Of a stretch of DNA of 64,000 nt, positions 1-64,000 are shown one piece after another. The stretch comes from an uncultured Gemmatimonadaceae bacterium. Lineage in GTDB: Bacteria; Gemmatimonadota; Gemmatimonadetes; Gemmatimonadales; Gemmatimonadaceae. Position 1 is the first letter of the stretch. Every line of letters begins with the position of its first letter. The stretch lies in the NCBI GenBank assembly GCA_963781585.1, contig CAWAGQ010000005.1, positions 256,001-320,000 on the forward strand. Reading direction: 5' to 3'. The position numbers and the translations under genes were made by a program. The notes under the pieces were generated by a model. That model did no database searches, was not told the DNA's origin, and saw only the letters and a program-made list of their open reading frames with translations.

Positions 1-1011
1 TCCACTTCGGCCGGACCGGTATTCGCCGAACGAGCCCAGACGCTGGGACGCGGCCGTGTTCTCGCCGGCGTGAACCAGACCAATCTCACGTTCACCTCGT
101 TGCGAGGCGTCCCCCTCAGCGATCTCCACCTCACGTTTACTCATGAAAACGTCAATTTCGACGGGTGCAGCGCGCAACAAGGAGACGACTGCGCCAAGAT
201 GGGTGTGCCGGTGCTCGAAAACGATCTCATGCAGTTCGACCTCGGACTCGACATCCACGTCTCCGTCACCTCGTTCTATGCCACGTATGGAATCAGTGAC
301 AAGGTCGATTTCGGCATCGTGCTCCCGCTGATGCGCACAACCATCAGCGGTCGCAGCGATGCTCAGATTCAACCCTTCGGCGGCACCACTGCCACGCATT
401 TCTTCGCCGGCACCCCCGAGAACCCGGTCCTGCAAGCCAGTCGCACCATCTCCGGATCATCGTTCGGCATCGGTGACGTCGCCGCTCGTCTCAAGATCAA
501 CGCGCGCCAGACCCCGAGCAGCGGCGTTGCCCTCCTCTTCGAGGCTCGCCTCCCGACCGGAGACGACGCGGATCTGCTCGGCTCGGGCCACTTCGGCGGC
601 CGCGCGCTGGCCATTCTCTCATCCACCATCGGCTCGTTCTCACCGCACTTCAACGCGGGATACCTCTACACCGCCGACCGCACCCGGAATGACTTCGTGG
701 TGGCCACCGCAGGGTTCGATCAACTGCTCGCCAAGGGGATCACCATGGCCGCCGACGTCGCCGGGGAATTCCAGGTGGGCGCGAGCAAGCTGCTCCTGCC
801 ACGCCCGGTAGTGTACGACTCGCCGTTCCATCGCACGGTGAACCCCACGTCCATCCCCGACATTCGCGATGACGTCATCAATGGGAGCTTCGGGCTGAAG
901 TACTCGACGCCGAGTCGCGTAACCCTGGTCGCCAACACGATCTTCCCGCTCAACGACGGCGGCCTGCGCGCACGCCTCACCTACACGCTGGGTATCGAAT
1001 ACTCCTACTGA
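1..1011 (+). CDS. Putative outer-membrane beta-barrel (MetA-pathway/phenol-degradation transporter-like), 5' truncated
   Basis: Frame is open from base 1 (STSAGPVFAERAQTLGRG...). It has the GIGDVAARLK and LPTGD motifs, amphipathic beta-strands and a C-terminal aromatic barrel signal (LGIEYSY). Confidence 0.65.
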   Translation, partial: STSAGPVFAERAQTLGRGRVLAGVNQTNLTFTSLRGVPLSDLHLTFTHENVNFDGCSAQQGDDCAKMGVPVLENDLMQFDLGLDIHVSVTSFYATYGISDKVDFGIVLPLMRTTISGRSDAQIQPFGGTTATHFFAGTPENPVLQASRTISGSSFGIGDVAARLKINARQTPSSGVALLFEARLPTGDDADLLGSGHFGGRALAILSSTIGSFSPHFNAGYLYTADRTRNDFVVATAGFDQLLAKGITMAADVAGEFQVGASKLLLPRPVVYDSPFHRTVNPTSIPDIRDDVINGSFGLKYSTPSRVTLVANTIFPLNDGGLRARLTYTLGIEYSY

Positions 1012-1012
1012 T

Positions 1013-1029
1013 CGACGGACCGTCCGTCG
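1013..1029. terminator. Small hairpin between convergent genes
   Basis: CGACGG-ACCGT-CCGTCG between two stop codons; no U-tract. Confidence 0.35.
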
Positions 1030-1035
1030 CCCTGG

Positions 1036-2913
1036 CTAGCGTACCGAGACGATCGTCCAGCGGTCACCATCCCGGCGAAAGGTGGCACGAAACGCCACGC
1101 GCTGCTGCTGTTCCTTCCCCGCGGCATCCGTGTAGTCGTACATGCCACTCACCTGGGCCGTTGCCGAGGCGGCGTTGACCGTTGGGGTGCCCACCGACAG
1201 TCTGGCGCGCAGCGACCTCACCGTGGCAAAGAACCGCTGAAACCCGTTCTGTTGCTCCGCGCTGATTGAGGGATACACCGCCTTGATTGCCGTCAGATCG
1301 CGCGCTTCGATCGCCCGCGCGTACTCGGCCACCAGTGCGGCGATCTCCGCCGCCACTGTCGGTGCCTCAGGGACCGTGCGAGCCGGAGGCGGTGCCGAGA
1401 CCTTGGGCGGTGACACCACCGGCGGCGGCCCCGCCCGCGGAAGTGCACTGTCCGGAGCCACCCGTGCGCTATCCGACTTCGTCGGTGCCGCGGACGCTGC
1501 ACTGCGCATCGTTCGCTCCGCATCCGACCACGTGCCCCAGGCCCTGTTCATCCCCGCCACCGCCTCTGCATACCGCTTCTGGACGACGAGCCGGTCCGCC
1601 GCGACAAGCTGCGTATCCCCCTCCGCCAGCTTTGCCGGCGTAACGCCGCTCGCGGCCGCGCTGGCTCGCGCCCTCATCGCCGAGGCGCGAACCTCCGTCA
1701 CAACCGTCACCATCTCCCCTTCGGTTCGCGTAGGTGCCGCCCCACCTTCGACGCGCGATGACTTCGGGCTCGGTGCAGACGTCGTCGGTGGCGGTGGCAC
1801 AGACACCTTCGATTCCGAGTCCGCCGGCGCGGTCGGCGGGCTCGTGGCCGTGACCGGAGCCGCGGTGTCGCTCCTCACCGGGCCACCCGTCTCCGCTGCC
1901 GGTCGCGAACGCAAGGCGTAGATCCACGTCGCTCCCACAAGCCCCAGCGCTCCGACCACACTGGCCACGATCGCGCGCGCCGAAGTCCACCGCCGGGGTT
2001 CCAGATCGGCTCGCGATCTGGTGCGACGCTCGCCCGTACGCGCCGCGATCGTCGCTCCCAACGACAATGTTGACGTGGGCGCGCCCGGGCTGAGCGCGGC
2101 GCGAATCGCAGTCAACTCGTTCGCCATCTCCTGCGCCGACTGGTATCGCTCGCCCGGCTCCTTGGCGAGGGCTTTCCGCAGCACCGGATCGAGGGCCCTG
2201 GGAAGTTCCGGCGCGACCATCGCCAGCGGTGGGGGATCCTCCGAAACCACCTTGAACAACACGTTGTGCAGGGACTCGGCGCCAAACGCTTTGCGATGCG
2301 TGAGCAACTCGTACAGCACAGATGCCGCAGCAAAGATGTCGGTGGCGGGACCGACTTTTTGACCGGTCACTTGCTCGGGCGCCATGTAGTTGGGCGTGCC
2401 GACCATGACACCGGTGGCCGTCATCTTCGTCGACTCCAGATGGGCCACGCCAAAGTCCATGATCTTCCCGCGACCATCCTCCGTCACCCGGATGTTCGCC
2501 GGCTTGATGTCGCGGTGCACGATGCCGCCGCGATGCGCATACGTCAGGCCGACCAGTACATCGATCATGATCCCGAGCTTGTCGTCGAGCGACATTGGAA
2601 TCCGCTGCTCGATCATCTCCTCCAGATCGATGCCATCCACGTATTCCATCGCGATGTACAGGTGGCCGTCCACCTCCCCGAAGTCGTAGATCGTGACCAC
2701 GTTCGGGTGCTGCAGCGACCCGGCGGCCTGTGCCTCGCGCATGAATCGGTCGCGCAACGAGAGATCCCGCGCGATCGCATCGCTCATCACCTTCACGGCC
2801 ACCGTGCGGTTGAGCACTGGGTCGAGCGCGCGATACACGTTGCCCATCGCACCCTCTCCCACCAGCTCGAGGATCTGATACTTGCCGACGAAAGTGGCTG
2901 GGGCGTTTGCCAT
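1036..2913 (-). CDS. Hanks-type Ser/Thr protein kinase with TM helix, Pro/Ala linker and C-terminal NTF2/SnoaL-like domain
   Basis: GEGAMGNV, VAVK, HRDIKPAN, DFG and GTPNYMAPE motifs; TM segment IVASVVGALGLVGATWIYAL. Alternative start at 2934. Confidence 0.93.
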   Translation of the reverse strand: MANAPATFVGKYQILELVGEGAMGNVYRALDPVLNRTVAVKVMSDAIARDLSLRDRFMREAQAAGSLQHPNVVTIYDFGEVDGHLYIAMEYVDGIDLEEMIEQRIPMSLDDKLGIMIDVLVGLTYAHRGGIVHRDIKPANIRVTEDGRGKIMDFGVAHLESTKMTATGVMVGTPNYMAPEQVTGQKVGPATDIFAAASVLYELLTHRKAFGAESLHNVLFKVVSEDPPPLAMVAPELPRALDPVLRKALAKEPGERYQSAQEMANELTAIRAALSPGAPTSTLSLGATIAARTGERRTRSRADLEPRRWTSARAIVASVVGALGLVGATWIYALRSRPAAETGGPVRSDTAAPVTATSPPTAPADSESKVSVPPPPTTSAPSPKSSRVEGGAAPTRTEGEMVTVVTEVRASAMRARASAAASGVTPAKLAEGDTQLVAADRLVVQKRYAEAVAGMNRAWGTWSDAERTMRSAASAAPTKSDSARVAPDSALPRAGPPPVVSPPKVSAPPPARTVPEAPTVAAEIAALVAEYARAIEARDLTAIKAVYPSISAEQQNGFQRFFATVRSLRARLSVGTPTVNAASATAQVSGMYDYTDAAGKEQQQRVAFRATFRRDGDRWTIVSVR

Positions 2914-3127
2914 GGCGCGGATGAGCGGGAACATCCCGGACGTAGTCCGGGACGTTTATAGTGGGCGCACCGCTCCCCGCTCGCAACCGTGGCCCTGAGG
3001 GCGGAACAGTGGTCGCCGGAGGTTTCTCGCTGCCGGGGCCCGCGCCTCTGGAGACCGACCCGTTCCCGCCCGACCGGCACCGCGACCGCCGCGGCCCGCT
3101 GTCGGGGCTCGGCCGTCGCCCTCTGCG

Positions 3128-3496
3128 TTAGGCGACGAGAATCCTCAGCTGGATGTGGTCACCGGGGTCGATCAGCACATCGCGGCTGCTGATCGTGACC
3201 TGCGCTCCGAATCGCCGCACCATGAAGCGCATCGACGATCGCGCCCGCGTCAGCGATCGCGGCAGCGTGAAGGTTGTCTTCTGCATCGCGTGGACCACCC
3301 CGAGCTCCGTTGGAAGCCCCCCGTACACCACGTACACCACCATGTCATCGAGACGCTCGTTGCGCACCTCGAGCACGGTCTTCGTCGAGTCGACTGGATC
3401 CGGGGTGGTCGTCTCGACGATCACGGATTGCGCCCGCGCCGTCCCGCCAATCGACGCGACCGCCACGAGCGCCAGCATCGCAACAAGGGGCCGCAT
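3128..3496 (-). CDS. Small secreted hypothetical protein (beta-rich)
   Basis: GGAGG RBS before the ATG; signal peptide MRPLVAMLALVAVASIGGTARA. Confidence 0.7.
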   Translation of the reverse strand: MRPLVAMLALVAVASIGGTARAQSVIVETTTPDPVDSTKTVLEVRNERLDDMVVYVVYGGLPTELGVVHAMQKTTFTLPRSLTRARSSMRFMVRRFGAQVTISSRDVLIDPGDHIQLRILVA

Positions 3497-3741
3497 GGTA
3501 CCTCCCCGGTTTTTTTGGGATGGAACCTCGGCGGTTGTCTACCCCACCCTCGTTGTATGGGTTTCGATCCGGCGCGACCCCGGGAGTCCGTTCGCGTCCA
3601 TTGGTGTCCTGCATCACGCCTGTATGGCGATGCGGCGTCGGGGTTTGACCCATGGCCACCGGCCTTTCGTTCCTGCTTCCCGGCCGAGCCTCGAACAGGC
3701 GGAGATTCCGCCTGGCACGCGCGCAGGATCGACCCTCCCAG

Positions 3742-3813
3742 AGGCGCGGGCCGGAATCGAACCGGCGAATGGGAGTTTTGCAGACTCCTGCCTTACCACT
3801 TGGCTACCGCGCC
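3742..3813 (-). tRNA. tRNA-Cys(GCA), CCA not encoded
   Basis: GGCGCGG/CCGCGCC acceptor stem, U73, D-arm AGCCAAGTGGTAAGGC, anticodon arm GGAGT-CTGCAAA-ACTCC, T-loop GGTTCGATTCC. Confidence 0.97.
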
Positions 3814-4003
3814 CGGACCACGGCAAGCTAGAGTCGACCCGACCCTTCCTCAAGCGTTCACACCCCGTGCGCAAGGCGGATCGTCCCGAACACGCGTCCG
3901 AAAGGACAGGGTTTTCAGCAGGCCGACCGGCACTGCCTGGTGTTCTGCGCCCTGTCGTCACGGCATTTTGCTGAGCGGGGCCCGGACTGCAGTTCCGATT
4001 CCC

Positions 4004-5011
4004 ATGTCGAGCACCCACCCATCTCCTCCGTCCCGACCGGCATTGCCGTCTTCCGCCTCCCCGCTACTGGTGTCCACCGCAGCCATCCGCGAAGCCCGAG
4101 ACACGATAGGCACGCGACTGCACCGCACACCCCTCGTCGGCTCGAGTTACCTCAGCCACGCCGTGGGTGCCAATGTCTCTCTCAAACTCGAGCTCTTTCA
4201 GAAGACGGGTTCTTTCAAGCCCCGCGGCGTACTCAACGCCCTGGCCGCCCTCGATGTCGCTTCGCGCGGTCGTGGCGTCATCTCCCTCTCCGCGGGAAAC
4301 CACGCCCAGGCGCTGGCCTGGGGCGCCACGACGCTCGGTATCCGCAGTACCATCATCATGCCGGCGACCGCCGCGCGATCCAAGGTCGACGCGACTCGCG
4401 CCTACGGCGGCCAAGTCGTCCAGACCCAGGATGACCTGCTCGCCACGGCGCTTCAGTTCCAACGTGATCGTCACCTCACCATGGTGCATCCGTTCGACGA
4501 TCCGCGGATTATCGCCGGACAGGGTACCGTAGGGCTTGAAATCCTTGAAGATGCGCCGGACGTGGACGTCGTAATCGTGGGCTGCGGTGGGGGCGGCCTC
4601 CTCTCCGGCGTCGCTGCGGCAATCAAGCAAGCGCGTCCGACCGCATACATCGTGGGCGTCGAGCCGGCCGGCGCGGATGCCATGCGACAGAGCATTGCCC
4701 GCGGCCTACCAGTACGACTCGAGCGCATCGACACCATTGCCGACGGCCTGGCCGCCCCCTTTGCCGGCACGCACACGCTCGCCCACGCCCTCGCTTTCGT
4801 CGACGAGATCATCACCCTGGAGGACCGTGAAATCCTCGACGGAATGCGCGTCCTCATGCAGCGCTGCAAGATCGTCCCCGAGCCCGCTGGCGCTGCCGCA
4901 ACGGCTGCCCTCCTCACCGCACGACTGCCAATTTCTCCAGGGGCGCGCGTGGTCAGCATCGTGAGCGGCGGAAACGTCGACCTGTCCCGACTCGCCAGCT
5001 ACCTCCAGTAA
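4004..5011 (+). CDS. PLP-dependent threonine/serine dehydratase (catabolic TdcB/serine racemase-like, no regulatory domain)
   Basis: LKLELFQKTGSFKPRG, SAGNHAQ, GQGTVGLE, GGGGL and SGGNVD motifs. ATG at 4004 lies inside ORF 3155..5011. Confidence 0.9.
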   Translation: MSSTHPSPPSRPALPSSASPLLVSTAAIREARDTIGTRLHRTPLVGSSYLSHAVGANVSLKLELFQKTGSFKPRGVLNALAALDVASRGRGVISLSAGNHAQALAWGATTLGIRSTIIMPATAARSKVDATRAYGGQVVQTQDDLLATALQFQRDRHLTMVHPFDDPRIIAGQGTVGLEILEDAPDVDVVIVGCGGGGLLSGVAAAIKQARPTAYIVGVEPAGADAMRQSIARGLPVRLERIDTIADGLAAPFAGTHTLAHALAFVDEIITLEDREILDGMRVLMQRCKIVPEPAGAAATAALLTARLPISPGARVVSIVSGGNVDLSRLASYLQ

Positions 5012-5051
5012 CCGCGTAGTCGGTTGACTGACGACCGACGCTCCCGTGGGC

Positions 5052-6062
5052 CTATCGGTTCCGGTGCGGTAGCCAGGGACCCTCCCACCTGGCATCCGTT
5101 CCGCGTACGTCCACGTGCACGAACGGTCCGCGCGGTCCCATCGCTGCGTACGTCCCCAGCCCACCGACCAGGTCAGGGAACCGGGCCTCCAGGCGCGCGA
5201 TGCCACTCGTGATCGGCCGAACATCGCCCAGATTCGATTTTCCGTCCCCGTTCAGATCGTCCATCCGCCCGTCACCATCCTCGTCGATCACGAGATCCGC
5301 GGCGTCACCGTACTGATGGCGACTCGCACGAGCCATGCCCTCCCCTTCGCCACGCTCGTTGTAGTACGGAGCCCGAAACCCGGACAGAATCACGGGATGA
5401 TCCGACGGATGGCCGTGCGCCGCGAGGTCCTCCAGAATGAGCTCGAGCTTGTCAATCAGTTTCGGCTCCAGAACCACGTACTTCGGCCAGACCGACTCCT
5501 GATCATGGGTCACGAACTCGCCCAGGACGAAATGGCGCGAGAGTCGAAGTGTGGCCGTCTCCGGCGTGACCTCGATGAAGCCATCGGGATTGAAGTAGTT
5601 CCGCGCCATGATCCAGCGCTCCGCTGGCCAGAGCCCGACACGATAGCCGTTGACGTATTCCCCGTGCTTGCTGCCAAAGGCGCGGAGCGTGACCAGGGCA
5701 AACGAATCGGCTCCCGCTGGCACGAAGTGCGCAGCCGGTATTCGAAGCGCGGATTCGCCGAAATGCGACAGAAACCCTGAGAGCCCCTCGGCGGCGGACG
5801 GCGTGAGTGTCGCAAAGAGGACCGCGCCACTGTGCCCCCGCAACGAATCCGGCAGAGCCATTGGCGCAGCCGCGCTGTCAGCAGTAGTGTCGCTCCCACT
5901 CTCGTCAGGCGCCATGAGCGTGCCCGTCGCGTGCGCTCCGCTACCCGATGCCACAAACGCGCGAAAGGCGGCGTATGCGCGCGTCGAAAGGACCACCAGT
6001 ACGATGGTGCCGGCGATGAGCGCAAAGCGGCGTTTCAACGTCAACCAGGACCGATGTCTCAT
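5052..6062 (-). CDS. Peptidase M15A/YcbK-like D-Ala-D-Ala metallopeptidase, N-terminally anchored
   Basis: SRHFVLGEF, SGFRAPYYN, SRHQYGDAADL (HxxxxxxD) and FVHVDVRG (HxD) motifs; N-terminal hydrophobic segment. Confidence 0.8.
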   Translation of the reverse strand: MRHRSWLTLKRRFALIAGTIVLVVLSTRAYAAFRAFVASGSGAHATGTLMAPDESGSDTTADSAAAPMALPDSLRGHSGAVLFATLTPSAAEGLSGFLSHFGESALRIPAAHFVPAGADSFALVTLRAFGSKHGEYVNGYRVGLWPAERWIMARNYFNPDGFIEVTPETATLRLSRHFVLGEFVTHDQESVWPKYVVLEPKLIDKLELILEDLAAHGHPSDHPVILSGFRAPYYNERGEGEGMARASRHQYGDAADLVIDEDGDGRMDDLNGDGKSNLGDVRPITSGIARLEARFPDLVGGLGTYAAMGPRGPFVHVDVRGTDARWEGPWLPHRNR

Positions 6063-6244
6063 CCCCGACAGGCCTCTTCCTCAGCTGTATCTGCCATGCG
6101 GCGGGCGCGTGTCTTGACCCGCAAACGCTTCCAAAGGTCCCGGTGCCCTGCACGCGTTTGGCCTCCTCCGCGTCGAGCGCCAGGCGACGTCGTGCAAACC
6201 ACCCAGAGATCCCGGGTCCGATCAGCCGCCCTTGTGGCCCAGCT

Positions 6245-7919
6245 CTACCACGCCACGGCGTATGCCTCCCGCCGCGGATCGGCGCCCGCCAACCGCACTC
6301 CGGACCGATCGATCAGGATCATCTGCGCTCCTCCGAACTCGGCGCTGGGTGTCCTGCACTGTAACGTTCTGTCCCCGACGCTTCAGTTCACTGCGCACGT
6401 CCTCGGCAATTCCCGGTTCCACGCCAATGCGTCCGCGATTGAACACACGCCAGCGCGGCGCCTCAACAGCCTGCTGCGGTGTCATGCCGAATCGCCACAC
6501 GTTGTTCAGGATCTGGATCAGGGTCTGAGGCTGCCCATCCCCACCCGGAGTCCCGAACACCGCCGCGACCGACCGATCCGCATTCAGCGCCATGGCCGGA
6601 CTCAGGGTGTGGAAGGGTCGCTTTCCCGGCGCAATGACGTTCGGGTGTGAGGGATCGAGGCTGAACAACGATCCCCGGTTCTGGAGTATGATCCCCGTAC
6701 CCGGCACCATCCGCCCACTCCCGAACGCGGCAAACAGACTCTGAATCATCGATACCGCATTCCCGTCCTTGTCCACCACGCACAGATAGACCGTATCACC
6801 GCTGCCATCGAACGGTGGATTGCCCTGGGTGGGTGCGGAAATGGTGTCGGCCCGGATGCGGCTGCCCAGATCACGCGCGTACGCCTTCGAAAGCAGCCGG
6901 TCCACCGGAACAGGCGAGAACGCAGGATCGGCCAGGTACCGGTCCCGGTCTGCATAGGCCAGCTTGGCGCCCTCGGCCAGCATGTGGATGTACGCCGCCG
7001 AGTTCCACCCCGCGCGTGTCAGATCCGTCAGCTCGGCGAGATTGAGCATCTCCAGAAACGCCATGCCTTGCGAGTTTGGCGGGAACGCCAGCACGGTCCT
7101 TCCGAGATAGGTCGTGGATATCGGCTCCTCCCATGTCGACCGGTGACCCGACAGATCCGGACCTGTCAGGAGCCCTCCCTCTCGCTCCATGAACTGCACG
7201 ATGTTGCCGGCAAGGACTCCGGAATACAGCCCCGCCGAGCCATCGCGCGCGATCGTACGCAGCGTACCGGCCAGATCGTCTTCGACCAGCAGGCTACCCG
7301 GTCGCGGCGCTGCTCCATCCGGCAGAAACACCCGCGCAAGCGCTGGATCGGCTGCGACCTTTGCCTTCTCCTCCGTGATATCACGTGACAGCCGTGTGCT
7401 GACCGGGAAACCGCGCTCGGCATAGGAAATCGCCGGCGCAAGCGCTTGGTCGAGTGTGATCGTCCCGAACCGCTCCAGTGCATCCTCCCAGGCCCGCACC
7501 GCACCCGGTACGGAAACCGAGAGAATTCCGGTCGCCGGAACGGCCTTGAGATTGCGTTCAGCGAAGAACGCCGGCGTCGCTCGAGCGCCAGCTCGTCCGC
7601 TGCCGTTCAGTGCGTACACGCGACCCGTTCGCGCCTCGCGAATGAGCAGGAACGCGTCTCCCCCCACACCGTTCATATGTGGCCGCACCACCGCCAGGAC
7701 TCCGGCCATGGTGATCGCGGCATCAACCGCATTCCCCCCGCGCTGCAGCACCGCCGCGCCCGCTGCCGATGCGAGTGCATGGTCGGATACGACCGCCGCC
7801 TCTGATCCCATGACATCCGGACGCACCATTGATCGCTGGGCTCCGAGCATGCCGGAAAGACTCAGACTTGAGGTTAGAATCAAACCGCTGACTGTGGGTG
7901 GCCGCAGATCAACGTTCAT
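6245..7919 (-). CDS. ggt: Gamma-glutamyltransferase; one frameshift near 6350
   Basis: GGNAVDAA, catalytic Thr in GDTVYLCVVD, PGKRPFHTL and GTPGGDGQPQ motifs. The conserved tail FGGAQMI...GADPRREAYAVAW* is in another frame and ends at TAG 6245-6247. Confidence 0.9.
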
Positions 7920-8257
7920 TGAATAGTCTCCACACGTCTGCCGAGGGGTTGGTTCATAGCTTGTGCGTTGCTGACGCACGCGCAACCCATACGACCATCC
8001 CCTGGTCTGGGAAAGGGCCCTTTGGACGATGGGGCAAGCCACTCAACCCTGGCGAGCGGCTCCCACGAGCAGCCCCCACGACCCCGTAATCGATGCGGCT
8101 GGGGCACCGCCTCGGGGTTTGGCGATCCGAGTTGAAACAGATGTTTCCGTCGTTGACTTTGGCTCTCAACCCCACGTAAGTCATTTCGTGCAGATATGGC
8201 AAGTCGTGTTGCACATCTTGCCGAGATTGCGTTAATTCATGTCCCAATGCGAGACGA

Positions 8258-8274
8258 TTGGTGCGATATTTGCA
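8258..8274 (+). promoter_or_regulatory. Candidate sigma-54 (-24/-12) promoter for the GSIII gene
   Basis: TTGGTGCGATATTTGCA has GG-N10-GC spacing and 2 mismatches to YTGGCACGRNNNTTGCW; about 145 bp upstream of the ATG. Confidence 0.5.
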
Positions 8275-8419
8275 CGAAACGGCGATCACCAGTCCATGCA
8301 GACCGTTCGAGAAAGACACTATCAGCTCCCATTAGGCGACGGGAATCCCTGTCCCGAGGTCTCACAATGCAGCTCCTCGTTCACGCCACTTTCGGTCATC
8401 GCCTTCTTCCGGGTTCCCC

Positions 8420-10667
8420 ATGACGACAAGCGCGAACTCTCCGCGCAAGGACGTGCTCGCACGCCGTCTCCGCGCGCCTCTTCAAGTCCGCTGCACATGT
8501 CTGCCAATGGCACAGGAGCCCAAGCAATGCCGCGCCCGTGTCCGAGTACTTCGGCATCAACACCTTCGGTGTTAGGCCAGATGCGCTCCAAGCTGCCGGT
8601 GGAGGTCTGCGACAAGCTTGTCAGCGCCATCCGTCACGGCAAGAAACTCGACATCGACATCGCTCCGACCGTCGCGCAGGCTATCAAGGAATGGGCGATC
8701 GGCCGCGGCGCTACGCATTTCACGCACTGGTTCCAGCCGCAAACCGGACTCACTGCCGAGAAGCACGACGCCTTCCTGACCTTCGACGAGAATCGCCAGC
8801 CGATCGAGCAGTTCTCCGCGCGCGCAGTTGATTCAGAGCGAGCCTGATGCCTCGAGCTTTCCCTCTGGCGGCTTGCGCGCAACCTGGGAAGCGCGAGGCT
8901 ACACCGCATGGAATCCCGCGAGTCCCGGTCTTCATTTTCGAGTCGGGTGGCGTCCGTACCCTCTGCATTCCGTCTGTCTTCATCGGCTACAACGGCGAAG
9001 CGCTCGACGAAATGACGCCGCTGCTGCGCAGCTCCGACGTCCTCTCCGTCAAAGGCGATCGAACTGCTCGAGCTGCTCGGCGACAAGCGGCGTCTACCGC
9101 GTCTACACCACGCTCGGACCGGAGCAGGAGTACTTCCTCATCGACCGCCAGCACTTCGCGTTGCGGCCGGATCTCGTCATGGCGAACCGCACGCTCATCG
9201 GCGCGCCACCACCGCGCGGACAGCAGCTCGAAGACCACTACTTCGCCGGCATTCCCGGAGCGCACGCATGCCTGCATCGCAGAGGTCGAGCACGAGCTCT
9301 ACAAGCTCGGCGTACCCATCGTCACCCGTCATAACGAGGTGGCTCCATCCCAGTTCGAGATGGCGCCGCTCTTCGAGGAAACCGACATCGCGGTCGACCA
9401 CAATCAGCTCGTCATGGCTCTGCTTCGGCGCGTCGCCCTGCGGCACGGGCTGCAGGCGATCGTGCACGAAAAGCCGTTCGCCGGAATCAACGGCTCCGGG
9501 AAGCACTGCAACTGGTCAATGGCGGTTGCCGCAGACAGCGATCTCGACGGCCTCAATCTGCTCAAGCCGGGACATACGCCGCACCAGAATCTCCGCTTCC
9601 TGCTCTTCCTCGCGGCCGTCCTCAAGGCGGTGCACGAGCACGCCGGACTTCTGCGCGCCGGCGTCGGCCAGCTCAGGAAACGAGCACCGGCTCGGCGCGA
9701 ACGAAGCGCCGCCGGCGATCATCTCCGTCTTCATGGGCGACATGCTCACGCGCTCATCAAGGGCATCATCGCCGGCAAGGAGGCCAGCAAGAGCGCTGAG
9801 CAGGAGCTCATCCGGCTCGGCGTGGCGAAACTTCCCGAGATCGAGAAGGACAACACCGACCGTAATCGCACCTCTCCGTTCGCCTTCACCGGCGCAAAGT
9901 TCGAATTCCGCGCCGTTGGCGGCGGCCAGTCGATCGCCTGGCCTGTCACGCTGCTCAATGCCGCCGTTGCCGGCGCCATCGAAGCACATCACGAAGCGAT
10001 CTCCGCGCTGAGAAGAAGAAGACGCGTAACGTCGACGACGCCGTCCTCAGCGTCGTGCGCCGCATCTTCAAGGAAACAACACCGGTACGCTTCGAGGGAA
10101 ACAACTACGCGGAATCATGGGTGACCGAAGCGGCTCGGCGTGGGCTGCCGAATATCCGGCGCACGCCCGAGGCCCTCGGCCAGCTTATTACGCGGAAGAG
10201 CCGCGCGTTACTCGTCGGACTCGGTGTGCTCACCGACGCGTGAACTCGACTCGCGCTACCACGTGCGCATGGAGCGCTACATGAAGGACATGCTCATCGA
10301 GCTGCACACCATGCGCGAAATGGTGGACACCATGGTGCTCCCCGCCGCGTTTGCATATGCCGGAAGTCTCGCGGCGGCGGCCGCGCAGGCGAAGGCGGCC
10401 GGAATCAAGGAGATCCCCCAGATCGACCGCGCGAATGAGGTCGGCAAGCTGGCCAGGGAGCTCAAGGCCAGGCGCGACGCGCTGGTAAAGATCGTCGAGA
10501 AGGCCGAAGCCCTCCACGACGACGCCACCAGGGCCGCAATGTTGCTCACCGGAGACGGCGCCGCAGCAATGGAGAAGGTCCGCCTGGCATCCGACGCCCT
10601 CGAACTGCTGGTTGCCGACGAGCAGTGGCCGCTACCAAAGTATCGCGAAATGCTCTTCCCCGTCTGA
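8420..10667 (+). pseudogene. glnN: Glutamine synthetase type III, apparently disrupted by about 10 frame changes (possibly sequencing indels)
   Basis: Collinear GSIII motifs across frames: [108 protein letters not shown]. Confidence 0.85.
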
Positions 10668-10692
10668 CCGCCCTCGCCCGCCATTCCCGGTT

Positions 10693-10728
10693 GCACGCGC
10701 CGACTTCTCGCAGGAAGTCGGCGCGTGC
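10693..10728. terminator. Strong hairpin between convergent GSIII and dehydratase genes
   Basis: Perfect 15-bp stem GCACGCGCCGACTTC / GAAGTCGGCGCGTGC with a 6-nt loop. Confidence 0.7.
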
Positions 10729-10747
10729 GGTATCCGGGAGACAACGA

Positions 10748-11773
10748 TCAGTCCCCACCCTGAAAGGGTGCCCTCGCCGTCGGGGCGTCCAGCACCAGGG
10801 CCAGTCGCTCAGGACTCACGTTTCCGCCGCAGAGCACCACGACGATCCGGGCATCCCGTAGCTGGGAGGCCGTGTGGAAGAGGGCCGCGACCGCCACTCC
10901 TGCAGAGCCCTCGACCACCACGTGCTCTTTCAGGAGGCAGTGACGCACGGCACTGGCAATCTCGTCCTCAGGTATTTCTACCCAGTAATCAACCAGAGTC
11001 CGACATAGCTCGAACGTGATGCTGTTCGCCTCGATCCCGCCCGCCGTTCCATCGGAAAGAGTCGGTTGGCTTGGCATTGCGATGACTCTTCCCGCTCGGA
11101 CGCTCCGCGCCATCACCGGGGAGGCCTCGGGTACCGCACCGATGACTTGCAGTCCCGGAAGGAAATCTTTCAGGTCTGCCGCCAACCCGCTCACCAGGCC
11201 GCCTCCTCCCACCGCGACGATCAGCGCGTCGAAGCGCTCCACTTGCCGGCGAAGCTCCGCCCCGATCGTGCCCTGTCCGGCCACGACGATCAGATCGTTG
11301 TACGGCGAGATGTAGGGACGCCCGGTGGAAGTCGCAACGGCACGCGCGTGCTGCTCGGTGTCGAGACCGTCGCGACCCACAACGACCACATCCGCCCCCG
11401 CTTCCCGTATTGCGCCCACCTTCACCTGCGAGGCTCCCTCCGGTACGAACACGGTCACCGGGATCCCCAGCACCCGTCCGGCGTGGGCCACCGCCACACC
11501 GTGGTTCCCCGACGACGCCGCGATGACGCCTGGGCGCGCTTCGTCACCAAGACTCAGCAGTCGGTTCGTGGCACCGCGCAGCTTGAACGATCCTGTGTAC
11601 TGCAGATTCTCGAGCTTCAGCAGTATCTGCGCGTTCGTCAGCTCGCGGAGAGCGGGCGATTCCAGGAGCGGCGTTTCGCGCACGAACGGGGTGATCCGGC
11701 GAGAGGCGATCGCGATCTCGGCGCGCAGGTCATCCAGGGGTCGCTCAGCAGACATGTGGCCGTGACTCGTCAC
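10748..11773 (-). CDS. Second threonine/serine dehydratase paralog
   Basis: KLENLQYTGSFKLRGA, SSGNHG, GQGTIG, GGGGL and CGGNV motifs; directly downstream of glnA. Confidence 0.9.
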   Translation of the reverse strand: MTSHGHMSAERPLDDLRAEIAIASRRITPFVRETPLLESPALRELTNAQILLKLENLQYTGSFKLRGATNRLLSLGDEARPGVIAASSGNHGVAVAHAGRVLGIPVTVFVPEGASQVKVGAIREAGADVVVVGRDGLDTEQHARAVATSTGRPYISPYNDLIVVAGQGTIGAELRRQVERFDALIVAVGGGGLVSGLAADLKDFLPGLQVIGAVPEASPVMARSVRAGRVIAMPSQPTLSDGTAGGIEANSITFELCRTLVDYWVEIPEDEIASAVRHCLLKEHVVVEGSAGVAVAALFHTASQLRDARIVVVLCGGNVSPERLALVLDAPTARAPFQGGD

Positions 11774-11816
11774 GTCGACCGCTCGAGGTCCGCGTCACCA
11801 TGTTGACTTCGGGCAA

Positions 11817-13220
11817 TCAGTACTTCAGGAGGTAGTTGTCGAGTTCCCACCTGGTGACCTGACTGATGTAGTCACGCCATTCCTCGCGCTTGGCGTAAAG
11901 GAAATGCTTCGCGACATGCTCGCCCAGCGCCGTCATGATCACCCCGTCCTTCTCCAGTTCGTCGCATGCCTCGTTCAGGTCGTGCGGCAGATCATCAATG
12001 CGCAACCGTCGCTTCTCCCGGTGGGACATCTCGAAGATGTTCGTGTCCACCGGCTCGCGATGATCCGCTTTGCTGTCGATGCCATCGAGTCCCGCCGCCA
12101 GCATGACGGCCAGAGCAAGGTACGGATTTGCCGACGGGTCCGGCATGCGGAGCTCCAGACGCGTACCCGCGCCGCGCCGCTGCGGCACGCGGATCAATGG
12201 CGAGCGGTTCCGCATCGACCATGCGACATTGACGGGCGCCTCGTAACCCGGCACCAGTCGCTTGTACGAGTTCACCAGCGGATTGGTGATGGCGCAGAAA
12301 CCACGGGCATGCGCGAGCAGACCTCCGAGGTAATGGAGCGCGACAGGACTCAGCTCCCACATACTGTCGGAATCCCAGAAGGCGTTCTTCCCATCGTGAA
12401 ACAACGACTGATGCGTGTGCATTCCGTTGCCATTCTGCCCGAAGATCGGCTTCGGCATGAATGAGGCGATCAACCCGAATCGCTGGGCAACGTACTTCAC
12501 CACGAAGCGAAAGGTCGCGATGTTGTCAGCCGTGGTCAGCGCGTCGGCATATCGGAAGTCGATCTCGTGCTGTCCGTGAGCCACCTCGTGGTGCGCCGCT
12601 TCCACTTCGAATCCCATTTGCTCGAGCGCAGCCACGATGGCTCGACGAGCGTCTTCCCCCAGATCGGCTGGAGCCAGGTCGAAATAGCCCCCCACATCCT
12701 GCGTCACCGTTGTCGGGCGTCCGGTGGGTTCCGGTTTGAAAACGAAGAACTCGGCCTCCATTCCCGCGTTCATGGTAAACCCCATCCCCGCCGCTCGCTC
12801 CAACTGACGTTTCAGCACACCGCGCGGGTCGCCCTCGAACGGCTCGCCATCCGGGCGGTTGATGTCGCAGATCAGACGCGCTACCCGACTCTCCGCGTCG
12901 CCCCAAGGGAAAATGCGGAACGTCGATAGGTCGGGCGCCAGCAACATGTCGGACTCCTCGATCCGCACAAAACCCTCGATCGAGGACCCATCGAACATGA
13001 TGTCGCCGGCAAGGGCCTTTTCAAATTGTGAGCCGGGGATCTCGACATTCTTGTTGACGCCGAGAATGTCCGTGAACTGCAGACGCAGAAATCGCACGTT
13101 CTGGCGCGATGCCAGCTCCAGGATGTCATGCCGGGTCGCTCCGGCCAGACTTCGCGTGTTGGTCACGTTGAGAGAGGTTGACACGTTGCCATTCCCGTCC
13201 ACCGGCCGATCTGCCTCCAC
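11817..13220 (-). CDS. glnA: Glutamine synthetase type I (GSI-alpha-like)
   Basis: FDGSSIEGF, HHEVAHGQHEIDF, FMPKPIFGQNGNGMHTHQSL, NSYKRLVPGYEAP and ELRMPDPSANPY motifs. Confidence 0.95.
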   Translation of the reverse strand: MEADRPVDGNGNVSTSLNVTNTRSLAGATRHDILELASRQNVRFLRLQFTDILGVNKNVEIPGSQFEKALAGDIMFDGSSIEGFVRIEESDMLLAPDLSTFRIFPWGDAESRVARLICDINRPDGEPFEGDPRGVLKRQLERAAGMGFTMNAGMEAEFFVFKPEPTGRPTTVTQDVGGYFDLAPADLGEDARRAIVAALEQMGFEVEAAHHEVAHGQHEIDFRYADALTTADNIATFRFVVKYVAQRFGLIASFMPKPIFGQNGNGMHTHQSLFHDGKNAFWDSDSMWELSPVALHYLGGLLAHARGFCAITNPLVNSYKRLVPGYEAPVNVAWSMRNRSPLIRVPQRRGAGTRLELRMPDPSANPYLALAVMLAAGLDGIDSKADHREPVDTNIFEMSHREKRRLRIDDLPHDLNEACDELEKDGVIMTALGEHVAKHFLYAKREEWRDYISQVTRWELDNYLLKY

Positions 13221-13343
13221 GGCGTGGCCCGTAGCTTACGCAGTCGAGGCACACGCCTCAACGCCAGCTGACGGGAAGAACAACCCTCGCGGGCGCGGGG
13301 GAGTATCTTTCTCGTCCCACGAACACCCCTTCCGATTCAAACC

Positions 13344-14162
13344 ATGAGCGCCTCGTCGCCCCCATCCCGGATCGTTTGCCCGGCCTGTGGCACAGCGGGA
13401 ACAGGTCGCTACTGCGCAGAGTGCGGTGCCGTCCTTCAGGGTGCCATCTGCGCAGGCTGTCGTTCGCTGCTCGCACCCGGGGCAAAGTTCTGTCACCGAT
13501 GCGGAGCGGCCGTCGGCTCGTCTCTCCCGGCATCAACTCCCCTGCCGCCTGCCCAGCGCGCGTCTGGTGCCCCTCCGATAAGTTCACTTCCCTGGCTCTT
13601 TGCCGGCCTTGCCATCGTGGCTTTGATCGTGATCCTGCTGGCTCAACGATCCAGCAGCGCTGGCGCGGCAGGCGGAGCGACACCTGGCGGTGCTCCGTTC
13701 GCGGGTGCGCCGGGAATGGTATCCGCTCCCGACATCTCGTCCATGACTCCCGAAGAGCGCGCCAGCCGACTCTTCGATCGGATCATGCGATTGGCAACCG
13801 AAGGCAAGCAGGACAGCGTGAGCCTGTTTGCCTCAATGGCCATTCCAGTCTACGAGTCGTTAGGCCCTCTCAATGCGGACCAGCGTTATGACTTCGGGCG
13901 CGTTGCCGAAGTGAGCGGCAATCTCGACATCGCGGCGGCGCAGGCGGATTCGATTCTGAAACCATCACCGACTCATCTCCTCGGACTCATACTCGCCGCG
14001 CGTGTCGCCGACATGAAGGGCAACCAGTCCGCTCGGAGTGCGTTCGAAAAGCGATTCCTTGCCGCCCAAGCTGCGGAACTCGCAAAGAACCTCCCCGAAT
14101 ACGCCCTGCACCGCACCGACATCGAGGCCGCTGCCGCCGCCGCCAATTCCGGTAAGCGGTGA
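13344..14162 (+). CDS. Double zinc-ribbon membrane protein with extracytoplasmic helical (TPR-like) domain
   Basis: CPAC..CAEC..CAGC..CHRC; one TM (LPWLFAGLAIVALIVILLA); helical C-terminus. Confidence 0.75.
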   Translation: MSASSPPSRIVCPACGTAGTGRYCAECGAVLQGAICAGCRSLLAPGAKFCHRCGAAVGSSLPASTPLPPAQRASGAPPISSLPWLFAGLAIVALIVILLAQRSSSAGAAGGATPGGAPFAGAPGMVSAPDISSMTPEERASRLFDRIMRLATEGKQDSVSLFASMAIPVYESLGPLNADQRYDFGRVAEVSGNLDIAAAQADSILKPSPTHLLGLILAARVADMKGNQSARSAFEKRFLAAQAAELAKNLPEYALHRTDIEAAAAAANSGKR

Positions 14163-14217
14163 GTCGCTCCGCTGCGCTTCCTTCCCTGGTAAACCTCAAC
14201 TCCGCCCATCCTCACCC

Positions 14218-15060
14218 GTGCCCCATTCCCGCACGATTCGCGTGTGCCACAGTCCGGATTCGGACGACGCCTTCATGTTCTTTGCCCTTGCCAACGGACT
14301 GATCGCGACCGACGGCCTGACATACGTGCACGAACTGCAGGACATCGAAACCCTGAATCAGCGGGCGCTGCGTCGGGAGCTCGAAGTAACCGCCGTTTCC
14401 ATCCACGCCTACGCCTACCTGGCGAAAGACTACCTGCTACTCCCGCACGGGGCCTCGATGGGAGATCGCTACGGCCCGCGGCTGGTCGCCCGTGGTCCGC
14501 TCACTCGAACGGACATTCGCGGACGACGCGTTGCGATTCCGGGCCTCCTCACCAGCGCGTATCTCGCACTCCGCCTCTTGGAGCCGGACTTCGAGGCCGT
14601 GCCCACCCCCTTCGACCAGATCGAAAACGCAGTCATCAGCGGAAGCGTGGATCATGGCCTCCTGATCCACGAGGGACAGCTCACCTACCGCGACGTGGGG
14701 CTCCACCTCGTCGTCGACCTCGGCGAGTGGTGGTATCAGGCAACTGGTTTGCCTCTTCCACTCGGTGGGAATATCATCCGAAGAGACCTCGGTAGCGACC
14801 TCATAGCGACAATTTCACGACATCTACGAGACAGTATCGAGTATTCATTAAGCCATCGTGAAAACGCCCTCGATCACGCGATGCTCTTCGCGCGAGGCTT
14901 GGACCGAGCCCGCGCCGACACCTTTGTGGACATGTACGTCAATAACTGGACCCGCGATTACGGTTCACGCGGACGCGAGGCCGTTCGTACCTTCCTGCAA
15001 CGTGGCGTCGAGGCCGGCATCATCCCGCATCCGGTTCAGGTGGAGTTCGCGCCGGGGTGA
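14218..15060 (+). CDS. mqnD: 1,4-dihydroxy-6-naphthoate synthase (futalosine menaquinone pathway)
   Basis: HSPDSDDAFMF, DIETLN, LLIHEGQLTY, DLGEWW..TGLPLPLGG and MYVN motifs; GTG start at 14218. Confidence 0.88.
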   Translation: MPHSRTIRVCHSPDSDDAFMFFALANGLIATDGLTYVHELQDIETLNQRALRRELEVTAVSIHAYAYLAKDYLLLPHGASMGDRYGPRLVARGPLTRTDIRGRRVAIPGLLTSAYLALRLLEPDFEAVPTPFDQIENAVISGSVDHGLLIHEGQLTYRDVGLHLVVDLGEWWYQATGLPLPLGGNIIRRDLGSDLIATISRHLRDSIEYSLSHRENALDHAMLFARGLDRARADTFVDMYVNNWTRDYGSRGREAVRTFLQRGVEAGIIPHPVQVEFAPG

Positions 15061-15367
15061 CGGGCCTCGTTTGCCGGCGCCTAACGCCCAGGGCTGGCTC
15101 TCACTCCAGTACCCGTCACGCCAGTACAGAGGCCCCCCATCCGGCAGCGCCGGCTTCCACGCGTATCCCTGGCCTACCGAGCTCATTCTTCCGGCTTGAC
15201 GCCACGGGAACATGATTGTACTACGGTGTTCGCGCCGCGACCGTCTTGAGCACGGCGCGTCGCCGTGCGTATGGGCACGGTGCTACTGACGCACGGGTTG
15301 CAGCTGGCAGCGGCTCGTGATCTGACTTGGCATCTGTTTGGTTGACCACATCAAGCAGGAGGCGGTC

Positions 15368-15901
15368 ATGCCGCGCGGCGAGGAGTGGACGAGGAAGCTG
15401 AGGTTCTCCGACGATGATGAGGTGGACGACCTCGGATATGGCGGCTCTTCGTTCGACGATGATGAGGATGACGACGAATCCGGATGGACGTCCGCGAAAC
15501 AGAGCAGCGGTCTATGGGATGAGCCGGAGGAAGCAGTCCTCGAGGAAGAAGAGGACCTCGTCGACCTCGCTGATGAGGAACCCGCAGCCGCGGTCGAAGC
15601 GGAGGAGGAGGAGATCGCGGTCTTTGGGGCACCACCCCCCGTCGCACGAGTGAGGGCTGCTAGAGCTTCGGCAACGCCTCGTCAGGAGGCTGCAAAACCC
15701 AAGGCGGCCAAACCTGCGCCCCGAAAGCGCCCTGCGGCCATCGCGCGAAAGGCAGCCCCCAAGAAGAAGGCTGCGAAGAAGGCCCCGTCTCGGCGTTCGA
15801 AGCCCGCGGCGAAGAAGAAGGCCACCAGAAAGGTCGCTCCGAAACGCAGTGCCTCGTCCAGGAGCACCAAGCGCGGCAAACCCGCGAAGCGCAAGAAGTA
15901 G
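15368..15901 (+). CDS. Intrinsically disordered protein: acidic N-half plus histone H1-like basic C-half
   Basis: AGGAGG RBS; D/E blocks followed by K/A/P/R repeats (KAAPKKKAAKKAP). Confidence 0.8.
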   Translation: MPRGEEWTRKLRFSDDDEVDDLGYGGSSFDDDEDDDESGWTSAKQSSGLWDEPEEAVLEEEEDLVDLADEEPAAAVEAEEEEIAVFGAPPPVARVRAARASATPRQEAAKPKAAKPAPRKRPAAIARKAAPKKKAAKKAPSRRSKPAAKKKATRKVAPKRSASSRSTKRGKPAKRKK

Positions 15902-16018
15902 TCGGGTCGCTGCCTCGCCTGGCGTTGGAGCGCACCGCGCCGGCACCGGCGCAGAACACCGCCTGGGTCGCGTCGGTCGGCTGGCGGACCGAAGTGGATC
16001 CGCGGTAATCTACGCATC

Positions 16019-16564
16019 ATGGCGGAGTCCCCGCTGGCACTGCTCCGCGCACACGCGCGTCATGCCCCCTGGAATGCGCGGGGACTCGCGGCGCATGTAA
16101 CCGCGCTCGTTGATGCGGCCGGCGTGCGGCCGACCAACACGTCGGCCCGCGCTGCACCTACCGCCCGCGCGGTGCGCTTCTACGTGTCCAATCAATTGAT
16201 GGACCGCCCCGATGGCCTCGGTACTTCGGCGACCTACAACTACCGCCACTTCCTCCAACTCCTCGCCATCAAGATCCGACAGCGTGAGGGCATTACGCTC
16301 AGCGCCATCAAGAAGGAGATCCGCGAAACAACCGGTGATGCGCTGGAGCGTCGCGTGGCGCAGGCGCTCGCCCCGGTGCTTCTCACCGGCACGCCCGCCG
16401 CAGCCGGACACGACGAGGAACAGCCTGCGTCGTGGCGACGCGTTCCAATTGCCGACGGTATTGAACTGCATGTGCGCGACGACTCGCCCGCTTCGCGGGA
16501 TGATACCGTCGTCGCCATGCGGGAGGCGGTCAGAGCCACGTTAGGCAGAACCGAGATGCGATGA
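16019..16564 (+). CDS. MerR-type HTH DNA-binding protein
   Basis: PTARAVRFYVSNQLMDRP...ATYNYRHFLQLLAIK..QREGITLSAIK; C-terminal WRRVPIADGIELHVR. Confidence 0.8.
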   Translation: MAESPLALLRAHARHAPWNARGLAAHVTALVDAAGVRPTNTSARAAPTARAVRFYVSNQLMDRPDGLGTSATYNYRHFLQLLAIKIRQREGITLSAIKKEIRETTGDALERRVAQALAPVLLTGTPAAAGHDEEQPASWRRVPIADGIELHVRDDSPASRDDTVVAMREAVRATLGRTEMR

Positions 16565-16583
16565 GACATTGGTGACCACGACC

Positions 16584-17294
16584 ATGGACTTCCGCCAGGC
16601 GGTCATCGTTATCACCGGTGTCGGGCGCCGAGGGCAGGTTGGGGAGATCGTCGCCCGGGCGTTCCTCCGGCGCGGTGCAACCGTGTGCGTCGTGGAACGC
16701 GATCGCACGCTCCTTGACGAGCGTGTCGCGGACCTGTCGGGGACTGACAACAGCGTATTCGGGTTCGCCGGTGATCTCACCGATCCGGTGGCCGTGGCAC
16801 AAATCGTTGGCCGCGTCGGCACCCTGGCGCCGACCGGTATCGCCGCCCTCGTGAACCTGGCCGGCGGATTCGCCAGCAGCGGTCCCGTTGCCGACTCCGA
16901 TCCCGAGACATGGCACCGACTCTTCTCGATCAACCTCACCACGGCGTACGTGGCGACTCGCGCCTTCCTCCCCCTGTTGCGCCGTGCACAAGGCTCGATC
17001 GTCTACTTCTCTTCGGCGAGCGCCCTGCCGGGAGCAAGTGTCGCGGAACTCGCCGCCTACGCCGGCTCCAAGGGCGCGGTGCTTACCCTCATGCGCGCGG
17101 TCGCCGCCGAGGAACGAGACAGCGGCGTTCGAGCCAATGCGCTCGCACCAAACGCGATACGAACGTCCGCAAACCTCCAATCGATGGGCGACCGCACATC
17201 ATACGTCGAACGGGAGACGGTTGCCGACTGGGTGCTCTGGCTTGCGGACCCAGGCTCTGGAGCGGTCACTGGTCAGGTGATCAGACTCGGCTAG
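16584..17294 (+). CDS. Short-chain dehydrogenase/reductase
   Basis: ITGVGRRGQVG Rossmann motif, VNLAGG, YAGSK (YxxxK), GVRANALAP, VTGQVI. Confidence 0.9.
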   Translation: MDFRQAVIVITGVGRRGQVGEIVARAFLRRGATVCVVERDRTLLDERVADLSGTDNSVFGFAGDLTDPVAVAQIVGRVGTLAPTGIAALVNLAGGFASSGPVADSDPETWHRLFSINLTTAYVATRAFLPLLRRAQGSIVYFSSASALPGASVAELAAYAGSKGAVLTLMRAVAAEERDSGVRANALAPNAIRTSANLQSMGDRTSYVERETVADWVLWLADPGSGAVTGQVIRLG

Positions 17295-17304
17295 CGAAGG
17301 CCCC

Positions 17305-18192
17305 GTGCTCGGGAACCCGACTCCATCCAGGTCCGCCAGCCACCCGCGCTCCACTGGAAGGCGCGTGCCGGTTCGCCTTGTTCTTCTCGATCGTTCCCTT
17401 GAAGGGTTGCCGGTCTTTCGCCTCAGCGACTCGTCGGAAGAGTCAGCCATCGTGTTCGCGCCGGAAACTGGGGGAAGATGGCGCGTGATCCCGAATCCGG
17501 GGGATCGACTTCCGGGCACCTTTGACCAGGATGTCTACGTCGAGGTGTGCCGTCGCTTTATCGAATCCGGCATGCCTGCCGACGGCACCATTCGTTTCAC
17601 GTTGCACGCCTTTCTTCGATCCATCGGTCGGCGTGCAGACGGCCGCACCTACGAACAACTCCGCAGCGCTCTCGTGCGGCTCGAGCGCACATTGCTTGAG
17701 TCCACCGCAGCCTATTGGAACGCCTCCACGGGCAGCGCGCTCGATCTGCGCTTCAGCCTCTTTCAGGCCGTGGCGATAGACCGGAGAAGAACGCTCGACC
17801 GCGATCAGATCCCCCTGTTCCCATCGCTCGCCGCCCACGAACCGGGTGACGCACGAGTCACCCTGGCGCCGAGCATACGGAGCAACATCGCTGCCGGTCA
17901 TGTGTCCATGGTTTCGACCACACAGTATTTCTCGCTCTCGTCTCCGGTCGCACGCAGGCTCTACCGCTTGCTCGAGGTGGCGCGCGCCGAAGGACTGCTG
18001 GCGTGGCGCATTCCGCTGTCGCAACTGGCCGCTCGCGTGCCGCTCACACAACGCTATCCCTCCCACCTGCGACGAGTCCTTCAACCGGCCCATGAGATGC
18101 TCCTTTCCGCAGGGGTCGTAAGGGACGCTCGCTTTCTACAGGTCGGCCGACGATGGATTGCGGACTACGTGCTCGCCGCTCGGCTCAGATGA
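17305..18192 (+). CDS. Plasmid-type replication initiator (RepA/RPA/Rep_3-like winged-helix) homolog
   Basis: LPGTFDQDVY, IRFTLHAFLRSIGR..DGRTYEQLRSALVRL, YFSLSSPVARRLYRLL and LRRVLQPAHEML patterns typical of Rep initiators. Confidence 0.7.
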   Translation: MLGNPTPSRSASHPRSTGRRVPVRLVLLDRSLEGLPVFRLSDSSEESAIVFAPETGGRWRVIPNPGDRLPGTFDQDVYVEVCRRFIESGMPADGTIRFTLHAFLRSIGRRADGRTYEQLRSALVRLERTLLESTAAYWNASTGSALDLRFSLFQAVAIDRRRTLDRDQIPLFPSLAAHEPGDARVTLAPSIRSNIAAGHVSMVSTTQYFSLSSPVARRLYRLLEVARAEGLLAWRIPLSQLAARVPLTQRYPSHLRRVLQPAHEMLLSAGVVRDARFLQVGRRWIADYVLAARLR

Positions 18193-18410
18193 CTGGCTCG
18201 TCGCCCGGCTCATTGACCCGCATCCCAGAACCGTCGGACCCTCCCTGGTGTCGAACTGGGCAGTCCGGCCTTCCGGGATCATCTTGCGCAGTGCTAGGCT
18301 TGAGGTAATTACCATCGGTTCGTGGCTCTGCGTGCGGTCCCTGCCGGGCTGCGGCATCATCTACGTGACCTCCTGAGCAACGCCACGTCATGGAAATACC
18401 CGGGGCCGAA

Positions 18411-18435
18411 GGAACTTGCGGTGCCCCAGCACGTA
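18411..18435 (+). promoter_or_regulatory. Candidate ECF-sigma promoter upstream of ctpA
   Basis: GGAAC-N16-CGTA, about 40 bp before the ATG. Confidence 0.4.
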
Positions 18436-18474
18436 TTCACACGGTAACAAATTCACCCCTCACCGAGTCTCTCG

Positions 18475-20058
18475 ATGCGCCGGATCCGGAAAGTCGCGCT
18501 CGCGGGCGTTGTCCTTGTTCCGCTCCTTGCAGGCGCCTTCGTTGTCCAGGAACGGTCCTCCCGTGAAGGAGGGCGTCTCTTCAGCCAGGTCCTTGATCTG
18601 GTTTCGAACAAGTTCGTCGACTCAGTGAACGATGGGGATCTCTACGAAAAGGCCGCGCGCGGTCTCGTCGAACAGTTGCAGGACCCCTATTCGGAGCTGA
18701 TGTCGCCGAAACAGCTCCAGCAATTCAATACCACGACCGCCGGTCGCTACGGCGGGCTGGGCATGCGGATCGAGGAGCAGGCCGGCAAGGGCGTCATCGT
18801 GTCACAGGTCTTCCCCAATACCCCTGCGGAGAACGCGGGTATTCGTGAGGGCGACCAGATCGTGGCGGTCGACTCCCTGTCCACACGCGGCTGGAACTCG
18901 CGCCGCATCTCGGATTCGCTGACCGGCGCGCCAGGGACCAAGGTTTCCGCCAGCTTCGCCCGGCCCGGCGTCCCTGAGCCTATCAAGGCGACGTTTACGC
19001 GCGCCCTGATCCATGTTCCGGCGGTCCCCTACGCCATCGTTCTGGATGGCGGCGTTGGCTACGTCCCGCTCCAGGGATTCATGGAGACCGCGACTACCGA
19101 GATGGCGACGGCCGTCCGGAATCTGGAGACGCAAAACGTCAAGGGACTGATCATCGATCTCCGCGGCAATCCAGGTGGGTTTCTCGAGCAGGCGCTCGCG
19201 ATCAGCAATCTCTTCCTCAAGGAAGGCACGGAGATCGCCAGCGTGCGCGGACGAAACATGGACCCGCAGACGTATTTCGCGCGCGAACGGCCGCTCGCCG
19301 CAACGCTACCGTTGGTCATTCTGACCGACCAGTACACCGCCTCAGCGTCCGAAATAGTCGCCGGTGCCCTCCAGGATCATGATCGAGCCGTCATTGTTGG
19401 AACGACGTCATTCGGGAAGGGACTCGTGCAGAGCCTTTTCTCGCTCGACGGTGGCTACGCGCTCAAGATGACCACGGCGAAGTGGTATACGCCGAGTGGT
19501 CGCTCAATCCAGAAGGAACGCCGCCTCAACGAGGATGGCATTCTGGTCGAGGTCCACCCTGATTCGCTGGAATCGGATTCTGCGCGCAAGGCGCGACCCG
19601 TCTTCCATTCGGACGACGGCCGTGTCGTATACGGAGGTGGCGCCATAACGCCGGACCTGGTGGTACAACCCGATACGTTCAGCACCGCCGAGCAGGAGTT
19701 TCGTAAGGTCACAGCGGCAAAATGGCCCGACATCTACAGCGTTATCTACGACTACGCGCTCGAACTGAAGCCGACGGTTTCACGCGACTTTGTCGTGAAG
19801 GCAGCCTGGCGTGAAGAGCTCTACCAGCGACTGCACAAGCAGGGGATCGAGATCGACAAGAAGCTCTACGATGGCGCGGCTCGGTACATCGACGACTACC
19901 TGGAACAGCGCATCACCCGGTTCGCGTTCGGGGACTCCACCGCCAGACGGCGAAGTCTCCACGACGACCCGCAGATGCGTCGTGCCCTGGACCTTCTGCA
20001 GCACGGCCAGTCGCAGAAGGAACTGTTCGCGCTCGTGGCTGCCAACAAGCCGCGTTAG
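18475..20058 (+). CDS. ctpA: S41 carboxyl-terminal processing protease
   Basis: DPYS, PDZ domain, DLRGNPGG, TASASEIVAGALQD, SFGKGLVQ and TPSGRSI motifs. Confidence 0.93.
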   Translation: MRRIRKVALAGVVLVPLLAGAFVVQERSSREGGRLFSQVLDLVSNKFVDSVNDGDLYEKAARGLVEQLQDPYSELMSPKQLQQFNTTTAGRYGGLGMRIEEQAGKGVIVSQVFPNTPAENAGIREGDQIVAVDSLSTRGWNSRRISDSLTGAPGTKVSASFARPGVPEPIKATFTRALIHVPAVPYAIVLDGGVGYVPLQGFMETATTEMATAVRNLETQNVKGLIIDLRGNPGGFLEQALAISNLFLKEGTEIASVRGRNMDPQTYFARERPLAATLPLVILTDQYTASASEIVAGALQDHDRAVIVGTTSFGKGLVQSLFSLDGGYALKMTTAKWYTPSGRSIQKERRLNEDGILVEVHPDSLESDSARKARPVFHSDDGRVVYGGGAITPDLVVQPDTFSTAEQEFRKVTAAKWPDIYSVIYDYALELKPTVSRDFVVKAAWREELYQRLHKQGIEIDKKLYDGAARYIDDYLEQRITRFAFGDSTARRRSLHDDPQMRRALDLLQHGQSQKELFALVAANKPR

Positions 20059-20069
20059 ATTCTCGAGGC

Positions 20070-21116
20070 ATGAGAACCCTGTTCTACGGCGCCGCCACGG
20101 CTCTTGTGGCGGCGCTCTCATCTGCACGGGCGCAGACGCCTGTAGCCATCACGCCCGAGCAGGCGGAGCGCCACCTCACGAACGTCATGCGGTTGACGGC
20201 CGAGGGCGAAAACGCGGAAGCGTATTTCAGCCACGACGGCCAGTGGATCACCTTCCAGACAACCCGCGACGGCTACGACTGTGACCAGCAGTACGTGATG
20301 CGCATCGACGGCACAGGGCTGCATCGCATCTCCAACCGCCGCGGCAAGACCACGTGTGGCTGGTTCTTCCCCGGTGACGGACGGCTCTTTTTCGCCTCGT
20401 CGCAGGCATACGACAGCGCCTGCCCACCCCGACCCGACCCCTCGAAGGGGTACGTCTGGGGGCTGGACCGGTACGATATCTACACGGTCAATCGCGACGG
20501 TACCGATTTGCGACGACTCACCAACTACGGCGTTTACACGGCCGAGGGCGTGCTCTCTCCTGATGGCCGGCGGATTGTCTTCACGTCGCTGAAGGATGGC
20601 GACCTTGAGATTTACACGATGAACGTCGACGGTACCGACGTCCGGCGCCTAACGAACGCTGCCGGATACGACGGCGGGCCATGGTGGTCGCCCGATGGCA
20701 CCAAGATCGCATATCGCGCCTACCACCCCAGCGATCCTGCCGAACTCGCGGACTATCAGAGCCTGCTCGAGCAGCGTCTCGTCCGGCCGACCAAGATGGA
20801 ACTCTGGGTGATGAATGCCGATGGATCCAACCAGCACCAGATCACTCACCTCGGCGGAGCAAACTTCGGTCCCTCGTGGACGCCAGACGGCAAACGTATC
20901 ATCTTCTCCTCAAACTACAGAAACCCCAAGAGCCGGAATTTCGATCTGTACCTGGTCAACCTCGACGGCACAGGTCTCGAACAAATCACCACACATCCGG
21001 AGTTCGACGGCTTTCCGATGTTCAGCCCGGACGGAAGGAAGCTCATCTGGGCCTCCAATCGAGACGCCGCGAAGGAAGGGGAAACCAACCTCCTGATCGC
21101 CGACTGGAAGAACTAG
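20070..21116 (+). CDS. Secreted TolB-like PD40 beta-propeller protein
   Basis: Signal peptide; repeated SPDG/TPDG..I.F blades (ENAEAYFSHDG, YDGGPWWSPDG, FDGFPMFSPDG). Confidence 0.88.
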   Translation: MRTLFYGAATALVAALSSARAQTPVAITPEQAERHLTNVMRLTAEGENAEAYFSHDGQWITFQTTRDGYDCDQQYVMRIDGTGLHRISNRRGKTTCGWFFPGDGRLFFASSQAYDSACPPRPDPSKGYVWGLDRYDIYTVNRDGTDLRRLTNYGVYTAEGVLSPDGRRIVFTSLKDGDLEIYTMNVDGTDVRRLTNAAGYDGGPWWSPDGTKIAYRAYHPSDPAELADYQSLLEQRLVRPTKMELWVMNADGSNQHQITHLGGANFGPSWTPDGKRIIFSSNYRNPKSRNFDLYLVNLDGTGLEQITTHPEFDGFPMFSPDGRKLIWASNRDAAKEGETNLLIADWKN

Positions 21117-21159
21117 CTCCTGCACAACTCCTTCGGCGTATCCCCCCTTCCCGCCTGTC

Positions 21160-21720
21160 GCTCGGAACCGCACAAGCTACTCCCGCCCTCCGGGATTCCA
21201 TTCGTCGAACGACCGCGATCGCTTGACGTTCGATACATGCAGACCGACATCTCGGGCCTCCGTCGCATTACGACCGGGTCCACCTCACGAATCGACTTGC
21301 GTGAGCAAGTGCTCAACTTTCCGAGTCAACCGGTCATCACCAAGGACAACGTCACCATCGGCATCGATGCGGTGTTGTACTACCGGGTTACTGATCCACA
21401 AAGCGAGGCTGGCAAGAGGGCCGCAATTCTGGAAGCCGAGGGCATCCGAGGGTGAGCGGGAAGCCGCCATACTGCGGGCACAGGGGCAGGCGGAAGCTCG
21501 CCTGGCTACCGCCCAGGCAGAAGCCGAGGCCATTCGTCGTATCGACGGCGCCCTCCCTGAAGGACAGGCAGCAACGTATCTGAGTGGCCAGAAGTACCTG
21601 GATGCCCTTCCCGCTCTCTCGCAGGGTAAGGGCTCCACTATCCTCTCTTCCTGCCGAAGCATCGGGCGTCATGGGGGCACTTGGCGGTCTCCGCGAGCTG
21701 GCTCCGCGCCGCTGGGCACG
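21160..21720 (+). pseudogene. SPFH/band-7 (QmcA/paraslipin-like) remnant
   Basis: IPFVERP..IDLREQVLNFPSQPVITKDNV..DAVLYYRVTDP is joined directly to AAILEAEG..AQAEAEAI..YLDALPAL..LPAEASG. N-terminal TM and central domain are missing, with 2 frameshifts. Boundaries approximate. Confidence 0.8.
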
Positions 21721-22143
21721 AGGCCACGGGCGGCGCCCCGACGGGCACAGCCACGAGGTCGCCCAACTCGGGTCCAGGCTCACAGAGCACATCCGTTCAG
21801 GGAAAGGCGACGGAATGATCGGAAGGTGTCCGGTGTCACCGCGCACGACACGGAGTTGTGGTAATTGGTTGCGCTCGGTACCACAACGTTGGCGCTTGAA
21901 TGCGCGTTATGAACGCGGCCGCCTCTTACACATACGGTTCGATGCGCATTGCCTCTCAACGTGGGGCAAGGTGTTTGCTGCGGCCGAGTCGGAGGGAGCC
22001 GCCAATCGGCTCGCACAGCTCCATGAATCGTCACGGCCGGTGGTACTGTGCCGAACTTGGAGATGTGACCTTTGGTGGTTACTTTTCAGGTGGCCTCGGT
22101 TCCCCAGCGGGGAAACGTCGGCTGCACCATCCAAGGAGGCCTA

Positions 22144-22353
22144 ATGCGCAAACCCCGTCCGGCGACCTACAATCCCGCACAAGCCCTGCATCTGATCGCC
22201 AGCGACAGGAATGGCGCTCCGCTCAGCTGTCCATCGTGCGCGGGCGCGATCGAACGCTCCCCTGCACTCGTGCCGCCACCGCCGCGTTCGCACGTGACAC
22301 TGCGCTGCACTTCCTGTGGGCGGGTGGCCCGCTACATCGCCGGCGCTGCCTAG
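22144..22353 (+). CDS. Small (69 aa) zinc-ribbon protein
   Basis: AAGGAGG RBS; CPSC...CTSC. Confidence 0.7.
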   Translation: MRKPRPATYNPAQALHLIASDRNGAPLSCPSCAGAIERSPALVPPPPRSHVTLRCTSCGRVARYIAGAA

Positions 22354-22569
22354 CGGTTTCTGCGACCATCAGCTCGTGCGTCAGTTCAGTACCTCCAGGA
22401 AGGTCCGCTCCCGCCATGGCAATGTCGGGAGCGGCTCTCGTATGGGGGCCGTCACCCTGAGGTAGGTCCGCACCCCCATGATTCACATCCGCCGCACTCG
22501 CCTCGGGCGCTTGGATGTGGTGGACGTACTACCCGTCAGCCCCGGCAGGGGGAAGAGAGGAACGGTTGC

Positions 22570-22776
22570 ATGACACGCATCAGCGGCACAGTGAAATGGT
22601 TCAACGATGCCAAGGGGTTTGGCTTCATCTCACGTGAGGGCGGGCCGGATGTTTTCGTCCATTTCAGCGCGATCCAGATGCCCGGCTTCAAGTCGCTTGC
22701 TGAGGGCGACCGGGTCGAATTTGAAATCGTCCAGGGACAGAAGGGACCACAGGCCTCGGACGTCGTGAAGGTGTAG
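22570..22776 (+). CDS. cspA: Cold-shock protein
   Basis: [31 protein letters not shown]. Confidence 0.96.
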
Positions 22777-22794
22777 CTGCGCGTTCGCCAGAAT

Positions 22795-22829
22795 AGCGCC
22801 CCTGGGACCCGAGCGGTCCCGGGGGCGCT
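22795..22829 (+). terminator. Intrinsic terminator after csp
   Basis: AGCGCCCCTGGGACC-CGAGC-GGTCCCGGGGGCGCT followed by TGCTTTCT. Confidence 0.7.
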
Positions 22830-23171
22830 TGCTTTCTCGCACGCTCGCCTCAAGAACCCGGTCACTCTTGTGACTCTGAAGGCCGGTGAATAACTGACCA
22901 ACTATCATACGATGGTTACTGCGGCTCGGCCGATAATTCTGGATCGGTGGAGTCCGCGATCTCCCCTCGCGAACGGTGCTCACTGCGGCTCCGCTCGGCC
23001 TGCCCGCTTGTCCCTCAGGGAGGCTGGAGTGAGCAGCGGAACCCTTCGAAGAACCGGGTGGAGGCGAGCGAAGCACGTAACGAACTCGCTAACTGGGTCG
23101 TCACGTATTCGGTCGCAAACGGGTCTCGTCCCTCGCGCTCCCCACTCTTGCCCACAAACAGCCCCCCTGAG

Positions 23172-23456
23172 ATGCAGGGTCGCAGAATCCTCTACCGGCG
23201 CGAGCTTCCGGGCGGAGGATACGTCAACGTGCACGAAGAGCCCGTAGCAGCCGGCGAACCACATCGGGCCTACGTCTCCGTGGAGCGTCGATCAGACCCC
23301 GAGCGGCGCGACGGCCACCCCGCACCCGTCATCGCCTCGGCCGAGGGCGCGTCGACTCACACCGTGTTCCGCCAGCTTCTCGAGATCGCTTCGGATAATG
23401 TGGCCATTGCGCGCGCATTGCTGCACTGGCAGTCCGATGGGAGAGCGCGGTTCTAG
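23172..23456 (+). CDS. Hypothetical protein (94 aa)
   Basis: Protein-like alpha/beta composition (MQGRRILYRRELPGGGYV...IASDNVAIARALLHW); ATG at 23172. Confidence 0.6.
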   Translation: MQGRRILYRRELPGGGYVNVHEEPVAAGEPHRAYVSVERRSDPERRDGHPAPVIASAEGASTHTVFRQLLEIASDNVAIARALLHWQSDGRARF

Positions 23457-23599
23457 GGGGCACTGCCGGCTGTGAGGAACAACTCCGCACACTAGGCTGT
23501 CTTCAGGACCGCGTCGGACCTCCGAATGCATCACGGCTGGGGTGCCGTGGCGCCGAATGATGCCCGGTCAGCCTCGGCCCCGGATCGCGCTCGAGAGTG

Positions 23600-23917
23600 T
23601 CAGCCGGCACCGGAGTGCGCCGTCTCACGTTCAAGGGGAAGGTCCATCTGTCGCATTTCGTTGCCTGGCCCGGCTGGCGCTCGGCGACGGGTTGCGGGAT
23701 CGCTGGAGACTCCCAGCAGGTGGGCAGTCTGGTGGTACAGATGAAGGGCATGCAGCGGGGCGACGAAGGTGCGCCGCTGACCGTCGGCGATTGCGACCGC
23801 TTCGTCCCGGACGGCTCGGGGCAGGGCGCGCGATAGCGGATGCGCGAGGAGCGCACGAATGCGCTCGCCATTGCGCGCGATGAGAGCACCGCAGAGTGAG
23901 TCGAGGAAGGCGAGCAC
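23600..23917 (-). CDS. Small helical hypothetical protein (105 aa) with QMDLPL motif near the C-terminus
   Basis: GGAGG 4 nt before GTG 23917; amphipathic helices; operator-like palindrome upstream. Confidence 0.65.
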   Translation of the reverse strand: MLAFLDSLCGALIARNGERIRALLAHPLSRALPRAVRDEAVAIADGQRRTFVAPLHALHLYHQTAHLLGVSSDPATRRRAPAGPGNEMRQMDLPLERETAHSGAG

Positions 23918-23939
23918 GGCGCCTCCGGGGCTTTTTATG

Positions 23940-23960
23940 TAATTGACATCTTGCAACTAA
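23940..23960. promoter_or_regulatory. 21-bp imperfect palindrome, candidate NrtR-like operator 2
   Basis: TAATTGACATCTTGCAACTAA closely resembles the site at 24871-24891; AT-rich island in GC-rich DNA. Confidence 0.6.
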
Positions 23961-24164
23961 ATATAACGACCGCCACGCAGTCCAGAATGTCACTGGAACC
24001 CCGCCACGCCGTCGCAATTTCCCACGCACGCAGTCTGCAGGGGGATCGTCACACCGGCGTCACGCGCCCGCAACGGCTGCGCCTAGATACCGCCGCCTGC
24101 GGGTCGCCGTTCCACACCGACGCCAGCCTCAGGCCGGCACTCGGGTCCGACCCCCCGCATTCCT

Positions 24165-24860
24165 TTACAGGAGGTCCAACCGAACACCTCGGGGTCGCCG
24201 ACGGCGACGGCGCGGGGCATACCGAAACAGCTGCGCGGGCCGTCCGCGGCCCTCGCTTCGCCATTCGTCGATCGGCTCCACAAGCCACGCCGCGTGCAGC
24301 GCGCGCCGGAAACTCGCCTTGTGCACCGGCCGCCCCAGCAACAGTTCGTACACCTGCTGCAAGTCGCTCAGTGTGAATCGGGCAGGAAGGAGTCGGAACG
24401 GGATCGGCACGTAGTCCATGCGCTGCCGCAGCGCGTCCAGCGCGGCACGGACCATCGCCTCCTGGCGCACACCGAGTGCAGGCAGATCATCGCTGTCCTT
24501 CCAGCCTGCAGAGCGCGCGATCTGCTGATTCGCCCCGGACGGAGTCACCGATACGAAACACACCGACAACGACGCACCGCTGGGATGGGTCGCCGTTTCC
24601 GCAAACGCCCCCACCTGCTCCATCCACGCCGCGTCCAGTCCGGCCACCGCTCTGGTGATGCGCCGCGCTGCGGCATCGAGCGCCTCGTGGGCTTGCGGAA
24701 CTGCCCAGGGAATCTCCCAGGTCCTCCGCCCGCGCGGGCCGGGCGCCTCAACGCAGAGCACCCCGAGCTTCCCCAGATGGGGCGTCACGACCACGACGTC
24801 CACCGTGTACCACGATTGGCGCCCAGGTGCACGATGCGAAAGAGCAGGCCGGTCGCGCAT
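24165..24860 (-). CDS. nrtR: NrtR-family regulator (degenerate NUDIX domain plus winged HTH)
   Basis: TVDVVV..EALDAAARR..GL..WMEQVGAF; FTLSDLQQVYELLLG..KASFRR..GRGRPAQLF. Alternative GTG start at 24878. Confidence 0.85.
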   Translation of the reverse strand: MRDRPALSHRAPGRQSWYTVDVVVVTPHLGKLGVLCVEAPGPRGRRTWEIPWAVPQAHEALDAAARRITRAVAGLDAAWMEQVGAFAETATHPSGASLSVCFVSVTPSGANQQIARSAGWKDSDDLPALGVRQEAMVRAALDALRQRMDYVPIPFRLLPARFTLSDLQQVYELLLGRPVHKASFRRALHAAWLVEPIDEWRSEGRGRPAQLFRYAPRRRRRRPRGVRLDLL

Positions 24861-24870
24861 GTCGCGCGAA

Positions 24871-24891
24871 TTAGTCACATCTTGAAACTTA
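24871..24891. promoter_or_regulatory. 21-bp imperfect palindrome, candidate NrtR autoregulatory operator
   Basis: TTAGTCACATCTTGAAACTTA (TWAGTnnCAnnnTGnnACTWA) abuts a minus-strand TTGACA at 24892-24897. Confidence 0.65.
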
Positions 24892-24984
24892 TGTCAAGTC
24901 CGCCCTCAGCACCGACCATCCGATGGCCGACGTCCACCTCGATCGCCGCGCGCGGATAGTACGGCGCACCCAGGCCAGCGTCAA

Positions 24985-26832
24985 TCACGGCGACGGACCT
25001 GTGCGTCTTGCCCGTGTCAGCCCCGCACCTCGTGTCAGGTAGGGAGGAATTGAAACCGGAAGATGGGCGCTGATCGGCGTGATTCCCAGGAGGGCGCGCG
25101 CCGCTGCCCGCTGCGTCGCGTTCATCCCTCCCCAGGCCACTAGATAGCTGGAAACAGACGGCGCCTGCGACAGCAGATATGGTGTGCCGAAGGAGACGAG
25201 AACCACCGGCAGCGCACGCGATTGAAGCCGATCGAGAAGCAGGGCAAAGCTGCTCGGTGCGCTCGACGTTACACTGCTCGAACTGATGTTTACGTAGCTC
25301 CCGAGCACAACGACGTCCACGCTGTCTGCGCTCGCTATCACGGAATCCAGGTCCGGTACAGCCTCATCCGCGTCGACGAACGCGGTTCGAACCCGTACTC
25401 CCCCTTGTCGCAGCTCGACGTTGAAGACTACACCCGCTCCCAGATCACTACGGCGGGCGTACGTGACCGACAGGACTCGACGCGGTGGGACACTTCCGAC
25501 GAGCGGCACCAGGTCCAGCGAGTCCTTCGCCAGCACCACCGCCCGCTCCGCAATGCGGTCCGCCAGAGCAACGTGCCCCGAATCACCCACGACCGTCCGG
25601 ACGCTGTCCACATCCACCAGACGCGTTCGTTGCAGCCCAAGCTTCGCTTTCATCGTCAGCAGACGACGCGCCGACGCGTCGATCCGCTGCGCAGTGTAGC
25701 GCCCCTCTTGCACGCCGGCCACAACCGCATCGATGGTGCCCCGGATATCCGACGGCATCAGCAGGACGTCAGCCCCCGCCGCGACAGCCCTCTTTGCCGC
25801 CTCGAAAGCGCCAAACTGCGAGACAACTCCGGCCATGTCCATTGCGTCCGTCACAAGCAGTCCTTGAAACCCGAGTTCCTTGCGCAACAGGTCCGTCATG
25901 ACGCGCGACGAAAGGGTGGCCGGTACGCCGCTGGAATCGAGTGCCGGGAGAAACCCGTGGAAAGTCATGATCGCACCGACATGTGCATCGATGGCGGCAC
26001 GGAAGGGAGGCAGCTCCACGCTGTCGAGTCGCGCCCGGCTGGCGGTTACCACCGCGAGCGCGAGATGGGAATTCGTCTCCGTGTCGCCGTGGCCTGGGAA
26101 GTGCTTTCCTGTCGCGATCACGCCGTGGTCCTGCAGTCCACGCACGTATGCGGCCCCGAGCCGCGCCGTTACCAGAGGATCTTCGGAGAACGAGCGAGCC
26201 CCGATGACCGGGTTCGCGGGATTGTTGTTGACGTCGAGATCGGGGCCGAAGGCTATGTGGATTCCGAGCGCCCTCGCCTCCCGAGCGGTGGCGCTGGCCT
26301 CCTCGTACACCAACGCCGAGTCGCCCACTGCGCCCAGCGCCATCTGGAGGGGAAACGTCGTGGCACCGCCCAGCTCGATGGCGTTCGGCACGAAGAAACC
26401 GCCGCGAGCACGGAATCCCGCGCCGGTCTCCAGATCCGCGCCAACCAGCAGGGGCAGCCGACTCGCCCGCTGCAGTGCATTGAGTTTCACCGCGATATCG
26501 AGGGGTGACCCGACCGAGATAATCACACCGCCGACATGTTCCTCTTCCATCAGCTGCGTGATGCGGCGCCATTCACGAGAGTCCTGGGCCACGTAGTCTC
26601 CAAGAACCCAGGGCCACACCAGCTGCGCCACGCGGTCGCGGAGTGAAAGCGTGGCCAGCACCGAATCGGCCCACGCCGAGGCTGATTCCGTCCTCTCAAC
26701 AGCACCGGGCAGATCGACACCCGCTCCTGTTGCGATCGGCGTCCTGCAGCCAATCACTGCGAGTGCAGCAAACGGCACCAGGCGCCATCGGATGGGCGAC
26801 TGTCCGCTGCTCGAGGAACGGGCTTCAGTCAT
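24985..26832 (-). CDS. nagZ: GH3 beta-N-acetylglucosaminidase, two-domain, probable lipoprotein
   Basis: KHFPGHGDT..NSH, DVNNNPANPVIGARSFSED, LVTDAMDM; VIGC lipobox-like signal. Confidence 0.88.
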   Translation of the reverse strand: MTEARSSSSGQSPIRWRLVPFAALAVIGCRTPIATGAGVDLPGAVERTESASAWADSVLATLSLRDRVAQLVWPWVLGDYVAQDSREWRRITQLMEEEHVGGVIISVGSPLDIAVKLNALQRASRLPLLVGADLETGAGFRARGGFFVPNAIELGGATTFPLQMALGAVGDSALVYEEASATAREARALGIHIAFGPDLDVNNNPANPVIGARSFSEDPLVTARLGAAYVRGLQDHGVIATGKHFPGHGDTETNSHLALAVVTASRARLDSVELPPFRAAIDAHVGAIMTFHGFLPALDSSGVPATLSSRVMTDLLRKELGFQGLLVTDAMDMAGVVSQFGAFEAAKRAVAAGADVLLMPSDIRGTIDAVVAGVQEGRYTAQRIDASARRLLTMKAKLGLQRTRLVDVDSVRTVVGDSGHVALADRIAERAVVLAKDSLDLVPLVGSVPPRRVLSVTYARRSDLGAGVVFNVELRQGGVRVRTAFVDADEAVPDLDSVIASADSVDVVVLGSYVNISSSSVTSSAPSSFALLLDRLQSRALPVVLVSFGTPYLLSQAPSVSSYLVAWGGMNATQRAAARALLGITPISAHLPVSIPPYLTRGAGLTRARRTGPSP

Positions 26833-26841
26833 GGCCGGATT

Positions 26842-27120
26842 TCACCAGCTGATGGTGCCCTTCTTGCTGGTGTCGACGTCTTCCCCCGATCCACTCTTGA
26901 ACAGGAAAGCCTGGAGGTTGCGCGTCAGGAAGGCCCGTGCCTGCGGATCCATCACATTGAGTCCGTAGTGGTTGATCAGCATGGTCTGCTGCCGCAACCA
27001 ATCTCCCCAACATTGCTGACAGATTTCGGCGACGATGCGAGCCCCTATCTGACCGGGGAAGGGCGGGCGCTCAAAGCCCGCGCGCGTCTGCCCGCAATGC
27101 GAGCAAGTGACTTCCGGCAT
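26842..27120 (-). CDS. yggX: Fe(II)-trafficking/oxidative damage protection protein
   Basis: PPFPGQIGARI..EI..QCWGDWL.QQTMLINHYGLNVMDPQARAFL..FLF. Confidence 0.85.
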   Translation of the reverse strand: MPEVTCSHCGQTRAGFERPPFPGQIGARIVAEICQQCWGDWLRQQTMLINHYGLNVMDPQARAFLTRNLQAFLFKSGSGEDVDTSKKGTISW

Positions 27121-27177
27121 GCCAGCCTCTGTTCTTCAGCGAGACAATTCGTCCGGCAACTCCGATACAACAAGATG

Positions 27178-27954
27178 TCAAGTCACCGGCTGCTGCCGCC
27201 GCCGGCTCGACCCGGCGTGAAGTATCTGCGCGAGGCCCAGCACCGAGAGCGCCCGGAGATACAGCCAGCCCACATCGAACTCGAACCATCGAGCCGCGAA
27301 ACGCGCTGATCGGGGGTCGGCGTGGTGGTTGTTGTGCAGCTCCTCACCGCCGAGCCAGATAGCAATCGGAGCGATGTTCCGGCTCTCGTCCTTGAGCTGG
27401 AAGTTCCGGTATCCCACGGCATGGCCGAATCCGTTGATCACGCCCGCCGCCCAGAACGGAATCCAGATCATTTGAATGCCCCAGACGACGCCCCCGATCA
27501 GAATTCCGAACAGGTATACATCGGCGGCCAGCATCACGATGACCCCAAGCCAGTTGAGCCTCGTAAACACATTCCGCTCGAGCCAGTCGTTGGGAGTTCC
27601 GCGACCGTACTTCTCGAGAATCCCCGGCTGGCGCACCGTGCGTCGATAGTAGAACGCCCCCTTCAGGACGATGTTCCGCAGGCCTTCGAGCAGAGGACTG
27701 TGCGGATCTCCTTCACGATCCGCGAAAGCATGGTGCTTTCGATGGCAGGCCACCCACTCCTTGGTCACGATGGCAGTAGTGAGCCATAGCCAGACCCGCA
27801 TCGGCACGGCGGCAAGCCACCGGAGCCTCACGGCACGATGCGTCTGAGAACGATGCAGAAAAAGCGTAACGCACACGTTCGTGAGATGACCCGCGATGAC
27901 GATGAAGACGACTGGCTTCCACCACGAGGCCGACCAGCTGCCAAACTCTGGCAT
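27178..27954 (-). CDS. desA: Delta-9 acyl-CoA/fatty acid desaturase
   Basis: His boxes HRSQTH, HRKHH and HNNHH; GDPHSP; WAAGVINGFGH. Confidence 0.92.
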   Translation of the reverse strand: MPEFGSWSASWWKPVVFIVIAGHLTNVCVTLFLHRSQTHRAVRLRWLAAVPMRVWLWLTTAIVTKEWVACHRKHHAFADREGDPHSPLLEGLRNIVLKGAFYYRRTVRQPGILEKYGRGTPNDWLERNVFTRLNWLGVIVMLAADVYLFGILIGGVVWGIQMIWIPFWAAGVINGFGHAVGYRNFQLKDESRNIAPIAIWLGGEELHNNHHADPRSARFAARWFEFDVGWLYLRALSVLGLAQILHAGSSRRRQQPVT

Positions 27955-28203
27955 TCATACTCCGCCGTCAGGGTTCGCTGCCGTAGTTCCATTCCCATTT
28001 CGCGCCTGGCACAACGCGTCGCGGCCCGGACGGTGCAAGCCGTCCGGGCCGCAGGGTCGTTAATCTACAGCCTACCCGTCTGACTGCCAACCGGGTGGCC
28101 CGAGTCTCAGCGGGCTGTGAGGGGCCCCTCGAGGTCTTGCTTTCAAGGTCTCGCACGGTGACCTCGAGGGCAGTCGGACTGCCCAGCCACGCTCTCCATC
28201 ACC

Positions 28204-29190
28204 GTGAACGACGCTGCACATCACTGCTCGGATGGGAGGTTCCGAAACCCTTGGCCGGGAGCGGAACCTCGAGAACTCCGCGACGTCATGCGGTGGCTCT
28301 TATGGGAGCGCTTGCGACATCCGCGTCCGGCTGATTCGCGACCTCACAGCTTTCCCGTCGCGCGCCCTGGCGAAGTGCCTGCGATTCCTCCCCGTGGCCT
28401 CGCCGTTACCTGGATCGGGCATTCTACGGCGCTCCTGCAAATCGGAGCAGTGAGCCTGCTCACTGATCCGATTTGGAGCGACCGCGCTTCGCCGGTTCGA
28501 TGGCTCGGCCCGAAGCGCTGGGTTCCTCCTGGCGTCCGGATCGAGTCCCTGCCAACGGTGGACGTTGTACTCCTCTCACACGATCACTACGACCATCTCG
28601 ACTTGCCCACGATCCGTCGCCTGACGAGACGATTCCCGGCTGCATCGTGGTTTGTGCCGCTGGGAATCGGCGAGCTGATTCACAGGGCGGGCGTCACATC
28701 AATCACGGAGCTCGATTGGTGGGAAGGGCGCACGCTGGGATCGCTGACGATCACATGCGCGCCGGCCCAGCACTTCAGCGGTCGCGGTCGCGGTGACAGG
28801 GGACGCCGGCTCTGGAGTAGTTGGTGCGTAAGAAATGAAGACCACGGGCTCTTCTTCGGCGGAGACACCGCCTTGCATCCCGAATTCGGACGGATCGGAG
28901 CCGCGTGTGGCCCATTCGATGCCGCGCTCCTGCCAATCGGCGCCTACGCACCCCGCTGGTTCATGCATGTGGTCCACATGGATCCCGAGGAGGCCGTGAC
29001 CGCATACCAGACGCTCACCAGTGCACAGACGCAGCCCTGCGTCTTTGTTCCCATTCACTGGGGTACGTTCAAGCTCGCCGACGAGCCGATGCGCGAACCG
29101 CCGCAACGTCTCCTTGCTGCCTGGGAAAGTGCTCGGCTGTCACCGGAGTCGCTCTGGTTGCTCGCGCACGGCGAGACACGGGCCCTCTAA
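28204..29190 (+). CDS. MBL-fold hydrolase, NAPE-PLD/RomA-like
   Basis: GRFRNPW, WIGHST, SHDHYDHLD, PAQHFSGR, GDT, LPIGAYAPRWF, IHWGTF. Confidence 0.9.
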   Translation: MNDAAHHCSDGRFRNPWPGAEPRELRDVMRWLLWERLRHPRPADSRPHSFPVARPGEVPAIPPRGLAVTWIGHSTALLQIGAVSLLTDPIWSDRASPVRWLGPKRWVPPGVRIESLPTVDVVLLSHDHYDHLDLPTIRRLTRRFPAASWFVPLGIGELIHRAGVTSITELDWWEGRTLGSLTITCAPAQHFSGRGRGDRGRRLWSSWCVRNEDHGLFFGGDTALHPEFGRIGAACGPFDAALLPIGAYAPRWFMHVVHMDPEEAVTAYQTLTSAQTQPCVFVPIHWGTFKLADEPMREPPQRLLAAWESARLSPESLWLLAHGETRAL

Positions 29191-29235
29191 ACTCTGCGGC
29201 GGCAGGCAGCGATACCTGATTGAATCGCTCAAGAC

Positions 29236-30153
29236 TCACGAGTCGCCCATTCGGGCGCGCACGTCCTCTCGCGCCTCGCCGTATTGACGCATCCACCCCT
29301 CGCTGCGCGCGAACACCTCGTCCCTTCCATAGTCCACCGAGAGGACATGGCCGCGCCCTTGCAGCCAGTGGAATTCTTTGGTGGCTGCGCCGAGGCGTTC
29401 GAATACCCGCTCGGCATCCCGTCGCAGAATCCGGTTGTCCTGCTGCGACTGAAGCATGAGCGTCGGCGCTCGGACGGCCGGAGCAGCATCCCACGCCATC
29501 CGCGTAATCAACGACAATTCCCCCAGCAATCGTGTCGGTGTGAACCCGAACCCGAGTGAGTTTGCGCGCTCAACCGGATCCCAGATCGATTCGGTGGTGG
29601 AGGAACGAACGTACGGCGCGATCCACGACAGGAACCGGCTGCGTCGTGCAATGCGCGACACCTTGGGCATCATTGTGAGATAGGGCGCCAGAAGCACGAG
29701 CGAGGGTAGCTCAGGCGCATCCGCAGCAAGGAGCACGGCTAGCGCGCCGCCCATAGACTGTCCAAGAACGGTCACGACGGGGTGGGTCCGACACAGCTCC
29801 CGATATGCCGATCGCGTCGCGTCGAGCCACGCCGTGGCAGTGCCCGACGCAAGGTCGCGAAGAGATCGACCGTGCCCCGGTAGCCGCGGGACGCGAACGG
29901 TCCAGCCGCGCTGATGGAGGAAATGGCCAAGGCTCCGCACCGACTGCGGGGTGTCGCCAAATCCGTGGAGAATGAGTACCGCCATCGGTCCGCCCTCAAG
30001 CGCGATCGCCCCGGCCCCGCGCACAGTTCCGTCCGTGGCCACGGGTAGCCGGGAGGCAACAAGGGCTTCGACCCGACGGGCTGCGATGTAGCGGAGAGCG
30101 ACAACCGCAGCCCCGATTCCTCCGGCGACTGCCACGGGGATGAGCGGGGGCAT
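29236..30153 (-). CDS. Carboxylesterase (alpha/beta hydrolase)
   Basis: LHGFGDTP, LPGHG, GQSMGG nucleophile, late Asp and His; N-terminal hydrophobic anchor. Confidence 0.88.
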   Translation of the reverse strand: MPPLIPVAVAGGIGAAVVALRYIAARRVEALVASRLPVATDGTVRGAGAIALEGGPMAVLILHGFGDTPQSVRSLGHFLHQRGWTVRVPRLPGHGRSLRDLASGTATAWLDATRSAYRELCRTHPVVTVLGQSMGGALAVLLAADAPELPSLVLLAPYLTMMPKVSRIARRSRFLSWIAPYVRSSTTESIWDPVERANSLGFGFTPTRLLGELSLITRMAWDAAPAVRAPTLMLQSQQDNRILRRDAERVFERLGAATKEFHWLQGRGHVLSVDYGRDEVFARSEGWMRQYGEAREDVRARMGDS

Positions 30154-30312
30154 TGGCCGGCCTACTCGCAACTTCGCTTCACTACGCGACCTCCGGTCAC
30201 TGCCGCCGTGTCCGCAGAGTGATTCGTTGGTCCCGCCGCAGCGCTGGTCTGGACAGCCCAGCGGCCTGAATGTTGCTTTACGGACCGCATAGCGGGCTCG
30301 ACTGCTTATGGA

Positions 30313-32133
30313 ATGTCACCATCCTCCCCTGACGATCAACCGAGCAATTTCCTCGCCGTTGTCATTGTAGGGAATGACGCGCTCGTCGAAGCCCTTCCCG
30401 CACGACCAATCCAGTTCGCGCTCGCCTGCCGCGCCATCGGATTCGATGTGGTGCTTCCGGGATCGTGGGGTGATGAGCTCGTGGCGGCGGCAACACTCCG
30501 AATTCTGGAGACGCGCGACCACGCGCCTGCCGTATTCTGTGCGTGCCCGCATGTGCGGGACCGTCTGCTCTCTGGCGGTACCGAGCTCGGTTCGCTGCTC
30601 ATTGCTCCCGTTGCACCTCCAGTCGCCGCTGCTCGTTACGCGCGGGCTGCCTATTCGGGTCGTGCTCTTCATCTGACATATATCGGGGACTGCCCCGCCG
30701 CGAGCGCGCCGGACTTCGACACCCGGCACAAGACGCGCGAGTTTCTGGCGCTGCTGGGGTCGCGTGGCATCGACCCGCTCGAACAACCGGCAGTGTTCGA
30801 CGACATCCTCCCACCCGATCGCAGGCGACACTTCTCGCTGCCGGGTGGGTGCCCATCACCACAGGCTCTCTGGCAGCGTGCCAACGAGCGCGTCCTGGTC
30901 GAACTCGAAGGGGTGGACCTGACGCTGGATCTCGCCCAGCATCTCCTGACTCGGCAGCCTGCCCTTGTTGATCTCGCATCGGCACTCGGCTGCGCCTGCA
31001 GCGGAGTGACTGAACTGACGACTGGGCTGAGCGCGCGTGTCGCAGTCACGTCGCTGGAACCACCGAGATCCGCCAACCCGGTGATTGATCCGGGTCTCTT
31101 GAAACCATCCGACTTTCTGGTTCGCGAAGAGGATCTCGCCGAGGCAGGCAGTCGAAACCCGGCCTCGGATCCGGGCACGACCATGCAATTGAACTCGGGG
31201 GGGCGCGGCGTGTCGGCACGGCCAGGTGATACCGGGCTCCGACCCAATCCGCCGCATCGCCCGATCGCAATCACTCCTGTGGAAGCACTTCACGAAGACC
31301 TCGCAGAAGGGGGCTCGCATCGAGCTCGGCGCGGCAGGAGTCTGCCAGAGACCACCTCGCAAGAAGTGAAGATCCGCGCAGGCGTCGGCCGAACAGGGCA
31401 GGGCATGGCCCCCCCGACCGTGGCGGACGCCCCGTTCTCGCCAGAAGAACAGGCCTTCCCCGTTCGCGTTGAGGCCGAGCACAACGTCGAGCGATCAGTG
31501 CCGTCGCCGATCGAGTCGTCGCGACCGGTCGACCAGCTCCCGGAACCGGCACCGGGTAGCCGACGGAAACCTGCGGCGGGAGAGGCGATCAGAGAGCGCG
31601 GGGGAGCAGTGCTCCGGATCTCGACAGCCGGCTTCCCGACCGTGCGCCGTTCAGAGCCGCTGGTGAGTCGACTTCCGCGTGCATACATGGGCCGCCGGCC
31701 GGGCACAGCCCAGCACCAGGGCGGACACGCACCGCCAGCACCTGAGAGCGCGCAACCGAGGGAGTCACCGATGGCGGGCCGCGAGGATCGTGAGATCCCC
31801 ATGATACCTGCAGTCGAGCGCACTGCGCCGGCCATATCGACTTCAGCATCGGGACCTGTTTCGCCGGGACACCGCGACGAAGCGTGGATTTCCGCGACCG
31901 GGCGCGCCCCGGCACGACCGACGAGCGGCAGGTCAACGCACGTACCCACCACCGGTCAGGTTGTCGACCCCCTTAGTGGAGCGCAGCAACGCCTCCGCGC
32001 ACGATTGTCTGCTCGCCCATTACGGAAGACTGCGCGTGCTGGGCGTCCTGCCGTCTGGAAGACTCTGGTGATCGTCGTGGGCGCGCTGCTGCTGATAGCC
32101 CTCGTCGGGGCTTTGTGGGAGCGTCTGGCCTGA
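30313..32133 (+). CDS. [FeFe]-hydrogenase large-subunit/Nar1-like domain protein with Pro-rich linker and C-terminal TM
   Basis: GFDVV...GDELVA, FCACP (P1), VAPPVAAARY, YIGDCP (P2), SLPGG and VDLASALGCACSG (P3-like), in the order of Fe_hyd_lg_C; TM TLVIVVGALLLIALVGALW. Confidence 0.7.
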   Translation: MSPSSPDDQPSNFLAVVIVGNDALVEALPARPIQFALACRAIGFDVVLPGSWGDELVAAATLRILETRDHAPAVFCACPHVRDRLLSGGTELGSLLIAPVAPPVAAARYARAAYSGRALHLTYIGDCPAASAPDFDTRHKTREFLALLGSRGIDPLEQPAVFDDILPPDRRRHFSLPGGCPSPQALWQRANERVLVELEGVDLTLDLAQHLLTRQPALVDLASALGCACSGVTELTTGLSARVAVTSLEPPRSANPVIDPGLLKPSDFLVREEDLAEAGSRNPASDPGTTMQLNSGGRGVSARPGDTGLRPNPPHRPIAITPVEALHEDLAEGGSHRARRGRSLPETTSQEVKIRAGVGRTGQGMAPPTVADAPFSPEEQAFPVRVEAEHNVERSVPSPIESSRPVDQLPEPAPGSRRKPAAGEAIRERGGAVLRISTAGFPTVRRSEPLVSRLPRAYMGRRPGTAQHQGGHAPPAPESAQPRESPMAGREDREIPMIPAVERTAPAISTSASGPVSPGHRDEAWISATGRAPARPTSGRSTHVPTTGQVVDPLSGAQQRLRARLSARPLRKTARAGRPAVWKTLVIVVGALLLIALVGALWERLA

Positions 32134-32271
32134 CGGCTGGGCCGGTGACAAGCTCGTGCACGGCATACGTCACGCCACCGGGGAGAGAGTGCTTCGCAGG
32201 ATCCTGCACCGGCGATGAGTTCTCGATCTCCGGGATTCCTTGGACTGATCCCCGCTGATCAACTCAACGGA

Positions 32272-32937
32272 TCAGAGCCATGTCGAAATATCGTCCGGCG
32301 CTTTCCGCGAGATGTCCGGGACCATCGCACCCGCCGCAGGATATCCAACAGCGAGAATCAGGTACGCCTTCTCGTTAGGTGGCCTTTCGAGCAGCTCGGC
32401 GAGAAAACCCATGGGATTGGGAGTGTGAGTCAGCGACACCAGCCCCATATGGTGCACCGCCGCCACGAAGAGTCCCACCGCGATCCCGACTGACTCCTGC
32501 GTGTAGTAGTATGCCCGCTTCGAGCCATCGGCGTTCAGACCGTAGGTCTGACGAAAGACAACCACCAGCCACGGTGCATCGGTGAGGTGTGGCTTCTGCT
32601 CGTCGGTGCCGAGCGGCTCCAGCGCGGCAAGCCAGTCCTCAGGCATTCGGCCGTGGTAGTTCTTGAACTCCTCGATCTCCGCCGCTTCACGAATCTGTTG
32701 CTTGACGTCGGCGTCCGAGATGGCGACGAATGTCCATGGCTGCTGATGCGCACCACTCGGTGCCGTACCGGCGGTACGAATGGCATAGCTGATGGCGTCC
32801 TTTGGTACGGCGGTTGTTGCGAAGTGCCGTGTGGTCCGCCGCGCATTCATCTCCGCGTAGAACTCCTGCGCCCGCTGAAGTGTCTCGTCGAGCGGCCGCT
32901 TCGTGAATTCCAGCGGTTTGAACGGATATGCAGTCAT
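32272..32937 (-). CDS. Iodotyrosine deiodinase-like nitroreductase
   Basis: RRTTRHF, TAPSGAHQQPW, lid EEFKNYHGRM..W..L.PLGT...KP (E90/Y94/K115), LTHTP. Confidence 0.85.
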   Translation of the reverse strand: MTAYPFKPLEFTKRPLDETLQRAQEFYAEMNARRTTRHFATTAVPKDAISYAIRTAGTAPSGAHQQPWTFVAISDADVKQQIREAAEIEEFKNYHGRMPEDWLAALEPLGTDEQKPHLTDAPWLVVVFRQTYGLNADGSKRAYYYTQESVGIAVGLFVAAVHHMGLVSLTHTPNPMGFLAELLERPPNEKAYLILAVGYPAAGAMVPDISRKAPDDISTWL

Positions 32938-33010
32938 GTTCCCCCGCCATCGCCGGTAGCCGAACTTACGGCACCGGGCGCGCAATGGGAACCACGGCGG
33001 TGCCGGCCCC

Positions 33011-34202
33011 CTAACCTAACGCGGCTGCGAACCGACCGAGGCCCTCCGCGAGGTCACCTCTGGTCGCGACAAGCGGCGGCAGCAGGCGGATCGTATGGTT
33101 GCCGGCCGAAACCAGCAGGAGGCCCTCGTCACGCGCGCGCGCGATAATATCGGCGGCCGGCTCGTTCACGTCCACGCCCCAGATGTATCCGATGCCGCGA
33201 ACAGCGCGAATCCGTCCCGAGCGATCGGAGAGCGCGCGGAGTTCGCTGCCCAGCCACTCACCGCTCGCCCGCACCTGCTCCAGGAATGCGGGATCCGCGA
33301 TCCGGCCGATGACGTGCAGCGCGATACTCGAGACAAACGGCCCACCGCCAAATGTCGTGCCGTGATCGCCGGACTGTATGGCCGCCGCGATTTCCTCCGA
33401 CATGAGGATCGCGCCCATTGGCAGACCGCCCGCGATCGGTTTTGCCAGAGTGAGCACGTCCGGCTCCACATTCAGGCCCTCGATACGCGAACAGCGTGCC
33501 CGTGCGACCCAGGCCGCATTGAATCTCGTCAAGAATGAGGGCGATATGACGAGCGCGCGTCAACGCTCGCAGTTCGCGGAGGAATCCGCCGTCCAGCACG
33601 CGCACACCACCCTCTCCCTGGACCGGTTCGACAATGAGACCCGCGGTATTCTCACAATCCAGGATGGAGTCCAGTTGCTCCAGGTCCCGCTCCGCGATCG
33701 AAATCCCCCCCGCAAGCGGCCGGAATGGCGCGCGATACGCTGGCCGATCTGTCGCTGCAAGCGTGGCGAACAATCGCCCGTGAAACGCACCGCGCAGGGC
33801 AATGATCTCGTGCTTGGCGGGACCACCTCCCTGAGTTCGTGCCCACCTACGAACGAACTTGAAGGCCCCCTCGTTCGCCTCAGCACCGGAGTTGCAGAAG
33901 AACACCTTTGACGCAAACGACAACTCGACAAGGCGCTCGGCCAACCGTTCTCCCGGCGACGTACGAAAGAGATTGGACACGTGTACCAGATTGTCTGCGG
34001 CCGCGTGCAGCGCCTCCCGGAGACCATGATCGGAGTAGCCGAGTGCATTGACCGCAATGCCGCTCGTGAAGTCGATGTACGATTTTCCATCTGCATCGTA
34101 GAGCGTCACGCCCTCCCCACGCACGATTTCCATGGGTGGACGCTTGTAGACGGGGAGCAGGGCACCGGTGACTGGCGGCGCTGACGAAGCTTGGGATGTC
34201 AT
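33011..34202 (-). CDS. argD: Acetylornithine aminotransferase; 1-nt frameshift near 33482
   Basis: DFTSGIAVNALG, FCNSGAEANE, EPVQGEGG and DEIQCGLGRTG, then PDVLTLAKP..HGTTFGG in the adjacent frame. Confidence 0.9.
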
Positions 34203-34206
34203 GGTG

Positions 34207-34965
34207 TCAAACCGTCGATGGTGAATGCGTGACGGCGGTGCCACGCGACCGATCCTGCAGCGACCACACATCTCCGATGCGAACACAGGGCACGCCACCT
34301 GCCACCGCACGCCGCGCGGCCTCCAACTTGGCGGCCATGCCGCCACGCACCGCGCCATCGAGCAGCGATCCGATGGCATCCACCTCCACGCTCGCCAGCG
34401 GTGTCCCAGCAGCATCGAGTACGCCAGCCACGTCCACCACGAGATGCAGCTCGTCCGCCGAGATCGACTCGGCAATCGCCGCTGCTGCATCGTCTCCGTT
34501 GACGTTCAATCCGCCACCGCCAATAACGTCTCGCCCGACAGGGGAAATCACGGGAACGAATCCCCGACCGAGGAGCACGTCCAGCAGACAGCGATCAGCT
34601 GGCTTCGGACTGCCGACCGCACCCAGTCGCCCACCGTCGTAGAGGACCGACGGCAGCAGTCCGCCGTCCTCCCCCGACAGCCCGACCGCGGGCACGCCTA
34701 CGGCCAGCAGCTGACTGACCAGCCGCTTGTTGATCAGCCCGGACAGAACCATTCGCACGATGTCGATGTCTTCAGGACTTGTGTACCGACGGCCTCCCAC
34801 GAAACGTGTCTCGCGACCGAGCCGCCGCTGCATTTCGGTCAGCTCCTCCCCACCTCCATGAACCACGCACAATCGCCATCCGGGGTCCTTGCTCAGGGTC
34901 GCCAGAACACCCGGCAGAGCAGGATCCGCCTGGACGCGTCCGCCGATCTTCACAACGCGGATCAC
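34207..34965 (-). CDS. argB: Acetylglutamate kinase
   Basis: VVKIGG, VHGGG, GRRYT, NVNGD, DVAGV and GGMAAKLEAA motifs. Confidence 0.92.
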   Translation of the reverse strand: MIRVVKIGGRVQADPALPGVLATLSKDPGWRLCVVHGGGEELTEMQRRLGRETRFVGGRRYTSPEDIDIVRMVLSGLINKRLVSQLLAVGVPAVGLSGEDGGLLPSVLYDGGRLGAVGSPKPADRCLLDVLLGRGFVPVISPVGRDVIGGGGLNVNGDDAAAAIAESISADELHLVVDVAGVLDAAGTPLASVEVDAIGSLLDGAVRGGMAAKLEAARRAVAGGVPCVRIGDVWSLQDRSRGTAVTHSPSTV

Positions 34966-35921
34966 GCCGGTAGTCCCAGAGTCTCAGTCAGACCCAACGC
35001 CAGATTGGCGTTCTGCAGCGCCTGCCCTGCCGCTCCTTTCATGAGATTGTCGATTGCCGTCAACACCAGAAGTGCCGGCTGGCGCAGACCCTGGATGGTA
35101 CGAACGCTGACGCGAGCCACGTTGCGGCGCAGTACATCACGCAGGGACGGCAAGTCAGGCGTCGTTTCAACGAACGGCTCGCCGGCGTAGTGGTCCCGCC
35201 AGATCTGCAGCGGATCCTTCGGCACATCGGTTATCGGCACCGTCATACTCGCAAGAATGCCTCGAGCTACGGGCAACAGGTGCGGTGTGAATACAAGGTC
35301 GACATCGGTCCCGAGCGATGAGAGGACGGTGCGCATCTCCAGCACATGCCGATGTTCGTTCCCCACCGCGTACGCGCGGAAGTTCTCGGCGACCTCACCG
35401 AACATCAGGTCGGCACGTGGAGTGTTCCCAGCTCCGGTTACTCCGCTTGCAGCATTCACCGTGATCAGACCGCCCGGACGGGTCAGCCCGCGTAACAGCA
35501 ACGGGGCCAAACCCAGCAGTACCGCCGTCGGATAACAGCCAGGGTTGGCTACCACCGTCGCTCCCCGGAGGGTTTCGCGGGTAAGCTCCGTCAACCCGTA
35601 GGGCACAGCCTCACTCGTATGGCCGGGACGCAGGTCGGACGACAGATCGATTGCGCGAACACCCTCTCGGCGAACTCGTTGGACCCACTCTCCCGAGACA
35701 CCGTGCGGAAGGGCGCTGAACACCAGGTGCGTGCGACGAAGCGGTGCGTCGTCGGACGCAACCATCGCGATAGACCGTGCGCCAACGAGGATCTGCTCCC
35801 CTCGTCGTTCATTCGCGGTTGCGAACGCGAGCGTCAGCCGAGGGTGCGCACCGATCAAGGCGCAAAGCTCTCGCCCGGCGTAACCACTCGCTCCGAGGAC
35901 CCCGACAGGAATTCTATGCAC
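34962..35921 (-). CDS. argC: N-acetyl-gamma-glutamyl-phosphate reductase
   Basis: GASGYAG, ANPGCYPT, SGVTGAG, HRH..E and IDNLMKGAAGQALQN motifs. Confidence 0.95.
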   Translation of the reverse strand: MHRIPVGVLGASGYAGRELCALIGAHPRLTLAFATANERRGEQILVGARSIAMVASDDAPLRRTHLVFSALPHGVSGEWVQRVRREGVRAIDLSSDLRPGHTSEAVPYGLTELTRETLRGATVVANPGCYPTAVLLGLAPLLLRGLTRPGGLITVNAASGVTGAGNTPRADLMFGEVAENFRAYAVGNEHRHVLEMRTVLSSLGTDVDLVFTPHLLPVARGILASMTVPITDVPKDPLQIWRDHYAGEPFVETTPDLPSLRDVLRRNVARVSVRTIQGLRQPALLVLTAIDNLMKGAAGQALQNANLALGLTETLGLPA

Positions 35922-35941
35922 GCAGAATGCATATTATTGCA
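35907..35941. promoter_or_regulatory. Tandem ARG boxes overlapping the argC start
   Basis: Cores AGGAATTCTATGCA and TGCATATTATTGCA at a 21-bp period; minus-strand TTGACA at 35951-35956. Confidence 0.7.
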
Positions 35942-36143
35942 TGATCCCGGTGTCAACGGCGGCGACGCACCAGGGGGCCTGCGGTCCGGAAGGCTGCCGT
36001 GGTGATCTACCGGCGACCTCGATGCGCTCGCGACAAGCGAGGATGGCCGGCCATCGAGCCTGCTTCGGACACAAGGGACGGCTTACGACCTCGCCTGGCT
36101 TCTGCTATCGTCGGGGCGGAAACCAGCCGAGGTGTTCGAGATC

Positions 36144-36602
36144 GTGCAGAAGAAGGAGCGCCATCGCCTCATTCTCGAGATAGTCGAGTCGCAGCCCGTT
36201 CCCAGTCAGGAGGAGCTGCGTCGCCTGCTGCATCTCCGTGGGCTTCAGGTGACGCAGTCGACCCTCTCTCGAGACCTTCGTGAACTCCGCTTGGCGCGGA
36301 TACCGTCTCCGAGCGGAGTCCGGTATGCATCGCCCGACCACGCCACGGAGGAGGCCCGGGCAACGTTGGACGATGTGCTTCCACAGTTCTTTGCCACGAT
36401 GGATGGTGTCCGGGAGCTGCTCATCCTCAAGACGGTGCCCGGCGGGGCGCAACCGATTGCCGAGGCCCTCGACTTTGAGGGCTTCTCGGACGTTCTGGGC
36501 ACGCTCGGCGGCGAAAACACCGTCCTGGTGATCTGCCGTTCGGCTGCTGGGCGCGAACGGCTCGAGCGACGTATTGAGCGACTGACCAGGAAGGGCGGCT
36601 GA
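36144..36602 (+). CDS. argR: Arginine repressor
   Basis: SQEEL, VTQSTLSRDLREL, LKTVPGGAQ, LGTLGGENT. Start at 36144 or 36132. Confidence 0.92.
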   Translation: MQKKERHRLILEIVESQPVPSQEELRRLLHLRGLQVTQSTLSRDLRELRLARIPSPSGVRYASPDHATEEARATLDDVLPQFFATMDGVRELLILKTVPGGAQPIAEALDFEGFSDVLGTLGGENTVLVICRSAAGRERLERRIERLTRKGG

Positions 36603-36800
36603 CGACCTGACTTCCGGCCGTTCCAGCGTCTCCATAGGACGGTCCCTAGAGTCCGTCCACGCCTCCCGGGCGAACACGCGCCTGCCATGTCCCACGCCCA
36701 TTCCGAGCTCCGGGCTGGCTCTCGACCACCCCATAGCGACAGCTGTGACGGATGGCAGAGGTACCTACGAGGACCGCCCGATTGACGGCCGGACACAGGG

Positions 36801-36835
36801 CGGTTAATTATGCATAGCGGATGAATACATATCAT
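36801..36835. promoter_or_regulatory. Tandem ARG boxes upstream of argG
   Basis: CGGTTAATTATGCA and TGAATACATATCAT at a 21-bp period; TTGACG at 36782-36787. Confidence 0.7.
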
Positions 36836-36859
36836 ATGCCAAGTCGGCGGAGCTGAACG

Positions 36860-38109
36860 ATGCGGACCATCGTGCTCGCGTATTCGGGTGGGCTGGATAC
36901 ATCAATCATCGTCCCGTGGTTGCGCGATCACCACGACGCAGACGTCGTCTGCGTGGCAGCGGATGTAGGACAGGGTGCCGACGAACTCCGAGGGATTCGA
37001 GAAAAGGCCCTGCGCTCTGGCGCAGCTGAGTGCTACGTGGAGGACCTACGTCAGGAGTTCATCGAGTCTTTCGCCTTCCCAACGCTTCGCGCAGGAGCCG
37101 TATACGGTCGCAAGTACCTTCTCGGGACATCGATGGCCCGTCCCATCATCGCGCGCCGACAGGTCGAAGTGGCGCGCGCGGTCGGCGCCAGCGCATTGGC
37201 GCACGGGTGCACGGGAAAAGGAAACGACCAGGTGAGGTTCGAACTCACATACATGGCGTTCGCGCCGGAACTCGAGGTCATTGCCCCATGGCGCGAGTGG
37301 AACATTCGCAGCCGGGAGGATGCCCTCGCCTATGCCTCGGAAAAGGGGATTCCCGTCACGGCCTCCGCGAAGAAGATCTACTCGCGCGATCGCAATCTCT
37401 GGCACATTTCGCACGAAGGTGGAGTGCTCGAAGACCCGAATGAACCGCCCCGGAAGATCTCTTCCTGCTGACCGTTGACCCGGCCGACGCACCCGACCAC
37501 CCGGAGCTGGTCACCATCGGGTTTTCACAGGGCACGCCCGTGTCGGTGAACGGACACGTCCTCGATCCGGTCGAGCTTGTGACCACCCTGAACACGTTGG
37601 CTGGCCGACACGGAGTGGGTCGGGCTGACATCGTCGAGGATCGCCTCGTCGGGATGAAGTCTCGCGGCGTATACGAGACACCTGGCGGCACGCTGCTCTA
37701 CACAGCACTCGCCGAACTTGAAATGCTCGTGCTGGACCGCCGCTCCCTCGCTGCGAAGGACCTCATCGCACCACGCTATGCTGACGTCGTCTACGAGGGC
37801 CGCTGGTGGAGCAGCGAACGGGAAGCCTACGATGCGTTCGTTACCAAGCTCCAGGAGTTGGTGAGCGGTTCCGTTACGCTGAAGTTGTTCAAGGGTGGTG
37901 TCGCAGTGGCTGGGCGCGAAAGCGAGAACGCGCTCTACGACGAACGATTCGTCACGTTCGGCGAGGACGACGTATATCAGCAGAGTGATGCGGCTGGTTT
38001 CATCCGCCTTTACGGGTTGCCGGGTCGTGTTCGCGCGCTGAAAGAGCAGGAGCGAAGTGGGACGCACGAAGGGTCGACGGCGTCTCCTCCAGCACTGGCG
38101 CTCACGTGA
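36860..38109 (+). CDS. argG: Argininosuccinate synthase; 1-nt frameshift near 37450
   Basis: [24 protein letters not shown] and [13 protein letters not shown], continuing in another frame ([24 protein letters not shown]). The shift falls in a C-run. Confidence 0.93.
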
Positions 38110-39572
38110 CGCCGGCTGAAGTGCTCCACGACCACGCCCCCGCATCCGCCCCCGGTCATAGACTTTGGGGAGGCCGATTCGCTGGCGGAACATCGGAAAT
38201 CATGGACGCAATCAATCGCTCTATCGGTCTGGATCTGCGTCTATGGCCTTTCGACATCAGAGTCTCCATGGCTTGGGCGGTCGCACTCTGGAGTGCCGGC
38301 GTCTTGTCTCTGCAGGAGAGCCGTGAGATCGAGCGTGGCCTGGACCTGGTACGCGACAGACTGGCCGCGGGAGAGAATCCGCTGCCCGCCGACGAGGACG
38401 TGCACACGATGATCGACCGGATGCTCCATGAGGCCATTGGCGGCGTCGCGTCCAAGCTGCACACCGGTCGAAGCCGAAATGACCAGGTCGCGACTGCAAC
38501 CCGTATGTGGGCGATTGATGCATGGTCGCGGCTCGACGATGCAATCAAAGGCTTGCAGCGCGTCATGCTGCGCCACGCCGAGACGCTCGAACAGGCCGTC
38601 GTTCCGTCGTACACCCACCTGCAGCGCGCGCAACCCGTCAGCGGGGCGCACTGGCTGCTGTCGCATTTCTGGCCGCTTCAGCGGGACCGCGCTCGCCTGG
38701 CCGCGGCGGCCCGCGCCGCGTCAGTGCTTCCTCTCGGCAGCGGAGCCGTTGCGGGCTGTGCATTCCCGGTATCACGAGTCCTGCTGCAGGGAAGTCTGGG
38801 CTTTGCCGCCATTTCCAGCAACAGCATCGACGCCGTGGCGGACCGCGACTTCATTGCGGAAGGCGTCTTCGCCCTGGCACTGCTGGCAGTGCACGTGTCC
38901 CGACTTGCCGAGGATCTGATCCTCTTCGGTTCGGCAGAATTTGGCTTCATACGGTTTGGCGATTCGTTCACGACGGGGTCGAGCATGATGCCCCAGAAGC
39001 GGAACCCCGATGCACTCGAGATCTCGCGCGGCTCCGCATCGCGTATTCTGGGAGACCTCACTTCCCTGCTCGCCTCCTTGAAGGGACTGCCAAGCGGATA
39101 CAACAAGGACCTGCAGGACGACAAGCGCGTGCTCTTCGACGCGGTGGACGCCATGTCGGTTGTCCTGCCGGCCGTTGCCGGCACACTCGACGAGCTGCAG
39201 TTCGACGTGGACCGGATGCGGAAAGCCGTTTCCAGCACAATGATGTCGACGGACCTCGCAGACTACCTGGTGGCCAGGGGAGTGAGCTTTCGCGAGGCGC
39301 ATGCCTCAGTCGGACAGCTCATTCGGCAAAGCGAAGAGGACGGTGTCGACCTTGCGGATTTGCCCGCCGCGTCCTTCGCGCGCGTGAATGCCCGATTCGG
39401 CGAAGATGTCCTTGAGGCCCTCTCCCCGGTCGCGTCATTGAGACGTCGGGAAATCGAGGGTGGGACAGGTCCCAGCGCGGTTCACGCTCAGCTGCAGCGA
39501 GCGGCCGCCAGCGTCGAGCAACCCGGGGAGGCGCCCGGGAATCGATACTCGCAGGTGGTGAGCCAAGGATAA
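38106..39572 (+). CDS. argH: Argininosuccinate lyase
   Basis: LWGGRF, HTGRSRNDQ, YTHLQRAQP, GSSMMPQKRNPD, YNKDLQ; GTGA overlap with argG. Confidence 0.96.
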   Translation: MTPAEVLHDHAPASAPGHRLWGGRFAGGTSEIMDAINRSIGLDLRLWPFDIRVSMAWAVALWSAGVLSLQESREIERGLDLVRDRLAAGENPLPADEDVHTMIDRMLHEAIGGVASKLHTGRSRNDQVATATRMWAIDAWSRLDDAIKGLQRVMLRHAETLEQAVVPSYTHLQRAQPVSGAHWLLSHFWPLQRDRARLAAAARAASVLPLGSGAVAGCAFPVSRVLLQGSLGFAAISSNSIDAVADRDFIAEGVFALALLAVHVSRLAEDLILFGSAEFGFIRFGDSFTTGSSMMPQKRNPDALEISRGSASRILGDLTSLLASLKGLPSGYNKDLQDDKRVLFDAVDAMSVVLPAVAGTLDELQFDVDRMRKAVSSTMMSTDLADYLVARGVSFREAHASVGQLIRQSEEDGVDLADLPAASFARVNARFGEDVLEALSPVASLRRREIEGGTGPSAVHAQLQRAAASVEQPGEAPGNRYSQVVSQG

Positions 39573-39793
39573 GGAGATCCTGTTCAGGATCAGCTCGCCA
39601 ACCGTTGACGTGGCCGAACCGCAAGCGGTGCACCCCGGCTGGAGCGTCGCATTTACCGCGCCGAGGGTCCCCACGAAGCCGGGAATGCCGTGCAGCGAAC
39701 TCGATCTGCATACATGTCTTTGTATGGCAGTCTCTTACCATGCGCAGGCCTGTGGCGGCTTGATCATCTCCACGACGGAGACCGAGTCGTGAT

Positions 39794-39821
39794 AAATTAT
39801 CCTCATCATGGAGGATAATTT
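39794..39821. promoter_or_regulatory. Perfect 11-6-11 inverted repeat covering the RBS
   Basis: AAATTATCCTC-ATCATG-GAGGATAATTT, 3 nt before ATG 39825. Confidence 0.7.
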
Positions 39822-39824
39822 CTT

Positions 39825-40199
39825 ATGCCGGCTTTCAACACTCGTGCAGCGGCAATGTCATTGGGGATAGCGCCGAAGTCGCTGGAGAACGTGTTCTCGC
39901 ACGTGCTCAATCATGCATCATCGCCCGGCCTGCAGGGACGCGACCGACGAATCCCCTTGGAGGTCATTCTTCAGATCGCTATTGCCGGAGATGTTCGGGA
40001 TACATTCGGTTGCCATTGGAGCCGAGCGCTTCGGATCGCGGAACGCCTTGAGGTGTTTGGAGCCGTTTCGTCTGCCGGCGGTCTACTGTCGCTCGGTGCG
40101 GATACCGCCACCTACCGGGCTCGACTCCAGGAACGGCTCGCCGAGGCTACGGAGGCGGTGCTTGCTCGCCCCAGAGGACGCCCCACCTCGCGACGTTGA
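39825..40199 (+). CDS. Putative DNA-binding protein (HTH-like N-terminus, C-terminal AT-hook)
   Basis: FNTRAAAMSLGIAPKSLENV (HTH-like); RPRGRP at the C-terminus; GGAGG RBS. Confidence 0.65.
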   Translation: MPAFNTRAAAMSLGIAPKSLENVFSHVLNHASSPGLQGRDRRIPLEVILQIAIAGDVRDTFGCHWSRALRIAERLEVFGAVSSAGGLLSLGADTATYRARLQERLAEATEAVLARPRGRPTSRR

Positions 40200-40244
40200 C
40201 CACTGGGTAGGTTTGAGCAGGTTGGCCAGCGGAGGTCCTCTCTC

Positions 40245-41462
40245 GTGACGTTCGCGCATCGAAGACGAGCGGCAGCTGTGAACGTCGGCGGCGTGCCGGT
40301 GGGCTCCGACCATCCCGTCGTCGTGCAGTCAATGACGAATACCGAGACGGCCGATGCCGAGGAGACTGCCCTTCAGATCGCCGCACTAGTCCGTGCTGGC
40401 TCGGAGCTGGTGCGAGTAACTGTGAACAATGATGCCGCCGCGGTCGCTGTTCCGGAAATCGATGCGCGCCTCAGGGATCAGGGGATTGCGATTCCGATCA
40501 TTGGGGATTTCCACTACAACGGGCACCTGCTGCTCACACGCTACGCTGCGTGTGCAGAGGTGCTTGCGAAGTACCGGATCAACCCCGGAAATGTGGGCAG
40601 CCGTCGGCGCGATGAGAACTTTCGGACCATTGTCCGGTGCGCGATCGACCATCGGAAGCCGGTTCGCATCGGTGTGAACTGGGGATCCCTCGATCAGGAT
40701 CTCCTCACCGCGATGATGGACGAGAACGCGAAGCGCGCAAGCCCGTGCGACGCCCGAGATGTCTACATCGAGGCCATGGTTGAAAGCGGACTACGTTCGG
40801 CTTCGCTGGCAGAGGAGACCGGCCTGCCCCATGATCGCATCATCATTTCCGCGAAGGTCTCTCAAGTACCCGATCTGGTTGATGTCTATCGTCGTCTGGG
40901 CGCGCGTTGTGACTTTCCTCTGCACCTCGGCCTGACCGAAGCAGGCCTGGGGACGAAGGGCATCATTGGCAGTACGGCGGGCCTGGCGATCCTCCTCGCG
41001 GACGGTATCGGTGATACCATCCGTGTGTCACTCACCCCGCGCCCTGGAGGCGATCGTACCGAGGAAGTTCAGGTGGCACAGCAGATTCTCCAGTCCTTGG
41101 GGCTGCGGCGGTTCACCCCGCAGGTTTCGGCGTGCCCCGGATGCGGACGGACCACATCCACGTTCTTTCAGCAGATGGCGGAGGACATCCAGTCGTACAT
41201 TCGAGCTCAGATGCCAGCGTGGCGTCACAGCCGCGTGGGAATTGAAGACCTGCGCATCGCCGTCATGGGATGCGTGGTGAACGGACCCGGTGAATCAAAA
41301 CACGCCCATATAGGGATATCACTTCCGGGAACTTCTGAAGAACCGAGAGCCCCTGTCTATGTCGACGGACGACTGAGCACGACGTTGCGAGGAGGTGACA
41401 TCGTGCCGCAGTTTCTCCGCATTCTCGATGAGTATGTGAGCGCACACTACGCCGCCCGATGA
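40245..41462 (+). CDS. ispG: HMBPP synthase (MEP pathway)
   Basis: [37 protein letters not shown] and [10 protein letters not shown] motifs. Confidence 0.96.
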
Positions 41463-41519
41463 CTCACGCTGGCGGCTTGTTGGTGTTCCGGCGCCCGCTC
41501 GCCATCCGACTGCTTCTGC

Positions 41520-42122
41520 TCAGTCACGCCAGGTTTCGAGCGCGCGCACAATACTCTCCAACTCGTCCATGATCGGCGCATAGAAACCGACGGTTCGCAA
41601 GCGGTCATGGATACGACGATACCACCTCACGGTTTCGGTGCGTCCCCCAGCCAACTGATTCCATGCTGCGCTCGGTTCCACTGTGCGTCGCAGGTTTGAG
41701 AGGGCAGTTGCTGTATTGTGCAGGGCGATCGCCGCCAGGACCCAGCGTGCCCGCTCCGACATCGTGCCCAGGCGGTCGAGAATATCCTCCCGTCGCTCAT
41801 CATATGAGAACTCGACTCCGTCATCGCCCGTCCGACGTTGTGAGACCGTCAGTACAGTCTCCAGCACCTCGTCGCCGAACTTGTCGAGTATGCGTTGCCT
41901 GAGCGTCTCAACGGCGTAGCCGCTTCGAAGGCTGTCCTCCGCCACCGAGTGCAGGATGCCTGCGATCACCGTTGTATCATCACGGCCGTAGCGAGCCAGG
42001 ATGAGGCCCACGTTCGCCGGCTGGGTGAAGTATGGCGGCTTCGTACCACGCCGCACCTGCTGATCGTGATGCTTGGCGGCGAACGCGAGTGCGTGGTCGA
42101 TTCTGTCCGAATAGCCCTGCAT
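41520..42122 (-). CDS. SpoT/Mesh1-type HD-domain protein with degenerate metal site
   Basis: ALAFAAKHH..QVRR...PY, AGILHSVAED, KFG.EV...V and AIALHN follow the HD_4 layout. Confidence 0.78.
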   Translation of the reverse strand: MQGYSDRIDHALAFAAKHHDQQVRRGTKPPYFTQPANVGLILARYGRDDTTVIAGILHSVAEDSLRSGYAVETLRQRILDKFGDEVLETVLTVSQRRTGDDGVEFSYDERREDILDRLGTMSERARWVLAAIALHNTATALSNLRRTVEPSAAWNQLAGGRTETVRWYRRIHDRLRTVGFYAPIMDELESIVRALETWRD

Positions 42123-42205
42123 GGTGATTCCGGTCTGCGGCGTCCGGATACCGTTAGGCAGCGAGGGAAAGCCGGAGCCGCAACATGGAGTGAAGCAGGA
42201 CGCGC

Positions 42206-42706
42206 CTAGCTGGCGTCAGCACTCGTCGTGAACCAGGTCATCAGCCCTTCCAGTCCCCGTGCGTCGTCATCATCGAAGGCATCCGCCGTTTCGCTATCGA
42301 TGTCGAGGACCGCTGACAATTGCCCGTGTCTGGCGAAGACCGGCACAACGATTTCGGAACGAGCCCGCGCATCGCAGACGATGTGACCGGGGAACCGGCT
42401 CACATCCGGCACGATGACAGTTCGGCGCTGTGCGGCGGCCGTACCGCACACCCCTGATCCCAGCGGTATTTCCAGACAGCCCAGCGAACCCTGATACGGG
42501 CCGATACGCAGTAGCGAGCCCGACGACACTACCCGGTAGAAGCCGACCCAAAGATGGCCGAACCCCTCTCGAAGGAGGCAGCTGATGGTCGCCATCCCTG
42601 TGACCGGATCGTGGATTCCCGACAACACCGCGCGACATTGCGTATCCAACTGCTGATACGCTTCCGCTTTTGGGAGCCCCCGCACGTCGAGCACTGCCTC
42701 AGTCAT
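42206..42706 (-). CDS. msrC: GAF-domain free methionine-(R)-sulfoxide reductase-like
   Basis: WVGFY, GPYQG.LGC..I..G.GVCGTAA, VPDV..FPGHIVCD..ARSEIVVP, LDIDS. Confidence 0.85.
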   Translation of the reverse strand: MTEAVLDVRGLPKAEAYQQLDTQCRAVLSGIHDPVTGMATISCLLREGFGHLWVGFYRVVSSGSLLRIGPYQGSLGCLEIPLGSGVCGTAAAQRRTVIVPDVSRFPGHIVCDARARSEIVVPVFARHGQLSAVLDIDSETADAFDDDDARGLEGLMTWFTTSADAS

Positions 42707-42743
42707 TTGCCAGTCAAACCTGGAGTAACGGCCCAGTCTGCAC

Positions 42744-43280
42744 TTACGGCAGAAGTGTGATCTCTCCTTTCATCCCCATGGCCAGGTGTGGTGTGCAATG
42801 AAAGGGGTACTTTCCCGGCGGCAGGTTTCCCAGGGAGAGCAGCAAGGTGTCGCTTTCAGCAATTAGCATGTCGGACGTGCCATCGGTACTGTTCGGCATA
42901 TTCGCAAACAACTGCTCTTTGGAACCTGCGGGAATGGTAGCAGGGTCGAATGCGATGTTGTGAGGCGGGAGGGAAACCACAACGAACCGGATGCCGTCTC
43001 CAACCCTGGCCGTAATATTCGCCGGCTCAAAGCGATAGCCTTGCGCATCGCCGATCAATCTGACCTCGTGAATCTGTCCAGTGATGGGAGCCGCGGTGAG
43101 GGCCGAGCTGCCTGGGGATGCCGGCATCGGAGTCAGCATCGTGACGGTATCCAGATTGGAAGTGGTATCGAGCTGATTCGACTTGCCACCCCTGCAGGCT
43201 TCGAGCAGAACCATACCCGAACCCAGCACGAGCCCCAAATACCTCACTGCCGATCGCCGCGACGGGCTAGTCCATTTCAT
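42744..43280 (-). CDS. Type-1 blue copper (plastocyanin/auracyanin-like) lipoprotein
   Basis: PPHNIAF and HCTPHLAMGM supply the Cu ligands H/C/H/M; SRR twin-Arg-like signal plus LEAC lipobox. Confidence 0.88.
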   Translation of the reverse strand: MKWTSPSRRSAVRYLGLVLGSGMVLLEACRGGKSNQLDTTSNLDTVTMLTPMPASPGSSALTAAPITGQIHEVRLIGDAQGYRFEPANITARVGDGIRFVVVSLPPHNIAFDPATIPAGSKEQLFANMPNSTDGTSDMLIAESDTLLLSLGNLPPGKYPFHCTPHLAMGMKGEITLLP

Positions 43281-43325
43281 GACGGGAAAGGTGCGGCCGG
43301 CGCCGAGAGGGGCCGGGCATTGGAG

Positions 43326-43343
43326 TTGTGAACTTATTCACAA
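43326..43343. promoter_or_regulatory. Rex operator (NADH/NAD+ redox-sensing repressor site)
   Basis: TTGTGAACTTATTCACAA is an exact match to TTGTGAA-N4-TTCACAA, 45 bp upstream of the blue-copper ATG. Confidence 0.8.
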
Positions 43344-43643
43344 GCGGCTCAAACGCAACGGATTGAGATCCCCATTGCGCACATCACTGGACGGCGTGGA
43401 GCGATCGCCACCAGGACCTGCTGCGTTGGCGTCGTCGTCGTCCATTGGGCCGTGATTCGTGGCGAACCATCACGGGGAATGTCCGAGCCAGCGCTGCTGC
43501 GCGCTTGCTTTTCTTCCGTTTCCCCTGCCCTTTCTCGTCGGAGATCTCCGTGTGGGATGAACGAACGGCATGACCGACGCGCTCACCTCGGGAGGCTGGC
43601 CTGCAATGGAGCGTATGCTTCAGACGCTGGAGGCGATTTCCCT

Positions 43644-44354
43644 GTGATCGTGATTCCAGCCATCAACCTGCGGGCCGGAGCCTGCATGCTGCCGGTCGAG
43701 GGACGGGAGCGTGCCGATCGCATCCGATCAGTCGAGCCTCCGTCGATGGTGCACGCATATGTGCAATGCGGGTTCCGTCGGATTCACCTGTCAGAGGTGG
43801 ACGCGACATCGATGGGTGCCGCCAACCGTGGCATCGTGCTGGACCTGCTGTGGGATGGCGCCGCTGAGTTCTACGTGCGCGGTGGACACTGCGCGACCGA
43901 CGATGTGCGCCAGCTGGTGACCTCTGGTGCCCGTTATGCCGTGATTGGCACCTCCGTCGTGCAGGATCCCTGGTGGCTGGCTGACGCGACGGATCTCTTC
44001 GAGGACGCGATCATCCTGTCCGTTGAGGTGCAGCACCGGCGTGCGGCGGCCTGTGGATGGAGTCCAGCGCGGCCAGTCCCGGTGAGCGAGCTCCTCGACG
44101 AGGTCCAGGACGTCGGTCTTGCCGGAATCCTCGTTGAACCTGTCGACCATCGGCAATCAGTCACGAACGATCTCGGCCTCGTGGAAGACATTGTCGACGC
44201 GTGCACGTGTCCTGTGTACGTTGCCGGCGGAATCGCGTCGATGAGAGAGCTGCGCGCGCTCGAGGACCGATCGGTAACTGGCGTCGTGGTGGGACGCGCC
44301 TTGCAGAGCGGAGCCTTGCATCCGCGCGTCGTCGCGCAGGAATTTGGGGCATGA
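43644..44354 (+). CDS. HisA-like (beta/alpha)8 barrel with degenerate catalytic residues
   Basis: GGAGG plus GTG start; VIPAINL, GARYAVIGT, GW, VAGGIAS and GVVVGRAL motifs; canonical Asp residues replaced. Confidence 0.75.
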   Translation: MIVIPAINLRAGACMLPVEGRERADRIRSVEPPSMVHAYVQCGFRRIHLSEVDATSMGAANRGIVLDLLWDGAAEFYVRGGHCATDDVRQLVTSGARYAVIGTSVVQDPWWLADATDLFEDAIILSVEVQHRRAAACGWSPARPVPVSELLDEVQDVGLAGILVEPVDHRQSVTNDLGLVEDIVDACTCPVYVAGGIASMRELRALEDRSVTGVVVGRALQSGALHPRVVAQEFGA

Positions 44355-44394
44355 TCACTGGGGCACCGAACCTGACCAGTCTGCTCCCGACCTG

Positions 44395-45171
44395 ATGGCT
44401 TCGTCGGATCCATCACTCCTGGAAATTGTCGCCGATCTCGTGCAGGTGGCAGGCGACGCTGCATTGCGCCACTTTCGCAGGAGCCTCACCGTGGAGCACA
44501 AGAGTGATGGATCCGAAGTGACCATCGCCGATCGGGCGGCCGAGCACGCTGTTCGCGATTGGATCGAGGTTCGGTTCCCGACCGACAGTATTGTGGGTGA
44601 GGAGTTGCCGCCCACGGAACGCTCACCCACGCGGTGCTGGTACGTCGATCCGATCGATGGCACGAAGAGTTTCGTTCGCGGCGTACCGCTTTGGGGTTCG
44701 ATGGTGGCACTGAAGGTCTCTGGCGAGATCGTCGCAGGGGGGATCCGGTGTCCGGCCACCGACGACACCGTCGTTGCCGTGCGCGGGAGTGGGTGCTGGC
44801 ACAACGGAGCACGCGCCCGAGTGTCGACAACGGCGTCCTTGGCGGACGCCGCGATCGTGGCCACCGACGCGCGGTTCCCATCACATGTCGGGGGTGCGGA
44901 ACGCTGGAGCGCGCTCGCGGGTCGCGTCGCGATCGCGCGTTCATGGGGTGACTGCTACGGGTACGTGCTGGTGGCGACCGGGCGGGCGGAGTTGATGGCG
45001 GATGATCGGCTGCACCCTTGGGACGTCGCCCCTCTGCTTCCCATCATTGCGGAGGCGGGTGGGGTGCTCTCCGACTGGAGTGGGCGAACCGACTTCATGG
45101 GACCGGATGGCATCGCCTCGAACGCCGTGCTGGCTGGGGCGTTGCGCAGCGCGCTGGGAGTGCCGACGTAG
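44395..45171 (+). CDS. hisN: Histidinol-phosphatase, inositol monophosphatase family
   Basis: KSDGSEVTIADRAAE, GEE, DPIDGTKSFVRGVPLWG, WGDCYGY.LVATGR, WDVAP. Confidence 0.85.
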   Translation: MASSDPSLLEIVADLVQVAGDAALRHFRRSLTVEHKSDGSEVTIADRAAEHAVRDWIEVRFPTDSIVGEELPPTERSPTRCWYVDPIDGTKSFVRGVPLWGSMVALKVSGEIVAGGIRCPATDDTVVAVRGSGCWHNGARARVSTTASLADAAIVATDARFPSHVGGAERWSALAGRVAIARSWGDCYGYVLVATGRAELMADDRLHPWDVAPLLPIIAEAGGVLSDWSGRTDFMGPDGIASNAVLAGALRSALGVPT

Positions 45172-45181
45172 GTCGTACGAC

Positions 45182-46546
45182 TCAGAAGCGTTCCATGATC
45201 CGGGTGGGTACGCGGCTGGTGTCACCTATGAAGACGAACTTCACGTCCCGCATATAGCGCCGTGCAACACGCCGGATGTCCTCCCCGGTAATGGCGCGCA
45301 GGTCGTTTCCGAAGCGGTCCGCCGCATGGTAGTCGCCCTGATAGAGCTGTGCGCGCACCAGAAAGTCCGCCTGGTCGGCCGCCGACTCATTGTCAATGAA
45401 GTACTGCGTGACGAACTGCTGCACCAGGCGCTCGAGCGCACTCGGATCCACGAATCCGCCCTTCAGTGCGTCCAGCTCCTGCCGCATGACACCCAAGGTG
45501 ACGTCGGGCGAGACCGTCGTGACGTACAGGCCGCCGGCGGCCACGGCACGTTCGACGAAAGGCGCTTCCACGGCGTACGTCAGGTTTCGTCGGGATCGGA
45601 TCTCGCTGAATAACTGACCCGAGAGAACCGCGGTGGCTATTCGCAGCGCCTGATAGTCGCGGGAATCCGCAGGCGGGCCCGCAAATTCACCCAGGATGTA
45701 GTTGGTGGGCAGGGGGCGGTACACCGCGAGTACCGCGGCCTCGGAATGCGGAAGGGTATCGGGCAGGGTCCAGCGATACGATCCGGGTGGCAGATGCCCG
45801 AGCGTCCGTGCGATCGCGCGCTCCACGTTCGACCGCGCAATATTGCCGACGACGACCAAGAGCATCCGGGATTTCACAAAGCTTCCGGCGTGATAGCGGC
45901 GCAGATCGTCCACCGTGACGCGGGAAAGGGACCGCTCCGTTCCCGTCGGAGGGCGCGCGTACGGATGCCCTGCGAAGGCAAACGAGTCGGCGAGGAAGTC
46001 GACCAACGCATCTGGCGAGTCGCGTCGTTGCCGTACAGCAGCCAGCAGCTGATCGCGCACAAGTTCTACGTCGCTGGAGTCGAGCAGCGGTTCTATCACG
46101 CGGCTTGCCAACACATCCCAGGTGGAATCAAAGGTCGTGCGCGTCGCCCGCATGCCGATCGACGACCAGTCCGTCCGCGCGCTGGTGACGATCGAGGTGC
46201 CCAGTCGAGCCATGAGCTGGCGCAGACGGTTCCGCGAAAACGACTCGGTGCCGCGCTCGCTCGCCTCGAGCAACAGGGTCTCTATTCCGGCGTTGTCGTT
46301 CGAGACATTCCGTACGCCTCCAAGCAGGTACAGGTTGGCCACGACGATGTCGCTCGTCCTGGCAAAGCGCTGTATCACGTGAACGCCCGCTATGTCATAC
46401 GCGACCGTTCCGGTATCAGCGGCCTGCGGGCTGGCTGGTCTGGCATCGGACGTCATCGGTGATCGGGTCGCGATGGCGACAAGCACCGCCGCCAGCGGAA
46501 CCCGGCTCCCGCGAAACGCGATCCCCGATCGCCCCGGCAGCTTCAC
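45182..46546 (-). CDS. M16 peptidase, non-catalytic subunit
   Basis: Lacks HxxEH; has LFSEIRSRRNLTY (R/Y pair) and FAGHPY; overlaps the stop of its partner gene. Confidence 0.82.
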   Translation of the reverse strand: MKLPGRSGIAFRGSRVPLAAVLVAIATRSPMTSDARPASPQAADTGTVAYDIAGVHVIQRFARTSDIVVANLYLLGGVRNVSNDNAGIETLLLEASERGTESFSRNRLRQLMARLGTSIVTSARTDWSSIGMRATRTTFDSTWDVLASRVIEPLLDSSDVELVRDQLLAAVRQRRDSPDALVDFLADSFAFAGHPYARPPTGTERSLSRVTVDDLRRYHAGSFVKSRMLLVVVGNIARSNVERAIARTLGHLPPGSYRWTLPDTLPHSEAAVLAVYRPLPTNYILGEFAGPPADSRDYQALRIATAVLSGQLFSEIRSRRNLTYAVEAPFVERAVAAGGLYVTTVSPDVTLGVMRQELDALKGGFVDPSALERLVQQFVTQYFIDNESAADQADFLVRAQLYQGDYHAADRFGNDLRAITGEDIRRVARRYMRDVKFVFIGDTSRVPTRIMERF

Positions 46547-47919
46547 GGCGTTCCGCGCGGCAGCACGTCGGTCGTCGTGAGCCCGATTCGTTCACGCGTG
46601 CCCGGTGGCAGGAGAAGACCCACAATTCGATCGTGTCCCACAATGTATTTCCTGGCGTATCGTCGCAGGTCCCCGAGCGTCTGCGCTGCCATATTGTCGA
46701 CGTACCCCATGTAGTACTCGAGGCCAGCCACACCCCACCAGAATCCCAGCGTGTGGGCAAAGTCGGAGGGACGGTCGAATCCAAACGTGGTGCTCACCGC
46801 CCGCTGCGCCTTGGTGGCATCGAGTTCAGTCTGCGTGATGTATCCGGAATCCGCGAGCTGCTGGATCTCGCGATTCAGCGCGCGAATGGCCTCCTTCAGC
46901 CGCTCCGGGGTGGTTTGTCCCAGAATGGTGATGGGCCCAACGTGATCGAGGGTGTAGTAGTTGACAATGACGGACTGGAACAGGCCAGAGTCCACCAGAC
47001 GCCGTTGCAGCGTGGAGCCCGGCTGATTCAAGGCATCGGAAAAGACGTCCGCTGCGTAGGTCGCTGCCGGATCACTGCGCACACTGGGTCCCTGCCATCG
47101 CACCTCTACGGTCACTGCGCCGACAGGCTGCTCCACGAACACGGCTGCGCTGCTATCGAGGGGAGGAATCGGAGGAATCGGAGCCGCCTCGAACGGATTC
47201 GGGCGACGCGTCCAGTCGCCCAGGGAGCGCTCGGCCAACGCGAACACCTGTGCGGGATTGACGTCCCCGGTCACGATCAGCGCGGAATTGTTGGGCACGT
47301 AGTAGCGTCCTTGAATCTCGCGCATCTTGTCCGGGGTGACCGTCTGCAATACATCGCGGTCCCCAATGATGTTCTTCCGACTCCATTGGCCGGGATAAAG
47401 TAGTTGATCCATGGCCTTTTCGAGCTCGAAGAACGGACTCGATTCGTTGCGATCATATTCGCCGAGAACAACCTGCCTTTCGCGCTCGAGATCCGCACGG
47501 AGGAACAGGGGCTGCCGCAGGGCGGCGACCATCAGCTCCAGCCCGCCCTCCAGGCTGTCTGCAGGTAGCGTCATATAATAGTTGACACGTTCTTCCTGCG
47601 TCGTGCCGTTGAATATGGCCCCGAGCTCGGACGCGCGTTCGATGAAGTCGTCGGGGTTGGGTAACCGGGCATTGGCTTTGAAGAACATGTGTTCGTACAT
47701 ATGCGCCAGCCCTTCGTAGCCATGAGGCTGCGTGAAGGACCCGTTCTTGACATCGAACTCCACAGTGGCCAGCGGAACCCCGTGGTTTTCCGCTACAATC
47801 ACTTCGAGTCCGTTCGCTAGCACTCGCTGGTGAATGAACCGCTCCAACTCGGTTCGCTGCGCATGCGCCGCGCTGGCCACCAACAGCCCTAACGCAGGAA
47901 GGAAGACCGCTCGGACCAT
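46543..47919 (-). CDS. M16 zinc peptidase, catalytic subunit, secreted
   Basis: LANGL, GLAHMYEHMFFK (HxxEH), ERERQVVLGE and YYVPNN motifs; signal peptide. Start at 47919 or 47949. Confidence 0.9.
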   Translation of the reverse strand: MVRAVFLPALGLLVASAAHAQRTELERFIHQRVLANGLEVIVAENHGVPLATVEFDVKNGSFTQPHGYEGLAHMYEHMFFKANARLPNPDDFIERASELGAIFNGTTQEERVNYYMTLPADSLEGGLELMVAALRQPLFLRADLERERQVVLGEYDRNESSPFFELEKAMDQLLYPGQWSRKNIIGDRDVLQTVTPDKMREIQGRYYVPNNSALIVTGDVNPAQVFALAERSLGDWTRRPNPFEAAPIPPIPPLDSSAAVFVEQPVGAVTVEVRWQGPSVRSDPAATYAADVFSDALNQPGSTLQRRLVDSGLFQSVIVNYYTLDHVGPITILGQTTPERLKEAIRALNREIQQLADSGYITQTELDATKAQRAVSTTFGFDRPSDFAHTLGFWWGVAGLEYYMGYVDNMAAQTLGDLRRYARKYIVGHDRIVGLLLPPGTRERIGLTTTDVLPRGTP

Positions 47920-48017
47920 CTTCGAGTGACCACCACGTGGTACGGTCACAGCACCTTCCCCTCGCACGTTGCGCACGCTGGCGGTGATGAAGGACAAATG
48001 GTTTCTTTGAGCGCCCG

Positions 48018-48971
48018 ATGAATGCGTCCCTTCATTCGTATCCGTCCTTCGTCGCTGCAGCCCGCACGGTCCTCGACCTCGCGCGGCTGAAACAGCAGGA
48101 GCCGCTCGCTCCGTACACCACGTTTCGCATTGGCGGTCCGGCCGATCTCCTGTACGATGCCATCGATGCCGACGATCTGGCAAACGCGGTCCTTGCCGCC
48201 CGCCGAACGGCCACCCCGTACTTCATCCTCGGACTGGGGGCCAATATCCTGTTCGGGGACCGCGGGTTCCGTGGCATCGTCATTCGTAATTGCGCACGCG
48301 CATTCAGGTTTCGCGGACAGCATCTCCGGGCAGAAAGCGGAGCGATCATCCGCGACCTGATCTTCGCGGCGGTCCGTCGTGGCCTTTCGGGCCTCGAACA
48401 TTATGTCGGTATCCCCAGCACGGTGGGCGGAGCTGTGTGGCAGAACCTCCACTTTCTGTCTCCCGCTCCCGAGCGGGCGCGCACCATGTTCCTCGAGGAG
48501 ATCGTCGAATCGTGCGAGATCCTCACGGAGGCAGGCGGTCGGCGCACCGTGAATCGCGAGTACATGCGATTTGGATATGACACAAGCGTACTGCACCTCC
48601 AGCAAGACGTGGCCCTCGGCGTCACGTTTCAGCTTGCTGTGGAGAACGCCGATCGCATGCAACGCGTGATGCAGGAAAACCTGAGCTGGCGCGGCGCGCG
48701 GCATCCCTGGTTGGAGCTGTATCCCAGCGTCGGCTCGATCTTCAAGAAGATCGAGGGAGTCGGCGCCGGTCGTCTCATCGACCAATGTGGGCTCAAAGGG
48801 TACCGTGTCGGCGACGCGCAGATCTCGCATGTGCATGCCAACATCATCGTGAATCTCGGCGCTGCCACCGCTGCGGATGTTCGCGCCGTGATATCGCACG
48901 CTCAGGGGACTGTCCGCAGCCGCCTCGGCCAGGAGCTGCACTCGGAGATCGGCTTTGTCGGGGAATTCTGA
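48018..48971 (+). CDS. murB: UDP-N-acetylmuramate dehydrogenase
   Basis: TTFRIGGPA, LGLGANIL, GLE...GIPSTVGGAV, GSIFK, AGRLIDQCGLKG, HANIIVN. Confidence 0.93.
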   Translation: MNASLHSYPSFVAAARTVLDLARLKQQEPLAPYTTFRIGGPADLLYDAIDADDLANAVLAARRTATPYFILGLGANILFGDRGFRGIVIRNCARAFRFRGQHLRAESGAIIRDLIFAAVRRGLSGLEHYVGIPSTVGGAVWQNLHFLSPAPERARTMFLEEIVESCEILTEAGGRRTVNREYMRFGYDTSVLHLQQDVALGVTFQLAVENADRMQRVMQENLSWRGARHPWLELYPSVGSIFKKIEGVGAGRLIDQCGLKGYRVGDAQISHVHANIIVNLGAATAADVRAVISHAQGTVRSRLGQELHSEIGFVGEF

Positions 48972-49044
48972 AGCGAGGCGCGCCGCCCTGGGCGCCGACG
49001 CTCTGGCGCCTGGAAGCGGATCGATCGCGGACACCCCCCTGCAT

Positions 49045-50031
49045 TCACCGATGGGTGTGTTCCGCTCGCCTGGACGCGAGAATCGCGACCGCAAGGATCA
49101 GCACCACCGCACTAAGGACATACGCGTTGGCGCCAGGGCCCAGGTGCGTGCGGACTGCCGCGGGGAGTAACATCTTCACGCCTACCAGGCCAAGGATTGC
49201 GGCAAGCGCGATCTTCAGATACCGGAAGCGCACGATCGCCGCCGCGAGGACAAAGTAGAGGGACCGCAGACCAAGAATCGCGAACAGGTTGCTGGTGAAC
49301 ACAATGAACGGATCCGCCGTAATCGCGAAGATGGCCGGTATCGAATCCAGCGCGAAGACGAGGTCAAAACTCTCCACAAGGACCAGCGCCACCGCGAGGG
49401 GCGTGAACACCAGGCGTCCATCCACCCGCGACACGAAGCGACCGTCTTCGAAGCGATCACTCAGCGGCAGAAATCGGCGCAGCTGCCGGAGCAGGGTCAG
49501 TTCCTCCCGCTCGATCCGTTCATTCATCCTCGCCCGCAGCATTCTCACCGCCGCATAGAGAAGAAACAGGCCAAACACGAAAAGGACCCAGTGATAACGC
49601 GCGATGAGCGACGTCCCGAGAATGATCATCACTCCGCGCGCAACGAGCGCGCCTATGACTCCCCAGAAGAGGATCCGGTGCTGGTATCGAGGTGGCACGC
49701 GAAGATGCGCAAGGACCACCGCCATGACGAATACGTTGTCCGCGCTCAACGACAGCTCGATGAGATATCCCGTCGAGAACTTGAGGGCGGCCAGTCGTCC
49801 ACTGTTGACGGTTCCGTCGATGCCATCTACCCGCGTGCCCAGACCGAACCACTGATGATCATAGGCAACCCACATCACGCCGGCGAATATCAGAGCGATG
49901 ACAAGCAGCGTGACCGTGGTTCCCAGCGCCTCCCTGACGGAGACGACATGAGGATGACGGTTCACGACACCGAGGTCGATGCCGAGGATCAGAAGTACGA
50001 AGAGGACGAATCCTCCCCATACCCAAACAAC
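49045..50031 (-). CDS. TerC/Alx family membrane protein; start codon unresolved
   Basis: GYLIELSLSADNVFV, YQHRILFWG, DLVFALDSIPAIFAIT.DPF, SNLFAILGLRSLYF. The conserved WxWxxF..DLGV N-terminus extends in frame to about 50031. Confidence 0.9.
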   Translation of the reverse strand, partial: VVWVWGGFVLFVLLILGIDLGVVNRHPHVVSVREALGTTVTLLVIALIFAGVMWVAYDHQWFGLGTRVDGIDGTVNSGRLAALKFSTGYLIELSLSADNVFVMAVVLAHLRVPPRYQHRILFWGVIGALVARGVMIILGTSLIARYHWVLFVFGLFLLYAAVRMLRARMNERIEREELTLLRQLRRFLPLSDRFEDGRFVSRVDGRLVFTPLAVALVLVESFDLVFALDSIPAIFAITADPFIVFTSNLFAILGLRSLYFVLAAAIVRFRYLKIALAAILGLVGVKMLLPAAVRTHLGPGANAYVLSAVVLILAVAILASRRAEHTHR

Positions 50032-50291
50032 GTGGCCTGTCGTTGTCGGTCTGCCGATGAGTTATCGCGAGGTTACGGCGGGAACGCGAACACGCGAGGG
50101 TACGACGTGGATCGGACGCAAAGCGCAGCTCCCGGGGGCGCCCGTCACCGCCGATTGGCTCCACCATGAGGCCGGTCGCCCAGCAGTGTGTGGATCCGAT
50201 CCTGCTCCGCAACCTCCTCTGCTGCCACGCCTTCAGCCTTCACCACGCGACTCCCAGGTCGCATGGGACGGGACGCGAGTAATGTAATCCG

Positions 50292-51311
50292 ATGACGAAG
50301 TCATACAGGCCCGCTTGGTGGCTTCCTGATCCGCACTCCATGACGTTGTGGCCAAAGCTCTTTCGCGCTGCGGCGCTCGGCCCAACTGCTGTCGAAAGTT
50401 GGCCGACTTCGGACGGAGATTGGATAACCGTTGTACGCATTGACGCCGGATATCACGCGCCGCGCATCATCCTTCTGCATGGGTTGGAGGGTTCTCAGCA
50501 GTCACACTACGTGCGTGGCATGGCGGCCGAGGTACGAGCACGGAAGTGGGGCTTGGACCTCTTGTTGTTCAGAACTTGCGACGGAAAGGTGAACGCGACA
50601 CCGCGGTCATATCATTCCGGTGAGACCAGCGACCTGGACTTCGTTGTCCGACGAGTAACGGAGGAGTATCCCGAGGCACCGTGCGCGGTCGTTGGCGTCT
50701 CTCTTGGGGCAAACGTGGCGCTGAAATGGCTGGGCGAGCGTTGTGACCGCCTGCCGCCTCGCCTATGCGCTGCGGCAGCCGTCTCCACCCCGTTTGAACT
50801 CAGTCAGTCCAGCCAGCGCGTCCATCAAGGCTTTTCGCGCGTTTATGAGCGGCATTTTCTCAGGAGTCTCCGTCGAAAGGCGCTGAAGAAGCTCGATCGG
50901 TTTCCGAAAATCGCTGAGCGATCTGCGGTCGCGTCTGCCCAAAGCCTGCGGGACTTCGATGAGGCGTTCACCTCGATTGTCCACGGGTTTGAGAATGCGG
51001 ATGACTACTACAGTCGCTCGAGTTCCCTGGCGTTCCTGCCGTCGATACGCATCCCGACTCTGCTATTGAGTGCCAGAGATGACCCATTTCATCCTCCACG
51101 GGTGCTCGACCGAGTGGCCGAGATCGCCGCCAAGAACCCCCTCCTCAGGCCGGAATTCCCTCAACGCGGCGGGCACGCCGGTTTCGTTGCGGGTTCTCTA
51201 CCGGGCAAGGCGTCATATTATGCCGAACGGAGGATTGCCGAGTTCTGCGCACACGAGTTCGTCAGGGCATCCGAAACGACCGGCGAGGAGCGGCCAAGGG
51301 CAGGTCGCTAG
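50292..51311 (+). CDS. yheT: YheT-family alpha/beta hydrolase
   Basis: LHGLEGS, YHSGETSDL, GVSLGAN, FDE..T..VHGF..ADDYY, DDPF, GGHAGF. Confidence 0.88.
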   Translation: MTKSYRPAWWLPDPHSMTLWPKLFRAAALGPTAVESWPTSDGDWITVVRIDAGYHAPRIILLHGLEGSQQSHYVRGMAAEVRARKWGLDLLLFRTCDGKVNATPRSYHSGETSDLDFVVRRVTEEYPEAPCAVVGVSLGANVALKWLGERCDRLPPRLCAAAAVSTPFELSQSSQRVHQGFSRVYERHFLRSLRRKALKKLDRFPKIAERSAVASAQSLRDFDEAFTSIVHGFENADDYYSRSSSLAFLPSIRIPTLLLSARDDPFHPPRVLDRVAEIAAKNPLLRPEFPQRGGHAGFVAGSLPGKASYYAERRIAEFCAHEFVRASETTGEERPRAGR

Positions 51312-51443
51312 AGTGGTGTCGGGTGCGGCTCGAGGTCCACAGAGCTTGACCGGCGAGCCCCCCTCCTTGCAGCGTGAGGTAGAACAAGGAGAGTCGCTGC
51401 TGCGAGGGAGTATTCCAGTGACTGAAATGGGTGATCGACGTCG

Positions 51444-52004
51444 ATGAGCCTGTTCTTTGCCGCTGCCTTCCTGCTCGGCGTCGCGGCAGGCGTCTACTTT
51501 CTCGCTCGAGGAGTTGAACGTCTTCCGAAGTCCGTAGAGTCCCTGTCTGTCGATCAGTTTGGCAGACTCTCCCGGGCTGGGAGATTAGCCCTGGGAGCTC
51601 CGATCCTGGCTGCTTTTCTCATGGTCTTTGGACTCGTCGGATACGTCGCCGGGCGCGTAGGTCTTCGAGGCAGCGGTACACTCGTGCTTGTTGCCACCGC
51701 GGCCGGCTCCCTTGCCAGTTGGCTCGCCGTCCGTTCGGTGACTCGATGGGCGCGATACGCGGCGACTCACGACGGTCCGGACGAACGCTACGAGCTACAG
51801 GGACACGTGGCAACAGTCGTTCGCGCGGCCGACAGTGCTCGCGACGCAGAAGTGGAGTATGTCCTGAATGGAAGGCGTGTCGTGATGCCGGCTCGGGGCG
51901 AAAGTACCACCCCGCTGGCTGTGGGCACGGAAGTGGTGATCGAGCGACTCGAGATGGGGGTCGCATTCGTCGAGTCATGGACGCAGGTCGAGGAACGCAT
52001 CTGA
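51444..52004 (+). CDS. Short NfeD-like protein (3 TM plus C-terminal OB fold)
   Basis: AFLMVFGLVGY TM; LQGHVATV...PAR..PLAVGTEVVIERLE.GVAFVE. Confidence 0.75.
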   Translation: MSLFFAAAFLLGVAAGVYFLARGVERLPKSVESLSVDQFGRLSRAGRLALGAPILAAFLMVFGLVGYVAGRVGLRGSGTLVLVATAAGSLASWLAVRSVTRWARYAATHDGPDERYELQGHVATVVRAADSARDAEVEYVLNGRRVVMPARGESTTPLAVGTEVVIERLEMGVAFVESWTQVEERI

Positions 52005-52043
52005 ATTTCACCCCGACCGGATTCCCCTTGCTGGAGCGTCGTG

Positions 52044-52358
52044 ATGACTGAGGCTGCAGTGTTCATCCTGGTATTCGGCGGCCTCTTCGTGCTGCGCATC
52101 GTGGCGGCAACGATCGTGTTCGGCGTCTTGTTGCCGAAGGGAGATCGGTGTCCAAACTGCGACGCGATCACTCTTCGAGTGCAATCGCCGTTCTCCGATC
52201 GCTTTCTTCCGTGGTTTCGGAAACGCTGGTGTCTCGCGTGTGGGTGGCATGGCATGTTGCGCCGGGGCTTGCCCGGCACTGAGACGCCAGCCGTGCCCGA
52301 CGCCGACGTCAAGCGAGGGCGCCGACAGCCACGACGCAACGCCCACCGATGGACATGA
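52044..52358 (+). CDS. Small membrane protein with zinc ribbon
   Basis: N-terminal TM followed by CPNC...CLAC; GGAG RBS. Confidence 0.65.
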   Translation: MTEAAVFILVFGGLFVLRIVAATIVFGVLLPKGDRCPNCDAITLRVQSPFSDRFLPWFRKRWCLACGWHGMLRRGLPGTETPAVPDADVKRGRRQPRRNAHRWT

Positions 52359-52559
52359 ATCGCAATCGGGGCAATTCCCCGCCGACGTGCAGAACTGCTC
52401 ACTCGGCGACGACGTGCAGCCACCGATCCCCCTCGCGGCACCGTATTAGATGCACATGGATAATATATTGTGCTCCGGACCCCGGTTCCCGGAATGGCGG
52501 CGTCGCAGCACCCGGGTGTCCCCTGTTCGAGTCCCGCTTCCGATCATCGGGAACCACTC

Positions 52560-54530
52560 ATGCGCAGTCCTCTCCACATGCGGCGCTCTGACTCCGTGCG
52601 GTCCTTCGAGGCCACGTTCGACGTCATCGTAATAGGCGGCGGCCATGCTGGGACCGAGGCGGCCGTCGCGGCATCCCGTGCAGGAGCGCGGGTCGGCCTC
52701 ATCACCAGCGCGGTTGAGACGATTGGGCAGATGTCGTGCAATCCCGCGATCGGCGGAATTGCCAAGGGGACCGTGGTGCGCGAGGTGGATGCCCTGGGCG
52801 GCCTCATGGGAAAGGCAACCGACATGGCGATGATCCAGTTCCGGATGTTGAATCGGAGCAAGGGAGCCGCCGTTTGGGCGCCGAGGGCCCAATGCGATCG
52901 GGGTCTCTACCGCCGCGCCGTGAGGACTCTGCTCGATCAGCATCCGGCTCTCCATATCGTGCAGGGAACCGTCTCCGCGTTGCTACTGGCCACGGACGAG
53001 CAAGCGGTGCGGGGAGTGGAGACGCTCGAAGGCCGGCGATTCGGTGCAGCAGCGGTGGTGCTAACGGCCGGCACCTTTCTGCGTGGCCGCATCCATATCG
53101 GAACAACGACCCGATTCGCGGGCGGGCGCGCAGGCGAAGCGCCGGCCACCCATCTGGCCGAACAACTGGAATGCGCCGGCCTGGAGATCGCGCGCTTCAA
53201 GACCGGCACACCGCCTAGAATCGACGGTCGTTCCGTGGATCTGTCGATGCTGGAGCGACAGGATAGCGAAATCACGCTCTATGACTATTCGTGGTCGCAC
53301 TTCTGGGAAACCACCCGTGTGCAGGGTGGTGGCAGTCGACATCCGCCCCAACTGCCCTGCTGGATTACCCATCTTGAGTCTCCAGGCAAGCAGCTGATCG
53401 GCGATCACCTTGCGCAGTCGGCCATGTACGGAGGTGCGATCAGCGCTCGCGGTCCGCGCTACTGCCCCTCGGTCGAGGACAAGGTGGTCCGGTTCACCAA
53501 TGCGGAGCGCCATCAGGTGTTTCTCGAACCCGAAGGCCACGACACATCCGAACTGTATGTCAACGGACTTTCTACTTCGCTGCCGGCAGACGTTCAGCTC
53601 GCGGTCCTGCGGACCATTCGAGGACTGCGGGAAGTGCGAATGACGCGTGCGGGGTACGCGATCGAGTACGACTACTTTCCTCCCACCCAGCTCAAGACCT
53701 CATTGGAGTCGCGATTTCTGCGGGGCCTGTTCCTCGCCGGCCAGGTCAACGGTACCACGGGATACGAGGAGGCTGCGGGACAGGGGTGCGTAGCCGGAAT
53801 CAACGCGGCGCTCAGCGTGCGTGGAGATTCGCCCGCGGTGCTCGGTCGCGAATCGTCATATATCGGTGTGCTGGTCGACGACCTCGTGTCGCGTGGTGTC
53901 GACGAGCCCTATCGGCTCTTCACGTCTCGCTCCGAGTTTCGCCTCACCGTTCGCCAGGATAATGCACTCTCCCGACTCGCCCCAATTGCGATCGAGCTGG
54001 GGCTGTTTTCGGACGGTGAACTGGCGCTTGTGCGCCGGCGCGATGATGACGAGGTACACGCCCTGCGCATTGCCCAAGCAACGTCCGTTCGACCAGACGC
54101 TGTCAACGCGTTGCTCCACGAGGCGAAGACCACGGGCATCACGGCGCCCGCCAGAATCTCCGAACTCGCCCGGAGGCCGGCTGTCGGACTGCGACACCTT
54201 TTCGCGGCAGCCGGTGTCGCCGAGAACATCTGCAACGATGCCATTACCACCGTGGAACTGGAGCTGAAGTACGCCGGGTATTTCGCAAGGGAACGAGCCC
54301 AAGCAGAGAGACTGCGCCAGATGGGAGCATTTGCCCTGGCCTGCAACCTTCCATACGAGACGTTCCGATCGCTTTCCTCTGAGGCACGACAGAAGCTGGC
54401 CGTGCGAAGGCCTGCCACACTGGCGCAGGCGGGGAGTATTCCGGGCGTGAGCCCAAGCGATCTGCAGAACCTGGTCATCGAAGTCGAGCGCCTCCGTCGC
54501 GTTGCTGATTCAGTTGTGAACGCGTCTTGA
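52560..54530 (+). CDS. mnmG: tRNA U34 carboxymethylaminomethyl modification enzyme
   Basis: GGGHAGTEA, MSCNPAIGG, FKTGTPPR, GPRYCPSVEDK, GQVNGTTGYEEA, EPYRLFTSRSEFRL. Confidence 0.97.
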   Translation: MRSPLHMRRSDSVRSFEATFDVIVIGGGHAGTEAAVAASRAGARVGLITSAVETIGQMSCNPAIGGIAKGTVVREVDALGGLMGKATDMAMIQFRMLNRSKGAAVWAPRAQCDRGLYRRAVRTLLDQHPALHIVQGTVSALLLATDEQAVRGVETLEGRRFGAAAVVLTAGTFLRGRIHIGTTTRFAGGRAGEAPATHLAEQLECAGLEIARFKTGTPPRIDGRSVDLSMLERQDSEITLYDYSWSHFWETTRVQGGGSRHPPQLPCWITHLESPGKQLIGDHLAQSAMYGGAISARGPRYCPSVEDKVVRFTNAERHQVFLEPEGHDTSELYVNGLSTSLPADVQLAVLRTIRGLREVRMTRAGYAIEYDYFPPTQLKTSLESRFLRGLFLAGQVNGTTGYEEAAGQGCVAGINAALSVRGDSPAVLGRESSYIGVLVDDLVSRGVDEPYRLFTSRSEFRLTVRQDNALSRLAPIAIELGLFSDGELALVRRRDDDEVHALRIAQATSVRPDAVNALLHEAKTTGITAPARISELARRPAVGLRHLFAAAGVAENICNDAITTVELELKYAGYFARERAQAERLRQMGAFALACNLPYETFRSLSSEARQKLAVRRPATLAQAGSIPGVSPSDLQNLVIEVERLRRVADSVVNAS

Positions 54531-54570
54531 CGTTGCGCTGGTCCCAAAGACCTGGGACATCCGACAACTC

Positions 54571-56625
54571 ATGTCTGCTATCGATTCTGACGCGCCCGTC
54601 GCCAGGCGCCGCAGCTTGCTTCTCGCGCGACTCTCGGCCATCGCGCTGCTGGTGCTCGGGATCCTGCCCGTCGCCAACTGGATTCCCGGCGGACATGACG
54701 CACCCTGGTATCGCGTCTCCCTGAACGAATGGATCTACGGCACGTTGGTCGCCGCTGGCGTCACGGCCATCGTCGCGATACTCGCGCGTCGTATGCCGTT
54801 TCGTGTTGGCAGCGCCGTGGAGCACGTGAGTGCGCTGGCGGAGCGAAACCATCGGGCTACGACCGTCGCGCTGACGGCTCTCGCCTTCTGTCTCTATGCT
54901 GTCATCGCACGCTGGGTCTTCTCAGCGAAGCCCCTCTTGATTGACGAGATCGTGCAGGTGATGCAAGCCCGTATTTTCGCAGCGGGACGATTGGTGCGGA
55001 CCGTATCCGCGGCTCCCGAGTTCTTCAGTGCTCTTAATGTCGTTGACTTCAACGGACGGTCCTTCTCTCAGTTTCCTCCCGGGGGGCCGTTGATGCTGAC
55101 GCCGGGAGTCCTTCTGGGAGCCCCGTGGCTGACTGGACCAGTTTTCGGGGCGCTCTCGGTGGCCGTGTACTGGCAGATTGTTCGCAGTGCCGAACCCCGC
55201 CACTCGGTGTCGCTCGGTGCGGCGATGCTGCTCGCGTTCGCGCCATTCATGGCCTTCATGGCCGGCTTCCACATGAACCACGTGCCGACGTTGTTCTGGC
55301 TGTGCCTGGCGATGTGGAGTCTGCAGCGGCTCATGCAAGGCAGCGGGCCGTCTCCCCGCCTCGCGGCATTATGCGGACTTTCATTCGGCTTGATGGCCAC
55401 AATCCGGCCGGTTGATGCCTTGGCGTTCGCTCTTCCCGCGGGCGTGTGGCTGCTGAGCCGCGCCATCCGTGCGCCAGACGTCTGGCGTGACGTGGTTGTC
55501 GCCGGAGTGGGGGTTGCAGTGCCCCTGCTCATACTGCTCGCGTTCAATGCCCATACCACGGGGAGTCCGTTCCTCTTTGGCTATGAGCTGTTATGGGGAA
55601 AGAGCCATGCGCTTGGCTTCCACCGGGCGCCATGGGGCATCTCGCATACTCCGGCACGCGGACTGGAGCTGGTCAACCTCTACTTGCTCCGGCTGCAGAA
55701 CTACCTCTTCGAGACGCCCGTCCCGTCGTTGGTCCCGTGTGCACTTGCACTTGCGCTGACGCCAGCCCTTCGTGCTTTTGACCGCTATCTCCTTTGGGGA
55801 TGCACCCTGCTCGTCACGAGCTATTTCGCGTACTGGCACGATGGGTTCTTTCTTGGGCCTCGCTTCTTTTACTTGCTGCTTCCCGCGCTTGTCCTCTGGA
55901 CCGCACGTTTCCCATCACTGGTTCGAGCTCGCTTGCCGCGAGTCCCGAGCGCGCATCGCATCGTTCTCATCGGATATGCGGCGAGCGCGTGCGTGGCGCT
56001 CGTGGTGTCCGTCCCGGTACGGGTGAAACAATACGCGGGCGGATTGACCTCAATGCGCCAGGGCTTCGGCGATCCCGCATCGGTTGCCGGCGTGCATGAC
56101 GCACTCATACTGATCCGAGAAAGTTGGGGAGCTCAGATCATAGCGCGATTGTGGGCTCTCGGCGTACCCCGAAGCGACGCGGAGCGGATCTACTGGGGCG
56201 TGGATACGTGCGAGCTGGAGGAGGCCGTGTCGAGTCTCGAGCTCTCGGGCATACGGGGTGACCCGGCGGTCCGCGCGTTACAGCCGTTGCTCCGCGATTC
56301 GCTTCGTCTTGTCCGGAGCGACCTGTCACCCGATTCAACGGAGCGGGTTCTGCCCGGTTCGAACTACGGGCTGGTCTGTTCTCAGCGGATCACGGAGGAT
56401 CGCGCCGGATATACCTTTCTTGCGCCGGCGCTGGCCATGAACCCAGGGACGAATGTCTATGCGCGGGATTTGCATCAACGGGACAGCCTGCTGTTCCAGG
56501 ACTTTCCCGGTCGGCCAGTGTATCTGTTGCGCCCGCGTACCAGCGACTTGGGTGCCCCGCTGGAACTGACGCCCTTGTCCCTCGATTCTGCGCGTGCCGA
56601 TTGGCGCCTCGCATTGCAGAACTGA
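54571..56625 (+). CDS. GT-C (ArnT/PMT, GT39-like) polytopic glycosyltransferase
   Basis: LIDE motif in the first loop, SQFPPG, more than 10 TM helices, GPRF, soluble C-terminal domain. Confidence 0.75.
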   Translation: MSAIDSDAPVARRRSLLLARLSAIALLVLGILPVANWIPGGHDAPWYRVSLNEWIYGTLVAAGVTAIVAILARRMPFRVGSAVEHVSALAERNHRATTVALTALAFCLYAVIARWVFSAKPLLIDEIVQVMQARIFAAGRLVRTVSAAPEFFSALNVVDFNGRSFSQFPPGGPLMLTPGVLLGAPWLTGPVFGALSVAVYWQIVRSAEPRHSVSLGAAMLLAFAPFMAFMAGFHMNHVPTLFWLCLAMWSLQRLMQGSGPSPRLAALCGLSFGLMATIRPVDALAFALPAGVWLLSRAIRAPDVWRDVVVAGVGVAVPLLILLAFNAHTTGSPFLFGYELLWGKSHALGFHRAPWGISHTPARGLELVNLYLLRLQNYLFETPVPSLVPCALALALTPALRAFDRYLLWGCTLLVTSYFAYWHDGFFLGPRFFYLLLPALVLWTARFPSLVRARLPRVPSAHRIVLIGYAASACVALVVSVPVRVKQYAGGLTSMRQGFGDPASVAGVHDALILIRESWGAQIIARLWALGVPRSDAERIYWGVDTCELEEAVSSLELSGIRGDPAVRALQPLLRDSLRLVRSDLSPDSTERVLPGSNYGLVCSQRITEDRAGYTFLAPALAMNPGTNVYARDLHQRDSLLFQDFPGRPVYLLRPRTSDLGAPLELTPLSLDSARADWRLALQN

Positions 56626-56700
56626 GGAAGCGCGACTGGGTCATCGCGCTTGTCGACCGATATACCTTCCCCGAAGTGAGCCCCGAGAGGCAGCGCTCAA

Positions 56701-56728
56701 TTAGTATCTAGTAGTGTATAAATACTAA
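56701..56728. promoter_or_regulatory. AT-rich 10-8-10 inverted repeat of unknown function
   Basis: TTAGTATCTA-GTAGTGTA-TAAATACTAA (1 mismatch). Confidence 0.4.
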
Positions 56729-57222
56729 ACACCCATGTTCCGTCGTGAACAGGAGGACTTCAGCGGTGGGTTGAAGTTGAATCGCTGATGAAGCCCGAAG
56801 CTCGCGTCGCGACATCGCCCGGTTGCCTGCCGGCTCATTGTGACGAGTGGTCTCGAACAAAGCAGGTGTCCCGGCCTACAAGCAGTTCGTCCGGGAACGT
56901 CCACCGAGAGCGCCGGGATACCGGGCTTGATCGCGTGTGTCGCCAACCTCGGGCGCCACCGTACTCCGAACGCTCATTCAACAACCGCGCTTGCCCTGGC
57001 AGCATCGCTGGCGTGGCATCCGCAACAGCCACGCTGAGATGATCGCTGCCGTCTGCTTGTGAATGTCGCCTGCCAGGGAGCACGTGAGTTCGCTGGCGAT
57101 GGTGAGGCGCCAAGCGGAGTTTCATCTACTCTCGACGAAACGGGTGCGGCCGAGGCAGGCACGAGAGCATCCCTCCACGCTTGCGAGAGGAGGGAGAGCT
57201 AAGTACCGGCAGTTTCCTGTTC

Positions 57223-57238
57223 TGTTTCACGTGAAACA
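57223..57238. other. parS: parS centromere site
   Basis: Perfect TGTTTCACGTGAAACA, 78 bp upstream of parA. Confidence 0.95.
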
Positions 57239-57316
57239 CGACCGTCCGCTGGCCACGGGGCTCGGCCCCAAGTATGTTCGTCAGAATCTGGCAGGGTACT
57301 AAATGGTTTTGGCGAA

Positions 57317-58123
57317 TTGACCCAAATCATCGCGATTGCCAACCAAAAAGGCGGCGTTGGGAAGACCACAACTGCGGTCAACCTTGCCGCCTGTCTTGCT
57401 GCGGCTGGCCATTCGGTGCTCCTCGTGGACGGCGATCCCCAGGCGAATGCGTCCAGTGCGGTCGGAATCCGGCGAGAGAATCTGCACGGTAGCCTCTACG
57501 ACGTATTGATAGGTCGTCGGCGAATCGAGGAGATGATCTCTCGCCATGTGCAGTTCGAAGCGCTTGACGTACTGCCGTCAACGCCAGATCTGGCAGGAGC
57601 GGAGGTTGAGCTGGTTAGCGTGCCGAGGCGTGAGTTTGCGATGGCAGACGCTCTCCGCACCTTGAGCAGGTCGTACGACTTCATTCTCATTGACTGCCCG
57701 CCCTCACTGGGCTTGTTGACCGTCAACATGCTTTCGGCAGCTGATGGAGTGCTCATCCCTCTCCAGTGCGAATACTTCGCCTTGGAGGGTCTGACGCAGC
57801 TAGTTCACACAATTCGATTGGTCAAGCAGTCGCTGAACTCCGGGCTGCTGATTTATGGGGTTCTGCTAACCATGTACGATGCCAGATTGAACCTCTCGAA
57901 GCAGGTGGCGGCTGATGTACGTCAGTTCTTCAATGAGCTGGTCTTTCGGACGGTAGTGCAGAGAAACATCCGTTTAGCGGAGGCACCGAGTTTTGGACAG
58001 CCCATTCTTCAGTATGATATCGCGTCCGTTGGAGCGCAGGCGTATCTCCAACTGGCAGAAGAGATTGTGTCGCGCTTGACTACGAATGTTCCTCGCGAGT
58101 CAAATACACTATTGACCGGCTAG
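57317..58123 (+). CDS. parA: ParA/Soj ATPase
   Basis: NQKGGVGKTTT, DPQANA, IDCPPSLG, QCEYFALEGL, RLAEAPSFG; TTG start. Confidence 0.96.
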   Translation: MTQIIAIANQKGGVGKTTTAVNLAACLAAAGHSVLLVDGDPQANASSAVGIRRENLHGSLYDVLIGRRRIEEMISRHVQFEALDVLPSTPDLAGAEVELVSVPRREFAMADALRTLSRSYDFILIDCPPSLGLLTVNMLSAADGVLIPLQCEYFALEGLTQLVHTIRLVKQSLNSGLLIYGVLLTMYDARLNLSKQVAADVRQFFNELVFRTVVQRNIRLAEAPSFGQPILQYDIASVGAQAYLQLAEEIVSRLTTNVPRESNTLLTG

Positions 58124-58129
58124 CAATAG

Positions 58130-59035
58130 ATGACAGATCCACTACCACAAGACAGAGCGCAACGGCTCGGTCGAGGCCTAGGGGCCCTGATTAATCCAGT
58201 AGGCGTGTCGGATTCCACCGGGCCAGGAGAGAGGCTCCGGGATATTCCGTTGACCTCGATCGTCCCGAATCCCCATCAGCCCAGGCGGCAATTCCGACAC
58301 GATGAACTCGCTGAGCTGGAGAACAGTCTACGCACAAACGGACTGCTCCAGCCGATCACAGTACGTGCTGCAGGCAGCGCCTACGAGATCATCGCCGGCG
58401 AGCGACGTGTTCGCGCCGCTCGGGCACTAGGCTGGACTTCTATTCCAGCCCTCGTCCGCGAAAGCAGTGACTCCCAATCGTTGAGCTTGGCACTCGTCGA
58501 GAACCTGCAGCGCCAAGACTTGAATCCCATCGAAGAGGCTGAGGGCTACAGTCGACTCATTCATGAATTTGGGCTTACCCAGATGCAAGTAGGCGAAGCA
58601 GTCGGAAGAGATCGCTCCACAGTGGCAAACCTGCTTCGCCTTCTCAATCTTCCCGAGGAGGTACAGCAGTTCGTACGCGACGGGCTTCTCACCGAGGGGC
58701 ATGCACGCGCTCTGCTCTCGTTCGCGGATACTGGCTCACTACTCAAGGCCGCCCGGCAGGCTGTCAGACGAAAGTTGACCGTTCGCGACCTCGAGCGTCT
58801 TGCACAAGAAGGAAAGGGCAAGCCGCGCAGCCGGCGGGATGAGTCAGGTCGTCCGGCGGTAGGCGCCGCAGAGGTACGAGATATGATCGATCGGCTGCGG
58901 CGCTATCTACAAACCGACATCCAGATCGTCACGAAGGATAACACCCAGGGAGAATTGCGAGTCCGTTTCTACTCCCCTGATGACCTGGAGCGACTCCTGG
59001 AGCTGATCACCGGCAAGATGGAGCATGGCCCATGA
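58130..59035 (+). CDS. parB: ParB/Spo0J CTPase
   Basis: LGRGLGAL, PNPHQPR, AGERR, ENLQRQDLNPIEEA, RSTVANLLRLL, EGHARALL. Confidence 0.96.
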   Translation: MTDPLPQDRAQRLGRGLGALINPVGVSDSTGPGERLRDIPLTSIVPNPHQPRRQFRHDELAELENSLRTNGLLQPITVRAAGSAYEIIAGERRVRAARALGWTSIPALVRESSDSQSLSLALVENLQRQDLNPIEEAEGYSRLIHEFGLTQMQVGEAVGRDRSTVANLLRLLNLPEEVQQFVRDGLLTEGHARALLSFADTGSLLKAARQAVRRKLTVRDLERLAQEGKGKPRSRRDESGRPAVGAAEVRDMIDRLRRYLQTDIQIVTKDNTQGELRVRFYSPDDLERLLELITGKMEHGP

Positions 59036-59077
59036 CTGAGCCCCTCGACGCAGAAGTGCTGAACTCACGGAGACCAC

Positions 59078-59530
59078 ATGGCGCTCTTCAACAAACCACC
59101 TAACGAGCTGATGCCACAGCGACCAGACCCCTCCCCAGTTCCCGAAGGCACCCCCTCGGTCATTGCGCCGGGAATGAAGATCGTCGGCGATGTCGAAACC
59201 AGCGGCGTCGTGAAAGTAGACGGTGCCATCGAAGGCTCCATCCGCGGCGCCCGCCAGGTGCTCCTCGGACGAAGCGGCAGCATTCAAGGCGACGTGCACG
59301 CCGAAGAGGCGATACTTGCCGGCAAGGTCGTCGGCACCGTGGCCGCTAGCGAACGCGTTGAGGTCCAGAGCAGTTGCCGGATCGATGGCGATATCTCGAC
59401 GCGGAGCATTGTGGTGCTCGAAGGCGGCGTCATCAACGGCAACGTCAGAATGGATGAGTCAGCCAGCCGGTCCGCTGGTATTCCGGTAACCGTTTCGCCA
59501 CCTGCGCGACAGATATCGCTAACCCAATAG
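59078..59530 (+). CDS. Bactofilin (polymer-forming cytoskeletal protein)
   Basis: SVIAPGMKIVGDV..VKVDGAIEGSI..GSIQGDV..GKVVGTV..IDGDI..GGVINGNVRM beta-helix repeats. Confidence 0.92.
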   Translation: MALFNKPPNELMPQRPDPSPVPEGTPSVIAPGMKIVGDVETSGVVKVDGAIEGSIRGARQVLLGRSGSIQGDVHAEEAILAGKVVGTVAASERVEVQSSCRIDGDISTRSIVVLEGGVINGNVRMDESASRSAGIPVTVSPPARQISLTQ

Positions 59531-59531
59531 G

Positions 59532-59700
59532 TTCTCCACGGTGGAAAACATACGTTTTCCACCCATGGACTATCAGCCATAGCATCAGACGGATACGGCA
59601 CTATGGTCTGCTTTCAAACAGCCGTTTCCAGACGTCTTCAACTCCAATCTCCACACGTCGGCACAAGGTGACCGAACGCTATCCCGGTCATCATCATTCC
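59532..59700. other. Cluster of degenerate DnaA-box-like motifs, including a perfect hairpin
   Basis: TTCTCCACG (59532), GGTGGAAAAC-ATAC-GTTTTCCACC (59540-59563), ATCTCCACA (59648). Confidence 0.35.
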
Positions 59701-60034
59701 GAAGCCGGCCTGCATCGTGTGTGTAGCCGGGGGCCCAGGCGTATGGCTAGAAAACAGGGCCTTGGTGTGGCGAGCTCAAGCCGCACGGGTTCCCTTCCGA
59801 AGTCGGTAGTTCGCCGTTTTTGACGAGGGGATACTCGGCCGCTCTGCTGCTCTCCCTTGACACCGATATTCCATTCGGATGCGCGTGAGAGTCACTACTA
59901 GTCCAAGTCTCGCCCCCGCCGCACTCCTTGCTCGCGGGTCCTGTTGACGTGCGTCGGCCTCTCTCCAGCGCGCACGTTCGATCCAGGTGCGTGGAATCTG
60001 GCCGCCCATCCCCGATCCTCCCCATTGGCCGGTC

Positions 60035-60811
60035 ATGACAGCCTCGATTCGAGACATTACTACGTATCTCGACTCGCTACTCAGTACATCGTCGATTCCC
60101 GACTATCCACTCGCGCTGAACGGACTTCAGTGCGAGCATCGCGGTCCGGTGCACCGTATCGCCTCCGCCGTGGATTTTTCGCTCAGGACAGTGGAAGAGA
60201 CGGCACGCCGCGGTGCCAACCTGCTTCTCGTTCATCATGGCATGTTCTGGGGCGGCCTTGAGCCGTTGAGGGGCGCGACTCTTGAACGGCTTCGCTTGCT
60301 GCTCACCCATGACATCGCGGTATACGCGTCTCACCTGCCCCTAGACGCGCACGATCAGTTAGGCAACAGTCTGCTCCTCGCACATGCCCTGGGACTTGTG
60401 CCGTCCCGCCCTTTCGCGCACTTCCAAGGAGTCCCCATCGGCGTCGCGGGCAAGTCCGAGCTGTTGACAGAGGAGCTGATTGGACGTGCCGAGCGGTTTG
60501 CCCAAGAATGGGGTGGCAGGGCTCGCGCCTCTGCGGGCGGAAGCGGTCGACACACGCGACTCTGGGGGATCTGCACGGGGGCGGGGGCGACGCCCGAGAC
60601 GTTGCGGGAGGCCCGCGCCCTTGGGCTGGACACGCTAATCGTTGGGGAGGGCTCTCATCACACAGCGGTGGCGGCGCCGGAGCTTGGCCTTGTGATCATC
60701 TATGCGGGTCACTACGCCACTGAAACACTGGGCGTTCGCGCGCTCGGCGAACGATTGTCTGCCCAATTCGACCTGCCGTCGGAGTTCATTCTCGCTCCGA
60801 CCGGGTTGTGA
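60035..60811 (+). CDS. Nif3/YbgI-like dinuclear metal protein
   Basis: DY..ALNGLQ, VHHG.FW, HLPLDAH..GN, GHYATETLGV, PTGL. Confidence 0.92.
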   Translation: MTASIRDITTYLDSLLSTSSIPDYPLALNGLQCEHRGPVHRIASAVDFSLRTVEETARRGANLLLVHHGMFWGGLEPLRGATLERLRLLLTHDIAVYASHLPLDAHDQLGNSLLLAHALGLVPSRPFAHFQGVPIGVAGKSELLTEELIGRAERFAQEWGGRARASAGGSGRHTRLWGICTGAGATPETLREARALGLDTLIVGEGSHHTAVAAPELGLVIIYAGHYATETLGVRALGERLSAQFDLPSEFILAPTGL

Positions 60812-60941
60812 GCATCTTACGGACGTGAGCAGACGCGGAGCGCCGCAGTCCACGTGCACCGGACTCCTTGAGACAATGACCACTCGGCGCTGCACAATGC
60901 CGTGACACGACGGCCTCGCCGGTTCGATCCTTCGCGCATTC

Positions 60942-62180
60942 ATGAAAGCAGCTGATCCTTCAAGACCTCGAGCCGCCGACGTGGAGGACCTGATTTCAGG
61001 ACATCGCGCCCGCGTCCAGTTAGGTGTTCTCTCGCTCGCGATGGTTCTGGGTATGGCCCCGTGGTTTGCGGCCACGGTCGTAGCGCCCGCAATGTCACGC
61101 GAGCTTTCCCTTTCGGCAGGCCTCCAGGCTTGGCTAACTCTCGCCGTCCAGCTCGGCTTCGTAACCGGCTCGATCGCGAGCGCGACGCTGCTCCTGAGCG
61201 ATCGGTTCAGCGCGCGTGGCCTGGCGATGGTCTGTGCGACCCTGGCCGGAGTGGCGACTGTCCTGCTGACGCTCTCCCATCTGGGCGGGACTGAGGCGAT
61301 CGTCCTTCGCTTGATGACCGGAGTCGCTCTCGCTGGCGTCTATCCGCCCGGAATCAAGATAGCCGCGGGATGGACAGAGTCTCGCCGCGGGACCGCCATC
61401 GGGGTGCTCGTCGGTGCACTCACGTTAGGTACCGCTGCCCCGCATCTCCTCCGTCTGGTCGCGAACCTCGACCGATGGCGCCCAGTTCTGTACTGGGCCA
61501 GCACCAGTGCATTCTCGAGTGCGTTCGTCTTCGGTGCACTTGTGCGCGAGGGACCATTTCAGTCGCCTTCGGCACCGTTTGACCCACGCGCGCTGGGACG
61601 CGTGTTAGGCGATCGAGGAGTTGCGCTCGCAACCGGTGGATACCTCGGTCACATGTGGGAGCTCTACGCCATGTGGAGCACCCTCGGAATATTCCTCGCC
61701 GAGACGGTCCGAACTCACGCTCGTCCCGCGCGGTTCGCCCCACTACTTGCTTTTGCAGTGATCGGATTGGGTGGTGCCGTGGGAAGCGTGAGCGCCGGAG
61801 TCTGGGCTGACCGCGTTGGCAAGGCCCGTGTAGCAATTGCGGCCATGGTAGTGAGCGGTATTTGCGCGATCACAGTCGGTCCTCTCGCCTTGGCGTCCTT
61901 CCGCGCAGGAGTGATCGTCGCTTTCATCTGGGGCGTGGCCATCGTGGCCGACTCGGCGCAGTTCTCAGCGTGCGTCGCCGAGCTCGCCCCAAAGGCTTAC
62001 GTCGGAACTGCCGTCACCACGCAGACGGCCCTGGGGTTTCTCCTTACGATGTTCACAATTCACTTCGTGCCGGAATGGGCTGCCTCCTGGGGGTGGCAAT
62101 GGGCATATGCGCCGCTCGCGATCGGCCCCGCGTTCGGCATCGTGGCGATGCGGCAGTTATGGTTGGATACGCGTGTCTAG
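60942..62180 (+). CDS. MFS transporter
   Basis: About 12 TM helices; VQLGFV.G, LAGVYPPG.K, GYLGHMWELYAMW, ADSAQFSA. Confidence 0.9.
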   Translation: MKAADPSRPRAADVEDLISGHRARVQLGVLSLAMVLGMAPWFAATVVAPAMSRELSLSAGLQAWLTLAVQLGFVTGSIASATLLLSDRFSARGLAMVCATLAGVATVLLTLSHLGGTEAIVLRLMTGVALAGVYPPGIKIAAGWTESRRGTAIGVLVGALTLGTAAPHLLRLVANLDRWRPVLYWASTSAFSSAFVFGALVREGPFQSPSAPFDPRALGRVLGDRGVALATGGYLGHMWELYAMWSTLGIFLAETVRTHARPARFAPLLAFAVIGLGGAVGSVSAGVWADRVGKARVAIAAMVVSGICAITVGPLALASFRAGVIVAFIWGVAIVADSAQFSACVAELAPKAYVGTAVTTQTALGFLLTMFTIHFVPEWAASWGWQWAYAPLAIGPAFGIVAMRQLWLDTRV

Positions 62181-62222
62181 CCATTCCGCCGAGCATTCGT
62201 CTTCCCCAGGCTGGAACGCGCT

Positions 62223-62260
62223 CTTCCACTCGCGGCCCGCGCTTCCACTCGCGGCCCGCG
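62223..62260 (+). repeat. Perfect 2 x 19-bp tandem repeat
   Basis: CTTCCACTCGCGGCCCGCG x2 in a convergent intergenic gap. Confidence 0.85.
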
Positions 62261-62385
62261 CACGGCATTGCCGCCTTGACCGGCGCGCAGATCCATCTCG
62301 GGAATGCAATCGCAATCGTGACCGACCGTCCGCGGGCGAACAAGCTCGAATCGATAGTCGACCTCTCAGCAGGTCGCGAGGCTGC

Positions 62386-63372
62386 TCAGCACCCTGCATA
62401 TGCACTTCGCCAACGCCGGACCCATTGCGAGGGGGCTTCTCGCTCGAGGAGCTCGAGTCGGAATCCGTCTCCGATCTCCCGACGAACGAGGAGTGCCACG
62501 GCGCCGTTGCGAAGCTGAAGTATTCCCAAGAGCTCCAAGGACTCGAGGCTTTCCTCGTATCCCACTGTACGCTCTGTGTAGCCAACCGTCAGGACGTGTT
62601 TCGGGTCACCCTGCCTGCCCTCGAGGACAAGTACCAGTTGCTCCTGAAGTGGATTCGCCTCCTGATTGACGATCCGGGCGACCTCGGCAAGGACGCCGGT
62701 GTCGCCGTCAGCCAGTCTGAACCGATTTGCCTGTCGCACGATGTACGGTCGGCCGCGAAACACGCTCGCGGTATCAATGTCGGCAATTGACGCGGCACGC
62801 GCCAAGGCGATCGTGAGCTCCAACGAGTCTGCTCCGGAGAGCGCTGGCAGAGAGTCGAAGGGGAGCGGGATCGCGCGGTTGTGCGGAAAGGCGATACTCC
62901 AAGGACGTATCAGGGGCTGGGCGTCGCTCCGACGCAATTCGGCGACCGGCCACGCCGCGCACGGCGCGAGCGTGTCGGCGTGCACGGCAACAATTCGTGC
63001 GTAGCGGACGGAATCTCCCCGCAACAGGAGATCGAGTTCGGCGTTCACGCGATGTCCCGGTTCGAGCCGGAGAGTATCGAGATGCGCTGAAGTGGAGAAG
63101 ACCGGGTCAATGAGTAGGGCCGTTGACGGATTGTCGCCCGAAAGAGCAAAGAAGGAACCCGCGATCGTATCCCAGACGGCCGCCAACGTGACCGTTGGTG
63201 TGAACGTCCCTGGTGACGGCGGGGCTCCCGCTGCAGTAGTGTCCTTGCGGCCGGGCGGGTGCTCTCCTGAGCATGCCGCGAGCGTCACCACTACGATGGT
63301 CAGCCCGACAAGAGCGCGGCAGATGTGTCTGGACATCGACATTGAATCTGTCCGGTCGGCGTAATCCGTCAA
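62386..63372 (-). CDS. Hypothetical lipoprotein
   Basis: Hydrophobic signal plus LAAC lipobox (start may be 63336); ends WRSAYAGC. Confidence 0.7.
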   Translation of the reverse strand: MTDYADRTDSMSMSRHICRALVGLTIVVVTLAACSGEHPPGRKDTTAAGAPPSPGTFTPTVTLAAVWDTIAGSFFALSGDNPSTALLIDPVFSTSAHLDTLRLEPGHRVNAELDLLLRGDSVRYARIVAVHADTLAPCAAWPVAELRRSDAQPLIRPWSIAFPHNRAIPLPFDSLPALSGADSLELTIALARAASIADIDTASVFRGRPYIVRQANRFRLADGDTGVLAEVARIVNQEANPLQEQLVLVLEGRQGDPKHVLTVGYTERTVGYEESLESLELLGILQLRNGAVALLVRREIGDGFRLELLEREAPSQWVRRWRSAYAGC

Positions 63373-63503
63373 TTAAGGTTGCCGCACCCGCAAGTCGCCT
63401 CTGCCGGCGCGAATGACATCGACGTCGCCAGGAGATGGTGTGATCCGTGTCACCGGACACCTCGCACAGCGGGAGTCGCAGCCGGTCGAACCTCGTTTGC
63501 CTC

Positions 63504-63839
63504 TTACGTGTCTCTGGAACTGTACGACTCAACGCGCACTCGCTGCGTGAGTGCGGCGTCCAAGACCGCGCCTGCCAGGTCCCAATGCCATGCTGGCCGC
63601 TGGCGTGCCGTTCGCGGATCCTTGAGGGGCTTGTACTGCAGTCCGTCGGCAGGCAGACCGTGTTGCACTCCGAACGCCAGGAGACGCGCACGGTCGGTGG
63701 ACACGACATGAGCCATCGCCCGCCCACCCCAGACGTGGCGATGCAGCCAAAGCCCGCCCTCCATTGCGTGGATCATGCCATCCCGGCGGCGCGCGAATTC
63801 GGCGATGACAAGGGGGCTGCCCACGAGTACGTCAGTCAT
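63504..63839 (-). CDS. DUF4031-like small protein
   Basis: AHVVSTD...LLAFG..HGL....LQ...HWDL resembles the DUF4031 pattern. Confidence 0.55.
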   Translation of the reverse strand: MTDVLVGSPLVIAEFARRRDGMIHAMEGGLWLHRHVWGGRAMAHVVSTDRARLLAFGVQHGLPADGLQYKPLKDPRTARQRPAWHWDLAGAVLDAALTQRVRVESYSSRDT

Positions 63840-64000
63840 GCCGCAAATATGCGCTACCGGACTACTGACAGACCATCAGTCCTTCGCTGGTCGCTGGCGC
63901 CAGTGGAGGAATACTGCCGATAAACATGGCGCACTCAATTGGGTAAGCGAGCGGATGTGTGACCTTCGCGGACCACCCGGCGGCGGAGGCAATTCCGAAT

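Follow-up and report, generated by a model that had tools for sequence, protein, structure and literature searches.

A trimmed [FeFe]-hydrogenase-like protein of Gemmatimonadota, probably a sensor that has lost its enzymatic output

Introduction

Hydrogenase-like proteins free of H2 chemistry are known in eukaryotes, where they are represented by Nar1/CIAO3. The bacterial case is debated and concerns the 'sensory' hydrogenases, in which the H-cluster is still carried. Among the HydS-type enzymes of groups C and D, whose H2-sensing role is putative, HydS is described in PMC13104023 as having an H-cluster together with [4Fe-4S] clusters at both ends, of which that at the C-terminus is accompanied by a 'Per-' domain that we read as PAS. 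Two of the clusters of Nar1 are, in the account of PMC12621388, rapidly destroyed by O2. The archaeal ultraminimal group E enzymes are reported in PMC11216029 to bind the H-cluster, to make H2 and to form the sister clade of the sensory group C enzymes; the purified enzyme is given there as 33 kDa.

Here we describe a protein of 606 residues, conserved in relatives, that is encoded by an uncultured Gemmatimonadaceae soil bacterium at 30313..32133 (+ strand) of the window, that is, the whole stretch of 64,000 nucleotides that was analysed. A full-text search of the literature found no paper on its family or on the GGDEF-coupled hydrogenase-like proteins with which the family groups. A first-pass annotation of the DNA had called the product a degenerate, Nar1-like [FeFe]-hydrogenase with a membrane anchor, acting as a non-catalytic Fe-S or O2 sensor or scaffold; what it observed is confirmed and how it interpreted this is partly supported.

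Results

The N-terminal part has a trimmed H-domain fold

The claim that the N-terminal part is homologous to the H-domain is borne out by its fold, by the profile of its family and by PF02906 matches in its relatives. The AF2 model of the core (residues 10–250; 30340..31062, + strand) has a pLDDT of 91.8, and all 50 of the VIA matches listed for it are [FeFe]-hydrogenases, with Z from 16.1 to 14.4, 217–235 of 250 residues aligned and rmsd 3.3–4.1. Z is ~16 to CpI, TmHydA and CbA5H (227–235 residues aligned); laid onto residues 220..537 of CpI, residues 10..250 of the model give Z 15.5–16.0 over 230–233 residues at rmsd 3.3–3.6. Foldseek returned a best E of 1.1e-8 with a probability of 1.00, so that the structural likeness to the H-domain expected by the earlier reading is found by both methods; no Nar1 chain is among the structural matches listed by either. 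In the full-length AF2 model the block-mean pLDDT is 89–93 through residue 270 and about 70 for residues 271–280, and the core is followed by an ordered C-terminal extension (residues 249–282, LEPPRSxxPVID; 31057..31158, + strand). The EPPR motif of this extension is present in 204 of 232 relatives.

Compared as a sequence, the full 606-residue protein has no match in Pfam, NCBIfam or the PDB sequences. When residues 1–250 are scanned against Pfam, PF02906 (Fe_hyd_lg_C) is the sole match, at E 0.08 and 13 bits, which is below the gathering score of 22.1 bits and leaves the protein outside PF02906 by that cut-off. Among 60 relatives, 56 match PF02906 at E ≤ 0.1 and 28 lie above the cut-off, and the GGDEF-type relatives score 36–48 bits. 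At E ≤ 10 a profile built from 45 N-terminal domains picks out 29 PDB sequences, exclusively Fe-hydrogenases, the best being HydA1 (E 2.5e-6); it replaced a tail-inclusive profile, which had matched only low-complexity ribosomal and Tra1 chains. In the ESM Atlas, we found Gemmatimonadota PF02906 clusters and one sub-0.9 lead to a cluster without a common Pfam family. The resemblance to the H-domain exceeds chance. All of the motifs named in the first-pass annotation are in place: GFDVV (43–47), FCACP (75–79), VAPPVAAAR (100–108), YIGDCP (123–128), PGG (177–179) and LGCACSG (225–231).

The cluster-site cysteines are kept and the catalytic motifs are lost

Conservation of the cysteines was examined in 231 relatives, which are only 40–50% identical overall. 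As the earlier reading required, cysteines are conserved, and five of them are near-invariant: C76 (kept in 219), C78 (229), C127 (230), C227 (231) and C229 (230). D220 is kept in 228 of the 231, and C180, which follows PGG, is poorly conserved (48 of 231). The first cysteine of the protein, C39, lies inside the H-like domain, and there is none past residue 229.

The P1-like motif is FCACP (residues 75–79; 30535..30549, + strand), which was aligned by HMM to 'TSCCP' of HydA1 and by hhalign to 'TTCPSVV' of the sensory enzymes; in both alignments C78 falls on the cysteine of P1 that ligates the cluster. The catalytic hallmark of P1, a proton-relay cysteine beside the ligand cysteine (TSCCP), is missing. 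Its position is held by A77, and C76 is an extra cysteine specific to the family. Among the 231 relatives, position 77 is most often Ala (117), followed by Val (59), Ser (39) and Thr (12), with Cys outside the five commonest residues. The P2-like motif is YIGDCP (residues 123–128; 30679..30696, + strand), in which C127 is the P2 cysteine. Here, hhalign pairs 'yvG-CP-A' of the family with 'fiGpCiakk..' of the sensory enzymes, and eight residues are missing from the family at the point where 'AKKGEA' or 'TAKKFEA' stands in the sensory and catalytic relatives. In the catalytic pattern MPCxxKxxE, it is the Lys and Glu of P2 that contact the di-iron site. The family thus keeps the cysteine and has the Lys/Glu segment deleted, in accord with the reported absence of the KKxE.

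The P3-like motif is LGCACSG (residues 225–231; 30985..31005, + strand), a CxC located in the loop that follows the strand terminating at D220. In place of the ExMxCxxGCxxGGGQP pattern the protein has DLASALGCACSG, which contains the CxC and no GGGQP; the true enzymes of Gemmatimonadota carry EVMTCPGGCVGGGGQP here, of the GGGQP type. An extended hhalign alignment puts LGCACSG at 'EVLCCNGC' of the sensory enzymes with low confidence. The claim of altered P3 spacing is therefore right as to the CxC, and a one-to-one mapping of its cysteines onto the two of P3 could not be had by sequence. For a cubane a CxC would be unusual, which counts against the sensor reading that we favour. Judged by its motifs, the domain is almost certainly non-catalytic and, with the P2 Lys/Glu deleted and a CxC at P3, no H-cluster is expected. 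The set C76/C78, C127 and C227/C229 would nevertheless be fit for a putative Fe-S cluster.

Maturases and true hydrogenases were not found and the host bin has aerobic oxidases

In the bin, which is 93.5% complete, HydG has no match, and the best matches of HydF (81 bits against a cut-off of 325.6) and HydE (32 bits against 254.6) are sub-threshold. The absence of hydEFG that had been noted in the window thus extends to the bin. At a threshold of E ≤ 1e-25 in the sampled Gemmatimonadota genomes, true hydrogenases are found in none of 93 genomes of the bacterium's own family, in none of 166 of the sister family and only in a distant family (5 of 13 genomes). The host had been taken for an aerobe; two heme-copper oxidase (COX1) genes in the bin give it aerobic potential and agree with this.

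These data bear on whether the protein could be a hidden [FeFe]-hydrogenase, reduced still further and matured by another route. The archaeal group E enzymes are likewise stripped-down H-domains, and become active when matured semisynthetically; HydEFG is stated to be lacking in most archaea with genes for [FeFe]-hydrogenases, so that activity is not excluded by the want of maturases alone (PMC11216029). The motifs required for the H-cluster and for H2 are, however, absent from the H-like domain. The five commonest residues at the relay position do not include cysteine, the P2 Lys/Glu segment is deleted, and the P3 CxC comes without a GGGQP-type sequence. The domain has 241 residues against 318 in the aligned span of CpI, and its host bin holds aerobic oxidases. 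We consider a hidden hydrogenase very improbable. With CpI, HydA1, TmHydA and CbA5H the H-like domain has in common the fold (Z ~16) and the ligand cysteines of P1 and P2; it differs from the catalytic enzymes in lacking the relay cysteine, the P2 Lys/Glu and a canonical P3, and its bin lacks the maturases.

The tail is disordered and carries one conserved motif and a predicted anchor

Beyond the domain extension the protein continues as a linker rich in Pro, Arg and Ala (residues 283–577; 31159..32043, + strand), for which the pLDDT of the full-length AF2 model is ~31–58 in 10-residue blocks. The composition of residues 251–577 is 13.5% P, 12.5% R and 12.2% A. Disorder and composition are thus as first described, and the length is about 295 rather than ~350 residues. 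Against an 88%-identical copy on contig C8, dN/dS is 0.17 in the domain, 0.47 in the tail and 0.30 in the TM segment, so that the tail is fast-evolving with its frame kept. Pfam finds no match in the tail and no Fer4, in keeping with the reported lack of a ferredoxin, PAS or output domain.

Two short motifs were recognised within the linker. Motif A, PIAITPVEAL (residues 317–326; 31261..31290, + strand), has a pattern found in 25 of 232 relatives, mainly the closest, and some short relatives stop directly after it. Motif B, LPRAYMGRR (residues 454–462; 31672..31698, + strand), stands out in the alignment of full-length relatives as the sole strongly conserved linear motif of the tail, with the consensus G-[RK]-x-LPRAY-[VIM]-A-[KR]-RR. 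P455, R456 and R462 are conserved in at least 90% of 83 full-length relatives, and the pattern [LVI]PR[AST][YF] occurs in 187 of 232. The region is at low pLDDT in the full-length model. A complex prediction of residues 1–262 with residues 418–475 gave a score of 0.01, which is no answer and speaks neither for nor against docking.

The tail ends in a hydrophobic segment (residues 578–606) that contains a single TM helix (residues 578–605; 32044..32127, + strand) with a hydropathy of 2.72 and a confident AF2 helix (pLDDT 89–95), as the first reading had it. Five basic residues precede the helix and only ERLA follows, and the 606-residue protein is predicted to insert as a tail anchor, having a single TM helix at its extreme C-terminus. 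The tether is not a constant of the family: the 232 relatives comprise 108 that are tail-anchored (median length 583 residues), 41 in which the TM is followed by an extension and 83 without a TM, the last of which weigh against the sensor reading.

A single redox-capable domain, joined by its long flexible linker to a membrane anchor, could make a tethered one-cluster electron carrier that swings from a donor in the cytoplasm to an acceptor in the membrane. Tethered cytochromes offer an analogy in principle, and the maintained linker length of the tail-anchored class would fit. This is improbable in view of the 83 relatives of 232 without a TM and of the lack of any redox enzyme gene adjoining in the window or beside the paralogue; furthermore, the one strongly conserved element of the tail is a basic linear motif, for which a passive tether has no need.

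The locus gives little indication of function

The ORF at 30313..32133 is apparently monocistronic, since its upstream neighbour is transcribed divergently and its downstream neighbour convergently. The upstream neighbour is an alpha/beta-hydrolase (Hydrolase_4 in Pfam; 29236..30171, − strand), a conserved synteny anchor that lies upstream on the opposite strand at 66 of 73 loci with at least 1 kb of upstream sequence. A yggX-like gene (26887-27114, − strand) is found 3.2 kb upstream of the ORF, and a desaturase-like gene (27178-27954, − strand) is also near. Both neighbours are as had been reported, but a functional link to the ORF did not emerge; the desaturase-like gene has His boxes and no Pfam match. 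Gene context is of little help, the ORF being monocistronic with arg genes beside it, and this too counts against the sensor reading. The context of a distant paralogue (dap/lys genes, aroA and cmk) gives no functional hint. A scan for a sigma-70 promoter and an intrinsic terminator found neither.

At 48 of 80 loci the family gene has a divergent Crp-family regulator upstream. The window contains no such gene and the bin no orthologue of it, the Crp-family genes there being only 22–25% identical, which weighs against the sensor reading. Among the 48 intergenic regions there is no conspicuous TTGAT-N4-ATCAA box, the best matches having 3–5 mismatches and shuffled sequences being similar. With no copy in the window, no orthologue in the bin and no enrichment of the box over shuffles, a Crp/Fnr-family neighbour was dropped as a candidate partner.

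The family is akin to sensory and GGDEF-coupled H-domain proteins

The family is widespread, comprising 452 representative clusters, almost all labelled Gemmatimonadota. It was matched in 197 of 401 sampled Gemmatimonadota genomes, a count that includes distant GGDEF-type relatives, and the family gene was found in 30 of the 93 sampled genomes of the bacterium's own family. In profile comparisons with Gemmatimonadota sequences only (5 sensory and 6 catalytic), hhalign gives Prob 97.5, E 6.9e-12 and score 90.8 against the sensory H-domains, and Prob 63.9, E 6.6e-5 and score 42.9 against the catalytic ones. By this measure the family is closer to the sensory, HydS-like hydrogenases than to the catalytic ones, and HydS-type enzymes are the nearest H-domain type. 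The P1 motif points the same way, resembling the sensory 'xxCPxVV' and not 'TSCCPxW'. In the tree, the split (catalytic + sensory)|(GGDEF-type,(family + paralogue)) has a support of 100/99.

The family shares its ancestry with HydS-type proteins through a GGDEF-coupled sister group. All six relatives tested from the sister family consist of Fe_hyd_lg_C, a PF04060 FeS domain and GGDEF, and three of the six also have Fer4. The GGDEF-type relatives are 31–39% identical over the H-like domain, have the EPPR..PVVD motif after it in common with the family and keep the Cx2Cx4Cx16C FeS domain. Compared with HydS-type proteins, the 606-residue protein has no N-terminal Fer4, its H-like domain beginning at about residue 10, and no C-terminal Cx2Cx4Cx16C (PF04060) cluster or PAS, kinase or GGDEF output; in place of the output it has the disordered tail and the TM anchor. 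The GGDEF-type proteins are its reverse: they combine accessory Fe-S domains with a diguanylate-cyclase output and have lost P1 and P3 Cys, whereas its family has kept the H-site cysteines and lost the accessory clusters and the output.

The loss of P1 and P3 Cys holds for all 9 GGDEF-type sequences examined; the H-like fold there does something for which no H-site cluster is needed, which counts against the sensor reading. It favours a module that is cofactor-less or binds Zn, in which the H-like fold would serve only for interaction or dimerisation on the tether, since the fold is evidently useful without the cluster; four-Cys sites are able to bind Zn. In the present family, however, the cysteines sit in or close to the three cubane-ligating loops of real hydrogenases, they are essentially invariant in 231 sequences only 40–50% identical overall, and the ancestral ligand positions of P1 and P2 are kept. 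A module of this kind is accordingly unlikely here.

The comparison with Nar1 (NARFL/CIAO3) has to be restricted. The two are alike in that each is an aerobe's protein of hydrogenase-like fold, with cysteines for Fe-S binding (putative here) and no [2Fe]H cofactor; Nar1 has in addition an N-terminal second cluster site, a full-length H-domain and a role in the CIA pathway, and the 606-residue protein has none of the three. With C39 as its first cysteine, there is no four-Cys site of the Nar1 type ahead of the H-like domain. The protein is not specifically related to Nar1: its profile is closest to bacterial sensory hydrogenases, and in the tree the family groups with GGDEF-coupled H-like proteins. 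'Nar1-like' thus fails as a statement of kinship and may be kept as a functional analogy only.

An Fe-S carrier or scaffold in the manner of Nar1/CIAO3 would pass a labile H-site cluster to membrane clients, with the tail motif recruiting clients or assembly factors. The hydrogenase-like fold, the conserved cysteines and the want of catalytic features suit such a role, Nar1 being likewise described as a hydrogenase-like Fe-S protein without [2Fe]H (PMC12621388), and the yggX-like gene for iron trafficking 3.2 kb upstream could be added to them. We nevertheless regard a carrier as unlikely. The protein begins at the H-like domain, without a second N-terminal cluster site; its nearest relatives are sensory and signalling proteins and not assembly factors; no Fe-S assembly gene adjoins it in the window, at the locus of L014 or beside the paralogue; and a gene found in only 30 of 93 sampled genomes of its own bacterial family would be odd for a core assembly factor.

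Discussion

Of the 'sensor or scaffold' originally proposed, the sensor is favoured because of the sensory ancestry, and the protein is probably a sensor that has lost its enzymatic output. Our best explanation, held tentatively and at somewhat less than an even chance, is that of a non-catalytic Fe-S receptor of sensory-type [FeFe]-hydrogenase descent, the enzymatic output of which has been replaced by a tether with a docking motif. In this receptor, residues 1–282 take up the trimmed H-domain fold, and cysteines remain in or close to the three loops by which the [4Fe-4S] part of the H-cluster is bound. Since what is required for the di-iron site and for proton transfer has been lost, the most likely cofactor is one solvent-accessible Fe-S cluster, of which a cubane would be the simplest reading. 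Like other Fe-S sensors, the protein would respond to O2, redox conditions or iron supply through the state of this putative cluster, whether by its presence or loss or by its oxidation or reduction. Enzymatic output is lacking. The linker of ~295 disordered residues, with its basic LPRAYxxRR candidate docking motif and C-terminal TM helix, would keep the domain on the cytoplasmic side of the membrane, and the signal could be the binding or release of a putative partner.

A bolder reading, which we think rather unlikely, takes the protein for an independently arisen bacterial counterpart of Nar1. An HydS-like H2 sensor of an anaerobic ancestor would have been converted in aerobic Gemmatimonadota into an output-less, O2- or redox-labile Fe-S switch, signalling through the conserved LPRAYxxRR motif on a disordered membrane tether of ~300 residues; a cytoplasmic partner might, for example, be captured or released at the membrane. 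The sister lineage would then represent an intermediate stage, in which the same fold is still wired to c-di-GMP synthesis.

As regards annotation, metagenomic surveys of H2 metabolism that use PF02906 should exclude the genes of this family and their GGDEF-type cousins from hydrogenase counts. Provided that the core binds a cluster sensitive to O2, it would be a small and tractable model of an H-site cubane without the di-iron site. The family shows an H-domain cut to a cysteine-bearing core of ~250 residues in aerobes and carrying a disordered tether in place of an output domain and, if our explanation is true, it would be an example of sensor evolution through output loss.

The N-terminal domain is homologous to the H-domain of [FeFe]-hydrogenases

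The open reading frame at 30313..32133 (+) encodes 606 amino acids, and every H-domain motif listed in the first-pass annotation was found in its translation. The whole protein has no match in Pfam, NCBIfam or the PDB sequences. Residues 1–250 alone give a single Pfam match, PF02906 (Fe_hyd_lg_C), at E 0.08 and 13 bits, which is sub-threshold (cut-off 22.1); 56 of 60 relatives match this model at E ≤ 0.1 and 28 of the 60 exceed its cut-off. A profile built from 45 N-domains (alignment A2) matched 29 PDB sequences at E ≤ 10, all of them Fe-hydrogenases, the best being Chlamydomonas HydA1 at 2.5e-6. The AF2 model of the domain (111 sequences; pLDDT 91.8, pTM 0.88) found 73 Foldseek matches in the PDB at E ≤ 0.001. 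Those listed are all [FeFe]-hydrogenases, in line with the degenerate H-domain proposed at first pass, with 8a6t_A the best (E 1.1e-8) and query-normalised TM-scores between 0.56 and 0.68. VIA-align returned 73 chains at Z ≥ 8; among the entries listed, Z runs from 16.1 to 14.4, with 217–235 of 250 residues aligned at an rmsd of 3.3–4.1, and the model span 10..250 corresponds to 220..537 of the catalytic enzyme CpI. That the protein is an H-domain homologue seems to us virtually certain.

Cysteines are retained and catalytic motifs lost

Among 231 relatives, C78 is kept in 229 (the other two have gaps there), C127 in 230, C227 in all 231, C229 in 230, C76 in 219 and C39 in 199; C180 (48) is not conserved. 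The HMM alignment to HydA1 places the family's 'C-A-C-P' on 'S-C-C-P', and hhalign against sensory H-domains pairs C78 with the Cys of 'TTCPSVV' and C127 with that of 'GPCIAKK'; the two residues thus sit at the ligand positions of P1 and P2. An extended alignment puts C227 and C229, with low confidence, at or adjoining the second P3 Cys. The three Cys-bearing loops each come after a beta strand in the AF2 model (E73–75, E118–124 and E217–220), as in the hydrogenase enzymes, and their Cys are presumably clustered in space. Two losses remarked on at first pass are confirmed: the KKxE segment after the P2 Cys is removed by an 8-residue gap (hhalign), and P3 reads 'D-x6-C-x-C-x-G' as against 'E-x3-C-x3-C-x2-GGGQP', that is, C-x-C in place of C-x3-C. 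The proton-relay Cys position is A, V, S or T in the 231 relatives. The protein is very likely non-catalytic and, judging by its conserved residues, probably has an Fe-S cluster liganded by C78, C127 and C227/C229, with C76; a carrier of the Nar1 type is a rival account of its role.

A cryptic minimal hydrogenase is a further, improbable rival. The host bin (5.7 Mb; completeness 93.5%, contamination 7.2%) yields no match to HydG and only sub-threshold ones to HydF and HydE (best 81 bits, cut-off 325.6, and 32 bits, cut-off 254.6), in keeping with the lack of hydEFG remarked on in the window at first pass. Active archaeal [FeFe]-hydrogenases often lack HydEFG, according to PMC11216029; the motif losses outweigh the missing maturases. 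No true hydrogenase (PF02906, E ≤ 1e-25) was detected in the 93 own-family or the 166 sister-family genomes sampled; 5 of the 13 from one distant Gemmatimonadota family do contain them. The six complete genes of that family (among L113–L124) score 316–323 bits to PF02906. A gene resembling the sensory hydrogenase HydS, with two Fer4 domains, an H-domain, a four-Cys motif Cx2Cx4Cx16C and a histidine kinase or PAS domain, adjoins the true hydrogenase in four of the five genomes. The host bin carries two heme-copper oxidase subunit I genes, in agreement with the apparent aerobe described earlier.

Family and gene copies

A word-indexed search found 391 relatives, and exhaustive phmmer, run against 1.84 billion representatives, gave 452 clusters with E ≤ 1e-3 (293 of them with E ≤ 1e-30); among the 150 matches listed, the match begins within the protein's first ~45 residues. 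The gene is a member of a real, conserved family. Where the sources name an organism it is Gemmatimonadaceae throughout, and products are called 'hypothetical', 'iron only hydrogenase large subunit' or '[Fe-Fe] hydrogenase large subunit C-terminal domain-containing protein'. GTDB species genomes encode a relative at 233 loci; of the 80 kept, 79 carry Gemmatimonad- labels, the exception being a 2.4-kb contig.

Contig C8 of the bin holds an 88%-identical copy. Between the two, dN/dS is 0.17 in the domain, 0.47 in the tail and 0.30 in the TM segment, and their alignment has just five gap positions, indicating that the whole frame is translated. C8 (434 kb) and C5 (446 kb), which holds the window, are colinear over ~420 kb at ~87% nucleotide identity (364 kb summed over 77 HSPs of ≥ 500 bp), and the second copy is thus probably not a same-cell paralogue. 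Probably one of the two contigs comes from a related population and was binned along with the other, in keeping with the bin's contamination. A third, distant paralogue (G000:C4:802001-804337, equal to L103:2001-4337 and L125:8501-10837; 778 aa, 36–40% identical) adjoins dap/lysC/asd genes and has the same plan, but with an acidic disordered tail, a TM at 701–731 followed by ~47 residues, and the Cys motifs NCP, RCPGA and CGCIC.

Tail and membrane anchor

An AF2 model of the whole protein (83 sequences) is confident up to about residue 270, moderately so (~70) to about 280, of low confidence over residues 283–577 (roughly 31–58 per 10-residue block) and again confident in a helix at 578–605. 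This matches the Pro/Arg-rich disorder and single C-terminal TM seen at first pass; by composition the tail is P-, R- and A-rich. P455, R456 and R462 are each at least 90% conserved in 83 full-length relatives, and one motif stands out, with the consensus G-[RK]-x-LPRAY-[VIM]-A-[KR]-RR, whose loose pattern is matched by 187 of 232 relatives. A second, R-x-P-I-A-I-T-P-x-x-A-L, is found in 25 of the 232, chiefly the closest.

The C-terminal ends of these 232 are varied: 108 are tail-anchored, 41 have a TM with an extension, 28 finish with a conserved ...PERMGDGP peptide, and the remaining 55 lack both a TM and this peptide. A TM is present in 45 of 74 complete orthologues taken from genomes, and in 29 of those it is a tail anchor. 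The membrane tethering proposed earlier is predicted for the window protein; across the family it is common but not constant, many relatives having no TM. The existence of alternative C-terminal peptides suggests a localising role for the tail end. For the protein as a whole, a tethered electron carrier is another rival reading. The TM-less subgroup (P0036, P0042, P0043 and 25 others), which ends in ...A-G-A-P-E-R-M-G-D-G-P, has an extended motif R-S-P-A-A-G-I-R-S-I-Q-x2-I-P preceding LPRAY; from its sequence this ending looks like an alternative means of localising the tail end.

Genomic context

The gene is apparently a unit of its own. Upstream lies a divergent alpha/beta-hydrolase, kept in 66 of 73 loci with enough upstream sequence, and downstream a convergent nitroreductase-family gene, then argD, argB and argC. 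No gene lies between hydrolase and gene in the window. That position is taken, at 48 of 80 loci, by a Crp-family regulator without Cys (cNMP_binding + HTH_Crp_2), divergent from the gene (L082:5247-5990 (−) and 47 other loci), and at one other locus at least by a ThiF-rhodanese gene; the bin has no orthologue of the regulator, and no FNR/CRP consensus box was found in the intergenic regions of the Crp-regulator loci. Of the neighbours named at first pass, the yggX-like iron-trafficking gene (26887-27114 (−); PF04362, 86 bits) is present, directly downstream of a 258-aa membrane protein (27178-27954 (−)). The latter has the His boxes HRSQTH, HRKHH and HNNHH, by which we presume it to be desaturase-like, but no Pfam match at E ≤ 0.01; of 80 related loci, 14 have it no farther than 8 kb from the gene. 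None of this context ties the gene to a pathway. In both argD (33011-34490 (−)) and argG (36860-38109 (+)) a single frameshift leaves two ORFs, the pieces matching consecutive parts of one enzyme. Either assembly indels or pseudogenes account for this, and ORF calls in this bin therefore need care.

Relationship to sensory hydrogenases

The window protein was used to search a sample of 401 Gemmatimonadota genomes, and 197 of them yielded a relative. The own family accounts for 30 (of 93 genomes) and the sister family for 152 (of 166; 31–39% identity), the latter figure counting genomes with a relative, the GGDEF architecture having been checked in ten sequences. These ten (L092–L101; the sister family supplies seven, and two other families of the class supply three) have 496–557 aa, with an H-like domain followed by EPPR..PVVD, Cx2Cx4Cx16C and GGDEF, and three have an N-terminal ferredoxin motif. 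Pfam finds Fe_hyd_lg_C (36–48 bits), PF04060 FeS and GGDEF in all six analysed, and Fer4 in three. Nine of the ten entered alignment A2; the P3 Cys is absent from all nine and the P1 Cys from eight. Their sequences make these proteins hydrogenase-like diguanylate cyclases, with the P1 and P3 Cys lost from the H-like domain. They are the strongest counterpoint to a sensor working through its cluster, since in them the fold persists and the H-site Cys do not; the corresponding rival is a module that binds Zn or no cofactor at all.

Both groups align better with the sensory than with the catalytic set in hhalign: Prob 97.5, E 6.9e-12, score 90.8 against Prob 63.9, E 6.6e-5, score 42.9 for the family, and Prob 99.4, E 3e-21 against Prob 95.1, E 3e-8 for the GGDEF type. 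An IQ-TREE tree of 56 H-domains (34 own family, two paralogues, nine GGDEF type, five sensory, six catalytic; the incomplete catalytic sequence L117 excluded) separates (catalytic + sensory) from (GGDEF type, (own family + paralogues)) with support 100/99, the tree being unrooted and flagged for long branches that meet.

Searches of the full-text literature brought up no paper that treats either this family or hydrogenase-like proteins coupled to GGDEF; sequences of this sort could appear in the classification tables of PMC11216029, and some family members are already labelled Fe_hyd_lg_C-containing in databases. The family falls within the hydrogenase-like proteins without hydrogenase chemistry, a kind already known, and is not a new category; the analysis of its ancestry is new here. 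In the simplest history a HydS-like sensor would have founded a Gemmatimonadota lineage of such proteins. The GGDEF branch would have retained the accessory clusters and output and lost the H-site Cys; the branch of the window gene would have retained the H-site Cys and lost the accessory clusters and output. The window protein may be a sensor that signals through its tail motif, a tentative reading to which we give somewhat less than an even chance.
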